Position numbers and translations under genes: made by a program. A model generated the notes under the pieces. That model was not told where the DNA came from. It saw nothing but the letters and a program-made list of their open reading frames with translations, and did no database searches. A DNA stretch of 64,000 bases from Flavobacterium sp. (GTDB lineage: Bacteria; Bacteroidota; Bacteroidia; Flavobacteriales; Flavobacteriaceae): NCBI RefSeq assembly GCF_040402895.1, contig NZ_JBBALR010000004.1, forward strand, positions 90,080 to 154,079, given 5' to 3'. Within the stretch, counting starts at the first letter, position 1; each line of letters opens with the position of its first letter. Of the stretch, positions 1 to 64,000 are shown in pieces.

Positions 1-1952
1 GAGATTTAACAGAAATGGCGGAAGAGGGTAAATTAGACCCCGTTGTAGGTCGAGAAAAAGAAATTGAACGCGTTTCTCAAATTTTGAGTCGTAGAAAGAA
101 AAACAACCCACTATTAATTGGAGAACCTGGAGTTGGTAAATCTGCAATTGCGGAAGGTTTGGCTATTATGATTGTTAAGAAAAAAGTTTCACGTATATTA
201 TTTAATAAACGCGTTGTAACCCTGGATTTAGCATCATTGGTTGCTGGTACGAAATATCGCGGTCAATTTGAAGAACGCATGAAAGCGGTAATGAATGAGC
301 TAGAAAAAAATGATGATATTATTCTATTTATAGATGAAATTCATACTATTGTTGGAGCTGGCGGCGCTACAGGTTCGCTTGATGCAAGTAACATGTTTAA
401 ACCCGCTTTAGCAAGAGGAGAAATCCAATGTGTGGGTGCTACAACTTTAGACGAATACCGACAATACATTGAAAAAGATGGCGCATTAGAACGACGTTTT
501 CAAAAAGTAATTGTAGAGCCAACAACCGTTGATGAAACCATACTAATTTTGAATAATATTAAAGGAAAATACGAAGACCATCATAACGTAAGATATACAC
601 CTGAAGCAATTGAAGCTTGTGTAAAGCTTACTAGCCGCTATATGACAGACCGTTTTTTACCCGATAAAGCAATCGATGCTTTAGACGAGGCAGGTTCTCG
701 TGTGCACATTACTAATATTGAAGTACCAAAACAAATTTTAGAGCTGGAAAAACAATTAGAAGAAGTTCGCGAATTGAAAAATTCCGTAGTTAAAAAACAA
801 AAATTTGAAGAAGCTGCCAAATTACGTGATGATGAAAAGAAAATTGAAAAAGAGTTAGCTATTGCGCAAGAAAAATGGGAAGACGACGCTAAATTAAATC
901 GTGTAGAAGTAACGGAAGACAAAGTTGCTGATGTGGTGTCTATGATGACTGGAATACCTGTAAATAGAATTGCGCAAACTGAAACCAATAAATTAGCTAA
1001 ACTACCGGAACTAATAAAAGGAAAAGTAATTGGACAAGATGAAGCGGTACAAAAAATAGCCAAATCCATTCAAAGAAATAGAGCGGGTTTAAAAGATCCT
1101 AATAAACCAATTGGTTCATTTATATTTTTAGGCTCTACAGGCGTAGGAAAAACGCAATTAGCAAAAGTGTTAGCCAAAGAATTATTTGACTCAGAAGAGG
1201 CATTAATTCGTATCGACATGAGTGAATACATGGAAAAATTTGCTATTTCACGTTTAGTTGGAGCACCTCCAGGATATGTAGGATATGAAGAAGGCGGTCA
1301 GTTAACCGAAAAAATTAGAAGAAAACCTTATGCGGTTGTCTTGTTAGACGAAATAGAAAAAGCCCATCCAGATGTTTTTAATATGATGTTACAAGTATTA
1401 GACGATGGTTTTTTAACAGATAGTTTGGGTAGAAAAATCGATTTTAGAAATACTATAATCATCATGACATCCAATATTGGTGCGCGTCAATTAAAAGATT
1501 TCGGTCAAGGTGTTGGTTTTGGAACGGCTGCAAAAACAGCTCAAGCAGATGAATACAGCAAATCAGTAATAGAAAATGCCTTGAAAAAAGCTTTTGCTCC
1601 TGAATTTTTAAACCGTATCGATGATGTAATTGTATTCAATAGTTTAGAAAAACACGATATTGATAAAATTATCGATATTGAAATGGAAAAACTAATTTTT
1701 AGAATTAAAGACTTAGGATATACTTTCACTATCTCTGAAAAAGCTAAAAATTTTATTGCAGAGAAAGGTTTTGATAAACAATTTGGAGCACGACCATTAA
1801 AAAGAGCCATCCAAAAATATGTGGAAGATGCACTTGCCGAAGAAATAATAACTTCTAAAATTCACGAAGGTGATAATATTTTTATGGATTTAGAGGAAGC
1901 TTCACAAGAACTAATTGTAACAGTTATGAAGACAAAAAAACCTGCTACTTAG
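1..1952 (+). CDS. clpC: ATP-dependent Clp protease ATP-binding subunit ClpC (5'-truncated by window edge)
   Basis: Two AAA+ P-loops ([16 protein letters not shown]) with a UVR-like linker [17 protein letters not shown] between the modules. The frame stays open upstream of the first Met (DLTE from nt 3), so the N-terminus lies outside the window. Confidence 0.9.
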
Positions 1953-1964
1953 CAGGTTTTTTTT
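1934..1964 (+). terminator. Rho-independent terminator after clpC
   Basis: Stem CCTGCT (1941-1946) / AGCAGG (1951-1956), 4-nt loop that contains the clpC stop codon, followed by a T8 run. Confidence 0.75.
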
Positions 1965-2011
1965 GTACAAATAAATTTTCGATAAATATTTCTATACTTT
2001 ATGTATTACAT

Positions 2012-2040
2012 AAAAAAAGACACCCCTGAAGGATGTCTTT
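2012..2040 (-). terminator. Rho-independent terminator of the OMP gene (minus strand)
   Basis: Stem AAAGACA (2016-2022) / TGTCTTT (2034-2040). The A-run on the + strand gives a T-run on the minus strand. It lies 24 nt downstream of the stop at 2064. Confidence 0.6.
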
Positions 2041-2063
2041 AATATTTTAATGCAGTGTAAATA

Positions 2064-2711
2064 CTAGTTAATTTTGATAGCTAAACCTGCCATAAAATTA
2101 ATTCCACCAATACTTCTTTTAACTTTAAAAGATTCACCTTCAGTTTTATAATCTCCAGATAAACCAGCTCCATCATATCCTAATTGAATATTTGCTCCAA
2201 CTTTATCCCAATAATAATAGTTTAAACCAATATTAAGTCCGTATGATAAACCTGATGCTTTGAACGAATCAGTTGTTACATCAAAACCTACAAATTTATC
2301 AGTTGCAGAAGCAAAACCAACATTTACTCCTCCATAAATATTTAAATCGTCATCATTTAGAATATAATATCTTGATTGAGCACCAATATTAAATAAAGAC
2401 ATTGTTGTCGTTGCGCCAATACTTTCTTCAGATAGTAAATTTTCTGGAGTTAAAAGGTAAGCACCAGTTGTTAAACCAAGTCCTACACTTATTTTATCAT
2501 TTAAACCATAATGAACATTTAAACCATAAGTCCCAGAAGCAAAATTGGATTTTTGTTCAACAGAAATATTTTCAACAGTAGCTTTATCAGTTACGTTTCC
2601 ACCAAAAGCAAAACCTCCTAATAAATTAATGTGAATTGTTCCTTCGCTATTCGATTGAGAATAACCTAGTAATGAAACTGCAAAAGCAGCTACTAATAAT
2701 ACTTTTTTCAT
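2064..2711 (-). CDS. outer membrane beta-barrel protein (porin-like)
   Basis: Signal peptide MKKVLLVAAFAVSLLG. Gly/Tyr/Asn-rich alternating pattern typical of small beta-barrel OMPs. Confidence 0.6.
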   Translation of the reverse strand: MKKVLLVAAFAVSLLGYSQSNSEGTIHINLLGGFAFGGNVTDKATVENISVEQKSNFASGTYGLNVHYGLNDKISVGLGLTTGAYLLTPENLLSEESIGATTTMSLFNIGAQSRYYILNDDDLNIYGGVNVGFASATDKFVGFDVTTDSFKASGLSYGLNIGLNYYYWDKVGANIQLGYDGAGLSGDYKTEGESFKVKRSIGGINFMAGLAIKIN

Positions 2712-2772
2712 AATTTTTAATTTAGTTTTTTAAAATTTTTTCAAATATATAAAAATTATTTATTCAAAAAAA

Positions 2773-3855
2773 TTATTTCTTTAAAAATGGCAATTTAGTA
2801 ACTTTAGCTTTAATGTCTTTATTTCTAATTCTAATATAAATTTCAGAATCTGGTGTGGCTAATGCTGTTGGAACATATCCCATTCCTATAGCAATACCAA
2901 GACTTGGCGATTGTGTTCCAGAAGTTACAATTCCTACAACATTTCCATTAGCGTCTGCAATTTCATAATCGTGACGTGGAATGCCTCTATCAATCATTTC
3001 AAAACCAACTAATTTCTTAGTAACACCGGCTTCTTTTTGTTTTTTTAAGTTTTCTGAATTCGTAAATTCTTTTTCAAATTTAGTAATCCAACCCAAACCA
3101 GCTTCTAACGGAGAAGTGGTGTCATTAATATCGTTTCCGTATAAACAGAATCCCATTTCCAAGCGTAAGGTATCGCGAGCGGCTAAACCAATTGGTTTAA
3201 TTCCGAATGCCGCTCCTGCTTCAAAAACTTTTGCCCAAATAGTGGTGGCATCTTCATTTTTAAAATAAATTTCAAATCCTCCTGAACCCGTATAACCTGT
3301 AGCAGAAACAATTACATTTTGTTTTCCAGCAAATTCACCAATTTGAAACGTGTAATATCCCATATTTACTAGATCAATTGAAGTTAAACTTTGCATCGCT
3401 TCAGCAGCTTTTGGTCCTTGAATAGCCAATAGCGAATAGTCATCTGAAAGATTTTGCATCTCTACTCCTAAATCATTATGTTTAGAAATCCAATTCCAAT
3501 CTTTCTCGATATTAGACGCATTTACAACTAACATATAATGTTCATCTACAATTTTGTATATGATTAAATCATCAACAATTCCACCTTCATTATTTGGTAA
3601 ACAAGAATATTGGGCTTTTCCATCCGCTAATTTAGAGGCATCATTAGAAGTAACTTTCTGAATTAAAGCCAATGCATGTTCACCTTTCAAGAAAAATTCT
3701 CCCATGTGCGATACATCAAAAACCCCAACTCCAGTTCTTACCGTTTCGTGTTCTACGTTTACTCCTTCATATTGAACAGGCATATTGTAACCTGCAAACG
3801 GAACCATTTTTGCCCCTAAACTTTCGTGAATAGCTGTTAATGCTGTATTTTTCAT
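2773..3855 (-). CDS. gcvT: glycine cleavage system aminomethyltransferase GcvT
   Basis: 360 aa. N-terminus [26 protein letters not shown] and FDVSHMGEF are hallmarks of T-protein. Confidence 0.95.
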
Positions 3856-4029
3856 TGTGCGATTTTATAAAATTTTAAGTTGCTAATGTATTGAAAAATT
3901 TATTAATTTGAAGCCTTTTGCTTCTATCTGTTTAAATTATTTATACCATATGTAGCATAAAAATTATAAATTCAAGTATTACGATAATAAATTTTAACTT
4001 CTAACAGGATTATAAAATGGTATAAAATA

Positions 4030-5325
4030 TTATATTTTTTGCACCAAAAAAGATTTCAAATCAGTATAATTTTTAATTTTTATACTTACTTTTTCTTTAC
4101 CTAAAACACTTTCAATTTGAGGCGAAACTTCTAATTTTATATTTAAAATAGGTTCAACCTCATCTAAGAACTTAATTGGATGTGCCGTTTCTAGAAATAC
4201 GCCCACTGCGTTTGGCAGGATTTCAAGTTCTTTTTTCAAACCCAAAAAACCCACTGCGCCATGTGGTTCTGCTATATAACCTGTTTGTAAATAAATGTTT
4301 TTTATGGCTTTTTTTGTTTCTTCATCTGTAAATGAATAGGAAGAAAAATCTTTTTTTAACGCATTTAAATCATTGTTATACATTTCTTGTATACGTATAA
4401 AATTACTAGGGTTTCCAACATCCATAGCGTTAGAAATGGTTGCAATTGAATTTTTTGCAGCATAAATTCCGTTTTTCAAAAACCTAGGAACGGTATCGTT
4501 TGCATTGGTTGAAGCTACAAAATGTAAAATAGGCAAACCTAATTTTTTAGCTAAAATTCCGGCACAAATGTTTCCGAAATTTCCACTCGGACAGGAAATA
4601 ACAAATGGTTTGTTCTGTTTTTTTAAAGTTTTATAAGCAAAGAAAAAATAAAACATTTGTGGCAACCAACGCGCAATATTTATAGAATTTGCGGAGGTTA
4701 AATTGTTATGCTTTAACTCTTTATCTAAAAACGCTTGTTTAACCATTTCTTGGCAATCGTCAAAAACACCATCAACTTCCAAAGCCGTAATATTTTGTCC
4801 TAAAGTAGTTAGTTGTTTTTCCTGAAAATTACTCACTTTTCCTGAAGGATATAAAATAACAACCTCAACGCCATTAACTCCCAAAAATCCGCTAGCCACA
4901 GCACCGCCTGTATCGCCAGAAGTGGCTACTAAAACTGTGTTTGTATTTAAACTATTTCTATTAAAATAAGCTAAACATCTAGACATAAATCGTGCACCAA
5001 CGTCTTTAAAAGCCATAGTTGGACCATGAAATAACTCTAATGAATAACAGTTTTTTTCTATTTCCACTAAAGGAAAATCGAAAGTTAAGGTTTCGTTAAT
5101 AATTTTTTTTAATTCATTTTCAGGAATATCATCGCCAACAAATTGCTTTATTACCAAAAAAGCAATTTGTTGGTTGGTTATATTTTCAATTTCATCAAAA
5201 AAAGATGGTGGTAATGTTGTAATTTTTTCAGGAAAATATAAGCCTTTGTCTGGCGAAATACCTTTTATAACGGCTTCTTGAAAAGAAACTTTACTATTCT
5301 TATTGTTTAAACTATAATACTTCAT
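4030..5325 (-). CDS. thrC: threonine synthase
   Basis: 431 aa. PLP-lysine motif FHGPTMAFKD. Last gene of the thrA-thrB-thrC cluster. Confidence 0.93.
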   Translation of the reverse strand: MKYYSLNNKNSKVSFQEAVIKGISPDKGLYFPEKITTLPPSFFDEIENITNQQIAFLVIKQFVGDDIPENELKKIINETLTFDFPLVEIEKNCYSLELFHGPTMAFKDVGARFMSRCLAYFNRNSLNTNTVLVATSGDTGGAVASGFLGVNGVEVVILYPSGKVSNFQEKQLTTLGQNITALEVDGVFDDCQEMVKQAFLDKELKHNNLTSANSINIARWLPQMFYFFFAYKTLKKQNKPFVISCPSGNFGNICAGILAKKLGLPILHFVASTNANDTVPRFLKNGIYAAKNSIATISNAMDVGNPSNFIRIQEMYNNDLNALKKDFSSYSFTDEETKKAIKNIYLQTGYIAEPHGAVGFLGLKKELEILPNAVGVFLETAHPIKFLDEVEPILNIKLEVSPQIESVLGKEKVSIKIKNYTDLKSFLVQKI

Positions 5326-5349
5326 TTGACAAAATTAAATTATAAAAAC

Positions 5350-6297
5350 TTATAATTCGTTAATTGAAATTACTTCTACACCTTTTGGGTTTATTTTCGA
5401 AATGTGTATATCAAAATTAATTTCTGTGTTTTGATACATATTTTCCATGCTTAAAGCAATTTTTTGAGCACTTTCTTTTCCTTTGCAAAGAGCAAATATT
5501 GATGGTCCTGCACCTGAAATTCCAGCACCTAATGCTCCATTTTTTAATGCAACATCTTTCACTTCGTCAAAATTAGGTATTAAATGTTTTCTTAAAGGCT
5601 CTATTATTACGTCGTGTAGAGACCTGCTTATTAACTCATAATCAGACATAAACAAACCTGCTACTAACCCACCTATATTTCCTGTTTGAATTATGGCATT
5701 CTGAAGTGAAATCATGGGTTGTAAAACCGAACGGGCATCAGCCGTTTTAACTTCAATATGTGGATGCAAAACAACTGCGTATAGTTCAGAAGGGCTTTCA
5801 ATTTTTATCACATCTAACGGATTGTAACCTCTTACTAACGTAAAACCGCCAAGTAGGCAAGGTGCTACATTATCGGCATGTTCACTGCCACTAGCTACCA
5901 CTTCGCCTTTCATAGCAAATTTGACTAATTCGATTTTTGAAAAAGGTTTGCCTAATAATTCATTTATTCCAAAAACAGCTCCTGCAGCGCTTGCGGATGA
6001 GCTTCCTATACCACTACCTGCTTTTATTTTTTTGAATATTTCAATTTCAAACCCGTGTTCAAAAGCAACTCGTTTATTTGCTTCTTCAAAAATAGCTAAA
6101 GCCGCAACTCCAGCAACATTATTCTCAATTTCAAAAGGTAAATTTGCGCCTACAATATTTGTTATTTTAACACACTTATTTACAGATTTCCTGATAATTA
6201 TTTCATCGCCAATACTTTCAAGGCATAGCCCCAATACATCAAAACCACAATTAAGATTGGCAATAGTTGCTGGGCAAAATATTTTAATACTAGTCAT
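5350..6297 (-). CDS. thrB: homoserine kinase
   Basis: GHMP kinase motif KAGSGIGSSSASAAGA. Start moved to the second Met (MTSIKIFCPATIANL), which gives the usual N-terminus. The ORF-track start at 6321 is also possible. Confidence 0.9.
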   Translation of the reverse strand: MTSIKIFCPATIANLNCGFDVLGLCLESIGDEIIIRKSVNKCVKITNIVGANLPFEIENNVAGVAALAIFEEANKRVAFEHGFEIEIFKKIKAGSGIGSSSASAAGAVFGINELLGKPFSKIELVKFAMKGEVVASGSEHADNVAPCLLGGFTLVRGYNPLDVIKIESPSELYAVVLHPHIEVKTADARSVLQPMISLQNAIIQTGNIGGLVAGLFMSDYELISRSLHDVIIEPLRKHLIPNFDEVKDVALKNGALGAGISGAGPSIFALCKGKESAQKIALSMENMYQNTEINFDIHISKINPKGVEVISINEL

Positions 6298-6382
6298 ACC
6301 GTTTAAAAACCTTAAAGTCAAATATTTTAATTTATAGGATAGTTTTTACTTTGGATCTTAATAATGTTAACTTTAAACTAAA

Positions 6383-8830
6383 TTATACATTTCCGACACG
6401 GATAACATCAGCAAAAATTCCTGATGCGGTTACGGCTGCTCCTGCTCCTGCTCCTTTTATTATTAAAGGCTGATCCGTATATCTGTCGGTAAAAAACTCT
6501 ACTATATTATCTTTTCCTTCTAAATTATAAAATGGACTTTCTTTTGGGATAAACCTCAAACCTACAGATGCTTTTCCTTTATCAAAAGAAGCTACAAATT
6601 TTAAACGAGCGTCTTTACTTTTTGCTTCGGATAAGAGTTGTTCAAAATGAGTGGCGTTTTTAATTAAGGACTTAAAAAAATCTTCGTTATTATTGGTTTC
6701 CATACATTCTTTTGGTAAAAAACAATGATTTTCAATTTGTTCTATTTCCATTTCGTAACCACTTTCACGTATTAAAATTAGTATTTTTCTAGCAACATCA
6801 ACACCACTTAAATCAATTTTTGGATCGGGTTCGGTAAAGCCTTGCACTCCTGCTTCTTTTACAACATCATGAAAATTATAGGTTTCACTAAAATTATTAA
6901 AAATGAAGTTTAAACTACCCGATAATACAGCATTTATTTTATGTACTTTATCACCCGAATGTATTAAATGTTTAAGTGTGTCAATAATTGGTAATCCAGC
7001 ACCTACATTAGTTTCAAACAAGAACGGAGCATTAAATTTTCTAGATATTGATTTAAGGTATTTATAATTTTCAAATTTTGAGGAACATGCAATTTTATTA
7101 CAAGTAACCACAGCAATACTTAGTTTTAAAAATTGGTCATAAATGGACGCAACATCATAATTTGCCGTTATATCTACAAAAATACTATTACGTAAATTAA
7201 GTTCCTGTACTTTAGAAATAAATTTAGAGATTGATGCGTTTTCGCCGTTGTCAAGTCTAATTTTCGAATCTTTTAAATTAATTCCATCTTCATCAAAAAC
7301 CATTTTTCTTGAATTTGATAAGGCAATTACTCTTAGATTTATTTTTAAATTTTCTTTTAAAAATTTCTTTTGTTGATAAATTTGTTCAATAAATTTTTCG
7401 CCGACATTTCCTACACCCATTACAAATAAATTTAATTGTTTGGTGTTTTCTTCAAAAAATCTTTCGTGTAATGTATTTAGTGCTTTTTTAACATCTTTTT
7501 CATTTATTACAACCGAAATATTTCTTTCGGAAGCACCCTGAGCTATAGCTCTTATGTTTACATTATTTTTACCTAAAGTGCTAAACATTTTACCGCTTAA
7601 ACCTTGATGATTTTTCATGTTTTCACCTACTAAAGCCACTATGCATAAATCGTTTTCAACGATGCACGGATTAATTTTATTTTGAAAAATTTCTATTTCA
7701 AATTCAAATTCAATTGCTTTTTTAGCTATAGCAGCAACTTGGTTTTGAATTCCGATACAAATTGAATGTTCGGAAGAAGCTTGTGTTATAAAAATTACAT
7801 TAATATTTTGCTGTGAAAGTACTTCAAAAATTCGTTTAGAAGAACCTGAAACACCAATCATTCCAGATCCTTCAATGGTTAAGAGCGTAATTTTATCTAT
7901 ATGAGAAATTCCTCTTATAGGATTGCTTGACACCAAATTTTTATTTGAAATATAAGTTCCTAAAGCATCGGGATTAAACGTATTTTTAATCCAAATAGGA
8001 ATTTGAGCTTGCAAAACAGGTTGAATAGTTGGCGGATATAACACTTTAGCCCCAAAATGTGATAATTCCATAGCTTCTTGATAAGAAATTGATTGTATGG
8101 ATTGTGCTTCTTTTACAATTTTCGGATTTGCTGTAAACATTCCATTTACATCGGTCCAAATTTCTAACGATTTAGATGCTGTACCATTGGCAATTATTGC
8201 CGCCGTATAATCTGATCCTCCCCTTCCCAAGGTTGTCGTATTTCCCTCTTCATCTGAAGCTATGAAACCAGGAACAACAACAACATTAAAAGTGTTTTTT
8301 TCTAAAAAAAATTGAATATTACTATTTGTTATATTAAAATTTACAGAGGCTTTTCCAAAATTTGAATTGGTTTTTATTATTTCCCTACTATCTTTAAAAT
8401 TAGTATTTGGAATAATTTGTTGAACGGCGGCGGCAACAATTTGAGAAGATAACAATTCGCCAAAACTAGCAATTGTATCAGCAGTTCTTGCAGATAATTC
8501 ACCTAAAAGAAAACATCCATCAAGTAAGGTTTGTAATTGATTAATTTGAATGTCTAAAAAATTATATAATTGATTTTGTTTTTGATTTTCAATTAAATTA
8601 TAAATTACATCAATATGTTTTTGCTTAATTTCTGCTAACAAATTTTTATATGATTCGTCTTTATTTGAAGCAGTATTTGAAGCAGTAATTAACATATCTG
8701 TAACACCACTGAAGGCAGAAATTATTACGACTAAATTATTATCTGAGGCTTTTTTAGTGATAATTTCTAATACAAGCTCAATATTTTGGGCATTGGCAAC
8801 AGATGTTCCTCCAAATTTTAATGTTATCAT
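6383..8830 (-). CDS. thrA: bifunctional aspartokinase / homoserine dehydrogenase
   Basis: 815 aa. N-terminal aspartokinase (KFGGTSV), central ACT-like region, C-terminal homoserine dehydrogenase with NAD fold FVMGVGNVG. Confidence 0.93.
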   Translation of the reverse strand: MITLKFGGTSVANAQNIELVLEIITKKASDNNLVVIISAFSGVTDMLITASNTASNKDESYKNLLAEIKQKHIDVIYNLIENQKQNQLYNFLDIQINQLQTLLDGCFLLGELSARTADTIASFGELLSSQIVAAAVQQIIPNTNFKDSREIIKTNSNFGKASVNFNITNSNIQFFLEKNTFNVVVVPGFIASDEEGNTTTLGRGGSDYTAAIIANGTASKSLEIWTDVNGMFTANPKIVKEAQSIQSISYQEAMELSHFGAKVLYPPTIQPVLQAQIPIWIKNTFNPDALGTYISNKNLVSSNPIRGISHIDKITLLTIEGSGMIGVSGSSKRIFEVLSQQNINVIFITQASSEHSICIGIQNQVAAIAKKAIEFEFEIEIFQNKINPCIVENDLCIVALVGENMKNHQGLSGKMFSTLGKNNVNIRAIAQGASERNISVVINEKDVKKALNTLHERFFEENTKQLNLFVMGVGNVGEKFIEQIYQQKKFLKENLKINLRVIALSNSRKMVFDEDGINLKDSKIRLDNGENASISKFISKVQELNLRNSIFVDITANYDVASIYDQFLKLSIAVVTCNKIACSSKFENYKYLKSISRKFNAPFLFETNVGAGLPIIDTLKHLIHSGDKVHKINAVLSGSLNFIFNNFSETYNFHDVVKEAGVQGFTEPDPKIDLSGVDVARKILILIRESGYEMEIEQIENHCFLPKECMETNNNEDFFKSLIKNATHFEQLLSEAKSKDARLKFVASFDKGKASVGLRFIPKESPFYNLEGKDNIVEFFTDRYTDQPLIIKGAGAGAAVTASGIFADVIRVGNV

Positions 8831-9034
8831 AGGTTAGGATTTTTTATAATCATTTTTTTTAGAATTTTCATATATACACAAAATTCAATCTTTCAACTAA
8901 ATATTTATAAATCATAATAATATGTAAAGTTATGCCCAAACGATATGACATTTGTACAACTATCTAAAATATCAATCAATGAAATGCCTTTTAAAAAGCG
9001 AAGATTTTAGTTTATTTTTCTTTATCATATTTTC

Positions 9035-9042
9035 CAAATATA
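9035..9042 (-). promoter_or_regulatory. candidate Bacteroidota -7 box (TATATTTG) for the thr operon
   Basis: The minus strand reads TATATTTG. This would give a leader of about 200 nt before thrA. Confidence 0.35.
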
Positions 9043-9234
9043 ATTCTTTATAAGTATGAAAAAAAGGTTTAAAGTATTTTTATGAAAATGATAATTTTTA
9101 ATTATTTTTATTTTAAATAATATCAATTTACAAGAAATCAAAGTGAATAACTATTGATTTAATAAAAAATAGTATTTAAAAATGTTGCATTTTAGAATTT
9201 GTTTGTAGAATTTTGACAGCTAAAACAAAATAAA

Positions 9235-10725
9235 ATGCATTACATAGATTCATCCGTACTTACTATAGAAAAAGTTAGAGAAATTATTTTTGAAGGAAAA
9301 AAAATAGCCCTTTCAGAAGAAGCTATCTCAAAAATAGAACGATGCAGAACGTATTTAGATGAAAAAATGGTTTCTAACGATACAGCTATTTACGGAATTA
9401 ACACTGGTTTTGGCTCGTTATATAATATAAAAATTTCGACAGAAAATTTAACCAAACTTCAAGAAAATTTAATGAAATCGCACGCTTGTGGTACCGGTGA
9501 CGAAGTACCGCACGAGATTGTAAAGATCATGTTGTTGTTAAAAATTCAATCTTTGAGTTACGGACATTCCGGTGTGCAATTAGAAACCGTTAATAGATTA
9601 ATTGATTTTTATAATCATGATATTTTACCAATTGTTTTTACACAAGGCTCATTAGGAGCAAGTGGCGATTTATCACCATTAGCTCATTTATGTTTACCCT
9701 TAATTAACGAAGGAGAAGTATATTACGATGGATTTCGTCAACCCGCACATAAAGTGTTAGAAAAATTGAACTTATCTCCCATTACATTAAAATCAAAAGA
9801 AGGCTTGGCATTATTAAACGGAACACAATTTATGAGCGCTTATGGCGTGTATAATTTAATTCAAGCCGATAAATTAGCGCATTTAGCAAATATTGTATCC
9901 GCAGTTTCTTTAGAAGGATTTGATGGAAGGAAAGAGCCTTTTAACGAATTAATTCATTTAGTACGACCACATAATGGGCAGATAGCAACCGCAGCGCATA
10001 TGTTAGAATTATTAGAAGATAGTGAAATTATTGCACAACCCAAAAAACATGTGCAAGATCCGTATTCTTTTAGATGTATTCCGCAAGTTCATGGTGCGTC
10101 AAAAGATGTAATTGACCATGTAAAAAAAGTATTTACTACCGAAATTAATTCGGTCACAGACAATCCAAATATTTTTGTAAGTGAAGATGAAATTATTTCT
10201 GGTGGAAATTTTCATGGACAACCCTTAGCAATGGCTTTAGATTATTTAGGTATTGCTTTAGCAGAATTGGGAAGTATTTCGGAAAGAAGAACCTACCAAT
10301 TAATTTCTGGATTAAGAGAATTACCTGCGTTTTTAGTAAGTAATCCGGGATTAAATTCTGGATTTATGATTCCGCAATATACCGCGGCAAGCATTGTTAG
10401 TCAGAACAAACAATTAGCAACGCCTGCAAGTATCGACAGTATTGTATCCAGCAATGGACAAGAAGATCATGTAAGTATGGGGGCAAATGCAGCTACAAAA
10501 ACGCTGAAAATTGTTGAAAATTTAGAACGCATTTTAGCCATTGAATTATTTAATGCTTCACAAGCTATCGAATTTAGAAGGCCTTTAAAATCAAGTGATT
10601 TCATTGAAATGTTTATAAAAACCTATCGTGAAGAAGTGCCTTTAGTTACAGAAGATAGAATTTTACATTATGACATTGAAAAATCAATTCATTTCTTGAA
10701 GAGTTTTCAAGTGGAAATAAACTAA
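9235..10725 (+). CDS. hutH: histidine ammonia-lyase
   Basis: 496 aa. MIO-forming motif GSLGASGDLSPLAHL and a typical HAL/PAL fold sequence. Confidence 0.92.
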   Translation: MHYIDSSVLTIEKVREIIFEGKKIALSEEAISKIERCRTYLDEKMVSNDTAIYGINTGFGSLYNIKISTENLTKLQENLMKSHACGTGDEVPHEIVKIMLLLKIQSLSYGHSGVQLETVNRLIDFYNHDILPIVFTQGSLGASGDLSPLAHLCLPLINEGEVYYDGFRQPAHKVLEKLNLSPITLKSKEGLALLNGTQFMSAYGVYNLIQADKLAHLANIVSAVSLEGFDGRKEPFNELIHLVRPHNGQIATAAHMLELLEDSEIIAQPKKHVQDPYSFRCIPQVHGASKDVIDHVKKVFTTEINSVTDNPNIFVSEDEIISGGNFHGQPLAMALDYLGIALAELGSISERRTYQLISGLRELPAFLVSNPGLNSGFMIPQYTAASIVSQNKQLATPASIDSIVSSNGQEDHVSMGANAATKTLKIVENLERILAIELFNASQAIEFRRPLKSSDFIEMFIKTYREEVPLVTEDRILHYDIEKSIHFLKSFQVEIN

Positions 10726-10901
10726 TTCATATTTCGTTTCGGTCTTTTGACTAATTCTCCTTGGCAATTTGGACAGATATCAGCCATTTCTACAGCGCAA
10801 GATTCACAAAATGTACATTCATAACTGCATATGCAAGCTTCTGATTGCATATACAACGAAATATTGCATTTCTCGCAAGAGGATTTGTATTCCAACGCCA
10901 T
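10722..10901 (-). CDS. DUF1272-like Cys-rich small protein (59 aa, not in ORF track)
   Basis: Manual translation: MALEYKSSCEKCNISLYMQSEACICSYECTFCESCAVEMADICPNCQGELVKRPKRNMN. It has 10 Cys in a CxxC...CxC..CxxCxxC...CxxC pattern typical of DUF1272. The ATG overlaps the upstream stop as TAATG. Confidence 0.7.
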   Translation of the reverse strand: MALEYKSSCEKCNISLYMQSEACICSYECTFCESCAVEMADICPNCQGELVKRPKRNMN

Positions 10902-11086
10902 TATTTATTTTTATTTTTTAGAAGATAAATTAGTACTGTAGCTCCAAAAATAACTTCTAACACTACACCAATATTAAAAATTAAAGTCGCACCTGGCCAT
11001 TCCATTATTTTAAAAAAAGCACCAAAGGCAACAACAAAACTGCAAGCTATAATAATTAATAACAGTTTTTTGAAATTATTTTGCAT
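10901..11086 (-). CDS. small membrane protein (2 predicted TM helices)
   Basis: 61 aa with two hydrophobic stretches (LLLIIIACSFVVAFGAFF, LIFNIGVVLEVIFGATVLIYLL). It sits 3 nt after the rimK-like stop and overlaps the next gene by 1 nt. Confidence 0.5.
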   Translation of the reverse strand: MQNNFKKLLLIIIACSFVVAFGAFFKIMEWPGATLIFNIGVVLEVIFGATVLIYLLKNKNK

Positions 11087-11089
11087 ATT

Positions 11090-12448
11090 TTACTTAAAGT
11101 TTTTTTCAATAGCTTTTATCATTTCTCCTGCAATATCTTTTTGAGTGGCACCTTCAATTCCTTCAAGTCCTGGAGATGAATTCACCTCTAATAATAGAGG
11201 TCCTTTTGTTGAACGAATAATATCTACTCCAGCCACTTTTAAATTCATTGCTTTAGCAGCTTTGATTGCAATTCTTTTTTCATCAGGAGTAACTTTTACA
11301 ATTGAGGCCGATCCGCCCAAATGAATATTTGCACGAAATTCTCCTGGAGCCGCCTCTCTTTGCATGGCTGCTACCACTTTTCCGTCTACTACAAACAAAC
11401 GTAAATCTTTTCCATTAGCCTCCTTAATGAATTCTTGTACTAAAATATTGGCATTCAAACTTTTAAATGCATTAATAACGGATTCGGCTGCTTTTTTAGT
11501 TTCTGCCAAAACGACACCTTTTCCTTGTGTTCCTTCTAATAATTTCACAATTAATGGTGAACCTCCTACCATTTTTATTAAATCATCTGTATCTAATGGA
11601 GAATTTGCAAAACCCGTTGTTGGGATATCTACTTCGTTGTTTAATAACAATTGTAATGAAAAAAGTTTGTCTCTTGATTGTGTTATGGCAGCTGCATTGT
11701 TTAAAACATATACTTTTAGCGCTTCAAATTGCCTGGTAAGTGCACAACCGTAATAGGTCATACTTGGTCGAATACGAGGAATTATGGCATCAAAATCTTT
11801 TAAAACCAAACCACCACGATAGTGAATTTCAGGATTAGATGCACTTAATTTCATATAACAATATTTGATGTTCAAAAAATGCATTTCGTGTCCACGCATT
11901 TCTCCGGCTTCAATAATTCTTCGGTTACTATACAACTCTGGATTACTCGCTAATAGACCTATTTTTAACCCTTTTTTCTCAGGTTCATTATAATAATATT
12001 CTTTTAAGCTTTCTGATGTGGGTTGACCTAATTCAAACTTTTTTTCAGGGTCAACTATCAATCTTCCCACCATTGCTTCTCTTCCTAGTAACATTCTGAA
12101 ACCCATTGAATCTCTATTAGTAAGTGTAACCTCAACTTGCCAGTTATGATTTCCCAAACCTACTTCTGTTCGAATTACATATCGCTTTTCTCTGGTTCCA
12201 TTAGAGCTTTTTATGATTCGTTGATCGACTAATTGTGCTTCACAATGAATAATAGATTTTGAATTATTTTGGATTGGATTAATATCAAATTTTAGCCAAT
12301 CTTCACCATTCTTATCAAATACTTTGATATCAATAGCATGTAATGCGGATGTTTTAGCTCCTGAATCTACTCGTGCTTTTATCGCGGGAATTCCTAATTG
12401 TGGGAACGAACACCATTCTTCACTTCCAATTAATGTTTTATCTTGCAT
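11090..12448 (-). CDS. rimK: RimK-family alpha-L-glutamate ligase fused to an N-terminal ATP-dependent zinc-protease-like (retropepsin-like) domain
   Basis: 452 aa. The N-terminal ~140 aa match the RimB/COG4067-like domain ([26 protein letters not shown]). The C-terminus is an ATP-grasp domain ([39 protein letters not shown]). Confidence 0.85.
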
Positions 12449-12501
12449 TTGAAAATAATTTAAAATCTAATGTACTATTATTTTTATTTTAATACGATAT
12501 A

Positions 12502-14376
12502 TTATTGTTGTTTTTTTGGAAATATATTGTCCTCCTTTTTTACGTCTGCCATTAAATCACTTGGATCAATAACTACAGATTTTATATTCCCTTTTTGTAA
12601 GTCAATTTCTATTGTATACGTTGGTATAGCCCAATCCCATCCTAATAAAACGTTTCTTTTTAAAGTAAACGGATTTGATTTTTCCCAACGCATTAAGGTA
12701 TTTGGAATATAAAAATACTCTTTAGTACCGTTTTCAAATTCTACAATTACATCTAAAGGCATTGGCATTCTACCTTTTCTTTCAAAAGTAATTTTATTAT
12801 TTTCCACCGATTTAATGGCGTAATCAATTGTATTTGTGGTTTGCGTCCATTCATTTAGATACCAATCTAAGTTGGCTCCCGAAATTTTTTCGGCGGTTCG
12901 CTTAATATCATTAGGCGTTGGATGTGTAAATTTATAATCTGAATAATATTTTTTTATGGTTTTGTCTAAATTTTCTTGTCCAATGATATACCCCAATTGT
13001 GCTAAAAATATTTCACCTTTACTATATGCACCAATACCATAGGATTGGTTAAAATCGTATCTATCCGCATGCGTCGTTAACGGTTGTTCTTTTCCTGAAT
13101 TGGCTAAAAAAACATAGTTATTGTAGGAATCTGCAAACGGGCTTTCTGGCTCTTTTGGTGGTAAAATTTGGTTCATAGCCAAATTAGAAATATAAGAAGT
13201 AAAACCTTCATCCATCCAACAATGTTTTGATTCATTAGTAGCTAAAATATGTTGAAACCAACTATGCGCAAATTCATGAGCGGTTACACCAACCAAACTG
13301 CCATAACTTCTATTTCCTGTAATCAAAGTACACATAGCATATTCCATACCCCCATCGCCACCTTGAATAACAGAATATTGTTTGTACGGATATTGTCCCA
13401 CATTTTTATTGAAATACGCTAATAATTCAGCAGTTTTAGGCTGCATTTTTTTCCAATTTTCTAGATTTTCTTTCTTATTTTTATAAAAGAAATGCAATTC
13501 GGTTTCATTTTCACCCATAATTTTATCATGAATGTATTCTGGATCGGCTCCCCAAGCAAAATCATGAACATTTGGAGCTATGAAATGCCAAGTTAAGGAT
13601 GATGTTTTTTTCGGATAAGTAACCACAACACCTGCATCTTCGTATCCTTTTCCAATTTCATTTTTATTTTGAAGATACCCAGTACTTCCAATGGTATAAT
13701 CTTTGTCTAAAGTAATTTTAACATCAAAATTTCCCCAAACACCATGAAATTCTCTTGCGATATACGTATCTGCATGCCATCCTTCAAAATCATATTCCGC
13801 CATTTTAGGATACCATTGCGTCATAGATAGCGCTACATTTTCTTCTGAATTTCTACCAGAACGACGAATTTGAAGCGGCACTTGCCCATCAAAATCTAAT
13901 GTAAAAGTGGAACTTGATTTTGGTAAAATTGCCTGTGGTAAAGTAACTTCTAATATAGTGCCTACAACTCTACTTTGAGCTGACACGCCGTTTTGTTTAC
14001 AATTTGAAACCAACAAATACCCGATTTCGTTTGGCTTTAAGGTACTAATTCTACTTTCTTTTATTTCTTTTTTATCTTTTGTAAATTTACGAACCATGCG
14101 TTTGTCTGGATCTGTAATGGATTGCAAACGCATATCCATAGCACTTCCTGGCTGAAACGCATTTGGATACAAATGAAAAAAAACTTTCTTTAACGTATCG
14201 GGAGAATTATTGGTATATATTAGTTCTTGCGTTCCTTTATATTGGTATTTTTTTACATCCATATTTACATTCATTTTATAGTCAACATGTTGTTGCCAAT
14301 ATCCTGAATTTGGATTGTTTTGTGCAAAAGAAATCCCTGTTAAAAGAAGTAAAAAGTATTTTAATGTATTTTTCAT
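12502..14376 (-). CDS. M1 family metallopeptidase (secreted)
   Basis: Signal peptide, then gluzincin motif HEFAHSWF followed by WMDEGFTSY. Confidence 0.85.
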   Translation of the reverse strand: MKNTLKYFLLLLTGISFAQNNPNSGYWQQHVDYKMNVNMDVKKYQYKGTQELIYTNNSPDTLKKVFFHLYPNAFQPGSAMDMRLQSITDPDKRMVRKFTKDKKEIKESRISTLKPNEIGYLLVSNCKQNGVSAQSRVVGTILEVTLPQAILPKSSSTFTLDFDGQVPLQIRRSGRNSEENVALSMTQWYPKMAEYDFEGWHADTYIAREFHGVWGNFDVKITLDKDYTIGSTGYLQNKNEIGKGYEDAGVVVTYPKKTSSLTWHFIAPNVHDFAWGADPEYIHDKIMGENETELHFFYKNKKENLENWKKMQPKTAELLAYFNKNVGQYPYKQYSVIQGGDGGMEYAMCTLITGNRSYGSLVGVTAHEFAHSWFQHILATNESKHCWMDEGFTSYISNLAMNQILPPKEPESPFADSYNNYVFLANSGKEQPLTTHADRYDFNQSYGIGAYSKGEIFLAQLGYIIGQENLDKTIKKYYSDYKFTHPTPNDIKRTAEKISGANLDWYLNEWTQTTNTIDYAIKSVENNKITFERKGRMPMPLDVIVEFENGTKEYFYIPNTLMRWEKSNPFTLKRNVLLGWDWAIPTYTIEIDLQKGNIKSVVIDPSDLMADVKKEDNIFPKKQQ

Positions 14377-14400
14377 TTGTAATAATTTGACTTAAATAAG

Positions 14401-14442
14401 ATAACCACAAAGATAAACGAATACGTATCACTTTGTGGTTAT
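14401..14442 (-). terminator. hairpin downstream of the S8 peptidase gene
   Basis: 12-bp stem ATAACCACAAAG / CTTTGTGGTTAT with a 18-nt loop. The T-run is weak on the minus strand. Confidence 0.45.
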
Positions 14443-14453
14443 TATTTTTTTGA

Positions 14454-16052
14454 TTATTTTTTTGTCATTTTTTCAGCTAAAAGTAAGGCGTTGTAGGCGT
14501 TTACTATTTTTCCTGATTTAGAAATTTCAGAAAAAATTGCTTTGTGTTTATCTTCACCAACAGAAATCATATTTTTTAACAATATACCACTTTCCATAAT
14601 AATTTGTTTCACCTCTATAGCTGTTAAACTTGGATAGTAAGATCGAATTAATGCCGCCACACCTGCCACATTTGGCGAAGCCATTGAAGTACCTTGTAAA
14701 TATTCATAGGTATTTAAAGGAGTCGTTGCATAAATTTTTTCACCTGGAGCAAAAATATCAACATTATTTTTTCCATAATTAGAAAAAGATGCCACCATTT
14801 TAGATCCGTAATCTGGAGTAAGAGCACCAATAATTAAAACGTTTTTAGCAAATTCAGGTGAATTATCGTACGTATCATTTGGATATTTATTCGTCACATC
14901 TAAATCATACGATTCGTTTCCTGCAGCAATTACTAAAAGTACATCTTTAGATTCTGCATATTTTATGGCATCAATTACTAATTCTTTATTTTGAGAGAAA
15001 TATTTTCCAAAAGAACCATTAATAACTTTTGCTCCATTGTCTACAGCATAACGAATTCCTAAAGCAATATCTTTATCATATTCATCACCATCAGGAACTG
15101 CTCGAATAGCCATGATTTCTACAACTGAACTAGCCACACCATCACCTCCTTTTTTGTTTCCTCTAACTTGCGCCACAATACCAGCCACATGCGTACCATG
15201 TTTTGCTTCTTTTGGCTCAGGACCTATCACATTATTATTGCCGTACTTTCTATCATTAATATCATCTGGATTGTCGTCAACTATTTTTCTGCCATCGTAT
15301 TCTACATTCAAATTATAATTTAATTGTCCATAAACATGGTCTTTATAATCAATAATTTCTTTATCAAACTCTGCTTTAGTCATTCCAGTTAAAAACTGAG
15401 AAAACATAGCTTTAGCTTGTAATAAACTTTGCTCTTTGGTTTCAATTTTTTTTACTTCTTCTAAGGTAAAATCATCTTTTTTTAGATACGATTTAATAGC
15501 CTTTTCAGCGTTTAAAATCATATCTAATTGCTGCTTATCTTGTTGCAAAACTTTAAGCTCTTCATCTAATCTAGCTTTTGCTTTGCTATATTCTGGAGTA
15601 CTTGGTCCTCTTTTTACAATACGAGTCATTTCTAATTGTTCATGAATAGCATCGCCTAAAAAATTCCAACCATGAATATCATCTATGTATCCATTATTAT
15701 CGTCATCAACGTTATTTCCAGAAATTTCTTTTGGATTGGTCCAAATAACAGATTTTAAATCTTCGTGATTAATATCTACACCAGAATCTACAATTCCAAC
15801 GATAACTTTTGTTCCTTTTTTACCTTTTAATACTTCTGCATAAGCTTTATCCACACTCATACCTGGCACTGTGTCTTTTACTAAGTCCAAATGACTCCAA
15901 CGTTGCAAGTCTTTTTCTTTTAACGGAGTAGTTTTTAATGGCATTCTATCAATATTCTCAATCGGAGTTGAAACCATTTTGGCTGAACCGCATCCAGATA
16001 AAACAAGTGCTAAAGCAAGTGATAGAAATAAAGGTTTAAATTGAATTTTCAT
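14454..16052 (-). CDS. S8 family serine peptidase (subtilisin-like lipoprotein)
   Basis: Lipobox LSGC. Catalytic D/H/S motifs VGIVDSGVD, HGTHVAGIV and GTSMASPNVAG. Confidence 0.87.
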   Translation of the reverse strand: MKIQFKPLFLSLALALVLSGCGSAKMVSTPIENIDRMPLKTTPLKEKDLQRWSHLDLVKDTVPGMSVDKAYAEVLKGKKGTKVIVGIVDSGVDINHEDLKSVIWTNPKEISGNNVDDDNNGYIDDIHGWNFLGDAIHEQLEMTRIVKRGPSTPEYSKAKARLDEELKVLQQDKQQLDMILNAEKAIKSYLKKDDFTLEEVKKIETKEQSLLQAKAMFSQFLTGMTKAEFDKEIIDYKDHVYGQLNYNLNVEYDGRKIVDDNPDDINDRKYGNNNVIGPEPKEAKHGTHVAGIVAQVRGNKKGGDGVASSVVEIMAIRAVPDGDEYDKDIALGIRYAVDNGAKVINGSFGKYFSQNKELVIDAIKYAESKDVLLVIAAGNESYDLDVTNKYPNDTYDNSPEFAKNVLIIGALTPDYGSKMVASFSNYGKNNVDIFAPGEKIYATTPLNTYEYLQGTSMASPNVAGVAALIRSYYPSLTAIEVKQIIMESGILLKNMISVGEDKHKAIFSEISKSGKIVNAYNALLLAEKMTKK

Positions 16053-16103
16053 TTTTTATAAATTTTATTTTAATTAATTTATTATTTGTATATATTATTA
16101 CAA

Positions 16104-17432
16104 TTATTCATATTTTATTTTAAATATAGAAACAGCATTTCCACTTTTAAGCACGCTATCTTTTCCTTGCGAAGTTACAATTAATTGTGTTCCATCATGC
16201 GAAATTGCCATTCCTACTGGAAATTTAGATACATCCTTACTTGCAATTACTTTCATTTCTTGGGCGTCTATTACTACTACTTTACATTCGTTGTTTACAC
16301 ACGCAAAAATATATTTTCCGTCTGTAGTTGTTTCAATTGTTCTTGCACCAAAGCCAACATTTACGGTTTGCCAATTTGAATAATTTACTAGGGTTTTTTC
16401 ATTTTCAAATGGAAGTTTTAATAGTTCGGAAAGTTTTGCTTTTTGTACCACACCGTGTTTGTTTGAACTTAAAATTAAGTCATCATTATTTATAATTATA
16501 TGTCTTAAATTTCCTTTGGAACCAGTAATTGTTCCTATATACTTAAAGGTTTTTGTTTCAATAACTGCAATTCCATTTCCTCCCATTTTTGCTATAAAAA
16601 TATACTTTCCATCTGGTGAAAAAACAGTCCCACGAAGACAATTTCCACAGTCATTATCTCTATTTACTTTTTGTCCGTTTGCATAATTCATTGTTAAACG
16701 TCCATCAACTTCAATGTGTGAAACATACTTAAAATCCATAACATTATTAGACGAAATATCAATTATACCAACTGTGTTGTCACCCCAATGAGTAACCGAA
16801 ATAAATTTATTATCTGGTGAGCAGGCAATCATTTTAGGCAATGGCCCAGATGGAATTACTCTACTAATTTCGTCGGTTTCTGTGTTAATTATAGCAACTG
16901 CTGATGGAGATTCGGCATTTTCATCAAAATCTCGTCTATAAAAAGTAACCCACAAAAACTTTCCTTCATGCGACAAACAACTTTCTACTGGTTTGCCAAA
17001 AAAATGATTAAAATTATCTTTTTTCTGTTTAAATTGATAATTAAACGCTGTATTTTCGTTGTTTTTAAATAAATGTTTGTTTTTATCTGAAAAATGGTGT
17101 TTAATAGTTTTTATTTTTTTAAAAGAGTTGGCATCGTACACAACTGTTGCATAGCCTTCTAATGAATTTATATAAAATTTAGTGCCATCTTTTGAATAAA
17201 TTGCCGATTTAGGCGAATAAATATCTACATCGTATACATCTTTTTCCTCCTTTATTAAAGAATCAATTGAATGAATTCTTCGTTCTAATACCAATTCGGA
17301 AAATGTTCCGCTGGTTTTACAAATCTCTTTATTTTCTTTTTCTAAAATTGAAACTTTTGGTTTGTTTTCCAAAGGTTTGTTTTGGCATGCTGCTACACAT
17401 GCAAAGGCTAAAATTCCTAAAAAATAATTCAT
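16104..17432 (-). CDS. beta-propeller repeat lipoprotein (YncE-like)
   Basis: Start set at MNYFLGILAFACVAAC (lipobox), which overlaps the upstream stop as TAATG. The sequence is repetitive with Asp/Gly/Lys-rich turns (SPDGKYIF, TTDGKYIF, SHDGTQLIV), typical of propeller blades. Confidence 0.6.
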   Translation of the reverse strand: MNYFLGILAFACVAACQNKPLENKPKVSILEKENKEICKTSGTFSELVLERRIHSIDSLIKEEKDVYDVDIYSPKSAIYSKDGTKFYINSLEGYATVVYDANSFKKIKTIKHHFSDKNKHLFKNNENTAFNYQFKQKKDNFNHFFGKPVESCLSHEGKFLWVTFYRRDFDENAESPSAVAIINTETDEISRVIPSGPLPKMIACSPDNKFISVTHWGDNTVGIIDISSNNVMDFKYVSHIEVDGRLTMNYANGQKVNRDNDCGNCLRGTVFSPDGKYIFIAKMGGNGIAVIETKTFKYIGTITGSKGNLRHIIINNDDLILSSNKHGVVQKAKLSELLKLPFENEKTLVNYSNWQTVNVGFGARTIETTTDGKYIFACVNNECKVVVIDAQEMKVIASKDVSKFPVGMAISHDGTQLIVTSQGKDSVLKSGNAVSIFKIKYE

Positions 17433-18289
17433 TATAAAATGTCGTTGCATGTAAAAACCTCTTTTAATCTTACCCCTTTTTCTGTTTTTTCTACAGTAAT
17501 AATTTGATTATGTGCGTCATGCTCTAAAAACAAATAGTAATTATTTTCAGCAGCTGCATTCATAAATTTGGTTTTTTCGTCCATTGTTAAAAGTGGTCTT
17601 GTATCATATCCCATAACATAAGGGATAGGAACGTGCCCAGCAGTTGCTAATAAATCGGCACAAAAAACAATTGTTTTTCCTTTATAATTAATGTGTGGAA
17701 GCATTTGTTTTTCGGTATGACCGTCTGCAAAAAAGATGCCAAAATCTAATTCTGAAGTTGCAAGATAATCACCATCAGTGCGATTAATAAATTTCAACTG
17801 ACCACTTTCTTGCATTGGCAAAATATTTTCAATCAAAAAAGAGGCTTTTTCCCGAGAATTAGGTTTTGTTGCCCATTCCCAATGGTTTTTATTTGTCCAA
17901 TAATTAGCGTTTTTAAATGCTACTTCATAACCTGTTTTATCGTTATTCCAATTTACAGAACCTCCACAATGATCAAAATGCAAATGCGTCATGAAAACGT
18001 CTGTAATATCATCTTTATGAAATCCAAATTTTGCCAAAGACGTATCCAAACTTTCATCTCCCCAAAGAGAGTAATAGCCAAAAAATTTATCGGATTGTTT
18101 GTTTCCCATTCCAGTGTCTATTAATGTCAGTTTATTTCCATCTTCAATTAGCAAACATCTGGCAGCAATATCTATTAAATTATTCGCATCAGCCGGATTG
18201 GTTTTATTCCATATGGTTTTGGGAACAACACCAAACATAGCACCACCGTCTAACTTAAAATTTCCTGCCTCGATTGGATATAATTTCAT
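17432..18289 (-). CDS. MBL-fold metallo-hydrolase
   Basis: Metallo-beta-lactamase motif HLHFDHCGG. 285 aa. Confidence 0.8.
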   Translation of the reverse strand: MKLYPIEAGNFKLDGGAMFGVVPKTIWNKTNPADANNLIDIAARCLLIEDGNKLTLIDTGMGNKQSDKFFGYYSLWGDESLDTSLAKFGFHKDDITDVFMTHLHFDHCGGSVNWNNDKTGYEVAFKNANYWTNKNHWEWATKPNSREKASFLIENILPMQESGQLKFINRTDGDYLATSELDFGIFFADGHTEKQMLPHINYKGKTIVFCADLLATAGHVPIPYVMGYDTRPLLTMDEKTKFMNAAAENNYYLFLEHDAHNQIITVEKTEKGVRLKEVFTCNDIL

Positions 18290-18392
18290 GATTTATATTT
18301 TTTGCCAAATTACAAAAATTTCAATAAAAGAAAACTATGAAAATATAAGTTATAAAAATGTTATCAAACCTTGTAAAAAGTATTTTATGGTT

Positions 18393-18400
18393 TATCTTTG
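18393..18400 (+). promoter_or_regulatory. candidate -7 box TATCTTTG upstream of sufA
   Basis: Matches the Bacteroidota sigma-A -7 consensus TAnnTTTG, 63 nt before the sufA ATG. Confidence 0.45.
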
Positions 18401-18463
18401 CAGTGTTAATTTAGACAAAATCAAAATAAGGAATACGAAACCAATATAATTAATAACTAAGTT

Positions 18464-18793
18464 ATGATAAAAGTATCTGAATCTGCAAGTAAAAAAATTA
18501 TTGATATGATGAAGGAAGAAGGTTTTGATGCTGCTACTGATTACGTTCGTGTTGGCGTAAAAAGTGGTGGTTGTTCTGGACTTTCTTATGAATTAAAATT
18601 TGATAAAGAGTTAGGTGAAAATGATAAAGTTTTTGAAGACAGTAATGTCAAAATTGCTGTTGAAAAAAAATCATTTTTGTATTTAGCAGGAACTATTTTA
18701 GAATTCTCAGGAGGATTAAACGGAAAAGGATTTGTTTTTAATAACCCAAATGCGCAAAGAACATGTGGTTGTGGAGAAAGTTTTTCGCTTTAA
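18464..18793 (+). CDS. sufA: iron-sulfur cluster assembly accessory protein (HesB/IscA/SufA family)
   Basis: 109 aa. C-terminal CGCGESF plus an upstream GGCSG motif. First gene of the suf cluster. Confidence 0.85.
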   Translation: MIKVSESASKKIIDMMKEEGFDAATDYVRVGVKSGGCSGLSYELKFDKELGENDKVFEDSNVKIAVEKKSFLYLAGTILEFSGGLNGKGFVFNNPNAQRTCGCGESFSL

Positions 18794-18861
18794 AATAAAG
18801 TTTTAAGTTAAAATAACAACCAAATTATTAAACTTTTGACTTAAAAAATTTCAACAATAAA

Positions 18862-20310
18862 ATGAGTAAATATACAGAAGACGATTTAAAAGTCGAATTA
18901 GAAAATAAAGAATACGAATACGGATTTTATACTGAACTAGAATCGGAAACGTTTCCTATTGGTTTAAATGAAGATATTGTGCGTGCGATTTCTAAAAAGA
19001 AAAACGAACCACAATGGATGACCGATTGGCGTTTAGAAGCATTCGCCGCTTGGAAAGAAATGGAAGAACCTGAATGGGCAAATGTTAAGTACACAAAACC
19101 CGATTTTCAAGCAATAGCCTATTATTCGGCACCAAAAAAATCGGATCCAAATAAAACCTTAGATGATGTGGATGCAGAGTTATTAGAAATGTACAAAAAA
19201 CTAGGAATTTCTATCGACGAGCAGAAAAAAATGAATAATGTAGCAATGGATATTGTTGTTGATTCTGTTTCAGTAGCCACTACATTCAAAAAAACATTAG
19301 GCGAAAAAGGTATTATTTTTTGCCCAATATCAGAAGCTATTCATGAACATCCTGAGTTAGTTAAAAAGTATTTAGGAACTATTGTACCGCAAAAAGATAA
19401 TTTTTACGCCGCTTTAAATTCAGCCGTTTTCTCTGATGGAAGTTTTTGTTACATTCCAAAAGGCGTGAAATGTCCTATGGAATTATCAACCTATTTTAGA
19501 ATCAACCAAGGAGGAACAGGGCAATTTGAAAGAACTTTAGTAATTGCTGATGAAGGAAGTTATGTCTCTTATCTTGAAGGATGTACGGCTCCAAGTCGTG
19601 ATGAAAATCAATTACATGCTGCAGTTGTAGAATTAATTGCATTAGATGATGCAGAAATAAAATATTCAACCGTTCAAAACTGGTATCCAGGAAATAAAGA
19701 AGGAAAAGGTGGAGTATTCAATTTTGTAACCAAAAGAGGTTTGTGTGAGAAAAACGCAAAAATATCGTGGACACAAGTAGAAACAGGTTCTGCCGTAACA
19801 TGGAAATATCCATCTTGTGTTTTAAAAGGGGATAATTCTATTGGTGAGTTTTACTCCATTGCCGTTACAAATAATTTCCAGCAAGCAGATACAGGAACAA
19901 AAATGATCCATTTAGGTAAAAACACCAAGTCAACCATTATTTCAAAAGGAATTTCAGCTGGAAAATCACAAAACAGTTACCGTGGATTGGTTCAAATAAG
20001 TAAAAACGCTGACCATGCACGAAATTTTTCGCAATGTGATAGTTTACTTATGGGTAATAATTGTGGCGCACATACATTTCCATATATAGAAAGTAAAAAT
20101 ACAAGTGCCAAAATAGAACACGAAGCGACCACCTCAAAAATTGGAGAAGATCAAGTGTTTTATTGCAACCAAAGAGGAATTCCAACAGAAAAAGCAATTG
20201 CTTTAATTGTAAATGGTTTTAGTAAAGAAGTACTAAATAAATTACCAATGGAATTTGCAGTGGAAGCTCAAAAATTATTGGAAATTAGTTTAGAAGGCTC
20301 CGTAGGATAA
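18862..20310 (+). CDS. sufB: Fe-S cluster assembly protein SufB
   Basis: 482 aa. Conserved SufB core ([28 protein letters not shown]). Followed by sufC and sufD. Confidence 0.95.
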
Positions 20311-20346
20311 TCAAAATATAAATCAGAATAAAAACACATTCATACC

Positions 20347-21111
20347 ATGTTACAAATTAAAAACTTACACGCTTCAGTAGAAGACAAAGAAATATTAAAA
20401 GGAATTAATTTAGAAGTAAAAGCAGGAGAAGTTCACGCGATTATGGGACCAAATGGTGCTGGAAAAAGTACCCTTTCGTCAATAATTGCTGGAAACGAAA
20501 ATTATAAAGTAACTGCCGGCGAAATTATTTTAGAAGGGGAAGACATCTCAGAATTAGCACCCGAAGAAAGAGCTCATAAAGGCGTTTTCTTATCTTTTCA
20601 ATATCCTGTTGAAATACCTGGTGTTTCGGTAACGAATTTCATGAAAACGGCTATTAATGAATCGCGTAAAGCACGTGGACAAGAAGATATGCCTGCTAAT
20701 GAAATGCTAAAATTAATACGTGAAAAATCAGAATTATTAGAAATCGATAGAAAATTCTTATCTCGTTCTCTTAACGAAGGTTTTTCTGGTGGAGAAAAAA
20801 AACGAAATGAAATTTTTCAAATGGCCATGTTAGAACCAAAATTAGCCATTCTTGACGAAACAGATTCTGGATTAGATATCGATGCCTTACGAATTGTAGC
20901 TAATGGAGTAAATAAACTAAAAAATGAAACTAATGCCGTTTTAGTGATAACGCACTACCAACGATTATTAGATTACATAGTTCCAGATTTTGTTCATGTG
21001 CTAATGGACGGAAAAATTGTCAAATCAGGTGACGCCTCTTTAGCTTTAGAATTAGAAGAAAAAGGGTACGATTGGATAAAAAACGAATTAGTGGAAAGTC
21101 AAAAGTCGTAA
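20347..21111 (+). CDS. sufC: Fe-S cluster assembly ATPase SufC
   Basis: Walker A GPNGAGKST, signature FSGGEKKR, Walker B LAILDETDSGLD. Confidence 0.95.
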   Translation: MLQIKNLHASVEDKEILKGINLEVKAGEVHAIMGPNGAGKSTLSSIIAGNENYKVTAGEIILEGEDISELAPEERAHKGVFLSFQYPVEIPGVSVTNFMKTAINESRKARGQEDMPANEMLKLIREKSELLEIDRKFLSRSLNEGFSGGEKKRNEIFQMAMLEPKLAILDETDSGLDIDALRIVANGVNKLKNETNAVLVITHYQRLLDYIVPDFVHVLMDGKIVKSGDASLALELEEKGYDWIKNELVESQKS

Positions 21112-21116
21112 GTCAA
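21096..21116 (+). repeat. heptanucleotide tandem repeat AAGTCAA-AAGTCGT-AAGTCAA across the sufC stop codon
   Basis: Three 7-nt units read directly. The sufC TAA (21109-21111) lies inside unit 2/3. Same family as 37454-37488 and 57384-57446. Confidence 0.6.
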
Positions 21117-21121
21117 AAAAA

Positions 21122-22441
21122 ATGGAATTAAAAGAAAAAATACTATCGTCTTTTATGGCGTTTAAAGAAAAAATTACTGATGTAAACAACCCTTTACATG
21201 ACATTAGGACTTTAGCAATAAAGAACTTTGAAAATAAAGGATTCCCAACTAGAAAGGAAGAAGCATGGAAATATACTTCATTAAATGCCATTTTAAAAAA
21301 TGATTTTAGTGTATTTGCAAAAAAAGACAATGCAGTAGATTTTGCGGATGTAAAAAAATACTTCTTAAATGAAGTGGATACGTATAAACTGGTATTTGTT
21401 GATGGTATATTTAGTTCTCATTTGTCATCCACTACGCACGATGGTTTAGATGTTTGCTTAATGTCTTCGGCTTTAAATAAGCCAAAATACAAAATGTATA
21501 TTGACGAATATTTCAACAAAATTGCGAATTTAGAAGATAGTTTAACTTCATTAAACACCGCTTTTTCTCAAGAAGGGGCATATATAAATATTCCAAAAAG
21601 TAAAGTGGTTGACAAACCTATTGAAATTTTATTTTTTTCAACTGGCTCTGAAGCAGCTTTAATGACGCAACCAAGAAATTTAATTATCGTAGGCGAAAAT
21701 GCACATGTACAAATTGTCGAACGTCATCAGAGTTTAAACAGCAATCCGGTGTTAACCAATTCAGTTACTGAAATATTTTCTCAAAAATACGCTAATGTAG
21801 ATTATTACAAAATTCAAAATGATTTACAAACTGCGAATTTAATTGACAATACATACATAGCTCAAAAACAAGACAGTCATGTTTCGGTTCATACGTTCTC
21901 TTTTGGAGGAAATATTACCAGAAATAATTTAAACTTCTATCATCAAGGCGAACATATCGATTCGACTTTAAAAGGCATTACAATAATTGGAGACAAACAA
22001 CATGTTGATCATTATACTTTAGTGCAACACGCTACACCAAATTGCGAAAGTCATCAAAACTATAAAACTATTTTAGACGGAAGCGCAACTGGTGTTTTTA
22101 ATGGTAAAATTTTCGTAGAAAAAGAAGCACAAAAAACAGATGCGTTTCAGCAAAATAATAATATATTGTTAAGTGATAAAGCGACTATTAATGCGAAACC
22201 TCAATTAGAAATTTTTGCAGATGATGTAAAATGCTCCCATGGTTGCACTATTGGACAGCTAGATGAAAGTGCGATGCTTTACATGCAACAACGTGGAATT
22301 GGCAAGAAAGAAGCCAAAGCATTATTAATGTACGCGTTTACAAGCGAAGTGACTAATAGTGTAAAAATTCCAGAATTAAGAAGTAAAATCGCTCGAATTA
22401 TTGCCGATAAATTAGGAGTAAATATGGGATTTGATTTATAA
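21122..22441 (+). CDS. sufD: Fe-S cluster assembly protein SufD
   Basis: 439 aa. SufB/SufD beta-helix family sequence immediately after sufC. Confidence 0.9.
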   Translation: MELKEKILSSFMAFKEKITDVNNPLHDIRTLAIKNFENKGFPTRKEEAWKYTSLNAILKNDFSVFAKKDNAVDFADVKKYFLNEVDTYKLVFVDGIFSSHLSSTTHDGLDVCLMSSALNKPKYKMYIDEYFNKIANLEDSLTSLNTAFSQEGAYINIPKSKVVDKPIEILFFSTGSEAALMTQPRNLIIVGENAHVQIVERHQSLNSNPVLTNSVTEIFSQKYANVDYYKIQNDLQTANLIDNTYIAQKQDSHVSVHTFSFGGNITRNNLNFYHQGEHIDSTLKGITIIGDKQHVDHYTLVQHATPNCESHQNYKTILDGSATGVFNGKIFVEKEAQKTDAFQQNNNILLSDKATINAKPQLEIFADDVKCSHGCTIGQLDESAMLYMQQRGIGKKEAKALLMYAFTSEVTNSVKIPELRSKIARIIADKLGVNMGFDL

Positions 22442-22462
22442 AAATTATAAATTAGAACAAAT

Positions 22463-22500
22463 AAAAAAAGCGGTTTCAATATTGAAACCGCTTTTTTTTT
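22463..22500. terminator. bidirectional Rho-independent terminator (sufD / glmU-like convergent pair)
   Basis: Perfect 12-bp palindrome AGCGGTTTCAAT|ATTGAAACCGCT flanked by an A7 run and a T9 run. Confidence 0.85.
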
Positions 22501-23671
22501 ACTCTTTTCTGTATTTTTTAGTTTCTTCAAAAACGTGTTCTAAAATTTTAGCGTCTTCCTCTGAAAATTCAACATTTCTTCTTGCCATTACAATTTTAGC
22601 AGTTTCAAACGCTTTTTTGGTTAAATATGTTGTGAAACCACTTGCTCCGCCCCAACTGAAACTGGGCACAAAATTTCTTGGAAATCCTGCTCCAAAAATA
22701 TTAGTACATACCCCAACAACAGTTCCTGTATTAAACATAGTATTTATCCCACATTTACTATGGTCTCCCATCATTAATCCGCAAAATTGTAAACCTGTTT
22801 TAGCAAAATTTTCTGTTTCATAGCTCCATAATTTTACTTCTTCATAGTTGTTTTTTAAGTTACTATTGTTACTGTCTGCACCAATATTACACCATTCACC
22901 TAAAACAGCATTTCCTAAAAAACCATCATGTCCTTTATTAGAATAACCAAACAAAACCGAATTATTCACTTCTCCACCAATAACAGAATGTGGTCCAACA
23001 GTAGTGGCACCATAAACTTTAGTAGCTAATTTTACTCTACCCGATTCGCACAAAGCGAAAGGACCTCGAATAACAGAGCCTTCCATTATTTCAGCATTTT
23101 TACCAATATAAATAGGACCTGTAGATGCATTTAAGGTTACAAATTCTAATTTTGCCCCTTCTTCTATAAAAATATTTTCTGGTGCTATTACGTTTACCGA
23201 TTTAGGAATCGGTTGTGAAAATCGGTCTTGAGTCAACAATTTGAAATCATCATAAATAGCTGCTTCATTTTTTTGAAAAATATCCCAAGTGTTTTCTATT
23301 TTAATGTATTCGTTTGAAAATTCAAGTACTTCAAAACTATCAAAATCGACTTCTTCTCCTTCTTTAGCATAAAAAGCCACAACTTCATCTTCTTGAAAAA
23401 TCGCTTGATGGTGTTCCAAATTCTTAATCATTGCTATCAAAATATCATTTGGTAAAAATGAAGCGTTAATCATCACGTTGTTTTCCATTTCTACCATTGG
23501 CCATTTTTCTGACAAATAGTCTTCTGTAATAGATGTTATGGTAGAACCCAACTGTTTTTCCCATTTTTCACGAATGGTTAAAATTCCAACACGAATATCT
23601 GCAACAGGTCTTGTGAAGGTAAATGGCAACAAAGCATTACGATGGGGTCCATCAAAAAGAATATAGTTCAT
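22499..23671 (-). CDS. GlmU-family sugar-nucleotidyltransferase-like protein with left-handed beta-helix
   Basis: 390 aa. The C-terminal half has hexapeptide-repeat character (GEVNNSVLFGYSNKGHDGFLGNAVLGEWCNIGADSN). Confidence 0.7.
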   Translation of the reverse strand: MNYILFDGPHRNALLPFTFTRPVADIRVGILTIREKWEKQLGSTITSITEDYLSEKWPMVEMENNVMINASFLPNDILIAMIKNLEHHQAIFQEDEVVAFYAKEGEEVDFDSFEVLEFSNEYIKIENTWDIFQKNEAAIYDDFKLLTQDRFSQPIPKSVNVIAPENIFIEEGAKLEFVTLNASTGPIYIGKNAEIMEGSVIRGPFALCESGRVKLATKVYGATTVGPHSVIGGEVNNSVLFGYSNKGHDGFLGNAVLGEWCNIGADSNNSNLKNNYEEVKLWSYETENFAKTGLQFCGLMMGDHSKCGINTMFNTGTVVGVCTNIFGAGFPRNFVPSFSWGGASGFTTYLTKKAFETAKIVMARRNVEFSEEDAKILEHVFEETKKYRKE

Positions 23672-23741
23672 TGAAAAAGTTTAATAGGTTTAATGAAAAC
23701 TTAACGATTCAAATTTACAAAGAAATTTGACTAATAAAAAT

Positions 23742-23767
23742 AAAAAAACCCCGAATACATTCGAGGT
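23742..23767 (-). terminator. Rho-independent terminator of rpmE
   Basis: The minus strand reads CCTCGAA-TGTA-TTCGGGG (one G-U pair) followed by T7. Confidence 0.7.
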
Positions 23768-23791
23768 TTGTTATTATTTAAAAATTTGAAA

Positions 23792-24046
23792 TTATTTTTT
23801 TTCAAATTTAGCATATTTAGTTTTGAATTTATCGATACGACCTGCAGTATCAATAAGTTTAGATTTACCTGTGTAAAAAGGGTGAGACGTTCTAGAAATC
23901 TCCATTTTGAAAACTGGATACTCCACACCTTCGTGCGTGATTGTTTCTTTAGTTTCAACAGTTGATTTTGTGATGAATACATCATCGTTAGACATGTCTT
24001 TAAAAGCGACTAATCTGTAGTTTTCTGGGTGAATTCCTTTTCTCAT
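23792..24046 (-). CDS. rpmE: 50S ribosomal protein L31, type B (non-zinc)
   Basis: 84 aa starting MRKGIHPENY and lacking the CxxC zinc motif. C-terminal HPFYTGK. Confidence 0.93.
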   Translation of the reverse strand: MRKGIHPENYRLVAFKDMSNDDVFITKSTVETKETITHEGVEYPVFKMEISRTSHPFYTGKSKLIDTAGRIDKFKTKYAKFEKK

Positions 24047-24153
24047 TTTGTAAATCTTTAAATGTATGATTATAATTTGTTTCGCGGCTTTTTACAATAA
24101 AAAGGTGTAAACGCCTTATAACCTTTTGTTAATTATGTTTTTATTTTAGGGTG

Positions 24154-24161
24154 CAAATATA
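24154..24161 (-). promoter_or_regulatory. -7 box TATATTTG (context TTATATTTGCACCC) for rpmE
   Basis: Minus strand reads TATATTTG. The same 14-mer context recurs upstream of tRNA-His. Confidence 0.55.
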
Positions 24162-24439
24162 ATACTATTACCCAATACTGCAAACAAAATACCATTATTT
24201 TTTATTTTGAAATCGCTTTGACTAAAAATCTGATACTAAAAGATTTATTACTTAAGAAAAATCTATGTAATTTTGTATCCGATTTGCGTGAGTGATTACT
24301 TTACATTGATTTTATTTTCATCGGAGTTCAGTGAATTTCGTTTGGAGTTGAAATCCTTTTTTTGTGGCTTTTTTCAAGACATAAAAAAAGATAGTAACGG
24401 ATAGCACGTCCTGAAAGGGCACGCCCATAGAAAACAAGT

Positions 24440-25768
24440 ATGTCTGATAGAAAAAAAGTAGCGTTTTATACACTAGGTTGTAAACTGAATTTTTCGGAAA
24501 CCTCAACAATTGCCAGAAACTTCAATGACGAAGGTTATGACAGAGTAGATTTTGAAGAAATAGCAGATATTTACGTAATCAACACGTGTTCGGTAACAGA
24601 AAATGCCGATAAGCAGTTTAAACAAGTGGTAAAAAAAGCGATGAAACTTAATGACAAAGCTTTTGTTGCCGCCGTAGGTTGTTATGCGCAACTGAAACCA
24701 GAAGAATTAGCCGCTGTGGATGGTGTAGATTTGGTTTTAGGTGCGACAGAAAAATTTAAAATCACAGATTACATTAACGACCTATCCAAAAATGATATGG
24801 GCGAAGTACACAGTTGCGAAATTGAAGAAGCCGATTTTTATGTAGGCAGTTATTCAATTGGCGACAGAACACGTGCTTTTCTAAAAGTGCAAGATGGTTG
24901 CGATTATAAATGTACCTATTGTACAATTCCTTTAGCACGTGGAATTTCGAGAAGTGATGCATTGGAAAATGTATTGAAAAATGCCAAAGAAATTTCAGAG
25001 CAAAACATAAAAGAAATTGTATTAACAGGTGTAAACATTGGCGATTACGGTAAAGGCGAATTTGGTAACAAAAAACACGAACATACGTTTTTAGAATTAG
25101 TACAAGAATTAGACCAAGTGGAAGGCATTGAAAGATTAAGAATTTCAAGTATTGAGCCTAATTTACTAAAAAACGAAACCATAGAATTTGTAAGTAAAAG
25201 TAGAACATTTGTGCCACATTTTCATATTCCCTTACAAAGTGGTAGCAATGAAATTTTAGGAAAAATGAAGCGTCGTTACCAACGTGAAATTTATACGGAA
25301 CGCGTAAATAAAATTAAAGAAGTAATGCCACACGCGTGTATTGGTGTGGATGTAATTGTTGGATTTCCTGGTGAAACCGACGAACACTTTTTAGAGACTT
25401 ACAATTATTTAAATGAAATGAACATTTCGTATTTGCACGTGTTTACTTACAGTGAGCGCGACAATACGGAAGCCGCAAATATGCCAGGCGTTGTGCCAGC
25501 CAATGTAAGAAGCAAACGAAGTAAAATGCTTCGCGGACTATCCGTAAAAAAACGAAGAGCGTTTTATGAAAGTCAAATTGGAACAACGCGTTCGGTTTTA
25601 TTTGAAAACGAAAATAAAGAAGGGTATATTACAGGTTTTACCGAAAACTACGTAAAAGTAAAAACGCCTTGGAACCCAGAATTAGCGAATACTTTACACG
25701 AAATTACACTTACAAAAATTGACGATGATGGTTTAGTAAGATTGGAATTTGTGAATGTGCCAGTTTAA
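24440..25768 (+). CDS. mtaB: tRNA (N6-threonylcarbamoyl/isopentenyl-A37) methylthiotransferase MtaB
   Basis: MTTase N-domain (FYTLGCKLN), radical SAM CDYKCTYC, C-terminal TRAM-like region. Confidence 0.88.
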   Translation: MSDRKKVAFYTLGCKLNFSETSTIARNFNDEGYDRVDFEEIADIYVINTCSVTENADKQFKQVVKKAMKLNDKAFVAAVGCYAQLKPEELAAVDGVDLVLGATEKFKITDYINDLSKNDMGEVHSCEIEEADFYVGSYSIGDRTRAFLKVQDGCDYKCTYCTIPLARGISRSDALENVLKNAKEISEQNIKEIVLTGVNIGDYGKGEFGNKKHEHTFLELVQELDQVEGIERLRISSIEPNLLKNETIEFVSKSRTFVPHFHIPLQSGSNEILGKMKRRYQREIYTERVNKIKEVMPHACIGVDVIVGFPGETDEHFLETYNYLNEMNISYLHVFTYSERDNTEAANMPGVVPANVRSKRSKMLRGLSVKKRRAFYESQIGTTRSVLFENENKEGYITGFTENYVKVKTPWNPELANTLHEITLTKIDDDGLVRLEFVNVPV

Positions 25769-27936
25769 AGTACTAACAAACCTGAATTTCGCAATAAAAT
25801 TATTTGTTTTGAAAACCAAAACAATTCAAAATCTTCAAACTGAGATTCAAAGTCTAATTTGACATCTTTTAATAATATGGGATGATCTGAAAGTAATTTT
25901 ATGGTTTTTACTAACCAATTTGCATGGTCTTTTTCAAGTGAGATTTCAAGTGTTTCCGTTTTAAAATGAAACGACAGCTTAGCCATTTCCCAAGTAGCAC
26001 CTTTTTTAGATTTAGTAAAATAATCCACAATAGGTAAATTACCTATCCAAATGATTTTAGAAGTTGGTTTTAACGAAAAATCTGTAGTTTCAAAAATGGC
26101 ATTTTCTATGAAATCTGGTGATATCTTAGTGTTTGGAATCTTAAAATCAAACCACTCTTGCAAATCATAATCGAAACACATGCCGTGCATATAATTGAAT
26201 AACGATTTTTTTAATCCAAAACTAAACTTATCGTGATTGATTCCTGTTTTATCCTTAAACTGGATGTCGTTATTTGCAAAAGTAATTTCATTTTGTTGTG
26301 GAATTACGCCAAATTCGTCTGGATTCAATCCTACTGGAGAATGTGCCGTCATAGCAAATTGATGCCAAAAACCAGATTGAATAACACCTATTTGAAATAA
26401 TTGTCGCACCATTTCTAAACTATCTACGGTTTCTTGAATAGTCTGAGTAGGATACCCGTACATCAAATATGCATGAACCATAATTCCAGCTTCGGTAAAA
26501 TAATTCGTGACTTTAGCTACTTGTTCCACCGTTACGCCTTTTTTTATTAATTCTAACAATCTATCCGAAGCTACTTCTAATCCACCAGAAACCGCAATAC
26601 AGCCCGAAGCTTTTAGCAATACACATAAATCTTTCGTAAAACTTTTTTCGAAGCGAATATTTGTCCACCAAGAAACCACCAATTTACGTTTAAGAATTTC
26701 CAAAGCCACTTCACGCATTAAAGCTGGTGGTGCCGCTTCGTCTACAAAATGAAAACCTGTTTCGCCAGTTTGAAGAATCAATTCTTCCATCCTATCGACA
26801 AGTATTTTTGCTGCAATAGGTTCATAAATTTTTATATAATCTAACGAAACATCACAAAACGTACATTTTCCCCAATAACAGCCGTGCGCCATTGTAAGTT
26901 TGTTCCAACGACCATCGCTCCATAAACTATGCATTGGATTGGCCATTTCAATTACAGAAATATATTTATCCAAAAATAAATCTGAATAATCTGGTGTACC
27001 AACATCTGATTGCTTGTAGTCTGATTTTGTAGTGTTATTTTTATAAACAACTTCCTTATTTTCTAATAAAAAAGTACGTTTAAATTCATTGGAATTTGGG
27101 TTTTGAATGTTGGAAATTAAAAGCTCCACTGGCAATTCGCCATCATCAAGCGTAATAAAATCGAAAAACTCAAACACTCTTTTGTCCTTTAGACTTCTTA
27201 ATTCTGTATTTGGAAAACCACCACCCATAGCAATTTTGACTAATGGAAAATGTATTTTAATATATTGTGCACATCGGAAAGCGCTATATAAATTTCCTGG
27301 GAAAGGCACCGATAGTAATACTAAATTCGGTTGAATTTCTCTAACTCTTTCCTCTAAAATTTTAAGTGTAATTTTGTCAATATGAGTGATTTCCTTTGAA
27401 AGTTCAGCATACATTTCATCAAAAGAATTGGCACTTCTTCCCAATCGTTCAGCATAGCGACTAAATCCGAAATTTTCATCTACGCATTCCACAATAAAAT
27501 CAGAAATATCTTCTAAATACAAAGTAGCTAAATGTTTTGCTTTGTCTTGCATACCCATATTCCCAAAAGCCCATTCCATGTCGTCTAACTGATTGAAACG
27601 AGACGCTTCTGGTAAAAAATTACCACTACATATTTGACGTGCTAACGTTGGATTCTTTCCTTGTAGAAAAGCAATTACCGCGTCAATTGTTGCAATATAA
27701 ACATCCCAAAGCGAAAAAATTCTTTGCGAGTTTTCAGAGAAATGGGCAATTTCACCGTCAGGAATTAAGTCACTTAAACCCTTTTTTGAAAACAATTCTA
27801 CGATCACTTCGATACCTAAATCCATTTGAAAAGCGGAAATATTTTTCGTGTTTAGAAACCCTTTGATATAAGCCGTTGCGGGATATGGCGTATTCAATTG
27901 TGTAAAAGGAGGCGTGATTAAAAGAAGGTCTGACAA
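25765..27936 (-). CDS. B12-binding-domain-like radical SAM protein, function unknown
   Basis: 723 aa. N-terminal LLLITPPFTQLNTPYPATAYIKGFL (B12-like domain). Cys cluster GCYWGKCTFCD. Converges on mtaB with a 4-nt overlap at the stop codons. Confidence 0.8.
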   Translation of the reverse strand: MSDLLLITPPFTQLNTPYPATAYIKGFLNTKNISAFQMDLGIEVIVELFSKKGLSDLIPDGEIAHFSENSQRIFSLWDVYIATIDAVIAFLQGKNPTLARQICSGNFLPEASRFNQLDDMEWAFGNMGMQDKAKHLATLYLEDISDFIVECVDENFGFSRYAERLGRSANSFDEMYAELSKEITHIDKITLKILEERVREIQPNLVLLSVPFPGNLYSAFRCAQYIKIHFPLVKIAMGGGFPNTELRSLKDKRVFEFFDFITLDDGELPVELLISNIQNPNSNEFKRTFLLENKEVVYKNNTTKSDYKQSDVGTPDYSDLFLDKYISVIEMANPMHSLWSDGRWNKLTMAHGCYWGKCTFCDVSLDYIKIYEPIAAKILVDRMEELILQTGETGFHFVDEAAPPALMREVALEILKRKLVVSWWTNIRFEKSFTKDLCVLLKASGCIAVSGGLEVASDRLLELIKKGVTVEQVAKVTNYFTEAGIMVHAYLMYGYPTQTIQETVDSLEMVRQLFQIGVIQSGFWHQFAMTAHSPVGLNPDEFGVIPQQNEITFANNDIQFKDKTGINHDKFSFGLKKSLFNYMHGMCFDYDLQEWFDFKIPNTKISPDFIENAIFETTDFSLKPTSKIIWIGNLPIVDYFTKSKKGATWEMAKLSFHFKTETLEISLEKDHANWLVKTIKLLSDHPILLKDVKLDFESQFEDFELFWFSKQIILLRNSGLLVL

Positions 27937-27988
27937 AGTGAAATGTTTTTACAAAGATAAAAATTAATTGTAGATGACGAAAAATGAT

Positions 27989-27996
27989 TATTTTTG
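27989..27996 (+). promoter_or_regulatory. -7 box TATTTTTG upstream of bshC
   Basis: Matches TAnnTTTG. It lies inside the ORF-track N-terminal extension, which argues for the ATG at 28008. Confidence 0.45.
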
Positions 27997-28007
27997 TAAA
28001 AAAAATT

Positions 28008-29588
28008 ATGCCAACAGATTGTATTTCATATCAAAAATCGGGTTATTTTCCTAAATTAATTGAAGATTATATTGATGAAAAACCAGAAATACAAGCGCTG
28101 TATCATCGTTTTCCCACATTAGAGAATTTTGGTGCTCAAATAGATGAAAAAGCTAAGAATTTTAGCATAGAAAATCGATTAATATTAGTAGAAGCATTAA
28201 ACAATCAAAATAAAAACTTCCCAATTTCACAAGTAACCCATGCTAATATTGAATTACTAAAATCGGAAAAAACCTTTACTATTACTACTGGTCATCAATT
28301 AAATTTATTTTTAGGTCCGGTTTATTTTATCTATAAAATTGCTTCCACTATTAATTTATGTAAACAATTAAAACAAAACTATTCGGAGTACAATTTTGTT
28401 CCAATATATTGGATGGCTTCTGAAGATCATGATTTTGAAGAAATAAATCATTTTGATTTGAATAACCAAAAAATTAAATGGGAAAAAGATAGTTTTGGAC
28501 CTGTTGGTAGATTATCAACTGAAGGTTTAGATGCTGTTTGTAAAGAATTTGGAGAACTAATTGGGTTGGGTTCAACTGCTGAATATCTAAAAAACCTATT
28601 CGAAAAAACCTATTTAGAGCATCCTAATTTAGCGGATGCTACTCGTTTTTTAGCCAATGAACTTTTTAAATCCGAAGGTTTAGTAATTATTGATGGAGAT
28701 GATAAAAATCTGAAATCACTTTTCGTACCATATATTAAAGACGAGTTACTTCTTCAGAATTCATTCGCAACAGTTTCGAAAACAATTACACAATTAAAAG
28801 GATATGAAGTTCAAGTAAATCCAAGAGAAATAAACCTTTTTTACATAGAAGACACGTTACGGGAACGAATTATTTTTGAAAACAATATTTATAAAGTTAA
28901 CCATACGGAAATTCAATTTACTGAATCAGAAATTATTAAATTAATTAATGATTCACCGGAAAAATTTAGTCCAAACGTCATATTAAGACCTTTATATCAA
29001 GAAGTTATTTTACCGAATTTAGCATATATTGGAGGTGGTGGCGAAATAGCGTATTGGTTAGAATTGAAAAATAATTTTGAAACTCAAAAGGTTATATTTC
29101 CTATTTTAATACTACGAAATTCATTTGTAATTGCAACGAAAAAGCAGGTATTAAAAATGAAAAAATTAGAAATTTCCTTTCCAGAATTATTTCTCAAGCA
29201 ACACGAATTAGTAAATCAAAAAACCAAAGAATTTTCGAATATTAAAATTGATTTTTCGGAACAAAAAGAAACGATAAGAAAACAGTTTTCTGAAATATTA
29301 AAAATCGCTGAACAAACTGATAAATCGTTTATTGGTGCCGTTAAAGCACAAGAAAAGAAGCAATTAAAAGGATTAGAAAACTTAGAAAAGCGTTTGTTAA
29401 AAGCTGAAAAACGAGTGCATTCTGAAAAACTGGAACGCATATCCGAAATACAAAACCAATTATTTCAAAATGGAAAATTACAAGAACGGAAAAGTAATTT
29501 TAGTGCGTTTTATTCTGACCAATTTGTAAATGAAATTATTTCTCAATCTAATCCATTAGAAACACAATTCAAGTTAATTTCTATATAA
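28008..29588 (+). CDS. bshC: bacillithiol biosynthesis cysteine-adding enzyme BshC
   Basis: About 526 aa from MPTDCISYQKSGYF, with the size and N-terminus typical of BshC. bshB1 is also present in the window. Confidence 0.82.
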   Translation: MPTDCISYQKSGYFPKLIEDYIDEKPEIQALYHRFPTLENFGAQIDEKAKNFSIENRLILVEALNNQNKNFPISQVTHANIELLKSEKTFTITTGHQLNLFLGPVYFIYKIASTINLCKQLKQNYSEYNFVPIYWMASEDHDFEEINHFDLNNQKIKWEKDSFGPVGRLSTEGLDAVCKEFGELIGLGSTAEYLKNLFEKTYLEHPNLADATRFLANELFKSEGLVIIDGDDKNLKSLFVPYIKDELLLQNSFATVSKTITQLKGYEVQVNPREINLFYIEDTLRERIIFENNIYKVNHTEIQFTESEIIKLINDSPEKFSPNVILRPLYQEVILPNLAYIGGGGEIAYWLELKNNFETQKVIFPILILRNSFVIATKKQVLKMKKLEISFPELFLKQHELVNQKTKEFSNIKIDFSEQKETIRKQFSEILKIAEQTDKSFIGAVKAQEKKQLKGLENLEKRLLKAEKRVHSEKLERISEIQNQLFQNGKLQERKSNFSAFYSDQFVNEIISQSNPLETQFKLISI

Positions 29589-29636
29589 AACTCTTTTGAT
29601 TTACCAAAAACACTTTTATGGTTTAGAATTAAATAG

Positions 29637-29644
29637 TACATTTG
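29637..29644 (+). promoter_or_regulatory. -7 box TACATTTG upstream of ndk
   Basis: Matches TAnnTTTG. The ORF-track TTG start (29642) is the TTG of this box. Confidence 0.5.
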
Positions 29645-29662
29645 CAAAAAAAATTAAGAAAA

Positions 29663-30082
29663 ATGGCTACAAATAGAACATTTACAATGATTAAACCAGA
29701 TGGCGTGGAAAACGGACATATTGGTGGAATTTTAAACATGATTACAGAAGGCGGTTTCAAAATCGTTTCTATGAAATTAACGCAATTAACTGTAGCGGAT
29801 GCTCAGAAATTTTATGCGGTGCACTCAGAAAGACCTTTCTTTGGTGAATTAGTTGAATTTATGACTCGTGGACCAATTGTTGCTGCAATTTTAGAAAAAG
29901 ATAATGCAGTTGAAGATTTTAGAGCCTTAATTGGTGCTACAAATCCAGTAGATGCAGCTGAAGGAACAATCCGTAAAAAATATGCTACTTCAATTGGAGA
30001 AAATGCCGTACACGGCTCTGATTCAGATGAAAATGCTGCTATCGAAGGTGCTTTCCATTTTGCTGGTAGAGAGCAATTCTAA
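29663..30082 (+). CDS. ndk: nucleoside-diphosphate kinase
   Basis: 139 aa from [14 protein letters not shown]. Active-site NAVHGSDS. Confidence 0.95.
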
Positions 30083-30093
30083 AAATAGAAAAA

Positions 30094-30141
30094 GGTATAA
30101 AAAAAGGTGATTTGAAATTTCAAAACACCTTTTTTTATACC
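30094..30141. terminator. long bidirectional hairpin between ndk and the DUF721 gene
   Basis: 16-bp perfect arms GGTATAAAAAAAGGTG / CACCTTTTTTTATACC around an inner near-palindrome. Confidence 0.7.
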
Positions 30142-30172
30142 TTAAACCTAAGACCTTATGCCCTTAACCATT

Positions 30173-30466
30173 TCACCTAAAGACTATATCTTTAATTAAA
30201 TCTTTGCCTAGTTCTTCGTTTAGCATTTTTATAATTTTGGATTTTCCGTATTCTAACTCTTGTTTTACAACAGAAGAATTTAACTTTACGTACAAAGTCT
30301 GTCTTTTTAATTCAATTTGTTCCGTATAATTTTTAAAAGCCGGACCCATCATTTTATACCATGTTTCTTTAACATTTATAACATCCAAACCTGCTTCAAG
30401 CTTCGTGGATTTCATAAACTCTTTCATTACATCACCAATAGAAAAATCGTCATTAAATCGTTTCAT
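30173..30466 (-). CDS. DUF721 (DciA-like) domain protein
   Basis: 97 aa. Size and sequence pattern (TWYKMMGPAFKNYTEQIELKRQTLYVKLNSSVVKQEL) are typical of DUF721. Confidence 0.7.
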   Translation of the reverse strand: MKRFNDDFSIGDVMKEFMKSTKLEAGLDVINVKETWYKMMGPAFKNYTEQIELKRQTLYVKLNSSVVKQELEYGKSKIIKMLNEELGKDLIKDIVFR

Positions 30467-30468
30467 TT

Positions 30469-30891
30469 TTATTTTCTTTTATCGTAAGGTATAAATTTCT
30501 TGTAATAATACGTAATTTTAGTTTCATTTTCTAAAACTAGTTCGTCTTCAGATACCGAAACAACTTTTTCTTCCCATTTGGTAAATTTAGATTTCGTTTT
30601 CAAAAAAAAACAACCTGCACTATCTATAACCCTAATTTTATCCTTTAATACACCACTTAAAAAAGTACCATCAAGTTGCGGCGCTACTTTCTGACGAATT
30701 CCCTTTAAGTTATTTAAAGAAATATAATCAATAAATTCATTTACTTGATAGGCTTTTTTATTTCCATCTGGAAAGACTACTTTCTCAATTTCCCAATAGC
30801 CGTTTAATTGTGTTATTTCTTCTTTAGTTGGTTTTGAATTACAGGAAATTAAAACTACAGAAAGCAGTGCAGAGTAAAAATAATTTTTCAT
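30469..30891 (-). CDS. lipocalin-like lipoprotein
   Basis: Lipobox LISC. NGYWEIEKV motif near the N-terminus. 140 aa. Confidence 0.55.
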   Translation of the reverse strand: MKNYFYSALLSVVLISCNSKPTKEEITQLNGYWEIEKVVFPDGNKKAYQVNEFIDYISLNNLKGIRQKVAPQLDGTFLSGVLKDKIRVIDSAGCFFLKTKSKFTKWEEKVVSVSEDELVLENETKITYYYKKFIPYDKRK

Positions 30892-30977
30892 TTATAGAAG
30901 TGTTTATTGATGTAAATGTACAAATATTTTTATCCAATAAAAAAATGAAAATCATTTTGAGGATTAAAAATAAAGAC

Positions 30978-30985
30978 TATATTTG
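30978..30985 (+). promoter_or_regulatory. -7 box TATATTTG for tRNA-Pro
   Basis: Matches TAnnTTTG, ending 12 nt before the mature tRNA 5' end. Confidence 0.55.
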
Positions 30986-30997
30986 CACTCGCATTCA

Positions 30998-31072
30998 CGG
31001 GGTGTAGCGTAGCCCGGTTATCGCGCCTGCTTTGGGAGCAGGAGGCCGCAGGTTCGAATCCTGCCACCCCGA
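30998..31072 (+). tRNA. tRNA-Pro (anticodon UGG)
   Basis: Hand-folded cloverleaf: acceptor CGGGGTG/CACCCCG, anticodon stem CCTGC/GCAGG, loop TTTGGGA, T-arm GCAGG-TTCGAAT-CCTGC. 75 nt, no encoded CCA. Confidence 0.9.
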
Positions 31073-31075
31073 CAA

Positions 31076-31107
31076 ACGACTTCAATTATTTTGAGGTCGT
31101 TTTTTTT
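31076..31107 (+). terminator. Rho-independent terminator after tRNA-Pro
   Basis: Stem ACGACTTCAA / TTGAGGTCGT (one G-U pair), loop TTATT, then T7. Confidence 0.75.
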
Positions 31108-31213
31108 AGCATTCACTTCACTAACAGACCCTAAATAACAAAGTATTTTTTTATCTTATAAAAACAATAATAAAATAATTATCTAAATAATTCTTTTTTG
31201 TTTAATTATTTAC

Positions 31214-31221
31214 TACTTTTG
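31214..31221 (+). promoter_or_regulatory. -7 box TACTTTTG upstream of folE
   Basis: Matches TAnnTTTG. It lies inside the ORF-track extension, which supports the start at 31240. Confidence 0.45.
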
Positions 31222-31239
31222 TTAAACAAAACAAACTTT

Positions 31240-31926
31240 ATGAAATCAAACTTTATGATTGAAGACAACATACTTACAAATATATCTGTAGAAGATATAG
31301 GAAACGATCATTTATACACTTCATTGGAGACACCAATGGTTGCAGATGCGTTTTCAAAATCGGACACAGAAAAAAAAGAAATTATTGCGTTTCATTTTAC
31401 AGAAATTATGAAAGCATTGGATTTAGATTTGACCGACGACTCTTTAAAAGGAACTCCGGAACGAGTGGCAAAAATGTACATTGAAGAAATTTTTTCAGGA
31501 TTAAATCCTAAAAATAAACCTAAAATGGCGCTTTTCGAGAATAAATACCAATACAATCAAATGTTGGTAGAAAAAAACATCACCTTTTACTCAAATTGCG
31601 AACATCATTTTGTACCAATTTATGGAAAAGCACATGTAGCTTATATTTCTTCCGGAAAAGTAATTGGTTTATCTAAATTAAATAGAATTGTGCAGTATTA
31701 TGCAAAACGACCTCAAGTTCAAGAGCGATTAACTATGCAAATTGCCGAAGATTTAAAAATAGCATTAGAAACCGAAGATGTAGCCGTTATTATTGATGCC
31801 AAACATCTTTGTGTGTCTTCACGTGGTGTAAAAGACGAGAGTTCGGCAACAGTTACCACCTCTTTTAATGGAGCATTTAATACACCTCAAAAAATTAATG
31901 AATTATTACAATTAATTCATAATTAA
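31240..31926 (+). CDS. folE: GTP cyclohydrolase I
   Basis: Zinc/active-site motif SNCEHHFVPIYGKAHVAY. Start chosen at MKSNFMIED (31255 is also possible). Confidence 0.9.
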   Translation: MKSNFMIEDNILTNISVEDIGNDHLYTSLETPMVADAFSKSDTEKKEIIAFHFTEIMKALDLDLTDDSLKGTPERVAKMYIEEIFSGLNPKNKPKMALFENKYQYNQMLVEKNITFYSNCEHHFVPIYGKAHVAYISSGKVIGLSKLNRIVQYYAKRPQVQERLTMQIAEDLKIALETEDVAVIIDAKHLCVSSRGVKDESSATVTTSFNGAFNTPQKINELLQLIHN

Positions 31927-31998
31927 TTTATTTTAAAAACATTTTATTAAATTCTATCTTTTCACTAAAGATAGAATTTTTTTTATAGTATATATTTC

Positions 31999-32006
31999 TA
32001 TCTTTG
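31999..32006 (+). promoter_or_regulatory. -7 box TATCTTTG upstream of udk
   Basis: Matches TAnnTTTG. The ORF-track start at 32004 is the TTG of this box. Confidence 0.45.
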
Positions 32007-32027
32007 TGTAAATTAAAGTTACTATTT

Positions 32028-32639
32028 ATGCTTATAATTGGTATTGCTGGCGGAACAGGTAGTGGAAAAACTACAGTTGTGCATCAAATTATGAACGAAT
32101 TGCCTTCTACAGAAGTTGGTGTGATTTCTCAGGATTCCTATTACAAAGAAACCAGCAACTTAACTTACGAAGAACGCACTAAAATTAATTTTGATCATCC
32201 ACGAGCAATTGATTTTGAATTGTTGATTTTACATTTAAAAGAATTAAAAGCTGGTAACATTATAAACCAACCTATTTATTCTTTTGTAACGCATAACAGA
32301 ACGGATGATACCATTAGCACGCATCCCAGAAAAGTAATGATTGTGGAAGGCATTTTAATATTTACCAATCCAGAAATTAGGGAATTATTTGATATAAAAA
32401 TATTTGTTCATGCGGATTCTGATGAGCGATTAATTCGTAGACTAAAACGAGATATAGCAGAAAGAGGAAGAGATATGGAAGAAGTATTAACTAGATATCA
32501 AACCACTTTGAAACCCATGCACGAACAATTTATTGAGCCTACAAAAGCGTTTGCAGATATAATAATTCCAAATGACAAATACAATACAGTTGCCATTGAT
32601 GTGGTGCGAGCAGTTATTAATCAACGAATTGAAAAATAA
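32028..32639 (+). CDS. udk: uridine kinase
   Basis: P-loop IGIAGGTGSGKTT and the NFDHP motif. The stop overlaps the next ATG (TAATG). Confidence 0.92.
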   Translation: MLIIGIAGGTGSGKTTVVHQIMNELPSTEVGVISQDSYYKETSNLTYEERTKINFDHPRAIDFELLILHLKELKAGNIINQPIYSFVTHNRTDDTISTHPRKVMIVEGILIFTNPEIRELFDIKIFVHADSDERLIRRLKRDIAERGRDMEEVLTRYQTTLKPMHEQFIEPTKAFADIIIPNDKYNTVAIDVVRAVINQRIEK

Positions 32640-32992
32640 TGATTAAGAAATTTCAAAACCTTCTTCAAAAATTTCCTTTGCTAAGCTTTTTAGGAAACAA
32701 ATATTATTTAACCCTTATTGGTTTCATTATTTGGATGCTTTTTTTTGATAATTATTCCTATTTTGAACATCGCTTTTTAAACGACCAAATTGATGAATTA
32801 AATGATAATAAAAAATATTACAAATCTGAAATTGCAAAAGATAGTATTAAAATTAAAAATCTTAAAAACGATAATATGACGGAAAAATATGCTCGCGAAA
32901 AATACTTTATGAAAAAGGACAGCGAAGATATTTACATCATAGAATTTGAAGAAGATAAAATAAAAGATAGTTTACTTGAAGCAAAAAAGTAA
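32639..32992 (+). CDS. septum formation initiator (FtsB/DivIC-like) family protein
   Basis: 117 aa with one N-terminal TM (YYLTLIGFIIWMLFF) followed by a coiled coil. Confidence 0.65.
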   Translation: MIKKFQNLLQKFPLLSFLGNKYYLTLIGFIIWMLFFDNYSYFEHRFLNDQIDELNDNKKYYKSEIAKDSIKIKNLKNDNMTEKYAREKYFMKKDSEDIYIIEFEEDKIKDSLLEAKK

Positions 32993-33030
32993 CCTTCAAA
33001 AAAGTAAGTTTTCAAATCAAAAATAAATCA

Positions 33031-34392
33031 ATGAAAACACAATTATTTCAAGATTTTGATGCGGTTTCATCTAAACAATGGAAACAACAAATTCAATTTG
33101 AATTAAATGGTGCAGATTATAATGACACCTTAATTTGGGAAAGTTTAGAAGGAATAAAAGTTAAACCTTTTTACCATTCAGATGATAGTATTTCCACCTA
33201 TACTTCAAATACAAAAACCACAGCGTTTACTATTTTACAACAAATTTTTGTTCACGACATTCAGATGTCTAACAAAAAAGCAAAAGAAAGCTTAAACCGT
33301 GGAGCAGAAAGTATTTTATTTACAATAGAATCCGATAAAATTGACATCACAAAACTAATGGCTAATTTGCCTTTAGAAAATGTAGTTTATTACTTCCATT
33401 TACCTTTTATTTCAACAGAATATGTAAAAACACTAAATGATTTTGCTACAACTAATTCTTATAATTTCATTATTCAAGTAGATCCTATTGGTCAACTTTG
33501 CAAAGATGGAAATTGGTTCGAAAATTTAAATTCAGATATTCAAAAACTTAATGGAATTTCGAAAAATACGAGTATTCCATTTTTAAATATTCAAGCTGGA
33601 ATGTATCAAAACTCTGGTGCCAATATGGTGCAACAATTGGCATACACGTTAGCGCATTGTAATGAATATTTCAATAGAATTTCAGCAATTAATAAACCGA
33701 TTACTATTGAAGTCGCAATTGGAACCAATTACTTTTTTGAAATTGCCAAACTTCATGCTTTGCGCTTACTTTTCAATACATTAGCTGCAGAATATAAGCA
33801 TAATTTTGATTGCCATATCATAGCCACACCTACAAAACGCAACAAAACATTATACGATTATAATGTAAATATGTTACGCACTACAACCGAATGTATGTCG
33901 GGTATTTTAGGTGGTGCCAATGCGGTTTCTAATTTAGCTTATGATGCCATTTACCATAAAGACAATGAATTTGGCGATAGAATTTCAAGAAATCAGTTAC
34001 TAATATTAAAAGAGGAAAGTTATTTCGACAAAGTTAATAATGCATCAGATGGTGCATATTATATTGAATCTTTAACAGATCAATTAGCAGAAAAAGCTTT
34101 AGAATTATTTAAAGAAATTGAAGCCAATGGTGGTTTTATTACACAATTAATTGAAGGAACCATCCAAAGAAAAATTTCGGAAAGCGCACAAAAGGAACAA
34201 GAATTATTTAATTCTGGTAAAGAAATATTACTTGGAACAAACAAATATCCAAATCCAAACGACAAAATGAAACACGATTTAGAATTGTTTCCTTTCGTTA
34301 AAACTAAAGATAGAAAAACGTTAATTGTACCTATTATCGAAAAACGATTAGCCGAAAAAGTCGAACAAGAACGTTTGGCTCTAGAAGAATAA
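33031..34392 (+). CDS. mutA: methylmalonyl-CoA mutase small (beta) subunit
   Basis: 453 aa. Mutase TIM-barrel-like sequence without the B12 DxHxxG motif. Lies upstream of mutB. Confidence 0.82.
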   Translation: MKTQLFQDFDAVSSKQWKQQIQFELNGADYNDTLIWESLEGIKVKPFYHSDDSISTYTSNTKTTAFTILQQIFVHDIQMSNKKAKESLNRGAESILFTIESDKIDITKLMANLPLENVVYYFHLPFISTEYVKTLNDFATTNSYNFIIQVDPIGQLCKDGNWFENLNSDIQKLNGISKNTSIPFLNIQAGMYQNSGANMVQQLAYTLAHCNEYFNRISAINKPITIEVAIGTNYFFEIAKLHALRLLFNTLAAEYKHNFDCHIIATPTKRNKTLYDYNVNMLRTTTECMSGILGGANAVSNLAYDAIYHKDNEFGDRISRNQLLILKEESYFDKVNNASDGAYYIESLTDQLAEKALELFKEIEANGGFITQLIEGTIQRKISESAQKEQELFNSGKEILLGTNKYPNPNDKMKHDLELFPFVKTKDRKTLIVPIIEKRLAEKVEQERLALEE

Positions 34393-34416
34393 TATTTCAA
34401 ATTAATTAAATTTATT

Positions 34417-37416
34417 ATGAAAAAAATAATTTTTGCACTGACAAGCATAATCACTTTAAACATTTACTCACAAAGTATTGATGTAACAGAAATAGAATTT
34501 AATACTGTTGGCGATAGTAATCCTCATAACTTAACAAAAGGAATAAGTAAAATTTACTTCATAGCTGATAACGGAATTGAAGGTAAACAATTATGGGTTA
34601 ATAACACTTCAACTAATAAAACTTATATGGTTAAAGTTATTAATGGGATAGATAATTCCAACTTTTTAACTATTGGTGATATTTTATATTTTACTATTAA
34701 TATCGGAACTGAATTATGGAGGAGTGATGGAACTGAACTTGGAACCTATCTAGTTAAACATATAAATAGCAATAGTTGGTCAAATAATACTATAACTAAA
34801 TTATACAATTATAACAATAAAGTTGTCTTTGGGGCCGATGACGATATTAATGGTAAGGAACTTTGGATTAGTGATGGAACAACTAACGGAACAACACTAT
34901 TAAAAAATATTAACACTGGTTCGAATAGCAGTAATCCGAGTAACTTTTTTACTTTTAACGGTTCTTTATATTTTACTGCGAATGATGGAATTAACGGATA
35001 CGAGATTTGGAAAAGTGATGGAACGACATCTGGAACATTACTTTTTAAAAATATTGACTTAACATCTAGTAACAGTATAATTGATGGTAAATTCATTATT
35101 CTTAATAATGCATTTTATTTTTATGCAAATAATAATATTAATGGTTTTGAACTTTGGAAAAGTGACGGCACTTCGACAGGAACACAATTATTTAAAGACA
35201 TCAATGTAGGAAATGGCAGTTCTAACTACACCTTAATAGGAGCAAATACAAATAGTTATTTTATTTTTGAAGTAAACTCTTCTACAATTGGAACAGAATT
35301 ATGGAAGTCTGATGGAACTATCGCAGGGACAATTTTATTAAAGGACATAAATGTTGGATCAAATAATAGCGTTAATAATGATACACAATTTGCAGTTCTA
35401 AATGATAAAATTTATTTTAATGCAACTACTTCTATTAATGGAAATGAATTATGGGGAACAGACGGAACTACTTCTGGTACGCAACTTGTTAAAGATATTT
35501 ATATAGGTACAACCAATAGTGAAATAGTTTCTTTAACCGGAGTTAGTAATTATCTAATATTTTCAGCACACGATAATACACATACTTACAATTCTGTATG
35601 GATAAGTAACGGTACTAATATCGGAACATTTGAGTTGAAAAACATTGACTTAACGCAATATCTAAATATAAATTTGAGCTTTGTTGAATTTAATAATAAA
35701 GTTTTTTTTTCTGCAGGTTATAACTCTTCAAAAGGAGTTGAGCTATGGACAACTGATGGAACCACAGTAAACACAAAACAATTCTATGAAATATCTCATC
35801 AATTAGCGGGAATTACTGATTTTTTTGATTCAGCAGAGATTGCAGGAAAATTAATTTTTACTGGTAATAATGGAAACGGAAATGAACCATTTATAACAGA
35901 CGGTACCATTAATGGGAGCCAAATAATAAAGGATATTATTCCTGGAAGTGGCGGTCCATTTTATAGTAGTGATGGTTTTAGACCGGCTTCTTATACAAAA
36001 GCTGGAAATTATGTTTACTTTAGAGCTTCAAGTGCTGGTTTAGGTTTTGAAATATGGAAAACAAATGGTACAGTAGAAAGTACATCAATAGTTAAAGATA
36101 TTAATGCTGGAAGTAGCAGTAGTATTTCTGAGTTCCCGTTTTTTTTAGAATTCAATAATATATTCTATTTCAAGGCTAATGATGGAATTCATGGTGAAGA
36201 ATTATGGAGAAGTGACGGTTCAAGTGCAGGAACTTATATGGTTAAAGATATAAATGTCGGTAGCGCATCTTCATTAAATGGATTATCAAATGTATATTAT
36301 AACAATCCTAATATTTTAAATCAAAAATGCTATGCAATATTGAATGGATTTCTTTATTTTACAGCTAATGATGGAATAGATAATTCTATTTGGAGAACAG
36401 ACGGCACACCAAATGGAACTAATAAAGTTATTATTATTCCTACTAGTGGTAATTATGATAATAATAGAATTATTATTAATGCAACCAATAATAAATTCTT
36501 TTTTAAAACAAATTCAAATAATTCATCATATGGTAATAACACTTTGTGGTCTTCAGATGGAACACAATTAGGTACAATTCAATTATTTTCTACAAATATA
36601 ACTGGCACAACACAATTCAAGAAAAACATTGTTCATAACAACAATTTATATTATACTATTTTTGGTACAAATGGAAATACACTTATGAAATCTGATGGTA
36701 CTGCTATCGGCACAATAGTAGTAAAAGAAAATTTTACGACACAAGAAACATTCAATGCGTTAACATCCTGTGGAAATGAGGTTTACTTTGCAGTAGGAGT
36801 GCAAGGAATTGTAGGCTCAAAGGAATTATGGAGAACAAATGGAACTAATATCGGAACAATAAAACTTGGGGATTTAACATCATCAAATGAAAGTTTTATT
36901 TATTGTAACACATGTTATCAAAATAATTTATTATTCAAAAAAAATTTTTTAGATGAAAATAAAATATATTTTGTGAATACTACATCAACAAATACAGATA
37001 ATTATCTTACTACAAATATTGTAAATTCTGAAAATTTTGGAGAGTATGGATATTATAGTTTTGCTGATTTTTATAATTTAAATAACAAATTACTATTTAC
37101 TGGGGCAAAAAAATATAATGGACATGAACTTTATTCTTCAGAATTTAATATGACTCTTGATATTTCTGATTTTCATAAGAATTTAAATAATACAATAACA
37201 ATTTATCCTAATCCAGCAAAAGATTTCATTAGCTTTAAAACCAATGAAAATGAAATGGTTACGAAAGTTACTGTTTTTAATTTGCTAGGGGAAAATATTT
37301 ATTCATCAAATATTTTCAACAATAAATTATTATTAAACATCAATAATGGTATATATATCGTAAACATCTTTACTAATAAATCCCAATACAGTGCTAAATT
37401 AATTATACAAAAATAA
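34417..37416 (+). CDS. ELWxxDGT-repeat protein with T9SS C-terminal sorting domain
   Basis: Signal peptide. About 15 repeats of the type ELW(K/R)SDGT..GT spaced about 50 aa apart. C-terminal [14 protein letters not shown]...GIYIVNI...KLIIQK is a typical type A T9SS sorting domain. Confidence 0.85.
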
Positions 37417-37424
37417 TTATAGCC

Positions 37425-39548
37425 ATGAGAAAAAACATACAACATATACAATTAGTCAAAAGTCAAAAGTCGAAAGTTGAAAGTAATCAAACCAACTTCC
37501 ACACAGCCGAAAACATTGATTTAAAAAAAATCTACTCCAAAGAAGATATTGAAGGATTAGAGCACATTGGTTTTGGAGCGGGTTTTGCACCCAACTTACG
37601 AGGTCCATACGCTACCATGTACGTACGCCGACCTTGGACCATTCGTCAATATGCCGGATTTTCAACTGCTGAAGAAAGTAATGCGTTTTATCGTCGTAAT
37701 TTAGCTGCCGGACAAAAAGGGTTATCTGTTGCCTTTGATTTAGCCACACATCGTGGGTACGATTCCGATCATATTCGTGTACAAGGTGATGTTGGAAAAG
37801 CAGGCGTAGCTATTGATTCGGTGGAAGATATGAAAATTCTTTTCGACCAAATTCCGTTAGATGAAATGTCGGTTTCTATGACAATGAATGGTGCGGTATT
37901 ACCTATAATGGCTTTCTATATCGTAGCTGCAGAAGAACAAGACGTATCGCCAAATCAATTAGCTGGAACCATACAAAATGATATTTTAAAGGAATTTATG
38001 GTACGAAATACGTACATCTATCCGCCAACGCCTTCTATGAAAATTATTGCCGATATTTTTGAATATACGAGTAATAATATGCCTAAATTTAATTCTATTT
38101 CTATTTCTGGTTATCATATGCAAGAAGCAGGTGCAACTGCCGATATTGAATTGGCGTACACACTTGCAGATGGTTTAGAATATATTCGAACTGGATTATC
38201 AACAGGAATGAAAATTGACGACTTCGCGCCTCGCCTATCTTTCTTTTGGGCAATCGGAATGAATCATTTTATGGAAATTGCAAAAATGCGTGCGGGAAGA
38301 ATGCTTTGGGCAAAATTACTAAAACAATTTAACCCTAAAGATGAAAAATCATTAGCATTACGTACCCATTGTCAAACATCGGGTTGGAGTTTAACCGAAC
38401 AAGATCCATTTAATAATGTGGCTCGAACAACAATTGAAGCGGCTGCTGCTGCTTTTGGCGGTACACAATCGTTACACACTAATGCCTTAGACGAAGCTAT
38501 CGCTTTACCTACAGATTTTTCGGCAAGAATTGCTCGAAACACGCAAATTTTCTTACAGGAAGAAACTAAAATTTGTAAAACAGTAGATCCTTGGGCAGGA
38601 AGTTATTATGTAGAAAGTTTAACGGCAGAAATTATAGAAAAAGCGTGGACTTTAATTGAAGAAGTAGAAGCTTTAGGAGGAATGACCAAAGCCATTGAAG
38701 CAGGAATACCAAAATTACGAATTGAAGAAGCTGCAGCGAGAAAACAAGCTCGAATTGATAGCACACAAGATATTATTGTCGGCGTAAATAAATACCGTTT
38801 AGAAAAAGAAGATCCATTACATATTTTAGATGTAGATAACGATATGGTACGCAAGCAACAAGTCTCTAGATTAGCAGAAATAAAAGCAAAAAGAGATACT
38901 GCTAAAGCGGCAAAAAGCATGCAAGATTTAACAGAATGTGCCAAAACAGGAAATGGTAATTTATTAGCTATTGCGGTTGAAGCCGCAAGAAATAGAGTAA
39001 CTTTAGGAGAAATTAGTGATGCTTTAGAAGTGGTCTTTGGACGACATAAAGCGCAAATTAAATCGATTAGTGGTGTGTATAGCAAAGCAATAAAAAATGA
39101 TGAAAGTTTTGAAAAAGCAAAACAATTAGCCAACGAATTCGCTAAAAAAGAAGGTAGAAGACCCAGAATTATGATTGCTAAAATGGGGCAAGACGGTCAC
39201 GACAGAGGTGCAAAAGTAGTCGCTACAGGTTATGCCGATGTAGGTTTTGATGTAGATATTGGGCCTTTGTTTCAAACACCTGCCGAAGCAGCCAAACAAG
39301 CCGTGGAAAATGATGTACACATTTTAGGTGTATCTTCATTAGCTGCCGGACATAAAACTTTAGTGCCTCAAGTAATTGAAGAATTAAAAAAATATGGCAG
39401 AGAAGACATTATGGTAATTGTTGGAGGTGTAATTCCAGCGCAAGATTATCAATTTTTATTCGATGCTGGAGCTGTTGCGGTTTTTGGTCCTGGAACTAAA
39501 ATTAGTGAAGCCGCAATTAGTATTTTAGAGGTTTTGATTGAGGATTAA
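37425..39548 (+). CDS. mutB: methylmalonyl-CoA mutase large (alpha) subunit
   Basis: 707 aa. Core [19 protein letters not shown] and the B12-binding [11 protein letters not shown] motif (DxHxxG). Confidence 0.95.
37454..37488 (+). repeat. heptanucleotide tandem repeat (AGTCAAA x2, AGTCGAA, AGTTGAA, AGTAATC) inside the 5' end of mutB
   Basis: Five consecutive 7-nt units read directly. They encode [12 protein letters not shown] in the MutB N-terminal extension. Confidence 0.65.
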
Positions 39549-39556
39549 ATATATTC

Positions 39557-39589
39557 AAACCTGACAGGTTTCAAAAACCTGTCAGGTTT
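39557..39589. terminator. 14-bp perfect hairpin between mutB and lpxD
   Basis: AAACCTGACAGGTT-TCAAA-AACCTGTCAGGTTT. The flanks are AT-rich but there is no long T-run. Confidence 0.6.
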
Positions 39590-39594
39590 AATTA

Positions 39595-40593
39595 TTATTT
39601 ATTAGCATCTCTTACCAATCTTTTCAAAATTGCCCATTGTTTTAAGGCGTCTCTGGCTTCTACTGCTGGATAACCTAACATTGTTTTTCCTGCCGGAATA
39701 TCACCTGTTACACCAGAACCTGCACCAACTATAGCACCATCCCCTATTACTGTATGGTCTTTAATAGAAGCACTACCACCAATAATTACGCCATTTCCTA
39801 ACGTTACAGAACCTGCCAATCCAGAGTTCCCAGCCATAATACAAAATTTACCCAATTTACTATTGTGACCAATTTGTACTAAATTATCAATTTTACAGCC
39901 ATCTCCAACAATTGTAGAACTAAATTTTCCTCTATCTACACAAGAATTCGCTCCAATTTCTACACCATTACCAATAATCACATTACCAATTTGCGGAATT
40001 TTCACCAATCCTCTTTCTGGATCTGGACGGAAACCAAAACCATCCGCACCAATAGTTGCATTTGGATGTATAATACAATGACTACCAATATGGCAACGCT
40101 CACGAATTACAGCTCCAGACCAAATGGTGGTTTGATTTCCAATCGTACATTCGTCTAAAATTGTTACATTTGGATAAATAAGTACGTTTTCTCCAATAAT
40201 TACATTTGGACCAATATAGGCTCCTGCGCCAATTTTTGAACCTGCACCAATTTTTGCTGAAGCATCAACAACAGCTGTGGGATGCATCGCTACAGAAAAA
40301 ACAGGCATAGGAGGAGCGAACATTTCCAATACTTGCGACATCGCCAAATCGGCGTTTGACACTTTTATAAAAGCCCGATTTTCACCTGGTTCAATAGAAA
40401 TATCATGATTTACAACTGCTACACAAGCTTTCGAATCCGACCAAAATTTTTCGTATTTTTTATTTCCTATAAAAGATATTTCTGTGTCTTTTGCTGCTTC
40501 TAATTGTTCTGGTGCTGTAATAATTGTGGTGGTATTACCAACAATTTCACCTTTTATTACTTCATTTATTTCTTGAATAGTATATGTTTTCAT
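39595..40593 (-). CDS. lpxD: UDP-3-O-(3-hydroxyacyl)glucosamine N-acyltransferase
   Basis: 332 aa. N-terminal uridine-binding region plus a long hexapeptide-repeat beta-helix. Confidence 0.92.
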   Translation of the reverse strand: MKTYTIQEINEVIKGEIVGNTTTIITAPEQLEAAKDTEISFIGNKKYEKFWSDSKACVAVVNHDISIEPGENRAFIKVSNADLAMSQVLEMFAPPMPVFSVAMHPTAVVDASAKIGAGSKIGAGAYIGPNVIIGENVLIYPNVTILDECTIGNQTTIWSGAVIRERCHIGSHCIIHPNATIGADGFGFRPDPERGLVKIPQIGNVIIGNGVEIGANSCVDRGKFSSTIVGDGCKIDNLVQIGHNSKLGKFCIMAGNSGLAGSVTLGNGVIIGGSASIKDHTVIGDGAIVGAGSGVTGDIPAGKTMLGYPAVEARDALKQWAILKRLVRDANK

Positions 40594-40723
40594 CCGATGG
40601 AATAGTTAATTATTTAAACCTAAATATTTTGCACCAAAGTACATTAAAACTAATTAATATGAAAATTTTTAAAATTTTACAGAAAATAATGCCGAATAAT
40701 TTCGAATTTAAAACAGCAAAAAA

Positions 40724-41626
40724 TTATTTTCCTCTTGGATGAAAGGTGTTCATTACATCTGCTAAAAATTTTCTATCCAAGTGCATATAGACTTCTGTAG
40801 TCGTAATAGATTCGTGACCCAACATCAATTGAATCGAACGTAAATCGGCACCATTTTCTAATAAATGTGTCGCAAAAGAATGCCGAAATGTATGTGGTGA
40901 GATGGTTTTTTTTAAATCGATTTTTAAGGCTAAATCCTTAATAATTGTAAAAACCATAGCGCGAGTAAGTTGTTTTCCCCTACGATTGAGAAACAACGTA
41001 TCTTCGTGTCCTTTTTGAATAGGTATATGGGTACGAATGAAGTTTTTATAGTTCAAAATTATTTTTTGCGTGGACAAACCAATTGGAACAAAGCGTTGTT
41101 TGTTTCCTTTTCCTGTAATTTTCAGAAAACCTTCTTCAAAAAATAAATCGGATATTTTTAAGGTGACCAATTCAGAAACACGTAAACCACAACTATAAAG
41201 GGTTTCCAACATCGCTTTATTTCGTTCTCCTTCGGTTGAAGTTAAGTTTATGGCTTGAATTAATAAATCTATTTCTTCTGTAGAAAGGGTATCGGGTAAT
41301 TTTCTTCCTGTTTTTGGGACTTCAATTAATTCAAGCGGCGTGTCTTTGCGATACTCTTCAAAAATTAAATAATTAAAAAAACTCTTTAAACCTGAAATTA
41401 TCCTGGATTGACTTCGCGCATTCACTTGAGTAGAAATGGTGTAAATAAATTGTTGCACCTGTTCGTCAGTAATTTTTATTGGAGAAACCTCTATGTTATT
41501 TTCTGTTAGAAAACCTACTAATTTTTCAATATCAAAACTATAATTCTGAATGGTATTAAGAGACAATCCACGTTCCAATCGTAAATAATTTTGATATTCT
41601 TTTATGTAAGTATTCCAATTTGGCAT
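40724..41626 (-). CDS. xerD: site-specific tyrosine recombinase XerD
   Basis: 300 aa. Catalytic region HTFRHSFATHLL ... LGHESITTTEVYMH. Confidence 0.88.
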   Translation of the reverse strand: MPNWNTYIKEYQNYLRLERGLSLNTIQNYSFDIEKLVGFLTENNIEVSPIKITDEQVQQFIYTISTQVNARSQSRIISGLKSFFNYLIFEEYRKDTPLELIEVPKTGRKLPDTLSTEEIDLLIQAINLTSTEGERNKAMLETLYSCGLRVSELVTLKISDLFFEEGFLKITGKGNKQRFVPIGLSTQKIILNYKNFIRTHIPIQKGHEDTLFLNRRGKQLTRAMVFTIIKDLALKIDLKKTISPHTFRHSFATHLLENGADLRSIQLMLGHESITTTEVYMHLDRKFLADVMNTFHPRGK

Positions 41627-41726
41627 TCCAGTTTGAATTTAGGCTAAGATATAGCTTTCCATTTTCTGATGCAATACTTATTAAAAGTAAGGCATAAAAA
41701 AAGCCCTACATTTCTGTAAGGCTTTG

Positions 41727-41801
41727 GGTGGAAGACCGGGTTCGAACCGGCGACCCTCGGTACCACAAACCGATGCTCTAACCAGCTGAGCTACAACCAC
41801 C
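41727..41801 (-). tRNA. tRNA-His (anticodon GUG) with encoded G-1
   Basis: Hand fold on the minus strand: G(-1)-GTGGTTG, D-arm GCTC-AGCTGGTTA-GAGC, anticodon stem TCGGT/ACCGA with loop TTGTGGT, T-arm GCCGG-TTCGAAC-CCGGT, 3' acceptor strand CTTCCAC-C. Positions 5:68 and 6:67 are U-U. Confidence 0.85.
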
Positions 41802-41818
41802 ATGTATAAATACGGGTG

Positions 41819-41826
41819 CAAATATA
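41819..41826 (-). promoter_or_regulatory. -7 box TATATTTG (context TTATATTTGCACCC) for tRNA-His
   Basis: Minus strand reads TATATTTG, ending 17 nt upstream of the tRNA 5' end. Confidence 0.55.
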
Positions 41827-41865
41827 ACACTAAACTTCATACTTGCAAAGAAAAAAATAAATATT

Positions 41866-42582
41866 TTACTTCAAATCCCATAAACTATTAACGGTCAAAT
41901 ATCTTTCAACAGTAAAACCTTCAGCATACTCCACTCCTACTAAACGTCCTAAATCCATAGCACGATACTCGATACTATCTAAAAAGTTTTTTGAAGTAAT
42001 TGGTGTGTTGGGTTCGTTGGAATTTGGATTATAAAATTGGGTTGCATAAGCTTTTACTGCTTTCATTTTTACATCCATAAACTCGGAAACATCCACTACA
42101 AAATCGGGTTCAATAGTTTGCCATTGTATGTAATGATAGACCAATTTTGGTCGGTAATGCGTTTGTTTTTCGCCATTTAATTCGGTTTCAATTTTAGTTA
42201 AACCGGATAAAAAACAAGCGTCACTAACTAATTTACTTCCTTTTTCGTGGTCGATATGTCGGTCTGCAATAGCGTTACACAACACAATTTCAGGTTGGTA
42301 TTTACGTATCATTTTAATGATTTCCAATTGATGGGCTTCATCATTCACAAAAAAACCATCTCTGAAATTTAGATTTTCACGAATAGTAACCCCTAAAATT
42401 TTCGCAGCTTCAGCAGCTTCTTCCTCTCGGGTTTGCGCCGTGCCTCGAGTACCTAATTCACCACGAGTTAAATCGATAATTCCCACTTTTTTACCAAGTG
42501 AAATTTCTTTGGCAAGTGTTCCTGAACAACCTAATTCCACATCATCTGGATGTGCCCCGAAAGCTAATATATCTAATTTCAC
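41866..42582 (-). CDS. bshB1: bacillithiol biosynthesis deacetylase BshB1 (LmbE family)
   Basis: N-terminal ILAFGAHPDDVELGCSGT and the HIDH motif. 238 aa. Confidence 0.85.
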   Translation of the reverse strand: MKLDILAFGAHPDDVELGCSGTLAKEISLGKKVGIIDLTRGELGTRGTAQTREEEAAEAAKILGVTIRENLNFRDGFFVNDEAHQLEIIKMIRKYQPEIVLCNAIADRHIDHEKGSKLVSDACFLSGLTKIETELNGEKQTHYRPKLVYHYIQWQTIEPDFVVDVSEFMDVKMKAVKAYATQFYNPNSNEPNTPITSKNFLDSIEYRAMDLGRLVGVEYAEGFTVERYLTVNSLWDLK

Positions 42583-43622
42583 AACTTTTTACTTTTTACT
42601 AAAATATCCCAAATCGTCAAGGCTTTATTTTCTGTTTCTAAAAATTCTTTGTCAGCTTGACTATCTTTTGTAATGCCGCAACCTACATAAAGAATTGTAT
42701 TTTGACTTTCAATTTCACAACACCTCAAATTTACAAATAAATTCGTTTGTTCTTGCATTTTATATTCACCTAAAAATCCAGCATAATATTTCCTATTGTA
42801 CTTTTCGTTTTCTAAAATAAAATTTCTGGCGGCTTCTAATGGCATGCCACAAACGGCAGAGGTTGGATGTAAGGCATTAATTAAATCGTTTTCAGAAATA
42901 TCTGTTTTTAATTTTCCAGAAATATCTGTTTTTAAATGGGCTAAATTACCCGCTTTTTGTGTATATGGTTCTGAAATTTGTAAACTTTCTACCAAGTTTT
43001 CAGTACTTTTTCTGATGTAATCTGTTACCAACTGCTGTTCAACTATTTCCTTTTCTTGCCAAGTAATTGTCTCCGAAAAAACCTGAGTTCCAGCTAAAGC
43101 AACGGTTTCAAAAATGTTGTTTTTAATTTTTATTAATTGCTCTGGGGTAGCGCCCATCCACAAACCTACTTTTGGGTGAAACCATAAATATCGGAAAGCT
43201 GTTGGGTATTTTTTTAATATATTTTGATACGATTTTATACTGTTTATCGATTGCGAAAGTTCAATTTTACGTGACAAAACGATTTTTGTAAAGGTCTCTT
43301 TTTCAATTTCAGAAATTCCTTTTTTAACTAAATCTTCAAAATGATTTTGAAGTCGTTCATTAGATTTATATTCAATTTGAACCAAATCATCTACTACGTC
43401 AAAATCTATTTTCTCTTGTAAAAATTCTGAATCAGACAAAGGAAAAACAACATTTGTTTCCTTATAAAAGCTAGCAAAAACAAACCCTATTTGATTTTCA
43501 AATGTATGTAAAGTCGCATCATTTTGAAAAACACCCTGCAAAATGTCTTCATTTGGCTTGGCAAATAACACAAAGGGCAATTGGTTTTGAAAATAAAAAT
43601 CGACTTTTTCTAACAAGTTCAT
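42579..43622 (-). CDS. menF: isochorismate synthase (chorismate-binding enzyme)
   Basis: 347 aa. C-terminal chorismate-binding motifs (LHPTSAVCG, YYAGFLGEY, NLRCCEI, VGCGIT). 4-nt overlap with bshB1. Confidence 0.78.
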   Translation of the reverse strand: MNLLEKVDFYFQNQLPFVLFAKPNEDILQGVFQNDATLHTFENQIGFVFASFYKETNVVFPLSDSEFLQEKIDFDVVDDLVQIEYKSNERLQNHFEDLVKKGISEIEKETFTKIVLSRKIELSQSINSIKSYQNILKKYPTAFRYLWFHPKVGLWMGATPEQLIKIKNNIFETVALAGTQVFSETITWQEKEIVEQQLVTDYIRKSTENLVESLQISEPYTQKAGNLAHLKTDISGKLKTDISENDLINALHPTSAVCGMPLEAARNFILENEKYNRKYYAGFLGEYKMQEQTNLFVNLRCCEIESQNTILYVGCGITKDSQADKEFLETENKALTIWDILVKSKKL

Positions 43623-44047
43623 TATCTGTCTCTTCTTGATAAAACCATATTAGACAATTTACATAAAGAAATTAATTTGTCGTTTTCATCTACAATTTTA
43701 ATTTCCCACAAATGAATACTGGCTCCTTTATGAATAATTTTTGCTGTACAAAAAACGGTGCCTTCTCTTTTACTACGTAAATGGTTGGCACTAATTTCGA
43801 TACCACGAACTTCTTGTTTTTCTGGATTGATGAACATCAATGAAGCGGCACTTCCCACGCTTTCTGCTAAAGCCACTGTAGCACCACCGTGCAACAATCC
43901 CATGGGTTGATGTACTCTTGAATTTACTGGCATTCTTGCTTTTAAAAAATCTTCACCGGCATCAATATACTCGATTTCTAGGGTTTCCATTAACGTATTT
44001 TTAGACCATTCGTTACAAAGTGCTAAAAATTTTTCTTTATTAAACAT
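43622..44047 (-). CDS. hotdog-fold thioesterase (PaaI / DHNA-CoA thioesterase-like)
   Basis: 141 aa with LHGGATVALAES. TAATG overlap with menF. Confidence 0.75.
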   Translation of the reverse strand: MFNKEKFLALCNEWSKNTLMETLEIEYIDAGEDFLKARMPVNSRVHQPMGLLHGGATVALAESVGSAASLMFINPEKQEVRGIEISANHLRSKREGTVFCTAKIIHKGASIHLWEIKIVDENDKLISLCKLSNMVLSRRDR

Positions 44048-44198
44048 AAATAGTTATTTTTACAAAGTTACAAATTTATATTTTCGAATAAAAATATACC
44101 AAAACGAAGTTTTTTTCGTTTAAAATCAAGTTACCACGAATTACCTCAAATCAATATTAAAATTTGAAGCTAATTCATTTCATAAAATAATAAAATAT

Positions 44199-45746
44199 AT
44201 GCGTCAGTTACTACTTTTTCTTGGAATAATTGCTACTTTTTGTTTCTCGTCGTGCAGAAACGAACTTGATTTTGAACCGAGTATTGGTACCTTAACTTTT
44301 TCTAAAGAAACCGTGTATTTAGATACCGTTTTTACGAATATTGGTTCCAGTACCTATACTTTAAAAGTATACAACAATAGCAACAAAAACATATCTATTC
44401 CAAAAGTTAGATTGGGAAAAGGGCAAAGTTCAAATTACCGATTAATGGTAGATGGCGTACCTGGAAAAGAGTTTGAAAATGTAGAACTTTTAGCCAAAGA
44501 CAGCTTGTTTGTTTTTATTGAAATCACGTCAAATATTGCCAATGCCAATCCAACCGATTTTTTATATACTGATAGAATTGAGTTTGGCGACACCAATACT
44601 TATCAAAAAGTAGAATTGGTTACGTTGATTCAAGATGCTGTTTTTATTTATCCAGAAAGAACGGGTAGTCCAAATAATTATACCTACGAACAAATTAATT
44701 TAGGAACAAACACAGAACCTGTAAACATTACCGGTACTAATTTAAGCGAAACAGATGCCACAAACGGAAACGAGCTACATTGGACCAATACAAAACCCTA
44801 TGTAGTATATGGTTTCGCTAAAATTCCTGAAACGAAAACACTAGTTGTTGATCCTGGAACAAGGGTGCACTTTCATGCTAACTCAGGTTTAATTGTAGCT
44901 GCAAATGCGCATTTACAAGTGAATGGAAATGTATCTACAACCGACGATTTAGAAAACGAAGTAATATTTGAAGGCGATCGTTTAGAGCCAAATTATAGTG
45001 ATGTCCCTGGACAATGGTTAGCAGTATTATTTATGGGAGGCAGCAATCAAAATGTTATAAAAAATTTAACCATTAAAAATGCAACTGTAGGTATGTTAGT
45101 TTCAAATAATGACGGAACAACAACTCCAACTATTGATATGATGAATGTCCAAATTTACAATTGTGCCAATGTAGGAATTTTAGCAAGAACAGGAAATATT
45201 ACAGGTAAAAACGTGGTAATTAATAATTGCGGACAAACCAGTTTAGCTTGTACGTATGGTGGAAGTTACGACTTCACACATTGTACATTTGCTAATTATT
45301 GGAGTTCGCCAAGTCAAACAAGTTTGGTGTTAACCAATGAAAATATAAGCAGCACGGTTCAAACTTCATTAACACAAGCGGATTTTAAAAACTGTATTTT
45401 CTATGGTTCTAGTAATTTTGGAATTGCATTAGAAAAAACAGGAGCCGTTTTTAATTATAAATTTGATAATTGCTTGATTAAATTTGTTGATTATAACAAC
45501 CAAATAAGTAACAATCCTTTATATCAATTTTCTACAAATACATCAAAATATGTAGGGTGCATTTTCGCAACCAATTCAACAACAAACAAACCTGAATTTA
45601 AAAATACGAATTTAAATAATTTCCGCATTAATGAAAATTCCATATGTAGAAACAATGCCAATTTTGCGTATTCGTTTCCACTAGATATTGTTGGGACAAC
45701 TAGGACAAATCCTTCCGATATTGGTGCTTATGAATATTTACCATAA
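44199..45746 (+). CDS. lipoprotein of unknown function, probable right-handed beta-helix
   Basis: Lipobox FSSC. Asn/Gly/Thr-rich repetitive C-terminal half (NCANVGILARTGNITGKNVVINNCG). Confidence 0.5.
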   Translation: MRQLLLFLGIIATFCFSSCRNELDFEPSIGTLTFSKETVYLDTVFTNIGSSTYTLKVYNNSNKNISIPKVRLGKGQSSNYRLMVDGVPGKEFENVELLAKDSLFVFIEITSNIANANPTDFLYTDRIEFGDTNTYQKVELVTLIQDAVFIYPERTGSPNNYTYEQINLGTNTEPVNITGTNLSETDATNGNELHWTNTKPYVVYGFAKIPETKTLVVDPGTRVHFHANSGLIVAANAHLQVNGNVSTTDDLENEVIFEGDRLEPNYSDVPGQWLAVLFMGGSNQNVIKNLTIKNATVGMLVSNNDGTTTPTIDMMNVQIYNCANVGILARTGNITGKNVVINNCGQTSLACTYGGSYDFTHCTFANYWSSPSQTSLVLTNENISSTVQTSLTQADFKNCIFYGSSNFGIALEKTGAVFNYKFDNCLIKFVDYNNQISNNPLYQFSTNTSKYVGCIFATNSTTNKPEFKNTNLNNFRINENSICRNNANFAYSFPLDIVGTTRTNPSDIGAYEYLP

Positions 45747-45757
45747 ATTTAAAATTT

Positions 45758-45786
45758 AGAGCGGTTTTTACCGCTCTTTTTTTTTA
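45758..45786 (+). terminator. Rho-independent terminator
   Basis: AGAGCGG-TTTTTA-CCGCTCT followed by T9. Confidence 0.8.
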
Positions 45787-45804
45787 TACTTTAAGAAGAA
45801 AGTT

Positions 45805-45812
45805 TAACTTTG
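45805..45812 (+). promoter_or_regulatory. -7 box TAACTTTG upstream of purL
   Basis: Matches TAnnTTTG, 55 nt before the purL ATG. Confidence 0.45.
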
Positions 45813-45867
45813 CATCAGAAACAACTAACACAACTGAAATAACATTCAGTTCAAGCAACTCAACTTT

Positions 45868-48800
45868 ATGATTTTTTTCTTTGGAAACCAAAGCAATACC
45901 GTTTTTGCAGTTCAGACTCAATCTGAAATTTCTACCGAAAACATCCAAAAACTTAACTGGTTATTTGGTGAAACACAACAAATAAACAACAAAACAATTT
46001 CTGAAAATTTTGTAGGACCTCGTGCGGCTATGGTGACTCCTTGGAGTACCAATGCCGTTGAAATTACACAAAATATGGGTATTTCAGGAATTATCAGAAT
46101 TGAAGAATTTCAAAAAGTAAGTGCAGATTTCGGTGATTTTGATCCAATGTTGTTTCAAAAATATGCAGCATTACAACAAGATATTTTCACCATAAATATT
46201 CAACCTGAACCTATTCTAGAAATTGACGATATTGCGGGATATAACAAAACTGAAGGTTTGGCTTTAAGTCCGGAAGAAGTCGAGTATTTAAATAATTTAG
46301 CTACTAAATTAAATAGAAAACTTACCGATTCTGAAATATTTGCCTTTTCACAAGCCAATTCAGAACACTGCCGTCATAAAATTTTCAACGGAACTTTTGT
46401 TGTAGATGGCGAAGAAAAAGCAACATCGTTATTCAAATTAATTAGAAAAACATCGGAAACCAATCCTAATGATATCGTTTCAGCATATAAAGATAATGTG
46501 GCTTTTGTTAAAGGTCCAAAAGTAACCCAGTTTGCACCAAAAAGTGCCGAAAAACCAGACTTTTACGAAGAAAAAGAATTTGATTCCGTATTATCCTTAA
46601 AAGCAGAAACACACAATTTTCCAACTACTGTTGAACCATTTAATGGCGCTGCAACCGGTTCTGGAGGAGAAATTCGCGACCGTTTAGCCGGAGGTCAAGG
46701 TTCTTTGCCTTTGGCAGGAACAGCCGTTTACATGACATCGTATTCACGATTAAATGAGGAGCTTCCTTGGGAAACCGATATGGCAGCTCGCCCTTGGTTG
46801 TACCAAACGCCAATGGATATTTTAATTAAAGCCTCAAACGGTGCATCCGATTTTGGAAATAAATTTGGACAACCTTTAATTACGGGTTCTATTTTAACTT
46901 TTGAACACGAAGAAGCGGCTCGTAAATTAGGTTACGATAAAGTAATCATGCAAGCGGGTGGAATTGGCTATGGAAAATTAGATCAAGCCATTAAAAAGAA
47001 ACCTACAGCGGGCGATAAAATTGTGATTCTGGGTGGTGAAAATTATAGAATTGGAATGGGAGGCGCCGCGGTTTCTTCAGCAGATACAGGTGCTTTTGGT
47101 TCAGGAATTGAACTAAATGCGATACAACGTTCCAATCCAGAAATGCAAAAACGTGCCGCCAATGCCATTCGTGGCTTGGTAGAAAGTGATAACAATCCGA
47201 TTGTTTCTATTCACGATCACGGTGCGGGTGGACATTTAAATTGTTTATCTGAACTGGTTGAAGAAACAGGGGGATTAATAGATTTGGACAAGTTACCCGT
47301 TGGTGACCCTACCCTTTCTGCGAAAGAAATCATCGGAAACGAATCGCAAGAAAGAATGGGATTGGTTATTGGTCAAAAAGACATGGAAACTCTTCAACGT
47401 ATTGCTGATAGAGAGCGTTCTCCAATGTATGAAGTGGGTGATGTAACCAACGACCATCGATTTACTTTTAAGTCGAAATCTACGGGGTTGAAACCTATGG
47501 ATTATGCTTTAGAGGATTTCTTTGGAAGTTCACCAAAAACCATCATGAATGACAAAACAATTGCTAGAAAGTATAGTAATTCGGAATATAAAGCCAGTGA
47601 AATTCCAACCTATTTAAATCATGTTTTACGATTAGAAGCTGTGGCTTGTAAAGATTGGTTAACCAATAAAGTAGACCGTTGTGTGGGTGGAAAAGTAGCC
47701 AAACAACAATGTGCAGGTCCGTTACAATTACCTTTGAATAATGTAGGTGTAATGGCTTTAGATTATAAAGGAAAAGAAGGAATTGCCACTTCTATTGGGC
47801 ACGCTCCTATTTCAGCTTTAATTGATCCTGTGGCTGGAAGTAGAAATGCTATTGCAGAATCATTATCAAATTTAGTTTGGGCGCCATTAAAAGAAGGTTT
47901 AGCATCGGTTTCATTATCGGCAAACTGGATGTGGGCTTGTAAAAACGAAGGCGAAGATGCCCGTTTATACGAAGCTGTAAAAGGATGTTCAGATTTTGCT
48001 ATCGAATTGGGAATCAACATTCCAACAGGAAAAGATTCCTTATCAATGAAACAAAAATATCCAAATGACGAAGTAATTGCACCAGGAACGGTGATTATTT
48101 CGGCAGCAGGAAATTGTTCGAATATTACTAAAGTAGTGGAACCTGTTTTACAACGTAATGGCGGAAACATTTACTACATCAATTTATCACAAGATACTTT
48201 TAAATTAGGAGGTTCTTCTTTTTATCAAACGCAAAATAAAGTTGGAAATGAAACGTCAACTATTAAAGACGCTGCATTTTTTAAGAAAGCGTTCAATACG
48301 TTACAAGATTTAATAAAAGAAAGAAAAATAAAAGCCGGACACGATATTGGAAGTGGTGGTTTGATTACTACTTTATTAGAAATGTCATTCGCAGAAGTAG
48401 GTTTAGGTGCTACATACGATTTAAGCGTTTTAGGTGAAACCGATACCGTTAAAACCTTATTTAATGAAAATATCGGAGTGGTTTTCCAAGCAAATGCTGA
48501 AGTTGAAGCTACATGTAAAGCTAACGGCATTACGATACATAAAATCGGAAATGTTACTGAAGGCGATGTCGTTTCAATTTCTAATTTTAGTGATTCGTTT
48601 AACTTCTCGGTAACAGAAACTAGAAAAACTTGGTTTGAAACATCTTATTTATTAGACCAAAAACAAACGAAGAACGGCAAAGCAAAAGAACGTTTTGAGA
48701 ATTTTGACAAACAACCTTTACAATTTACATTTCCATCGCAATTTGATGGTAAATTACCCGTAATTCCTGCTGGTGCAAGACCAAAAGCTGCTATTATTCG

Positions 48801-49530
48801 TGAAAAAGGGAGTAATTCTGAACGAGAAATGGCAAATGCGATGTTCTTAGCCGGATTTGATGTAAAAGACGTGCACATGACCGATTTAATTTCGGGACGT
48901 GAAACCTTAGAAGGCATTCAATTTATTGGTGCTGTGGGTGGTTTCTCTAATTCTGATGTATTGGGTTCGGCAAAAGGTTGGGCAGGTGCCTTTTTATATA
49001 ACGAAAAAGCCAATACCGCTTTAAAAAATTTCTTTAAAAGAGAAGATACACTTTCTGTAGGAATTTGTAACGGGTGCCAATTGATGATGGAATTAGAGTT
49101 AATTAATCCAGAACATGACGTACACGGAAAAATGAAACATAACGATTCAAACAAACATGAAAGTGGTTTTACTTCTGTGAAAATTCAAAAAAACAACTCG
49201 GTGATGCTTTCTACTTTAGAAGGTACTACTTTAGGGGTTTGGATTTCGCACGGTGAAGGAAAATTCAATTTACCAATGCCTGAAAACCAATATAATATTG
49301 TTGCAAAATATGGCTATGAAGGGTATCCTGCCAATCCAAATGGTTCGGATTATAATACTGCGATGATGTGTGACACTTCTGGTCGACATTTAGTAATGAT
49401 GCCACATATTGAGCGTTCTACGTTCCCTTGGAATTGGGCAAATTATCCAAATAGAGAACAAAAAGATGCCGTTTCTCCTTGGTTAGAAGCGTTTGTTAAT
49501 GCTAGAAAATGGATAGATGAGAGAAAATAA
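45868..49530 (+). CDS. purL: phosphoribosylformylglycinamidine synthase (single-chain large PurL)
   Basis: 1220 aa. FGAM synthase core (HNFPTTVEPFNGAATGSGGEIRD) and a C-terminal glutaminase with nucleophile GICNGCQ. Confidence 0.95.
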   Translation: MIFFFGNQSNTVFAVQTQSEISTENIQKLNWLFGETQQINNKTISENFVGPRAAMVTPWSTNAVEITQNMGISGIIRIEEFQKVSADFGDFDPMLFQKYAALQQDIFTINIQPEPILEIDDIAGYNKTEGLALSPEEVEYLNNLATKLNRKLTDSEIFAFSQANSEHCRHKIFNGTFVVDGEEKATSLFKLIRKTSETNPNDIVSAYKDNVAFVKGPKVTQFAPKSAEKPDFYEEKEFDSVLSLKAETHNFPTTVEPFNGAATGSGGEIRDRLAGGQGSLPLAGTAVYMTSYSRLNEELPWETDMAARPWLYQTPMDILIKASNGASDFGNKFGQPLITGSILTFEHEEAARKLGYDKVIMQAGGIGYGKLDQAIKKKPTAGDKIVILGGENYRIGMGGAAVSSADTGAFGSGIELNAIQRSNPEMQKRAANAIRGLVESDNNPIVSIHDHGAGGHLNCLSELVEETGGLIDLDKLPVGDPTLSAKEIIGNESQERMGLVIGQKDMETLQRIADRERSPMYEVGDVTNDHRFTFKSKSTGLKPMDYALEDFFGSSPKTIMNDKTIARKYSNSEYKASEIPTYLNHVLRLEAVACKDWLTNKVDRCVGGKVAKQQCAGPLQLPLNNVGVMALDYKGKEGIATSIGHAPISALIDPVAGSRNAIAESLSNLVWAPLKEGLASVSLSANWMWACKNEGEDARLYEAVKGCSDFAIELGINIPTGKDSLSMKQKYPNDEVIAPGTVIISAAGNCSNITKVVEPVLQRNGGNIYYINLSQDTFKLGGSSFYQTQNKVGNETSTIKDAAFFKKAFNTLQDLIKERKIKAGHDIGSGGLITTLLEMSFAEVGLGATYDLSVLGETDTVKTLFNENIGVVFQANAEVEATCKANGITIHKIGNVTEGDVVSISNFSDSFNFSVTETRKTWFETSYLLDQKQTKNGKAKERFENFDKQPLQFTFPSQFDGKLPVIPAGARPKAAIIREKGSNSEREMANAMFLAGFDVKDVHMTDLISGRETLEGIQFIGAVGGFSNSDVLGSAKGWAGAFLYNEKANTALKNFFKREDTLSVGICNGCQLMMELELINPEHDVHGKMKHNDSNKHESGFTSVKIQKNNSVMLSTLEGTTLGVWISHGEGKFNLPMPENQYNIVAKYGYEGYPANPNGSDYNTAMMCDTSGRHLVMMPHIERSTFPWNWANYPNREQKDAVSPWLEAFVNARKWIDERK

Positions 49531-49568
49531 AAAAAGGGCTGTTTCAATGAAACAGCCCTTTTATTTTA
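49531..49568. terminator. bidirectional terminator between purL and ettA
   Basis: AAGGGCTGTTTC-AAT-GAAACAGCCCTT flanked by A- and T-runs. Confidence 0.85.
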
Positions 49569-49576
49569 TATCCAAA

Positions 49577-51268
49577 TTATCTAATTAATTTCTTGTATTT
49601 AATTCGAGTTGGTGTAACATCTTTACCTAATCGTTTGCGTTTGTTTTCTTCGTATTCTGTAAAACTTCCTTCAAAACTATATACTTGTGACTCGCCTTCA
49701 AAAGCTAAAATGTGCGTACAAACGCGGTCTAAAAACCATCTGTCGTGAGAAATGATAACGGCACAACCTGCAAAGTTTTCCAACCCTTCTTCCAAAGCAC
49801 GAAGTGTGTTTACATCTAAATCATTTGTTGGCTCATCTAAAAGCAAGACATTTCCTTCTTCTTTTAATGTCATAGCTAAATGAAGACGGTTTCGTTCTCC
49901 ACCAGATAATGTAGACACTTTTTTATTTTGATCGCTTCCACCAAAATTAAAACGTGATAAATACGCACGAGAGTTTACTTGACGACCACCCATCATAATT
50001 AATTCTTGTCCATCACAAAAGTTTTCCCAAAGCGTTTTGTTGACATCAATATTTGAGTGCGATTGATCTACATAAGAAATTTTTACTGTTTCTCCGATAT
50101 CAAAAGTTCCAGCATCCGCTTTTTGTTCGCCCATTATCATTTTGAAAATGGTTGATTTACCAGCGCCATTCGGACCGATAATTCCAACAATTCCAGCTTG
50201 TGGCAAAACAAAATTCAAATCGTCGTATAATAATTTATCCCCAAATGCTTTCGCCACATTTTTCGCTTCAATAACATTGGTTCCTAAACGAGGTCCATTA
50301 GGAATGTAGATTTCTAATTTCTCGTCTAATTCTTTTTGATCTTCGTTTAATAATTTATCGTAATTCTGTAAACGTGCTTTCTGCTTGGTCTGACGACCTT
50401 TTGCTCCTTGACGTACCCAATCTAATTCGCGCTCTAAATTTTTTCTTCTTTTAGAAGCTACTTTTTCTTCTTGAGCCATTCTGTTAGATTTTTGCTCTAA
50501 CCAAGACGAGTAATTTCCTTTCCACGGAATACCTTCACCTCTATCCAATTCTAAAATCCAACCCGCAACATTATCTAAGAAATATCTATCGTGCGTAACG
50601 GCAATTACCGTTCCTGAATATTGTGCTAAATGCTGTTCTAACCAAAGTACTGATTCGGCATCTAAGTGGTTGGTTGGCTCATCTAATAATAATACATCCG
50701 GTTGTTGTAATAGTAAACGACATAAAGCCACACGACGTTTTTCTCCACCAGACAACACATGAATAGGTGTTTCAGGGTCTGGAGTACGGAGTGCATCCAT
50801 TGCGATTTCTAACTTAGTATCAATTTCCCAAGCGCCACAAGCATCAATTTTGTCTTGTAATTCCGCTTGACGATCCATAAGTTTTTCCATTTTTTCTGGA
50901 TTCTCATAAACTTCAGGCAAACCAAAATCGTCATTAATTTTATTAAATTCAGCTAATAATTCAAACGTTTCAGCAGCACCTTCGCGTACGATATCAATAA
51001 CTGTTTTGGTTTCGTCTAATTGTGGCTCTTGCTCCAAATAACCAACGGTGTAACCGGGTTGAAAAACCACATCACCTTGATAATTTTTGTCAATTCCAGC
51101 AATAATTTTCAATAAAGATGATTTTCCAGAACCATTAAGTCCTAGAATACCAATTTTAGCTCCGTAAAAGAAACTCAAATAGATGTTTTTTAATACTTGC
51201 TTATCTGCACCTGGATAACTTTTACTCAATTTTTGCATTGAGAAAATTACTTTCTTATCGTCTGACAT
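49577..51268 (-). CDS. ettA: energy-dependent translational throttle protein EttA (ABC-F)
   Basis: 563 aa. Two ABC cassettes (GLNGSGKSS/LSGGEKRR and GPNGAGKST/LSGGERNR) and no TM domain. Confidence 0.93.
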   Translation of the reverse strand: MSDDKKVIFSMQKLSKSYPGADKQVLKNIYLSFFYGAKIGILGLNGSGKSSLLKIIAGIDKNYQGDVVFQPGYTVGYLEQEPQLDETKTVIDIVREGAAETFELLAEFNKINDDFGLPEVYENPEKMEKLMDRQAELQDKIDACGAWEIDTKLEIAMDALRTPDPETPIHVLSGGEKRRVALCRLLLQQPDVLLLDEPTNHLDAESVLWLEQHLAQYSGTVIAVTHDRYFLDNVAGWILELDRGEGIPWKGNYSSWLEQKSNRMAQEEKVASKRRKNLERELDWVRQGAKGRQTKQKARLQNYDKLLNEDQKELDEKLEIYIPNGPRLGTNVIEAKNVAKAFGDKLLYDDLNFVLPQAGIVGIIGPNGAGKSTIFKMIMGEQKADAGTFDIGETVKISYVDQSHSNIDVNKTLWENFCDGQELIMMGGRQVNSRAYLSRFNFGGSDQNKKVSTLSGGERNRLHLAMTLKEEGNVLLLDEPTNDLDVNTLRALEEGLENFAGCAVIISHDRWFLDRVCTHILAFEGESQVYSFEGSFTEYEENKRKRLGKDVTPTRIKYKKLIR

Positions 51269-51910
51269 TATTATTTTTATTTATTATTAAGTAATTGATT
51301 TTAAATTAGTTATAAAATTATGAATTTAATAAACATGCTATTTTTACATAAAATATTGCCACTTATCGTTCCCACTTTTGATAATAATTTAAATATATAA
51401 TTTTGTTTTCATTATTTATAAAACTTTAAAAACTTCTACAAAGATAGTTTTAAATAAAAAGAATGCAAATGATGAATTTGGAATTCTTAGTATTCAATCT
51501 TTTGTTAATGGTAAAAAAATTAAAAAGAGTATGAGTATCAGAGTAACAATTGATGATTTTAATTCTGATTTTTTCTTTCAATTCAAAAGAAACAATATTT
51601 AAAGATATCAATTCCAAATTAAGTGAGTGTATTTAAAAGGTTGAAAATAGTATAGACATTACAAAAGGATCTAAGAGCGATATTACTCAATAATTGATAA
51701 AGTTGAAAATAGATTGCCATTTATTTAGTATTTCATAAATCAAAAAGCACCAATTTTACAAAAGGTGATTTTTTTTGGTAAAAAAACATAAAAATTAACA
51801 TAAAAAAGTGTCTTGTAACAGTTAGTTAACTATTTAATTTTGTTTTTATAAAATTCAATTTACATTAAAAAAACTCGTACAAACTAAATTTAGTGAAAAA
51901 TTAATATTTT

Positions 51911-52621
51911 ATGAAATACATTAATTCTGCTTTTAAATTCATACATCAAAACCTGTTTTTTTATACCATAAATGGTCTACTATTTATAGCTCTTATTGTA
52001 TTATCTTCCGTTTTTTCTCATAGCCAAGGTTTTATATGGCTCAATCAAACTCACACAAAAGAACTTACTTATTTATTTGAAGGAATTACTTTTTTAGGCG
52101 ATGGTTGGTTCATAATCTTACTTTCTATCTTTTTGTTATTATTTTCTAAAAAACACAATAAATTAGCCTTTATAATTTTGTTATCTTATATTAGTTCTGG
52201 AATTTTTTCGCAACTACTCAAAAATTGTATTTCATCTCCCAGACCATTAACTTATTTTGAAATTCATCATTACAAGTATTATTTAGAGACTTTTGCTAAA
52301 AGTAGGGATGGCTACAATAGCTTTCCATCTGGACACACCGCTTCCTTTTTTGCTTTAGCAACCGTTATTGCAAACTATTTCAGACAAAAACACATCTGCT
52401 TTACAATGATTATTTTAAGTATTGCAGTAGGATACTCCAGAATTTATTTAGGGCATCATTTCTTGATAGATGTTATATTTGGAGCCATAATAGGCGTTTT
52501 GTTTGGCTCTTTTTCGGCAGTTTGGACAAAAAAAATTATAAAGAATACTTTAATAAGAAAAAAAATAAAAAAATGGAAACGACGAACAACCTTTTTTCCA
52601 AATCCTTCTTTTAATAACTAA
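51911..52621 (+). CDS. PAP2-family phosphatase (membrane)
   Basis: Acid phosphatase motifs KNCISSPRP, PSGHT and SRIYLGHHFLIDV. Multiple TM helices. Confidence 0.8.
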   Translation: MKYINSAFKFIHQNLFFYTINGLLFIALIVLSSVFSHSQGFIWLNQTHTKELTYLFEGITFLGDGWFIILLSIFLLLFSKKHNKLAFIILLSYISSGIFSQLLKNCISSPRPLTYFEIHHYKYYLETFAKSRDGYNSFPSGHTASFFALATVIANYFRQKHICFTMIILSIAVGYSRIYLGHHFLIDVIFGAIIGVLFGSFSAVWTKKIIKNTLIRKKIKKWKRRTTFFPNPSFNN

Positions 52622-52624
52622 CGG

Positions 52625-53002
52625 ATGGATTTTGTTCGCTTTGTAAAGTTTGGATTTGTTGGTTTTTCTGGGCTAATTGTTGATTTTGGCATCACTTGGA
52701 TTTTCAAAGAAAAATTAAAAATCAACAAATATCTTGCAAACAGTGTTGGCTTTTTATTTGGGGTAACCAACAATTACTTTCTAAATCGGTATTTTACTTT
52801 TCAAAATCATAATCCAAATATAGGTAATCAATTTATTAGTTTTCTTGTAATTGCCATTATTGGATTTGCTATAAATACTGGATTTCTATATTTGCTTCAA
52901 AAAAAGACTAAAATAAATTTTTATGTTTGCAAATTCCTTGTTACATTAATTGTGTTTTTCTGGAATTTTGGGGCTAATAGTTTTTACACTTTCAAAGTCT
53001 AA
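52625..53002 (+). CDS. GtrA-family membrane protein
   Basis: 125 aa with 4 TM helices and the N-terminal FVKFGFVGFSGLIVDFG pattern of GtrA. Confidence 0.78.
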   Translation: MDFVRFVKFGFVGFSGLIVDFGITWIFKEKLKINKYLANSVGFLFGVTNNYFLNRYFTFQNHNPNIGNQFISFLVIAIIGFAINTGFLYLLQKKTKINFYVCKFLVTLIVFFWNFGANSFYTFKV

Positions 53003-53004
53003 CA

Positions 53005-54519
53005 ATGTTTTTAAAAAATAAAATTGCAAGTCTAATTTTAGTTGCAACCATCATTCGCTGTATTATTGCACTCACAATCGATTTAGGGAACGATGAAGTG
53101 TATTATATTAATTATGCGCATCATTTACAGTGGAATTATTTTGACCATCCGCCAATGGTTGCCCTATTAATAAAACTCACAACACTTAATTTAGAAATTA
53201 CAAGCGATTTTTTTATCCGTTTAGGTTCCATAATTTTGGCGGCTTTTAACACCTATTTAATTTATTTGATTACCAAAAAAATTAAGAATGAAAAAAGCGG
53301 TTTAATTGCTGCATTACTATTTACATCTTCTATTTATTCGAGTATTATTGCAGGAATTTTTATAATGCCCGATGCACCTCAACTCTTTTTTTGGATATGC
53401 TGTCTCTATTTTCAAATTAATATTATCACTTCAAGTGAAGATTCAAAAACTGTGAACCAAAATTTACTGTTTTTTGGCATTTGTACTGGTTTGTGCATTA
53501 TGAGTAAGGTTCACGGTGTTTTTCTTTGGTTTGGATTTGGACTATATATTTTATTTTACGATCGAAAAAAACTCTTGAATCCTTACCTATATCTTGCTAT
53601 TTTACTGAGTATTTTGATAGTATCTCCCATATTATTCTGGAATATTAATAATGATTTTATTACCTACTCTTTTCATAGCAATCGGGTTGCTATAAATCGT
53701 GGTATTAACATTGATAGTTTTCTGAGAGAATTTCTCGGTGGAGCAATGTATAACAATCCTTTAAATTATTTTTTAATTGGAACAGCTTTAATTGCTGTTT
53801 GGAAAAACAAAATCTATTTAAAAGTCATTTATACAAGATTATTTCTTTTACAAAGTTTACCACTAATACTAATATTACTATTCGTTTCGCTTTTTAGAGA
53901 TACGCTACCACATTGGTCTGGACCTGGATTTATAGCCTTAATAATTCTTACAGCTTGTTACTTGTCTGACATTAAAACAAAATTAGGTAAAGTTGTTTTT
54001 TATGCCATTTATTTAATAGTTGCCATTAGTTTCATAGGGATTTTGGCTATTAATTTTTATCCCGGCACTTTTGGATCAAAAAACGAAGATACTTTAGGTC
54101 AAGGAGATGTGACCTTGGATATGTATGATTGGGATTATTTTAAAACAGAATTTAATAAAATTCACGAGAAAAATAGGGCCGAGAAAAGAATTTCGACCAA
54201 CTTTATCATTAACAATAAATGGTTTCCTGGCTCCCATATTGACAATTATATTGCCCAACCACTAGAGCTAAATTTTGTAGCCCTGGGAACACTTGGCGAT
54301 ATTCACACTTATGATTGGCTAAATAAATATAGACCGTCACTAAAAAAAGGAGACAACGCTTACTTCATCACTGTTTCTAATAATTTTAGCAATCCTAATG
54401 AAATTTATAGAACGAAATTTAAGAAAGTAAACACCCCTACAATTATCAAACAATATAGAAATAATAAACCAACACGAAACATGTTGGTTTATTTAATGGA
54501 AGATTATATAGGAAAATGA
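53005..54519 (+). CDS. ArnT/PMT-like glycosyltransferase (GT39/GT83 family)
   Basis: 504 aa, polytopic. N-terminal DLGNDEVYY...FDHPPM motif is characteristic of dolichyl/undecaprenyl-phosphate-sugar-dependent transferases. Confidence 0.78.
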   Translation: MFLKNKIASLILVATIIRCIIALTIDLGNDEVYYINYAHHLQWNYFDHPPMVALLIKLTTLNLEITSDFFIRLGSIILAAFNTYLIYLITKKIKNEKSGLIAALLFTSSIYSSIIAGIFIMPDAPQLFFWICCLYFQINIITSSEDSKTVNQNLLFFGICTGLCIMSKVHGVFLWFGFGLYILFYDRKKLLNPYLYLAILLSILIVSPILFWNINNDFITYSFHSNRVAINRGINIDSFLREFLGGAMYNNPLNYFLIGTALIAVWKNKIYLKVIYTRLFLLQSLPLILILLFVSLFRDTLPHWSGPGFIALIILTACYLSDIKTKLGKVVFYAIYLIVAISFIGILAINFYPGTFGSKNEDTLGQGDVTLDMYDWDYFKTEFNKIHEKNRAEKRISTNFIINNKWFPGSHIDNYIAQPLELNFVALGTLGDIHTYDWLNKYRPSLKKGDNAYFITVSNNFSNPNEIYRTKFKKVNTPTIIKQYRNNKPTRNMLVYLMEDYIGK

Positions 54520-54614
54520 TTTTCAAACTAATTCGTGCACAAATCGTAGCGTAATTGTTATTTGTTTATTTTTATAATCTTCGTAAATCTTAAATCAAAC
54601 TTCGTAATTTAGAA

Positions 54615-54791
54615 TTACATTCTTCCTTTTAAAGCATTAAATACCCACGCGTTAGCAAAAAATCCAATTCCTACCGCTGCAAAGCCCCAACCTGCAACAT
54701 CATCATATTTGTATATGGCTAAACCGATTATTAATATACCCATAATAATCATAATACCTGTAGCCCATGCTAAAACTGTATTTTTATTCAT
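54615..54791 (-). CDS. possible small membrane protein (58 aa, not in ORF track)
   Basis: Manual translation: MNKNTVLAWATGIMIIMGILIIGLAIYKYDDVAGWGFAAVGIGFFANAWVFNALKGRM. Two hydrophobic helices. No homology evidence. Confidence 0.4.
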   Translation of the reverse strand: MNKNTVLAWATGIMIIMGILIIGLAIYKYDDVAGWGFAAVGIGFFANAWVFNALKGRM

Positions 54792-54870
54792 TTTTTTTAG
54801 TTTTATACGTTTTGGAATGCAAATATCGTGTTTTTTTATAATTTTATATATAGTAAATTATTTAATTTAA

Positions 54871-55872
54871 TTAGTTGAAAATTTTATATACTAACTCCTT
54901 CAACATATCGGCTTCTTTCATGGAACCAGACCCAACTCCTTTGCTCTTAACATCCATATCGCGTATGATTTCAATAATTTGACTCACTTTTCGCATGGGA
55001 TAATTTTTACTGGCAGTGGAATATTCATCCATAAAAAACGGATTGACTCCCAACGCTTTTGCCGCATTAAATTTTGATTTATCTTTTAATCCGTGATATT
55101 GTAATAATTGAGCAAAAAAAGCAAACATTTGCCCGCTTATGACAACTATTGGATTATCTTTTGGATTTGCTGCAAAATGATGAATTATGGCATATGCTTT
55201 CTGCTGATTTCTTGTTGCCAATGCCGATTTTAGTTCAAACACATTATAATCTTTACTAAACCCAATGTTTTCTTCAATGTTTTTTGGTGTAAAAATATGA
55301 CCTTCAGGAAAAACTATTTTCAGCTTTTCCAATTCGTTATTAATTTTAGCTAAATCAGTACCTAAAAATTCCGCTAACATAGCGGCAGCTTTAGGTTCAA
55401 TTCCGTAATTCTGACCTTTTAATACTTTCACAATCCAATCTGGAACTTGGTTGTCGTATAATTTTTTACTTTCAAACCAAACACCTTTATCTTTAATGGT
55501 TTTAAATATTTTTTTTCTTCCATCAGGTTTGTCTCTGTAGGCAAAAACTAAAATTGTAGTCAGTTGCGGATTCACGGCATACGACTCAAATTTTTCGAAA
55601 GTTTTGGCTAAATTTTGTGCTTCTTTCACTATCACCACCTGATAATCTGACATCATAGGAAAGCGTTTTGCCGTTGACACAATTTCTTCTACTGTGGTAT
55701 CTCTTCCGTATAACACCACTTGATTAAAGGATTTTTCGTCTTCAGTAAGTACGGAATTTTCTATTAAATCTGAAATTCTATCTATATAATAGGTTTCTTC
55801 CCCACATAAAAAATAAATGGGTTTGAAATTTTTAGATTTAATATCGTTTACTATCTTAATTATTTCTGTCAA
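54871..55872 (-). CDS. holA: DNA polymerase III subunit delta
   Basis: 333 aa. N-terminal KPIYFLCGEETYYID and overall HolA-like organisation. Confidence 0.82.
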   Translation of the reverse strand: MTEIIKIVNDIKSKNFKPIYFLCGEETYYIDRISDLIENSVLTEDEKSFNQVVLYGRDTTVEEIVSTAKRFPMMSDYQVVIVKEAQNLAKTFEKFESYAVNPQLTTILVFAYRDKPDGRKKIFKTIKDKGVWFESKKLYDNQVPDWIVKVLKGQNYGIEPKAAAMLAEFLGTDLAKINNELEKLKIVFPEGHIFTPKNIEENIGFSKDYNVFELKSALATRNQQKAYAIIHHFAANPKDNPIVVISGQMFAFFAQLLQYHGLKDKSKFNAAKALGVNPFFMDEYSTASKNYPMRKVSQIIEIIRDMDVKSKGVGSGSMKEADMLKELVYKIFN

Positions 55873-55926
55873 AATATGTTGATTTGATAATTTGTTTATT
55901 CGTGGATTTGATTATACATTCGCAAG

Positions 55927-56382
55927 ATGCAAAAGTTACAATTCCCATCCTATTCCTTTCGCTTCAAAAATAGTGAAAATAAAGTTGCTATTTTTGATGA
56001 AATTAGAAAAAAATTTGTGGTGCTAACTCCAGAAGAATGGGTTAGGCAGCACACGATTCAGTATTTAATACAAGAATGTAAGTATCCAAAATCACTTATA
56101 AACGTTGAAAAACAAGTAAAAATTAACGGAATGAGTAAACGATATGATATTGTTATTTTCAATTCGGATGGTAGTATTTTTTTGGTCGTAGAATGTAAAC
56201 AATCTAATGTTGCCCTATCTCAAAACACCTTTGATCAAATGGCAAGATATAATTTTACTCTGAAAGCCACATATTTGATGGTTACTAACGGAATAAATCA
56301 TTATTTTTGTCAAATGGATTTTGAAAACGAGAAATATACATTTTTAAAAGAGTTACCCAACTATAATCTAAAAATCCAATAA
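55927..56382 (+). CDS. type I restriction enzyme HsdR N-terminal (PD-(D/E)xK-like) domain protein
   Basis: 151 aa. EEWVRQ, RYDIVIF and LVVECK motifs. Confidence 0.68.
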   Translation: MQKLQFPSYSFRFKNSENKVAIFDEIRKKFVVLTPEEWVRQHTIQYLIQECKYPKSLINVEKQVKINGMSKRYDIVIFNSDGSIFLVVECKQSNVALSQNTFDQMARYNFTLKATYLMVTNGINHYFCQMDFENEKYTFLKELPNYNLKIQ

Positions 56383-56396
56383 TCTTAGCAGTCTGA

Positions 56397-57386
56397 ATGA
56401 AAACAGCCGTAGTTATCTTAAATTGGAATGGTACCAAATTATTGCAGCAATTCTTACCATCCGTAATTCAGTTTTCTGGAAATGCTACTATTTATGTAGC
56501 CGATAATGCATCTACAGATACTTCTATTGCTGTGTTAAAAGCCGAATTTCCTACTGTAAAAATTATTGAAAACGCAGGAAATTATGGTTTTGCAAAAGGG
56601 TATAATGAAGCATTAAAATGTGTGGAAGAACCTTATTATGCCTTAGTAAATTCGGATATTGAAGTAACTGAAAATTGGCTACAACCTATTGAAACTATTT
56701 TTGATAACGAACCAAATACAGCTATTATTCAACCTAAATTATTAGATTATAAAAAGAAAACACATTTTGAATACGCTGGTGCTGCAGGCGGATTTATAGA
56801 TAAATTTGGTTTTCCGTTTTGTAAAGGTCGAATTTTTAATACTCTGGAAGAAGATTTAGGACAATATGACACCGAAACCCAAATTTTTTGGGCAACAGGC
56901 GCTTGTTTTTTTATTAGAAAAGACGTTTTTAGAACCTTACAAGGTTTTGATGCTGATTTTTTTGCCCATCAAGAAGAAATTGATTTATGTTGGCGTGCTA
57001 ACAACTTAGGCTATGTTGTAAAATACTGTCCCAGTTCCGTAGTGTTTCATGTTGGTGGCGCTACGTTAAACGTAGCCGATCCAAAGAAAACGTTCCTGAA
57101 TTTTAGAAATTCGTTGGCTATTTTAACTAAAAATCTTCCTAAAGAAAAACTATTTCCAATTATTTTTTCCCGTTTGTGTTTGGATGGTTTAGCAGGAATA
57201 CATTTTTTATTTCAAGGAAAAGCCATACATACTCTTGCCATATTAAAAGCCCATTTTTATTTTTATCATTTAATTGGAAGAAATCTGAAGAAAAGAAGCA
57301 ACAATCAGAAAAAAGACTATTATTTCGCTAAATCAATCGTCTGGAACTATTTTGTTCAGAAAAAGAAAACTTTTAAAAGAATATAG
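56397..57386 (+). CDS. family 2 glycosyltransferase
   Basis: AVVILNWNG ... ADNASTD ... NSDIEV: a GT-A fold with a DxD-like motif. Confidence 0.85.
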   Translation: MKTAVVILNWNGTKLLQQFLPSVIQFSGNATIYVADNASTDTSIAVLKAEFPTVKIIENAGNYGFAKGYNEALKCVEEPYYALVNSDIEVTENWLQPIETIFDNEPNTAIIQPKLLDYKKKTHFEYAGAAGGFIDKFGFPFCKGRIFNTLEEDLGQYDTETQIFWATGACFFIRKDVFRTLQGFDADFFAHQEEIDLCWRANNLGYVVKYCPSSVVFHVGGATLNVADPKKTFLNFRNSLAILTKNLPKEKLFPIIFSRLCLDGLAGIHFLFQGKAIHTLAILKAHFYFYHLIGRNLKKRSNNQKKDYYFAKSIVWNYFVQKKKTFKRI

Positions 57387-57446
57387 AACTTAGAAAATAG
57401 AATATAGACTTTCGACATTTGACTTTCGACTTTAGACGTTTGTCTT
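57384..57446. repeat. array of nine heptanucleotide units (TAGAACT TAGAAAA TAGAATA TAGACTT TCGACAT TTGACTT TCGACTT TAGACGT TTGTCTT)
   Basis: Read directly. The register starts exactly on the GT2 stop codon TAG. The last six units are the reverse complement of the AAGTCNA family seen at 21096 and 37454. Confidence 0.7.
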
Positions 57447-57533
57447 ATCAATACTGCAAAAAAAAACATAAATTTTACTTAACAACTTAGTTTGGTATGA
57501 TTTTTTCTATATAAATTTGTAAAAAATATTTTC

Positions 57534-58388
57534 ATGAAAAAATTACTAGTTTTACTTATTATTCTCCCGTTTACACTGACTTCCTGTGTATCTAAAAAGA
57601 AATTTTCTTTGCTTGAGGCAAAAGAAAAAGCCACTCAAGATTTGCTTAACTCAGCAACAGTACAATTAAATAGCTGTTTGTCTGAAAAAGAAAAGCTAAA
57701 CGCAGAAAACAATAATTTAACATCTCAGTTGGATTATTTAAAGAAAACCAATTCTGATTTGCTTTCGTTTTCAAAAGAAATGACCGTTTTAACGGCTAAA
57801 GGTTCGGAAAACTTGGAAAAATCTTTAGAAAGTTTAAAAGAAAAAGATTTAAAAATTACCCGTTTACAAGATGCTTTAACTAAAAAAGATAGTGTTACCT
57901 TAGCATTAGTCACTAGTTTAAAACGTGAAGTAGGTATTGACGATCCAGATATTAATATTAATGTTGAAAAAGGAGTGGTAATGATTTCTATAGCCGACAA
58001 TTTATTATTTAAATCTGGAAGTTACGATGTCAATTTGAAAGCAAAATCTGTTTTAGCCAAAGTAGCCAAAGTAATTACTAGCAAACCAGATTTTGAATGT
58101 ATGGTAGAAGGCCACACCGATAATGTACCTTTTAAAAACGCCGTATTGGTTGACAATTGGGATTTATCTGTAAAACGTGCTACAGCAATTGTGCGTGTGT
58201 TACAAAACGATTTAGGTGTAAACCCAAAACAATTAATACCTGCAGGAAGAAGTGCTTATGTACCTTTAGTTGCCAACGACTCTGCTGAAAACAAAGCTAA
58301 AAACCGTAGAACTCGCATTATTATTATGCCGAAAATTGACCAGTTTTACGACATGTTAGAAAAAGAAATGAAAAACTTAGGAAAGTAA
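57534..58388 (+). CDS. OmpA-family (MotB-like) lipoprotein with coiled-coil N-terminal half
   Basis: Lipobox LTSC. C-terminal OmpA domain (GHTDNVP ... NWDLSVKRA ... NRRTRIII). Confidence 0.85.
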   Translation: MKKLLVLLIILPFTLTSCVSKKKFSLLEAKEKATQDLLNSATVQLNSCLSEKEKLNAENNNLTSQLDYLKKTNSDLLSFSKEMTVLTAKGSENLEKSLESLKEKDLKITRLQDALTKKDSVTLALVTSLKREVGIDDPDININVEKGVVMISIADNLLFKSGSYDVNLKAKSVLAKVAKVITSKPDFECMVEGHTDNVPFKNAVLVDNWDLSVKRATAIVRVLQNDLGVNPKQLIPAGRSAYVPLVANDSAENKAKNRRTRIIIMPKIDQFYDMLEKEMKNLGK

Positions 58389-58410
58389 TTTTTTCCAAAA
58401 CATACACTTT

Positions 58411-58437
58411 AAAAAGCGGCTAGTAGTCGCTTTTTTT
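58411..58437 (+). terminator. Rho-independent terminator after the OmpA-family gene
   Basis: AAAAAGCGG-CTAGTAG-TCGCTTTTTTT. Confidence 0.65.
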
Positions 58438-58582
58438 ATTTCAAAATATTTGAATAAACCCAATACACTTTGCCTTTTACTCTTTACCCAAAACCTTTTA
58501 CCCTACTCCTCTTTTATTATAAAAGTATAACCAACAAGTTTGGAAATTATTTATTACAATTGGTTTTAATAATAAGCGAAAC

Positions 58583-58628
58583 AAAACTTCGTATAACTAC
58601 CCAAATATGGGTGTATATACGAAACTCT
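58583..58628. repeat. inverted repeat with lox-like arms (AAAACTTCGTATA ... TATACGAAACTCT), 20-nt spacer
   Basis: 8-bp perfect inverted core TTCGTATA/TATACGAA. The spacer contains an inner ACCCA/TGGGT palindrome. Confidence 0.5.
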
Positions 58629-58699
58629 TTAACGCATATATACTAGTTGGCAGTAATTTTTCACCATATAAAGAACGTAATTTGTTATTTCAATTAGAT

Positions 58700-58822
58700 A
58701 CTTCTTCAATTGTTTTGCAGAAATCATTCTACATAAATAATTTCACCTCTTTATTTAATTAGTTTTAAATTAGAAATTATCAATATCATCTATAATTAAG
58801 TGCATTATTCAATGTTAGAAGT
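58700..58822 (+). repeat. degenerate attC-like element E0
   Basis: Terminal inverted repeat ACTTCTtcaATT (58700-58711) / AATgttAGAAGT (58811-58822). GTTTTGCAG (58712-58720) is the complement of the CTGCAAAAC core of E1/E2. The 3' end contains GTTAGAA. Confidence 0.3.
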
Positions 58823-58859
58823 GTTAAAAAAATAAGATTTTTTAGAAAATTTTAAAATA

Positions 58860-58892
58860 ATGTTCATTTTCGATAGGTCATGTTCATTTTCG
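58860..58892 (+). repeat. tandem direct repeat ATGTTCATTTTCG x2, 20-bp phase
   Basis: Identical 13-mers at 58860-58872 and 58880-58892, about 200 nt upstream of the 59089 ORF. Confidence 0.6.
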
Positions 58893-59088
58893 TTAATTAA
58901 TTGTAAAAGAAAGCATATAATTTTAAAAAATAATGCAAAGTAATGCTCAGTGATTTTAAAATTCAAACGGCTAATTTTGAGCATATACACCAAAGTGGGC
59001 ATAGCTTTGCTCAACTAAACTCAAAAAACGGAGTATATAAATGAGTTAATGCCAATGCTTAGACGACATACAATAAATAATTACAACT

Positions 59089-60084
59089 ATGGAAGATAAA
59101 AATGCAATTAAACAGGAAATAATAACCCTTACGACTCAACGAGACAATTTAAGTAAAGAAATTGAGCATTATAAAAACGACATCAATCAGATAACTGAGG
59201 GGAAGCCATCATTGAGAGAACTAATGACCTCGCGTCTATCAATAATGGAGTCGACAATTAAAGTAATGTCAGACAATGTTGACAGAATAAATACTTTTCA
59301 TAATGAATTGCTTCATCCAAAAGAGTGACAAACCAAATCGCAATTAGAACTAGCTAATGAGGCATTTTCAAAGATTACGGCTGACAAGGAAAAATCAGAA
59401 ACAGAATTAAAAGCAATTGAAACCTTCAAGGTCGAACTACTGGGTGATAATGAGAAAAATATTATTGGGCAAAAACAAAGGTTTGACACTATTGAGTCCG
59501 AAATCAAAAACAATAAAAAGACATGGGAGGACAACGCAGATACATTATTTAAAAAAATCGAAGGACTAATTCCAGGTGCAACTGCAACAGGTTTGGCAAA
59601 AGCCTACCAAGACCAAAGAGAATCATATAATAAACCGTATTGGTTGTGGGCTTATGTTTTCATACTTACAATGTGCGGTGCAATTTGGTTTGCAATTACA
59701 AATTTAAAAGATGCTACATCTGTTGAAGATGCGTTTATGAAAGTAATTTCAAGACTTCCTTTTTTTATTCCAGCATTTTGGCTTGCAATATTTGCAAGTA
59801 AACAACAAAGTCAAAATAAAAGACTTCAGCAAGAGTACGCCTATAAAGAAGCTTTAACAAAATCCTACGAAGCAGACAAGCGAGAAATTGAAAAACTACC
59901 AGAGTCACCTGAAAGACATCAACTTTCCGCTAAACTTCTTGAAACTATGATTGACGCAGCTAAATTCAATCCAAGTGAGACATTGGAAAGTAAGACACAT
60001 AATGACGAACCACCAAGTGTTTTCGAATTGTTTAAAATTCGAATGCTTAAGAAATTAACTGGGACTGACAAATCAAACCCATAG
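59089..60084 (+). pseudogene. coiled-coil / two-TM-helix protein gene interrupted by one in-frame TGA (codon 80)
   Basis: ORFs 59089-59328 and 59593-60084 are in the same frame. Manual translation of 59329-59592 shows no stop and no ATG. The TGA at 59326-59328 is the only interruption of a 331-codon frame. TM segments: WLWAYVFILTMCGAIWFAI and LPFFIPAFWLAIFAS. Confidence 0.6.
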
Positions 60085-60092
60085 AAGAACTA

Positions 60093-60228
60093 GGCACTAA
60101 CACGGGTTTTGCGTCAGGCGGGGTGACGTGCAAACTTGGAGCTTTGTGCTTCGTATCAAGTTCAGTGCTGGCAGACAGTTTTGTGCTCCGAAACCCGCCC
60201 GAACGCCAAGCTGCAAAACGTTGTAGGC
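60093..60228 (+). repeat. attC-like GC-rich element E1
   Basis: Starts 9 nt after the stop codon with GCACTAAC. The 5' arm GCGTCAGGCGGG pairs with the 3' arm CCCGCCCGAACGC. Ends with CGCCAAGCTGCAAAACGTT-GTAGGC. The 19-mer is identical to that in E2. Confidence 0.45.
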
Positions 60229-60278
60229 TATATTTAACCAATGAACCATAAAAATTAGTAACCAAGAACAATGTAATT

Positions 60279-61676
60279 ATGAAAAAAAAATTATTTAAAA
60301 TTTTCAGTTCTTTTGCTTTAGTAGCATCTATTATCTTTTTTTCTTGTGAAAAAAATGAAGTTAATATTGACGAACATTCGCATGTAGATAAAAACAAAAT
60401 TTCATTCAAAGAATTTTTAAACAAAACTCAAATCAAAAAATTTAAATTTGAAATAAGCACAAATTCCTCAACAAACCAATCATTAGTCAATAGACAATCT
60501 AGCGATTTTATTAGTTTTGTTGTAGATACTACTTTAGTAAAACAACGTATTCAAATAAGTGGTAATTATACTTTTACATTACCAGTTATTCCTGTTCCTT
60601 ATCAAAACACCGAAAGTCTTTTCTATAATATTGTTTTTTACAAAGCAAATAATGCTTGGCAGTGGTCAGTTTTAGAATATCAAAAAGAAGGTAATAATGA
60701 ATTTAATGTAACAGAAATTGTTAATGACTTTAATCATAATGGTCTCGTAAACATGAGATTGCAAGGTGTTTGGGGTACAATAACAACATTCAATTGTGTT
60801 GGATGTAAAGGAGCTTGTGATTTATGCCCACTATGTGTTTCTACAACAACAACTTATGATTTAGCTACACTTGATGACCCTACTAGTAAATTTGAAATTA
60901 TTGAAGGTACAGGAAACAACAATAATGGAGCTACAAGTGTAAATGTAGGAATGGCTCTTGCAGATAATTTTGCAAATACTCAATTAACACCTGAGCAAAA
61001 ACTTATTTACGACTTAAACCCAAGTATAAGAGAATATCTTTCTAACAATAAAATTGTCGTTTCTAATCCAAATTACAATCCTCTGTTAGGCGGTGATCCA
61101 ACAATTGCTGTAATTGACCAGGATGCTGAACAGTTTGTGAAAGAGTTGATTGATTCAGAAATCAATGGAAATTTATTAAGTTTTTTTCCAACGTTTAAGT
61201 ACCCTGCGGGTAGTAATTACGCGACACAATATCCAAAATTAACCGAATATTTAAAAAATAAAATACCTGAACTTAAAAACAATCAATTTATTATTAATAA
61301 ATTAGTTCAATATTCAGAATTGAGTAGTCAACAAGTTATCAACGATTTAAAATGGGGTCAAGGTCCAACTATACAGATTGCTCAATTAGATAGTAGAGGA
61401 GTTAATTGTTATGGTATTTTTAGTTCGGCTACTCCAAATGTATTAACTATTGACATTGATTTTGTAAACCTTTTAGAAAACTCTACTCCAGGTCCAGAAG
61501 GAGATAGTTTAGCCTTTTTACTAGGTGTTACAATATTACATGAATATGTTCATTTAGGGGATTTTGTTGATGGTATAGATCAACCTGGTGAAGAAGGCCT
61601 GCTTTTTGAACAAGCTACATATGGTGAAACAATTTGGCTTAATAATGCTGGGGATGTTTTAATTAAATGGCAATAA
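60279..61676 (+). CDS. lipoprotein with Cys cluster and C-terminal zincin-like HExxH module
   Basis: Lipobox FFSC. CVGCKGACDLCPLC cluster. C-terminal LLGVTILHEYVHLGD (HExxH) about 50 aa from the end. Confidence 0.65.
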   Translation: MKKKLFKIFSSFALVASIIFFSCEKNEVNIDEHSHVDKNKISFKEFLNKTQIKKFKFEISTNSSTNQSLVNRQSSDFISFVVDTTLVKQRIQISGNYTFTLPVIPVPYQNTESLFYNIVFYKANNAWQWSVLEYQKEGNNEFNVTEIVNDFNHNGLVNMRLQGVWGTITTFNCVGCKGACDLCPLCVSTTTTYDLATLDDPTSKFEIIEGTGNNNNGATSVNVGMALADNFANTQLTPEQKLIYDLNPSIREYLSNNKIVVSNPNYNPLLGGDPTIAVIDQDAEQFVKELIDSEINGNLLSFFPTFKYPAGSNYATQYPKLTEYLKNKIPELKNNQFIINKLVQYSELSSQQVINDLKWGQGPTIQIAQLDSRGVNCYGIFSSATPNVLTIDIDFVNLLENSTPGPEGDSLAFLLGVTILHEYVHLGDFVDGIDQPGEEGLLFEQATYGETIWLNNAGDVLIKWQ

Positions 61677-61689
61677 AAAAAATAGAATT

Positions 61690-62073
61690 ATGAAAAAAAT
61701 ATTATTATTATCAATTCTTTTATGTTTTAGTTTTTACAACAAAGATTGTAGCTATTGCGAATCTTTGGAAAAAGTTTTAAAAAATAAAATTTTATTAGAT
61801 TTTCTACATATTGAAGAAAATAATAGAAGTGTCTTATATTTAGAAGAAAATAAATATTGTAACTTAAATAAAGTTATTTTAAAAAATTTATCAATAAAGA
61901 CTTTGTCAAAAAAAGAAATATCCAATAAAAAGAATGTTATTTTTATAGAAAATATTGAAATAACAGAAAAAGAAAAATACAAAATAATACTTTTTTATCC
62001 AATAGAAGGTGTATATTTTGAAGCATTCTTTAAAAATAAAAGTCTATATAAAATAGAAACTATTGAAAAGTAA
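61690..62073 (+). CDS. small secreted/lipo-protein, possible cognate partner of the upstream HExxH protein
   Basis: 127 aa with signal peptide MKKILLLSILLCFSF, starting 13 nt after the upstream stop. Lys/Glu/Asn-rich. Confidence 0.5.
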   Translation: MKKILLLSILLCFSFYNKDCSYCESLEKVLKNKILLDFLHIEENNRSVLYLEENKYCNLNKVILKNLSIKTLSKKEISNKKNVIFIENIEITEKEKYKIILFYPIEGVYFEAFFKNKSLYKIETIEK

Positions 62074-62097
62074 AACATTTCTTTCTTTAATAATACA

Positions 62098-62234
62098 ACC
62101 TACAACCGCAGTTTGTAGCAATAGCGGCTTTCGGGCAAAACTGAAAGTCGCTTTTTACTTGCAAAGTCAGTTTTAATTCGAAAATTTAGGCTTCCTTAAT
62201 CCGCCACATCGCCAAGCTGCAAAACGTTAAAAAA
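62098..62234 (+). repeat. attC-like GC-rich element E2
   Basis: Begins with CCTACAAC (62099-62106), the exact reverse complement of GTTGTAGG at 60220-60227. Ends with CCGCC-N5-CGCCAAGCTGCAAAACGTT (62210-62228). Confidence 0.45.
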
Positions 62235-62256
62235 ACTGTTTATGGCTACTCGCCAT
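62229..62256 (-). terminator. terminator of the minus-strand glycosyltransferase operon
   Basis: Hairpin ATGGC-TACTC-GCCAT (62242-62256). The minus strand then reads AAACAGTTTTTTT. Confidence 0.45.
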
Positions 62257-62275
62257 CTTTATATTTAAAAAAACA

Positions 62276-63037
62276 CTATTTATGCATAAACCAATTGGTT
62301 CCGTCATCAAAATAAGCTTTGAATTCTGAGTTTACCGGATCACCATGTAAAATTCGATTATTATAATTTTTCCGCATCATATAGTTAAAAGCGCCCATAT
62401 CGCCTGTAAAGGAAGTGGTATTATCAAAATTATAATTTTTATGAATTTGCCAAATTGATTCTAATAATGGTTTAATGGTTTGAATATGGCCACCAATAAT
62501 CCCACAATTTAATAAACTATTTGACTTGTTTGCCGCTTCAACAGCAACAAAATCTTTAATTCGACTTCTTAAATGAGATCCATGCTCGGACATCCATTCA
62601 TTATCCCATTTTGTGGGTTCATCACCACAAAATACAAAATCTGAATTAGCTATAAATAAAGGTTGTATAAATGGATTTTTTAACACTAAAACATCCGAAA
62701 CATCCGTTACAAAAAGCGATTCAATTGCATCCGAATATTTATGGATGAATTGGCTGTACACGCTATATCTAAATACATTTGGATTAAATTGAATATCGTG
62801 TGTTATTGTAACAAATAATAAATGTTCTGATTGATGTTTTAAAATAGTTTCTTCGGAAAAATTATTATGAAAAATGATTGCTTGAAGATTTAATTTTGAA
62901 ATGGAATTAGCCCATTTTTCAATAATTGAAAAATCGTCATCTAAAAGGATTTGGCTTCTATTTACGTCATAAACCCCTGAAATATGACAGCCTAATATTA
63001 GATTTTTTGCTAATGAAAAGTTTGAAGGTATTTCCAT
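62276..63037 (-). CDS. hypothetical protein, possibly a GT-A-fold nucleotide-sugar transferase
   Basis: 253 aa. DxD-like FVTDVSDV and NCGIIGGH. TAATG coupling to the upstream GT2 gene. Confidence 0.5.
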   Translation of the reverse strand: MEIPSNFSLAKNLILGCHISGVYDVNRSQILLDDDFSIIEKWANSISKLNLQAIIFHNNFSEETILKHQSEHLLFVTITHDIQFNPNVFRYSVYSQFIHKYSDAIESLFVTDVSDVLVLKNPFIQPLFIANSDFVFCGDEPTKWDNEWMSEHGSHLRSRIKDFVAVEAANKSNSLLNCGIIGGHIQTIKPLLESIWQIHKNYNFDNTTSFTGDMGAFNYMMRKNYNNRILHGDPVNSEFKAYFDDGTNWFMHK

Positions 63038-63681
63038 TAACTGAAATTATTCATTTTAACTTTTGCACTAATACTATTTGGATTATTTCTGTAATAAACA
63101 TAGGTTCTTAAATCTAATTTATCCACAAAATATAACTTTTCAGCACATTCATAAAAATGAGCATCTGCACCATACATATCTAAAAAATTTAAGCTTGTAA
63201 AAACTTCTTTTTTTCCAAAAAGTGTTGCAAACAAAATACAATCATCCACATGAATTACTTCATTTTTATTGAAACGATCCGGAACGTAATAATCTGATTC
63301 ATTATTTACAATAGTTTCTGTTGTAGAAGCAATCAAATCTAATGAATTTATCTCCGACAAGCATAATTCTAAATGATTTGGTTTGTACTCATCATCTGCA
63401 TCAATTACAGTTATGTATTCACTATTTGTTAGTAAAATGCCTCTATTTATAGATTCTGATTGACTGCAATTTTTATGTCGCAAGTAAGTCATTTTACTTT
63501 CATGTTTAATAACATAATCTAAAATTAAATTTTGAGAATCATTCGTACTTCCGTCATCAATAATTAATAATTCAAAATCTTGAAAAGTTTGGTTTAAAAC
63601 CGAATCTATTGCTCTTTTTATAATGTCAAATGGCGTGTTATACACAGCCATTATTACAGCCACTTTATTTTTGGTTTTCAT
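63037..63681 (-). CDS. family 2 glycosyltransferase
   Basis: Start set at MKTKNKVAVIMAVYNTP (GT2 N-terminus). FELLIIDDGS and VIDADDEY motifs. The ORF-track N-terminal extension is AT-rich and implausible. Confidence 0.8.
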   Translation of the reverse strand: MKTKNKVAVIMAVYNTPFDIIKRAIDSVLNQTFQDFELLIIDDGSTNDSQNLILDYVIKHESKMTYLRHKNCSQSESINRGILLTNSEYITVIDADDEYKPNHLELCLSEINSLDLIASTTETIVNNESDYYVPDRFNKNEVIHVDDCILFATLFGKKEVFTSLNFLDMYGADAHFYECAEKLYFVDKLDLRTYVYYRNNPNSISAKVKMNNFS

Positions 63682-64000
63682 AATTAAATTTATAAGTACA
63701 AAAATAGCATTAATAAATTTGTTATTTATTAAATAATTTTTAAATCTTAATAATCGAAAAAAAAATAATTGACATTTAACCAAATTTATACAAATAACTT
63801 ATTGTGTTTAATTTGGTATATTTATGGATAGCACAAAAGTTGGTATCATATAATCACTCAAGGATACTAAATTGAAATTTAGATCTTTATTTAAAGTTTT
63901 TTTGTACTTTTGATTACATTGCTTCATGGAAAGTATTGGATTACCAATTCCTAACTCCTTTAAAAGGTCGAAACACAAATTGTAATTGCAGGAAAAATAA

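Follow-up and report, generated by a model that had tools for sequence, protein, structure and literature searches.

Two attC-like sites close the cassettes of a short, probable integron-like array without an adjoining recombinase in a Flavobacterium chromosome

The window (the whole 64-kb stretch of DNA that was analysed) very probably holds, at positions 59045–62228, a short chromosomal array of two gene cassettes that belongs to an integron-like Bacteroidota system with a Xer-like recombinase, and no recombinase gene adjoins it here. The array consists of an attI-like junction followed by cassette 1 and cassette 2, whose attC-like sites are E1 and E2, respectively (Table 1). E1 and E2 had been noticed in an earlier note on this DNA; the array to which they belong is a real feature, and that observation is confirmed and extended below. 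It does not start at E1, as had been supposed: an earlier cassette was found, which begins at the attI-like junction (59045–59047).

Table 1. Features of the putative array and its immediate surroundings (window coordinates).
Feature	Position	Strand	Basis or remark
Candidate Bacteroidetes-type −7 promoter box TAATTTTG, directed into the array	58972..58979	+	Direct reading; inference
attI-like insertion site	58979..59047	+	Two direct repeats, then TATATAAATGA|GTT; crossover triplet GTT 59045–59047
Cassette 1, from TT of the attI-like GTT to G of E1's GTT	59046..60220	+	One-block alignment to L127
Cassette 1 gene, 331 codons, coiled-coil protein with transmembrane segments	59089..60084	+	Nonsense-mutated
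E1, attC-like site of cassette 1, degenerate/chimeric	60087..60222	+	nhmmer E = 4.9e-17
Cassette 2, from TT of E1's GTT to G of E2's GTT	60221..62226	+	Boundary complement
465-aa predicted lipoprotein, C-terminal Tox-MPTase3 metallopeptidase toxin domain	60279..61676	+	Pfam PF15639
127-aa ORF, signal-peptide-like N-terminus, directly 3' of the toxin gene	61690..62073	+	ORF list
E2, attC-like site of cassette 2	62092..62228	+	nhmmer E = 1.3e-20
35-nt tail, from the last GTT to resumed homology with relatives (62264)	62229..62263	+	blastn

The 19-mer CGCCAAGCTGCAAAACGTT that the earlier note had found in both elements is present exactly twice on the + strand of the window (60204–60222 and 62210–62228), and no copies are expected in shuffled sequence even when three mismatches are allowed. 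The elements are indeed richer in GC than the neighbouring DNA (0.44–0.49 for E1 and 0.39 for E2 vs 0.14–0.35) and lie directly after stop codons (TAG 60082–60084 and TAA 62071–62073), from which they start at a distance of 9–25 nt. E1 has its extended outer arm from 60087, AAC at 60099–60101 and GTT at 60220–60222; in E2 the outer arm extends from 62092, with AAC at 62104–62106 and GTT at 62226–62228. An nhmmer search with --max (E ≤ 100) gave no further, weaker site copies in the whole window, and Rfam (E ≤ 10, over 56–64 kb) gave no match at E1 or E2. The two centres, which are 46% identical, had been described as unrelated; each in fact has its own subfamily. The 5' arm and centre of E1 are of the type seen in loci L009 and L054 (92% and 88% identity), and E2 falls into the subfamily of L089, L064, L010 and L024, its centre being 78% identical to the L089 site. 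The 3' arm of E1 carries the consensus GCCAAGCTGC where a matching GCAAAGCCCG would fit the 5' arm, and the E1 stem has three mismatches.

Cassette 2 starts with GTTGTAGG (60220–60227), the exact complement of E2's CCTACAAC (62099–62106); this complementarity, already pointed out in the earlier note, is an instance of a family-wide rule (below). The match of its first gene product to Tox-MPTase3 has E = 1.8e-17 and covers residues 316–449, and the N-terminus, MKKKLFKIFSSFALVASIIFFSC, reads directly as a lipoprotein signal. The 127-aa ORF has no significant Pfam family and, judging by its position, may encode the immunity protein of the toxin; both are called as genes in the annotation of a 2095-nt metagenome contig (L124) that spans only mid-E1 to mid-E2. 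Cassette 1 starts with GTTAATGCC, which departs at one position from the complement of E1's GGCACTAAC; the cassette start in the related contig L127, GTTAGTGCC, is the perfect complement of GGCACTAAC. The best match to this predicted start in the window is at 59045, with one mismatch, which taken alone is within chance expectation, and we accept 59045 as the cassette start because the sequences of relatives validate the match. The cassette 1 gene has a nonsense codon, TGA, at 59326–59328 where its L127 counterpart has GGA, and the ORF is intact in L127 (5 differences in 996 nt); by its sequence, the window copy is a pseudogene inactivated by this TGA. Its protein has no significant Pfam family, and a homologue, 31% identical, is encoded in a cassette of locus L004.

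The attI-like site contains direct copies of GAG(C/T)ATATA(C/A) at 58979–58988 and 59031–59040. The resemblance of the E1 junction to the attI1 core, to which attention had been drawn, is not needed; the true attI-like junction is at 59045, 1.2 kb further upstream. Bacteroidetes promoters have the consensus TAnnTTTG, which we take TAATTTTG to fit, and this box, kept in the conspecific contigs L121 and L123, is a candidate promoter of the array. The three ORFs of the array are co-oriented, and the cassette bodies between the sites have a GC content of 0.14–0.38. The 35-nt tail holds a hairpin, ATGGC-TACTC-GCCAT, and blastn alignments with L127 and L133 pick up again at 62264–62267. Sequence like this tail also follows a terminal site in locus L014. 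Exact look-ups of the two − strand proteins downstream of the array gave no record.

At least 120 genome loci, nearly all from Bacteroidota, contain the exact 19-mer, and they give 242 sites altogether, mostly in co-oriented arrays with a spacing of 0.3–3 kb; since the loci were collected via the exact 19-mer, this sample is biased toward one site subfamily. The orders represented are Flavobacteriales, Chitinophagales, Cytophagales and Sphingobacteriales, and there are sites in Saprospiraceae as well. Each site is an imperfect palindrome of ~135 nt (~160 nt as rebuilt in the circle), and AAC and GTT are invariant in 99 of 99 aligned sites, E1 and E2 included. The 5 nt before a site's AAC are complementary to the 5 nt after the preceding site's GTT: this pairing is perfect in 64 of 92 neighbour pairs, compared with 2.5% of random pairs and 7 of 172 controls in which a site was compared with its own flank, and it is 5/5 from E1 to E2. 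The pairing reaches +12 and includes an A·C mismatch, at +8, that is itself conserved. In integrons, such a boundary rule is what marks exchange at G|TT, and the cassette layout proposed from the window is borne out by it. Nor is the 19-mer the scattered REP-like repeat that it might have turned out to be, as it marks co-oriented, arrayed sites that obey boundary complementarity.

Among 61 verified cassettes the median length is 1118 nt, and 83 of their ORFs are co-oriented vs 5 opposite. The cargo in other loci (83 cassette ORFs) is broad and includes defence, resistance, transport and regulator genes, for example restriction-modification, Pbe/Dnd, AIPR, GmrSD, ANT(6), Lnu-like, class D beta-lactamase-like and transporter genes, with Imm27 in the relative L130. 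A search of the literature for integrons, or sites resembling attC, in Bacteroidota or Flavobacterium brought up no account of the present family; rAID-1 arrays and polyimmunity loci (below) were all that came up.

The arms form a 20-bp stem; RNAalifold predicts 18 pairs, and compensatory changes are seen in 17 of these. A covariation score of 0.39 compares with 0.126 for shuffles (0/500 reach 0.39) and ≤0.08 for slid partners. When sites were rebuilt in their circular form, the bottom strand folded at −31.4 kcal/mol, the top strand at −26.9 and shuffles at −12.8, and the bottom strand was the more stable in 57 of the 58 rebuilt sites (p = 4e-11). The folding analysis that the earlier note had suggested gives a covarying stem and a predicted bottom-strand preference. 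The stable single-strand fold also expected there is seen in circular-form sites but not in E1 and E2 as they lie in the array, which fold no better than shuffles (z −0.1 to −1.0); the in-array result misleads, since a functional site extends across the junction between cassettes. Rebuilt with the cassette 2 start, the bottom strand of E2 has 15 contiguous pairs, a 4-nt bulge and a stem (bottom −25.8 vs top −20.1 kcal/mol), and in rebuilt E1 the bottom strand is without advantage (−24.2 vs −24.9 kcal/mol). An AAAAC bulge and A·C mismatches at alignment columns 21/125 and 24/121 and at position +8 are conserved as unpaired features, and these differ from the canonical attC unpaired spacer and extrahelical bases. 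The GTTTTGC:GCAAAAC pairing read earlier within E1 is not the conserved one; the family-wide pairing leaves AAAAC bulged.

Gene content in related genomes changes exactly at the GTT junctions, the comparison that the earlier note had recommended. Contigs L121, L123, L127 and L133 agree with the window as far as 59047/59048, beyond which their sequences part. The conspecific L121 and L123 encode an OmpA-family protein identical to that of the window and split from the window exactly after AAATGAGTT; both stop short of their first cassette's site, and 4/4 metagenome contigs that code for this protein of the window break off no more than ~0.8 kb past its gene. The starts of the new first cassettes match their own sites at 5/6 nt (L127) and 6/6 nt (L133). 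Window 59045–60222 aligns to L127 11928–13105 as one block (97.5%) that is the second cassette there, the order in L127 being an extra first cassette, the window's cassette 1 and then different content. The cassette 2 block is absent from L127 and L133, and other cassettes are present in L133 and L130. The flanks of the window and L127 are 92% identical and the cassette 1 ORFs 99.5%; this difference and the different array position fit recent mobility. E1 and its L127 homologue have identical arms and centres that differ as a whole block, which indicates that some other recombination process also acts on the sites.

As the earlier note stated, no IntI-type gene is present in the 64-kb window, where the sole tyrosine recombinase is xerD (40724–41626, − strand), ~18 kb away. 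Likewise, no recombinase of the array family was found in the window or adjoining the array in the close relatives L127–L134, and tblastn detected no recombinase remnant at 58.4–59.0 kb or in the whole window. In 10 loci of other genomes, a recombinase gene lies upstream of and co-oriented with the array. A junction TATA(W)AA..A|GTT follows 80–110 nt past the recombinase stop in L117, L105, L115, L054, L055, L080, L108 and L125, and in the first five of these the GTTNNNNN of the attI-like junction matches the first site. The linked recombinases match the integron integrase model TIGR02249 in two blocks with 175–210 bits (cut-off 265), about equal to their 142–201 bits against the XerD model. 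In the region of the IntI-specific insertion they have 26 aa and VchIntIA has 69 aa; a C-terminal SPLxxL tail is common to both. They carry an extra N-terminal domain of about 85–290 aa. Their best NCBIfam model is NF040815, “tyrosine recombinase/integron integrase” (172–234 bits; cut-off 220), their best PDB matches are the XerA structures 4a8e and 5hxy, and a fold search with the whole recombinase model returned only recombinase cores (XerA, IntI4). Judged from these features, the linked recombinase is Xer-like and not an IntI, because the IntI-specific insertion is missing, and “CALIN of a classical integron” is for that reason the wrong label for the array; of the two possibilities left standing by the earlier note, a new site family is the closer.

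We suggest the following mechanism. The two ends of each cassette's ~135-nt site would pair into a long interrupted stem, and a tyrosine recombinase would cut and join at the invariant AAC/GTT triplet in mid-stem, with the folded bottom strand as its probable substrate. Recombination between two adjacent sites would release a circular cassette (predicted junction AAAACG|TTGTAGGC), and the circle would be inserted at the attI-like junction TATATAAATGA|GTT (59045). If exchange takes place at GTT, the bases 3' of each GTT would therefore be part of the cassette that follows, and would pair with the beginning of that cassette's own site. The enzyme would be the co-oriented Xer-like recombinase that lies just 5' of the attI-like site in other genomes; as none adjoins the array here, exchange would require a copy at some other place in the genome or would reflect activity in the past. 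The cargo here would be a secreted metallopeptidase toxin with its probable immunity gene and an inactivated membrane-protein gene. The array may be decaying, because E1 is chimeric (three stem mismatches, no strand preference) and cassette 1 is a pseudogene.

That this is a relic array we regard as unlikely. In such a case the sites would stem from past site-specific recombination, the present strain differences would be due to homologous recombination or transformation across arms and flanks, and the lineage would have no active recombinase. The absence of an adjoining recombinase in the window and in L127–L134, the pseudogene in cassette 1, the chimeric E1 with a centre swapped as a block between identical arms (window vs L127), and the 40–50 nt of arm identity that homologous exchange could use all agree with this idea. 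However, four different first cassettes sit on the same GTT in genomes that are close relatives (window, L121/L123, L127 and L133), the starts of the new cassettes in L127 and L133 match their own sites, and the contrast between the cassette 1 ORF and its flanks, at another array position, fits recent mobility; homologous recombination can preserve the boundary rule but not create it. Much less probable still are REP/MITE-like repeats, transcription terminators or structured RNA without any recombination role, which we find scarcely credible even though these GC-rich palindromic units lie directly 3' of stop codons, are widespread and are often at contig ends. Such elements cannot account for the boundary rule between neighbours, for gene content that switches exactly at GTT, or for the strict orientation with ORFs and the linkage to a recombinase and an attI-like site; Rfam gave 0 families at E ≤ 10, and no T-run follows the stem. 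On the boundary rule and the junction polymorphism we reject these readings.

A CALIN of a classical integron, with ordinary attC sites and a true IntI encoded elsewhere in the genome, is very improbable. Integrons, too, have an AAC/GTT core, obey the boundary rule, show a bottom-strand preference and carry co-oriented ORFs without promoters, and the linked recombinases have TIGR02249 scores of the same order as their XerD scores and the same SPLxxL tail as VchIntIA. Nonetheless, every array-linked recombinase is without the insertion and matches TIGR02249 in two blocks below its cut-off, the sites carry a 1-nt vs 5-nt asymmetric bulge instead of a central spacer, and their outer pairing runs 12 nt past the crossover, not 4; moreover, Bacteroidetes surveys with IntegronFinder give only In0 and one complete integron, in Salinibacter ruber (PMC9024848).

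The integron-like system favoured here can be set beside the definitions of integron and CALIN in use (IntegronFinder, PMC4889954 and PMC9024848). It shares with integrons cassettes of one or two promoterless co-oriented ORFs that end in an imperfect palindrome, a core AAC...GTT (99/99 sites), a boundary inside R' (crossover at GTT, G|TT, with the distal R' half in the next cassette), a bottom strand that is predicted to fold better, an insertion site beside the recombinase gene, and the occurrence of orphan arrays without an integrase. Two sites 2 kb apart, with only xerD ~18 kb off in the window, have the layout of a CALIN, whereas an IntI with the IntI-specific domain is found neither in the window nor among the array-linked recombinases elsewhere. 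The IntI-specific additional domain is described as the defining mark of IntI, and activity is regarded as requiring it (Messier and Roy 2001, as cited in PMC9668308); the array-linked recombinase is without it and has the N-terminal domain instead. Its gene is co-oriented with the cassettes, and the sites differ from attC in being longer, in the 12-nt outer pairing, in the AAAAC bulge and in arm sequence strongly kept across a phylum. The near-absence of integrons in Bacteroidetes surveys (PMC9024848) suggests that these sites are being missed. The model NF040815 and the structures of archaeal XerA match the linked recombinases best, but XerA acts on double-stranded dif sites, and archaeal IntI (PMC9668308) keeps the IntI-specific domain. 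Both are without the N-terminal domain and these sites. The pdif modules of Acinetobacter plasmids, small gene modules between Xer-type recombinase sites, resemble the cassettes here. Their sites, however, are 28-bp double-stranded XerC/XerD sites in alternating orientation, and these modules are not known to have a long folded palindrome, a boundary-complementarity rule, or a dedicated array with an insertion site.

The closest known system comes from gut Bacteroidales: the rAID-1 arrays (recombinase-associated acquired interbacterial defence; Ross et al. 2019, 10.1101/471110; also 10.1101/2025.05.03.651265). In these, a tyrosine recombinase is encoded 5' of a run of short, co-oriented genes of low GC, and conserved repeats, “reminiscent of integrons” (10.1101/471110), separate the genes. 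Over the core-binding and catalytic domains, the rAID-type integrase of B. ovatus (L126) is 45% identical to P0001, a Flavobacteriia-type recombinase linked to the present site family in other genomes. In the B. ovatus spacers, the 6 nt after xTT complement the 6 nt before the next AAC/T in 9 of 11 cases (2.5% for mismatched partners), so that the boundary rule and the site layout TAAC-A-stem ... stem-AAAAC/AAACC-G/ATT are common to both, as is toxin/immunity cargo (Tox-MPTase3 in the window, Imm27 in L130). On the other hand, rAID-1 sites are ~60 nt long with an ATT crossover, and those here, whose centre is branched or variable, are ~135 nt long and have GTT; rAID-1 is defined only in Bacteroidales and by immunity genes, and the present sites occur in several orders with broad cargo. 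The rAID-1 papers (10.1101/471110, 10.1101/2025.05.03.651265) name neither a crossover point nor a strand preference and describe no structure for the sites. A rAID-1 array has a 5' XerD-like recombinase ≥44% identical to BF9343_RS08045 (Ross et al. 2019, 10.1101/471110), for which the B. ovatus integrase served as proxy in the comparison with P0001; no such gene occurs in the 64 kb of the window. At least two co-directional downstream genes with GC ≤ 41% and conserved intergenic repeats (E1 and E2) are present here, and in place of mainly orphan-immunity cargo there are a toxin, a small ORF and a pseudogene. Polyimmunity loci (Zhang, Aravind et al. 2012, PMC3482391) are likewise runs of accessory genes, tandem and co-oriented, with differences from strain to strain; some lie beside a Xer-type (XerC/D) recombinase proposed to aid gene accumulation. 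They are defined, however, by immunity-protein content, with no recombination sites described, and their immunity arrays are stated to be uninterrupted by toxin genes, whereas cassette 2 has one.

We lean somewhat toward a wider proposal, that the Bacteroidota have a phylum-wide “second integron” built on a Xer-like recombinase without the IntI-specific domain and folded 60–160-nt sites with xTT/AAC, of which rAID-1 would be one branch, and which would carry defence, toxin/immunity and resistance-type cargo, sometimes on plasmids; it would have been missed by integron surveys because integrase and site models both miss it. The view in the integron field is that attC recombination requires the IntI-specific domain and that Bacteroidetes are essentially without integrons. 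The evidence here, all of it from sequence, points to cassette exchange at the central triplet of a palindrome with a linked recombinase that has no such domain, in a system present in most orders of Bacteroidota, and current integron finders would overlook it. The window locus is a modest orphan member of this site family. For rAID-1 arrays, whose gene-acquisition mechanism was left open, the family provides a model that specifies the sites, the point of crossover, the strand likely to be active and the place of insertion, and it may be a hidden route by which defence and resistance-type genes (ANT(6), Lnu-like, class D beta-lactamase-like) move in environmental and fish-associated Bacteroidota.

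The 19-mer CGCCAAGCTGCAAAACGTT occurs in the window at 60204-60222 and 62210-62228, as the earlier note had it, and no further copy was found there with up to three mismatches allowed (shuffled sequences also gave none). Both copies are the 3' ends of GC-rich units, E1 and E2 (the ~135-nt attC-like sites that end cassettes 1 and 2), which have GC fractions of 0.44–0.49 and 0.39, respectively, against 0.14–0.35 nearby, and which start 9 and 25 nt past the stop codons of + strand open reading frames (ORFs). The complementarity that the note had pointed out between the E1 3' junction and the start of E2 is exact: GTTGTAGG (60220-60227) is the reverse complement of CCTACAAC (62099-62106). A search of Rfam at E1 and E2 gave no match, and a site profile built from 72 copies (below) found these two units as its sole matches in the window.

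Features of the window's array and of corresponding loci in related genomes (L-numbers; positions are those of the window, and a slash follows the GTT of a junction)
Feature or locus	Position	Strand	Description
attI-like junction	59031-59047 (GTT 59045-59047)	+	GGAGTATATAAATGA followed by GTT; same junction as in other genomes
Cassette 1	59046-60220	+	331-codon gene (59089-60084) and E1
Cassette 2	60221-62226	+	465-aa predicted lipoprotein, 127-aa ORF and E2
Post-array tail	62229-62263		35 nt; conserved flank restarts at 62264
L121, L123			OmpA-family protein identical to the window's; DNA identity 94–97%
L121, L123	match ends at 59047		GTT/CTATGC... (window GTT/AATGCC...)
L127-L129	flanks to 59048		92% identical flanks; 386-nt extra cassette after the attI-like GTT
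L127-L129	59045-60222		follows the extra cassette at 97.5%; then different content, flank from 62264-62267
L133			attI-like site same as window; two other cassettes; first cassette start GTTATGAGA matches own site's TCTCATAAC
L130	homology stops at 58656		related flank; Imm27 cassette

A scan for exact copies of CGCCAAGCTGCAAAACGTT in one genome per species gave at least 120 loci, a set ascertained through that one exact 19-mer. Almost all of the matches are in Bacteroidota (Flavobacterium, Chryseobacterium, Kaistella, Pedobacter, Chitinophagaceae, Saprospiraceae, Cytophagales and a few Bacteroidales), and three or four of the matches listed are off-phylum, which by our own estimate is about the chance expectation for a 19-mer in the database searched. 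Their flanks give a common site plan, NNNNN-YAAC-A-GCAGTTTGGCAAAATGGCGG ... centre ... CCGCCACTTCGCCAAGCTGC-AAAAC-GTT-RNNNN, and the profile finds 242 sites in these loci, mostly in same-strand arrays with a spacing of 0.3–3 kb and up to six sites per 6 kb. Site centres sort into subfamilies; the E1 centre is 92% identical to that of a site in locus L009 and the E2 centre 78% identical to one in L089, versus 46% between E1 and E2. The median length of verified cassettes (n = 61) is 1118 nt, and their ORFs are co-oriented in 83 cases and opposite in 5. Their cargo comprises methylases, restriction components, Pbe/Dnd, AIPR, GmrSD and AriA/PtuA-like ATPases, together with transporters, regulators, ANT(6), an Lnu-like nucleotidyltransferase and a protein resembling class D beta-lactamases. 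In the window, the predicted lipoprotein of cassette 2 has a Tox-MPTase3 domain (E = 1.8e-17).

The rule that the bases after the GTT of one site pair with the start of the next site was measured on consecutive same-strand sites: the 5 nt that precede AAC in one site were compared with the 5 nt that follow GTT in the site before it. Complementarity is perfect in 64 of 92 consecutive pairs (mean 4.30 of 5), against 7 of 172 (mean 2.17) for sites compared with their own downstream flanks and 2.5% for random site pairs. The failures are concentrated at long gaps, where an intermediate site has probably been missed. Between true neighbours complementarity extends out to +12, except at +8, where a conserved A·C mismatch gives 0%. 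Each GTT is therefore followed by bases that belong to the next unit and that originally lay within its own palindrome, a pattern that by analogy with integron cassettes would be expected if circles were excised and inserted by crossover at the central triplet. The observation is real, and the earlier reading of E1 and E2 as attC-like sites exchanged between G and TT was essentially right.

The arms of 99 non-redundant sites pair as a ~20-bp stem; RNAalifold places 18 pairs, and compensatory changes occur at 17 of these. A 28-pair structure that we specified for scoring (the stem, the AAC/GTT triplet and five outer self-pairs) has a covariation score of 0.39, against 0.126 for shuffles (0 of 500 reach 0.39) and at most 0.08 for slid partners. 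A 5-nt AAAAC bulge that adjoins GTT and faces a single A is a conserved unpaired feature, and A·C oppositions are conserved at alignment columns 21/125 and 24/121. When 58 sites were rebuilt in circular form, each extended by the 12 nt found just after the preceding site, their mean folding energies were −31.4 (bottom strand) and −26.9 kcal/mol (top strand), compared with −12.8 for mononucleotide shuffles and −22.6 and −21.1 kcal/mol in the array form. The bottom strand is more stable in 57 of the 58 (Wilcoxon p = 4e-11), because the conserved top-strand A·C oppositions are G·T pairs on the bottom strand.

In the array form neither E1 nor E2 folds more stably than shuffles. E2, when rebuilt with the start of cassette 2, folds at −25.8 (bottom) versus −20.1 (top) kcal/mol, and its bottom strand closes with 15 contiguous pairs ahead of a 4-nt bulge and the stem; E1 is an anomaly and has no strand preference. 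The 5' arm and centre of E1 are of the type found in loci L009 and L054, whose sister sites pair with GCAAAGCCCG, and its 3' arm (60204-60213) is the consensus GCCAAGCTGC, mismatched to its own 5' arm; this replacement of GCAAAGCCCG accounts for the three stem mismatches and the missing strand preference. Two site subfamilies are combined in this chimeric E1, which is probably a poor substrate. The central ~50 nt of the cassette 1 site also differs as a module between the window (60137-60186) and L127 (13018-13070), both arms being identical, and a site centre can apparently be replaced as one block.

The absence of an IntI-type gene from the window was correctly noted, the sole tyrosine recombinase gene there being xerD (40724-41626, − strand); a search upstream of the array gave no recombinase remnant. 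With the window's XerD as probe, twelve tyrosine-recombinase ORFs were found in loci of the site family, and 10 of the 12 lie upstream of an array on the same strand as the cassettes. Against TIGR02249, the model for integron integrases, these linked enzymes align in two blocks only (profile about 2–180 and 237–315) with 175–210 bits (cut-off 265), and against NF040815 ("tyrosine recombinase/integron integrase") they score 172–234 bits (cut-off 220). They align continuously to the XerA structures 4a8e and 5hxy; the alignment to VchIntIA (2a3v) again splits into two blocks, 69 residues of IntI corresponding to 26 in the linked enzymes, so the IntI-specific insertion is absent. The linked enzymes and IntI have a C-terminal SPLxxL tail in common. 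The linked enzymes carry 100–290 extra N-terminal residues, for which a Pfam scan gave no match and in which an AlphaFold model has an alpha/beta domain (about 85 aa) predicted with confidence; a fold search with the recombinase model returned recombinase cores only. The family is very large and its names are generic. Plasmids of Acinetobacter, Klebsiella and Aeromonas commonly carry relatives of the catalytic domain (about 51% identity; matches H6-H30), annotated as tyrosine recombinase or TnpF, and a link to Bacteroidota-derived resistance regions is possible. At L017 (3224-4009) a shorter tyrosine recombinase adjoins a site, lies on the opposite strand and is followed by a putative IS91-like ORF; its context looks different from that of the array-linked enzymes.

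Two or three copies of a 9–12-nt motif and then a junction, ...TATA(W)AA..A/GTT, lie downstream of the recombinase gene, the junction being 80–110 nt past its stop codon. In five loci (L117, L105, L115, L054 and L055) the junction GTTNNNNN is the complement of the start of the first site, and by this pattern it behaves as an attI. Three of these loci are from cultured strains that have both recombinase and array: Flavobacterium sasangense DSM 21067 (L054), Pedobacter aquatilis CECT 7114 (L115) and Belliella calami DSM 107340 (L117). Chryseobacterium plasmids have a linked-type recombinase followed by co-oriented genes, and in the one inspected (L125; Chryseobacterium sp. SNU WT5 plasmid NZ_CP041688, 8974-17054), a plasmid-borne copy of the system, the attI-like junction is accompanied by at least one family site. 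A site of about 190 nt that has no ORF forms the first unit after its junction, and its array region is broken by an IS110 element and an opposite-strand group II intron, the latter reminiscent of the group IIC introns that target attC in integrons.

Gene content changes at the GTT junctions across related genomes, a comparison that the note had suggested (see the table for L121/L123, L127-L129 and L133). The cassette 1 ORF is intact in L127 (5 of 996 nt differ), and the window has TGA at 59326 where L127 has GGA; the L127 cassette starts with GTTAGTGCC, the perfect complement of E1's GGCACTAAC, and the window's AATGCC after the attI-like GTT is, but for one mismatch, complementary to E1's GGCAC. 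The window's own OmpA-family protein is encoded on four contigs, all of which stop within about 0.8 kb past that gene, and L124 (a 2.1-kb contig) covers mid-E1 to mid-E2 only. No recombinase adjoins the array in the relatives examined. On the right, a 253-aa protein and a family-2 glycosyltransferase (62276-63684, − strand) are deleted in L127 and L133, which keep only a 41–51-aa remnant of the glycosyltransferase, so the flank on this side of the array varies too. The 35-nt tail contains the hairpin ATGGC-TACTC-GCCAT, is absent in close relatives and resembles sequence after a terminal site in L014 (153-225), which is from a Flavobacterium MAG unrelated to the window. The tail may mark the end of the array or be the truncated start of a cassette. 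On the left, the OmpA-family gene is separated from the attI-like junction by a 650-nt AT-rich stretch (58389-59044) that lacks a credible ORF, has a direct repeat ATGTTCATTTTCG (58861-58873 and 58880-58892), and is about 92% conserved in relatives and partly deleted in L130. A TAATTTTG box in this stretch (58972-58979) matches the −7 motif of Bacteroidetes promoters and is a candidate for that element.

Most likely, circular cassettes are excised and inserted by the recombinase through folded sites. The substrate would be a folded site, probably the bottom strand and presumably single-stranded; exchange would fall at AAC/GTT, the exact cleaved bond being presumed, with cassettes inserted at the attI-like junction and expressed from upstream. 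The consequences of such a model are visible at the level of sequence; the enzyme acting in the window's genome and its current activity we infer. Homologous recombination between repeats could keep the complementarity of neighbouring sites but could not create it. That the window's array is a pure relic would suit its chimeric E1, the E1 centre block-swapped relative to L127 and the cassette 1 pseudogene, which show that decay and other recombination also act on it. However, this lineage has several different first cassettes and a near-identical cassette at two array positions, with no recombinase in cis, and a recombinase acting in trans is therefore favoured over a pure relic.

The array is very probably not a classical integron, as the linked enzymes lack the defining IntI domain, and IntegronFinder surveys of Bacteroidetes record only In0 and a single complete integron, in Salinibacter ruber (PMC9024848). 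Polyimmunity loci have been recorded beside XerC/D recombinases (PMC3482391), and the rAID arrays (recombinase-associated acquired interbacterial defence) were described in 2025 as having a recombinase, a gene array and "conserved intergenic sequence motifs", with no mechanism given (10.1101/2025.05.03.651265). In the literature searched we found no description of this system's sites, crossover point, strand bias or phylum-wide reach. Over the core domains, the integrase of a Bacteroides ovatus rAID-type locus (L126) shares 45% identity with the Flavobacteriia-type enzyme. The ~60-nt spacers of this locus have the layout NNNNN-TAAC-A-stem ... stem-AAACC-ATT-ANNNN, and 9 of 11 keep the boundary complementarity (mismatched partners, 2.5%). 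The sites in the window are of the same kind, as a long-site, GTT-type variant; the cargo of their family differs from that of rAID-1. The window's array belongs to an integron-like cassette system of which one branch, rAID-1, is known; within that system it is a small member, partly decayed and without a recombinase.
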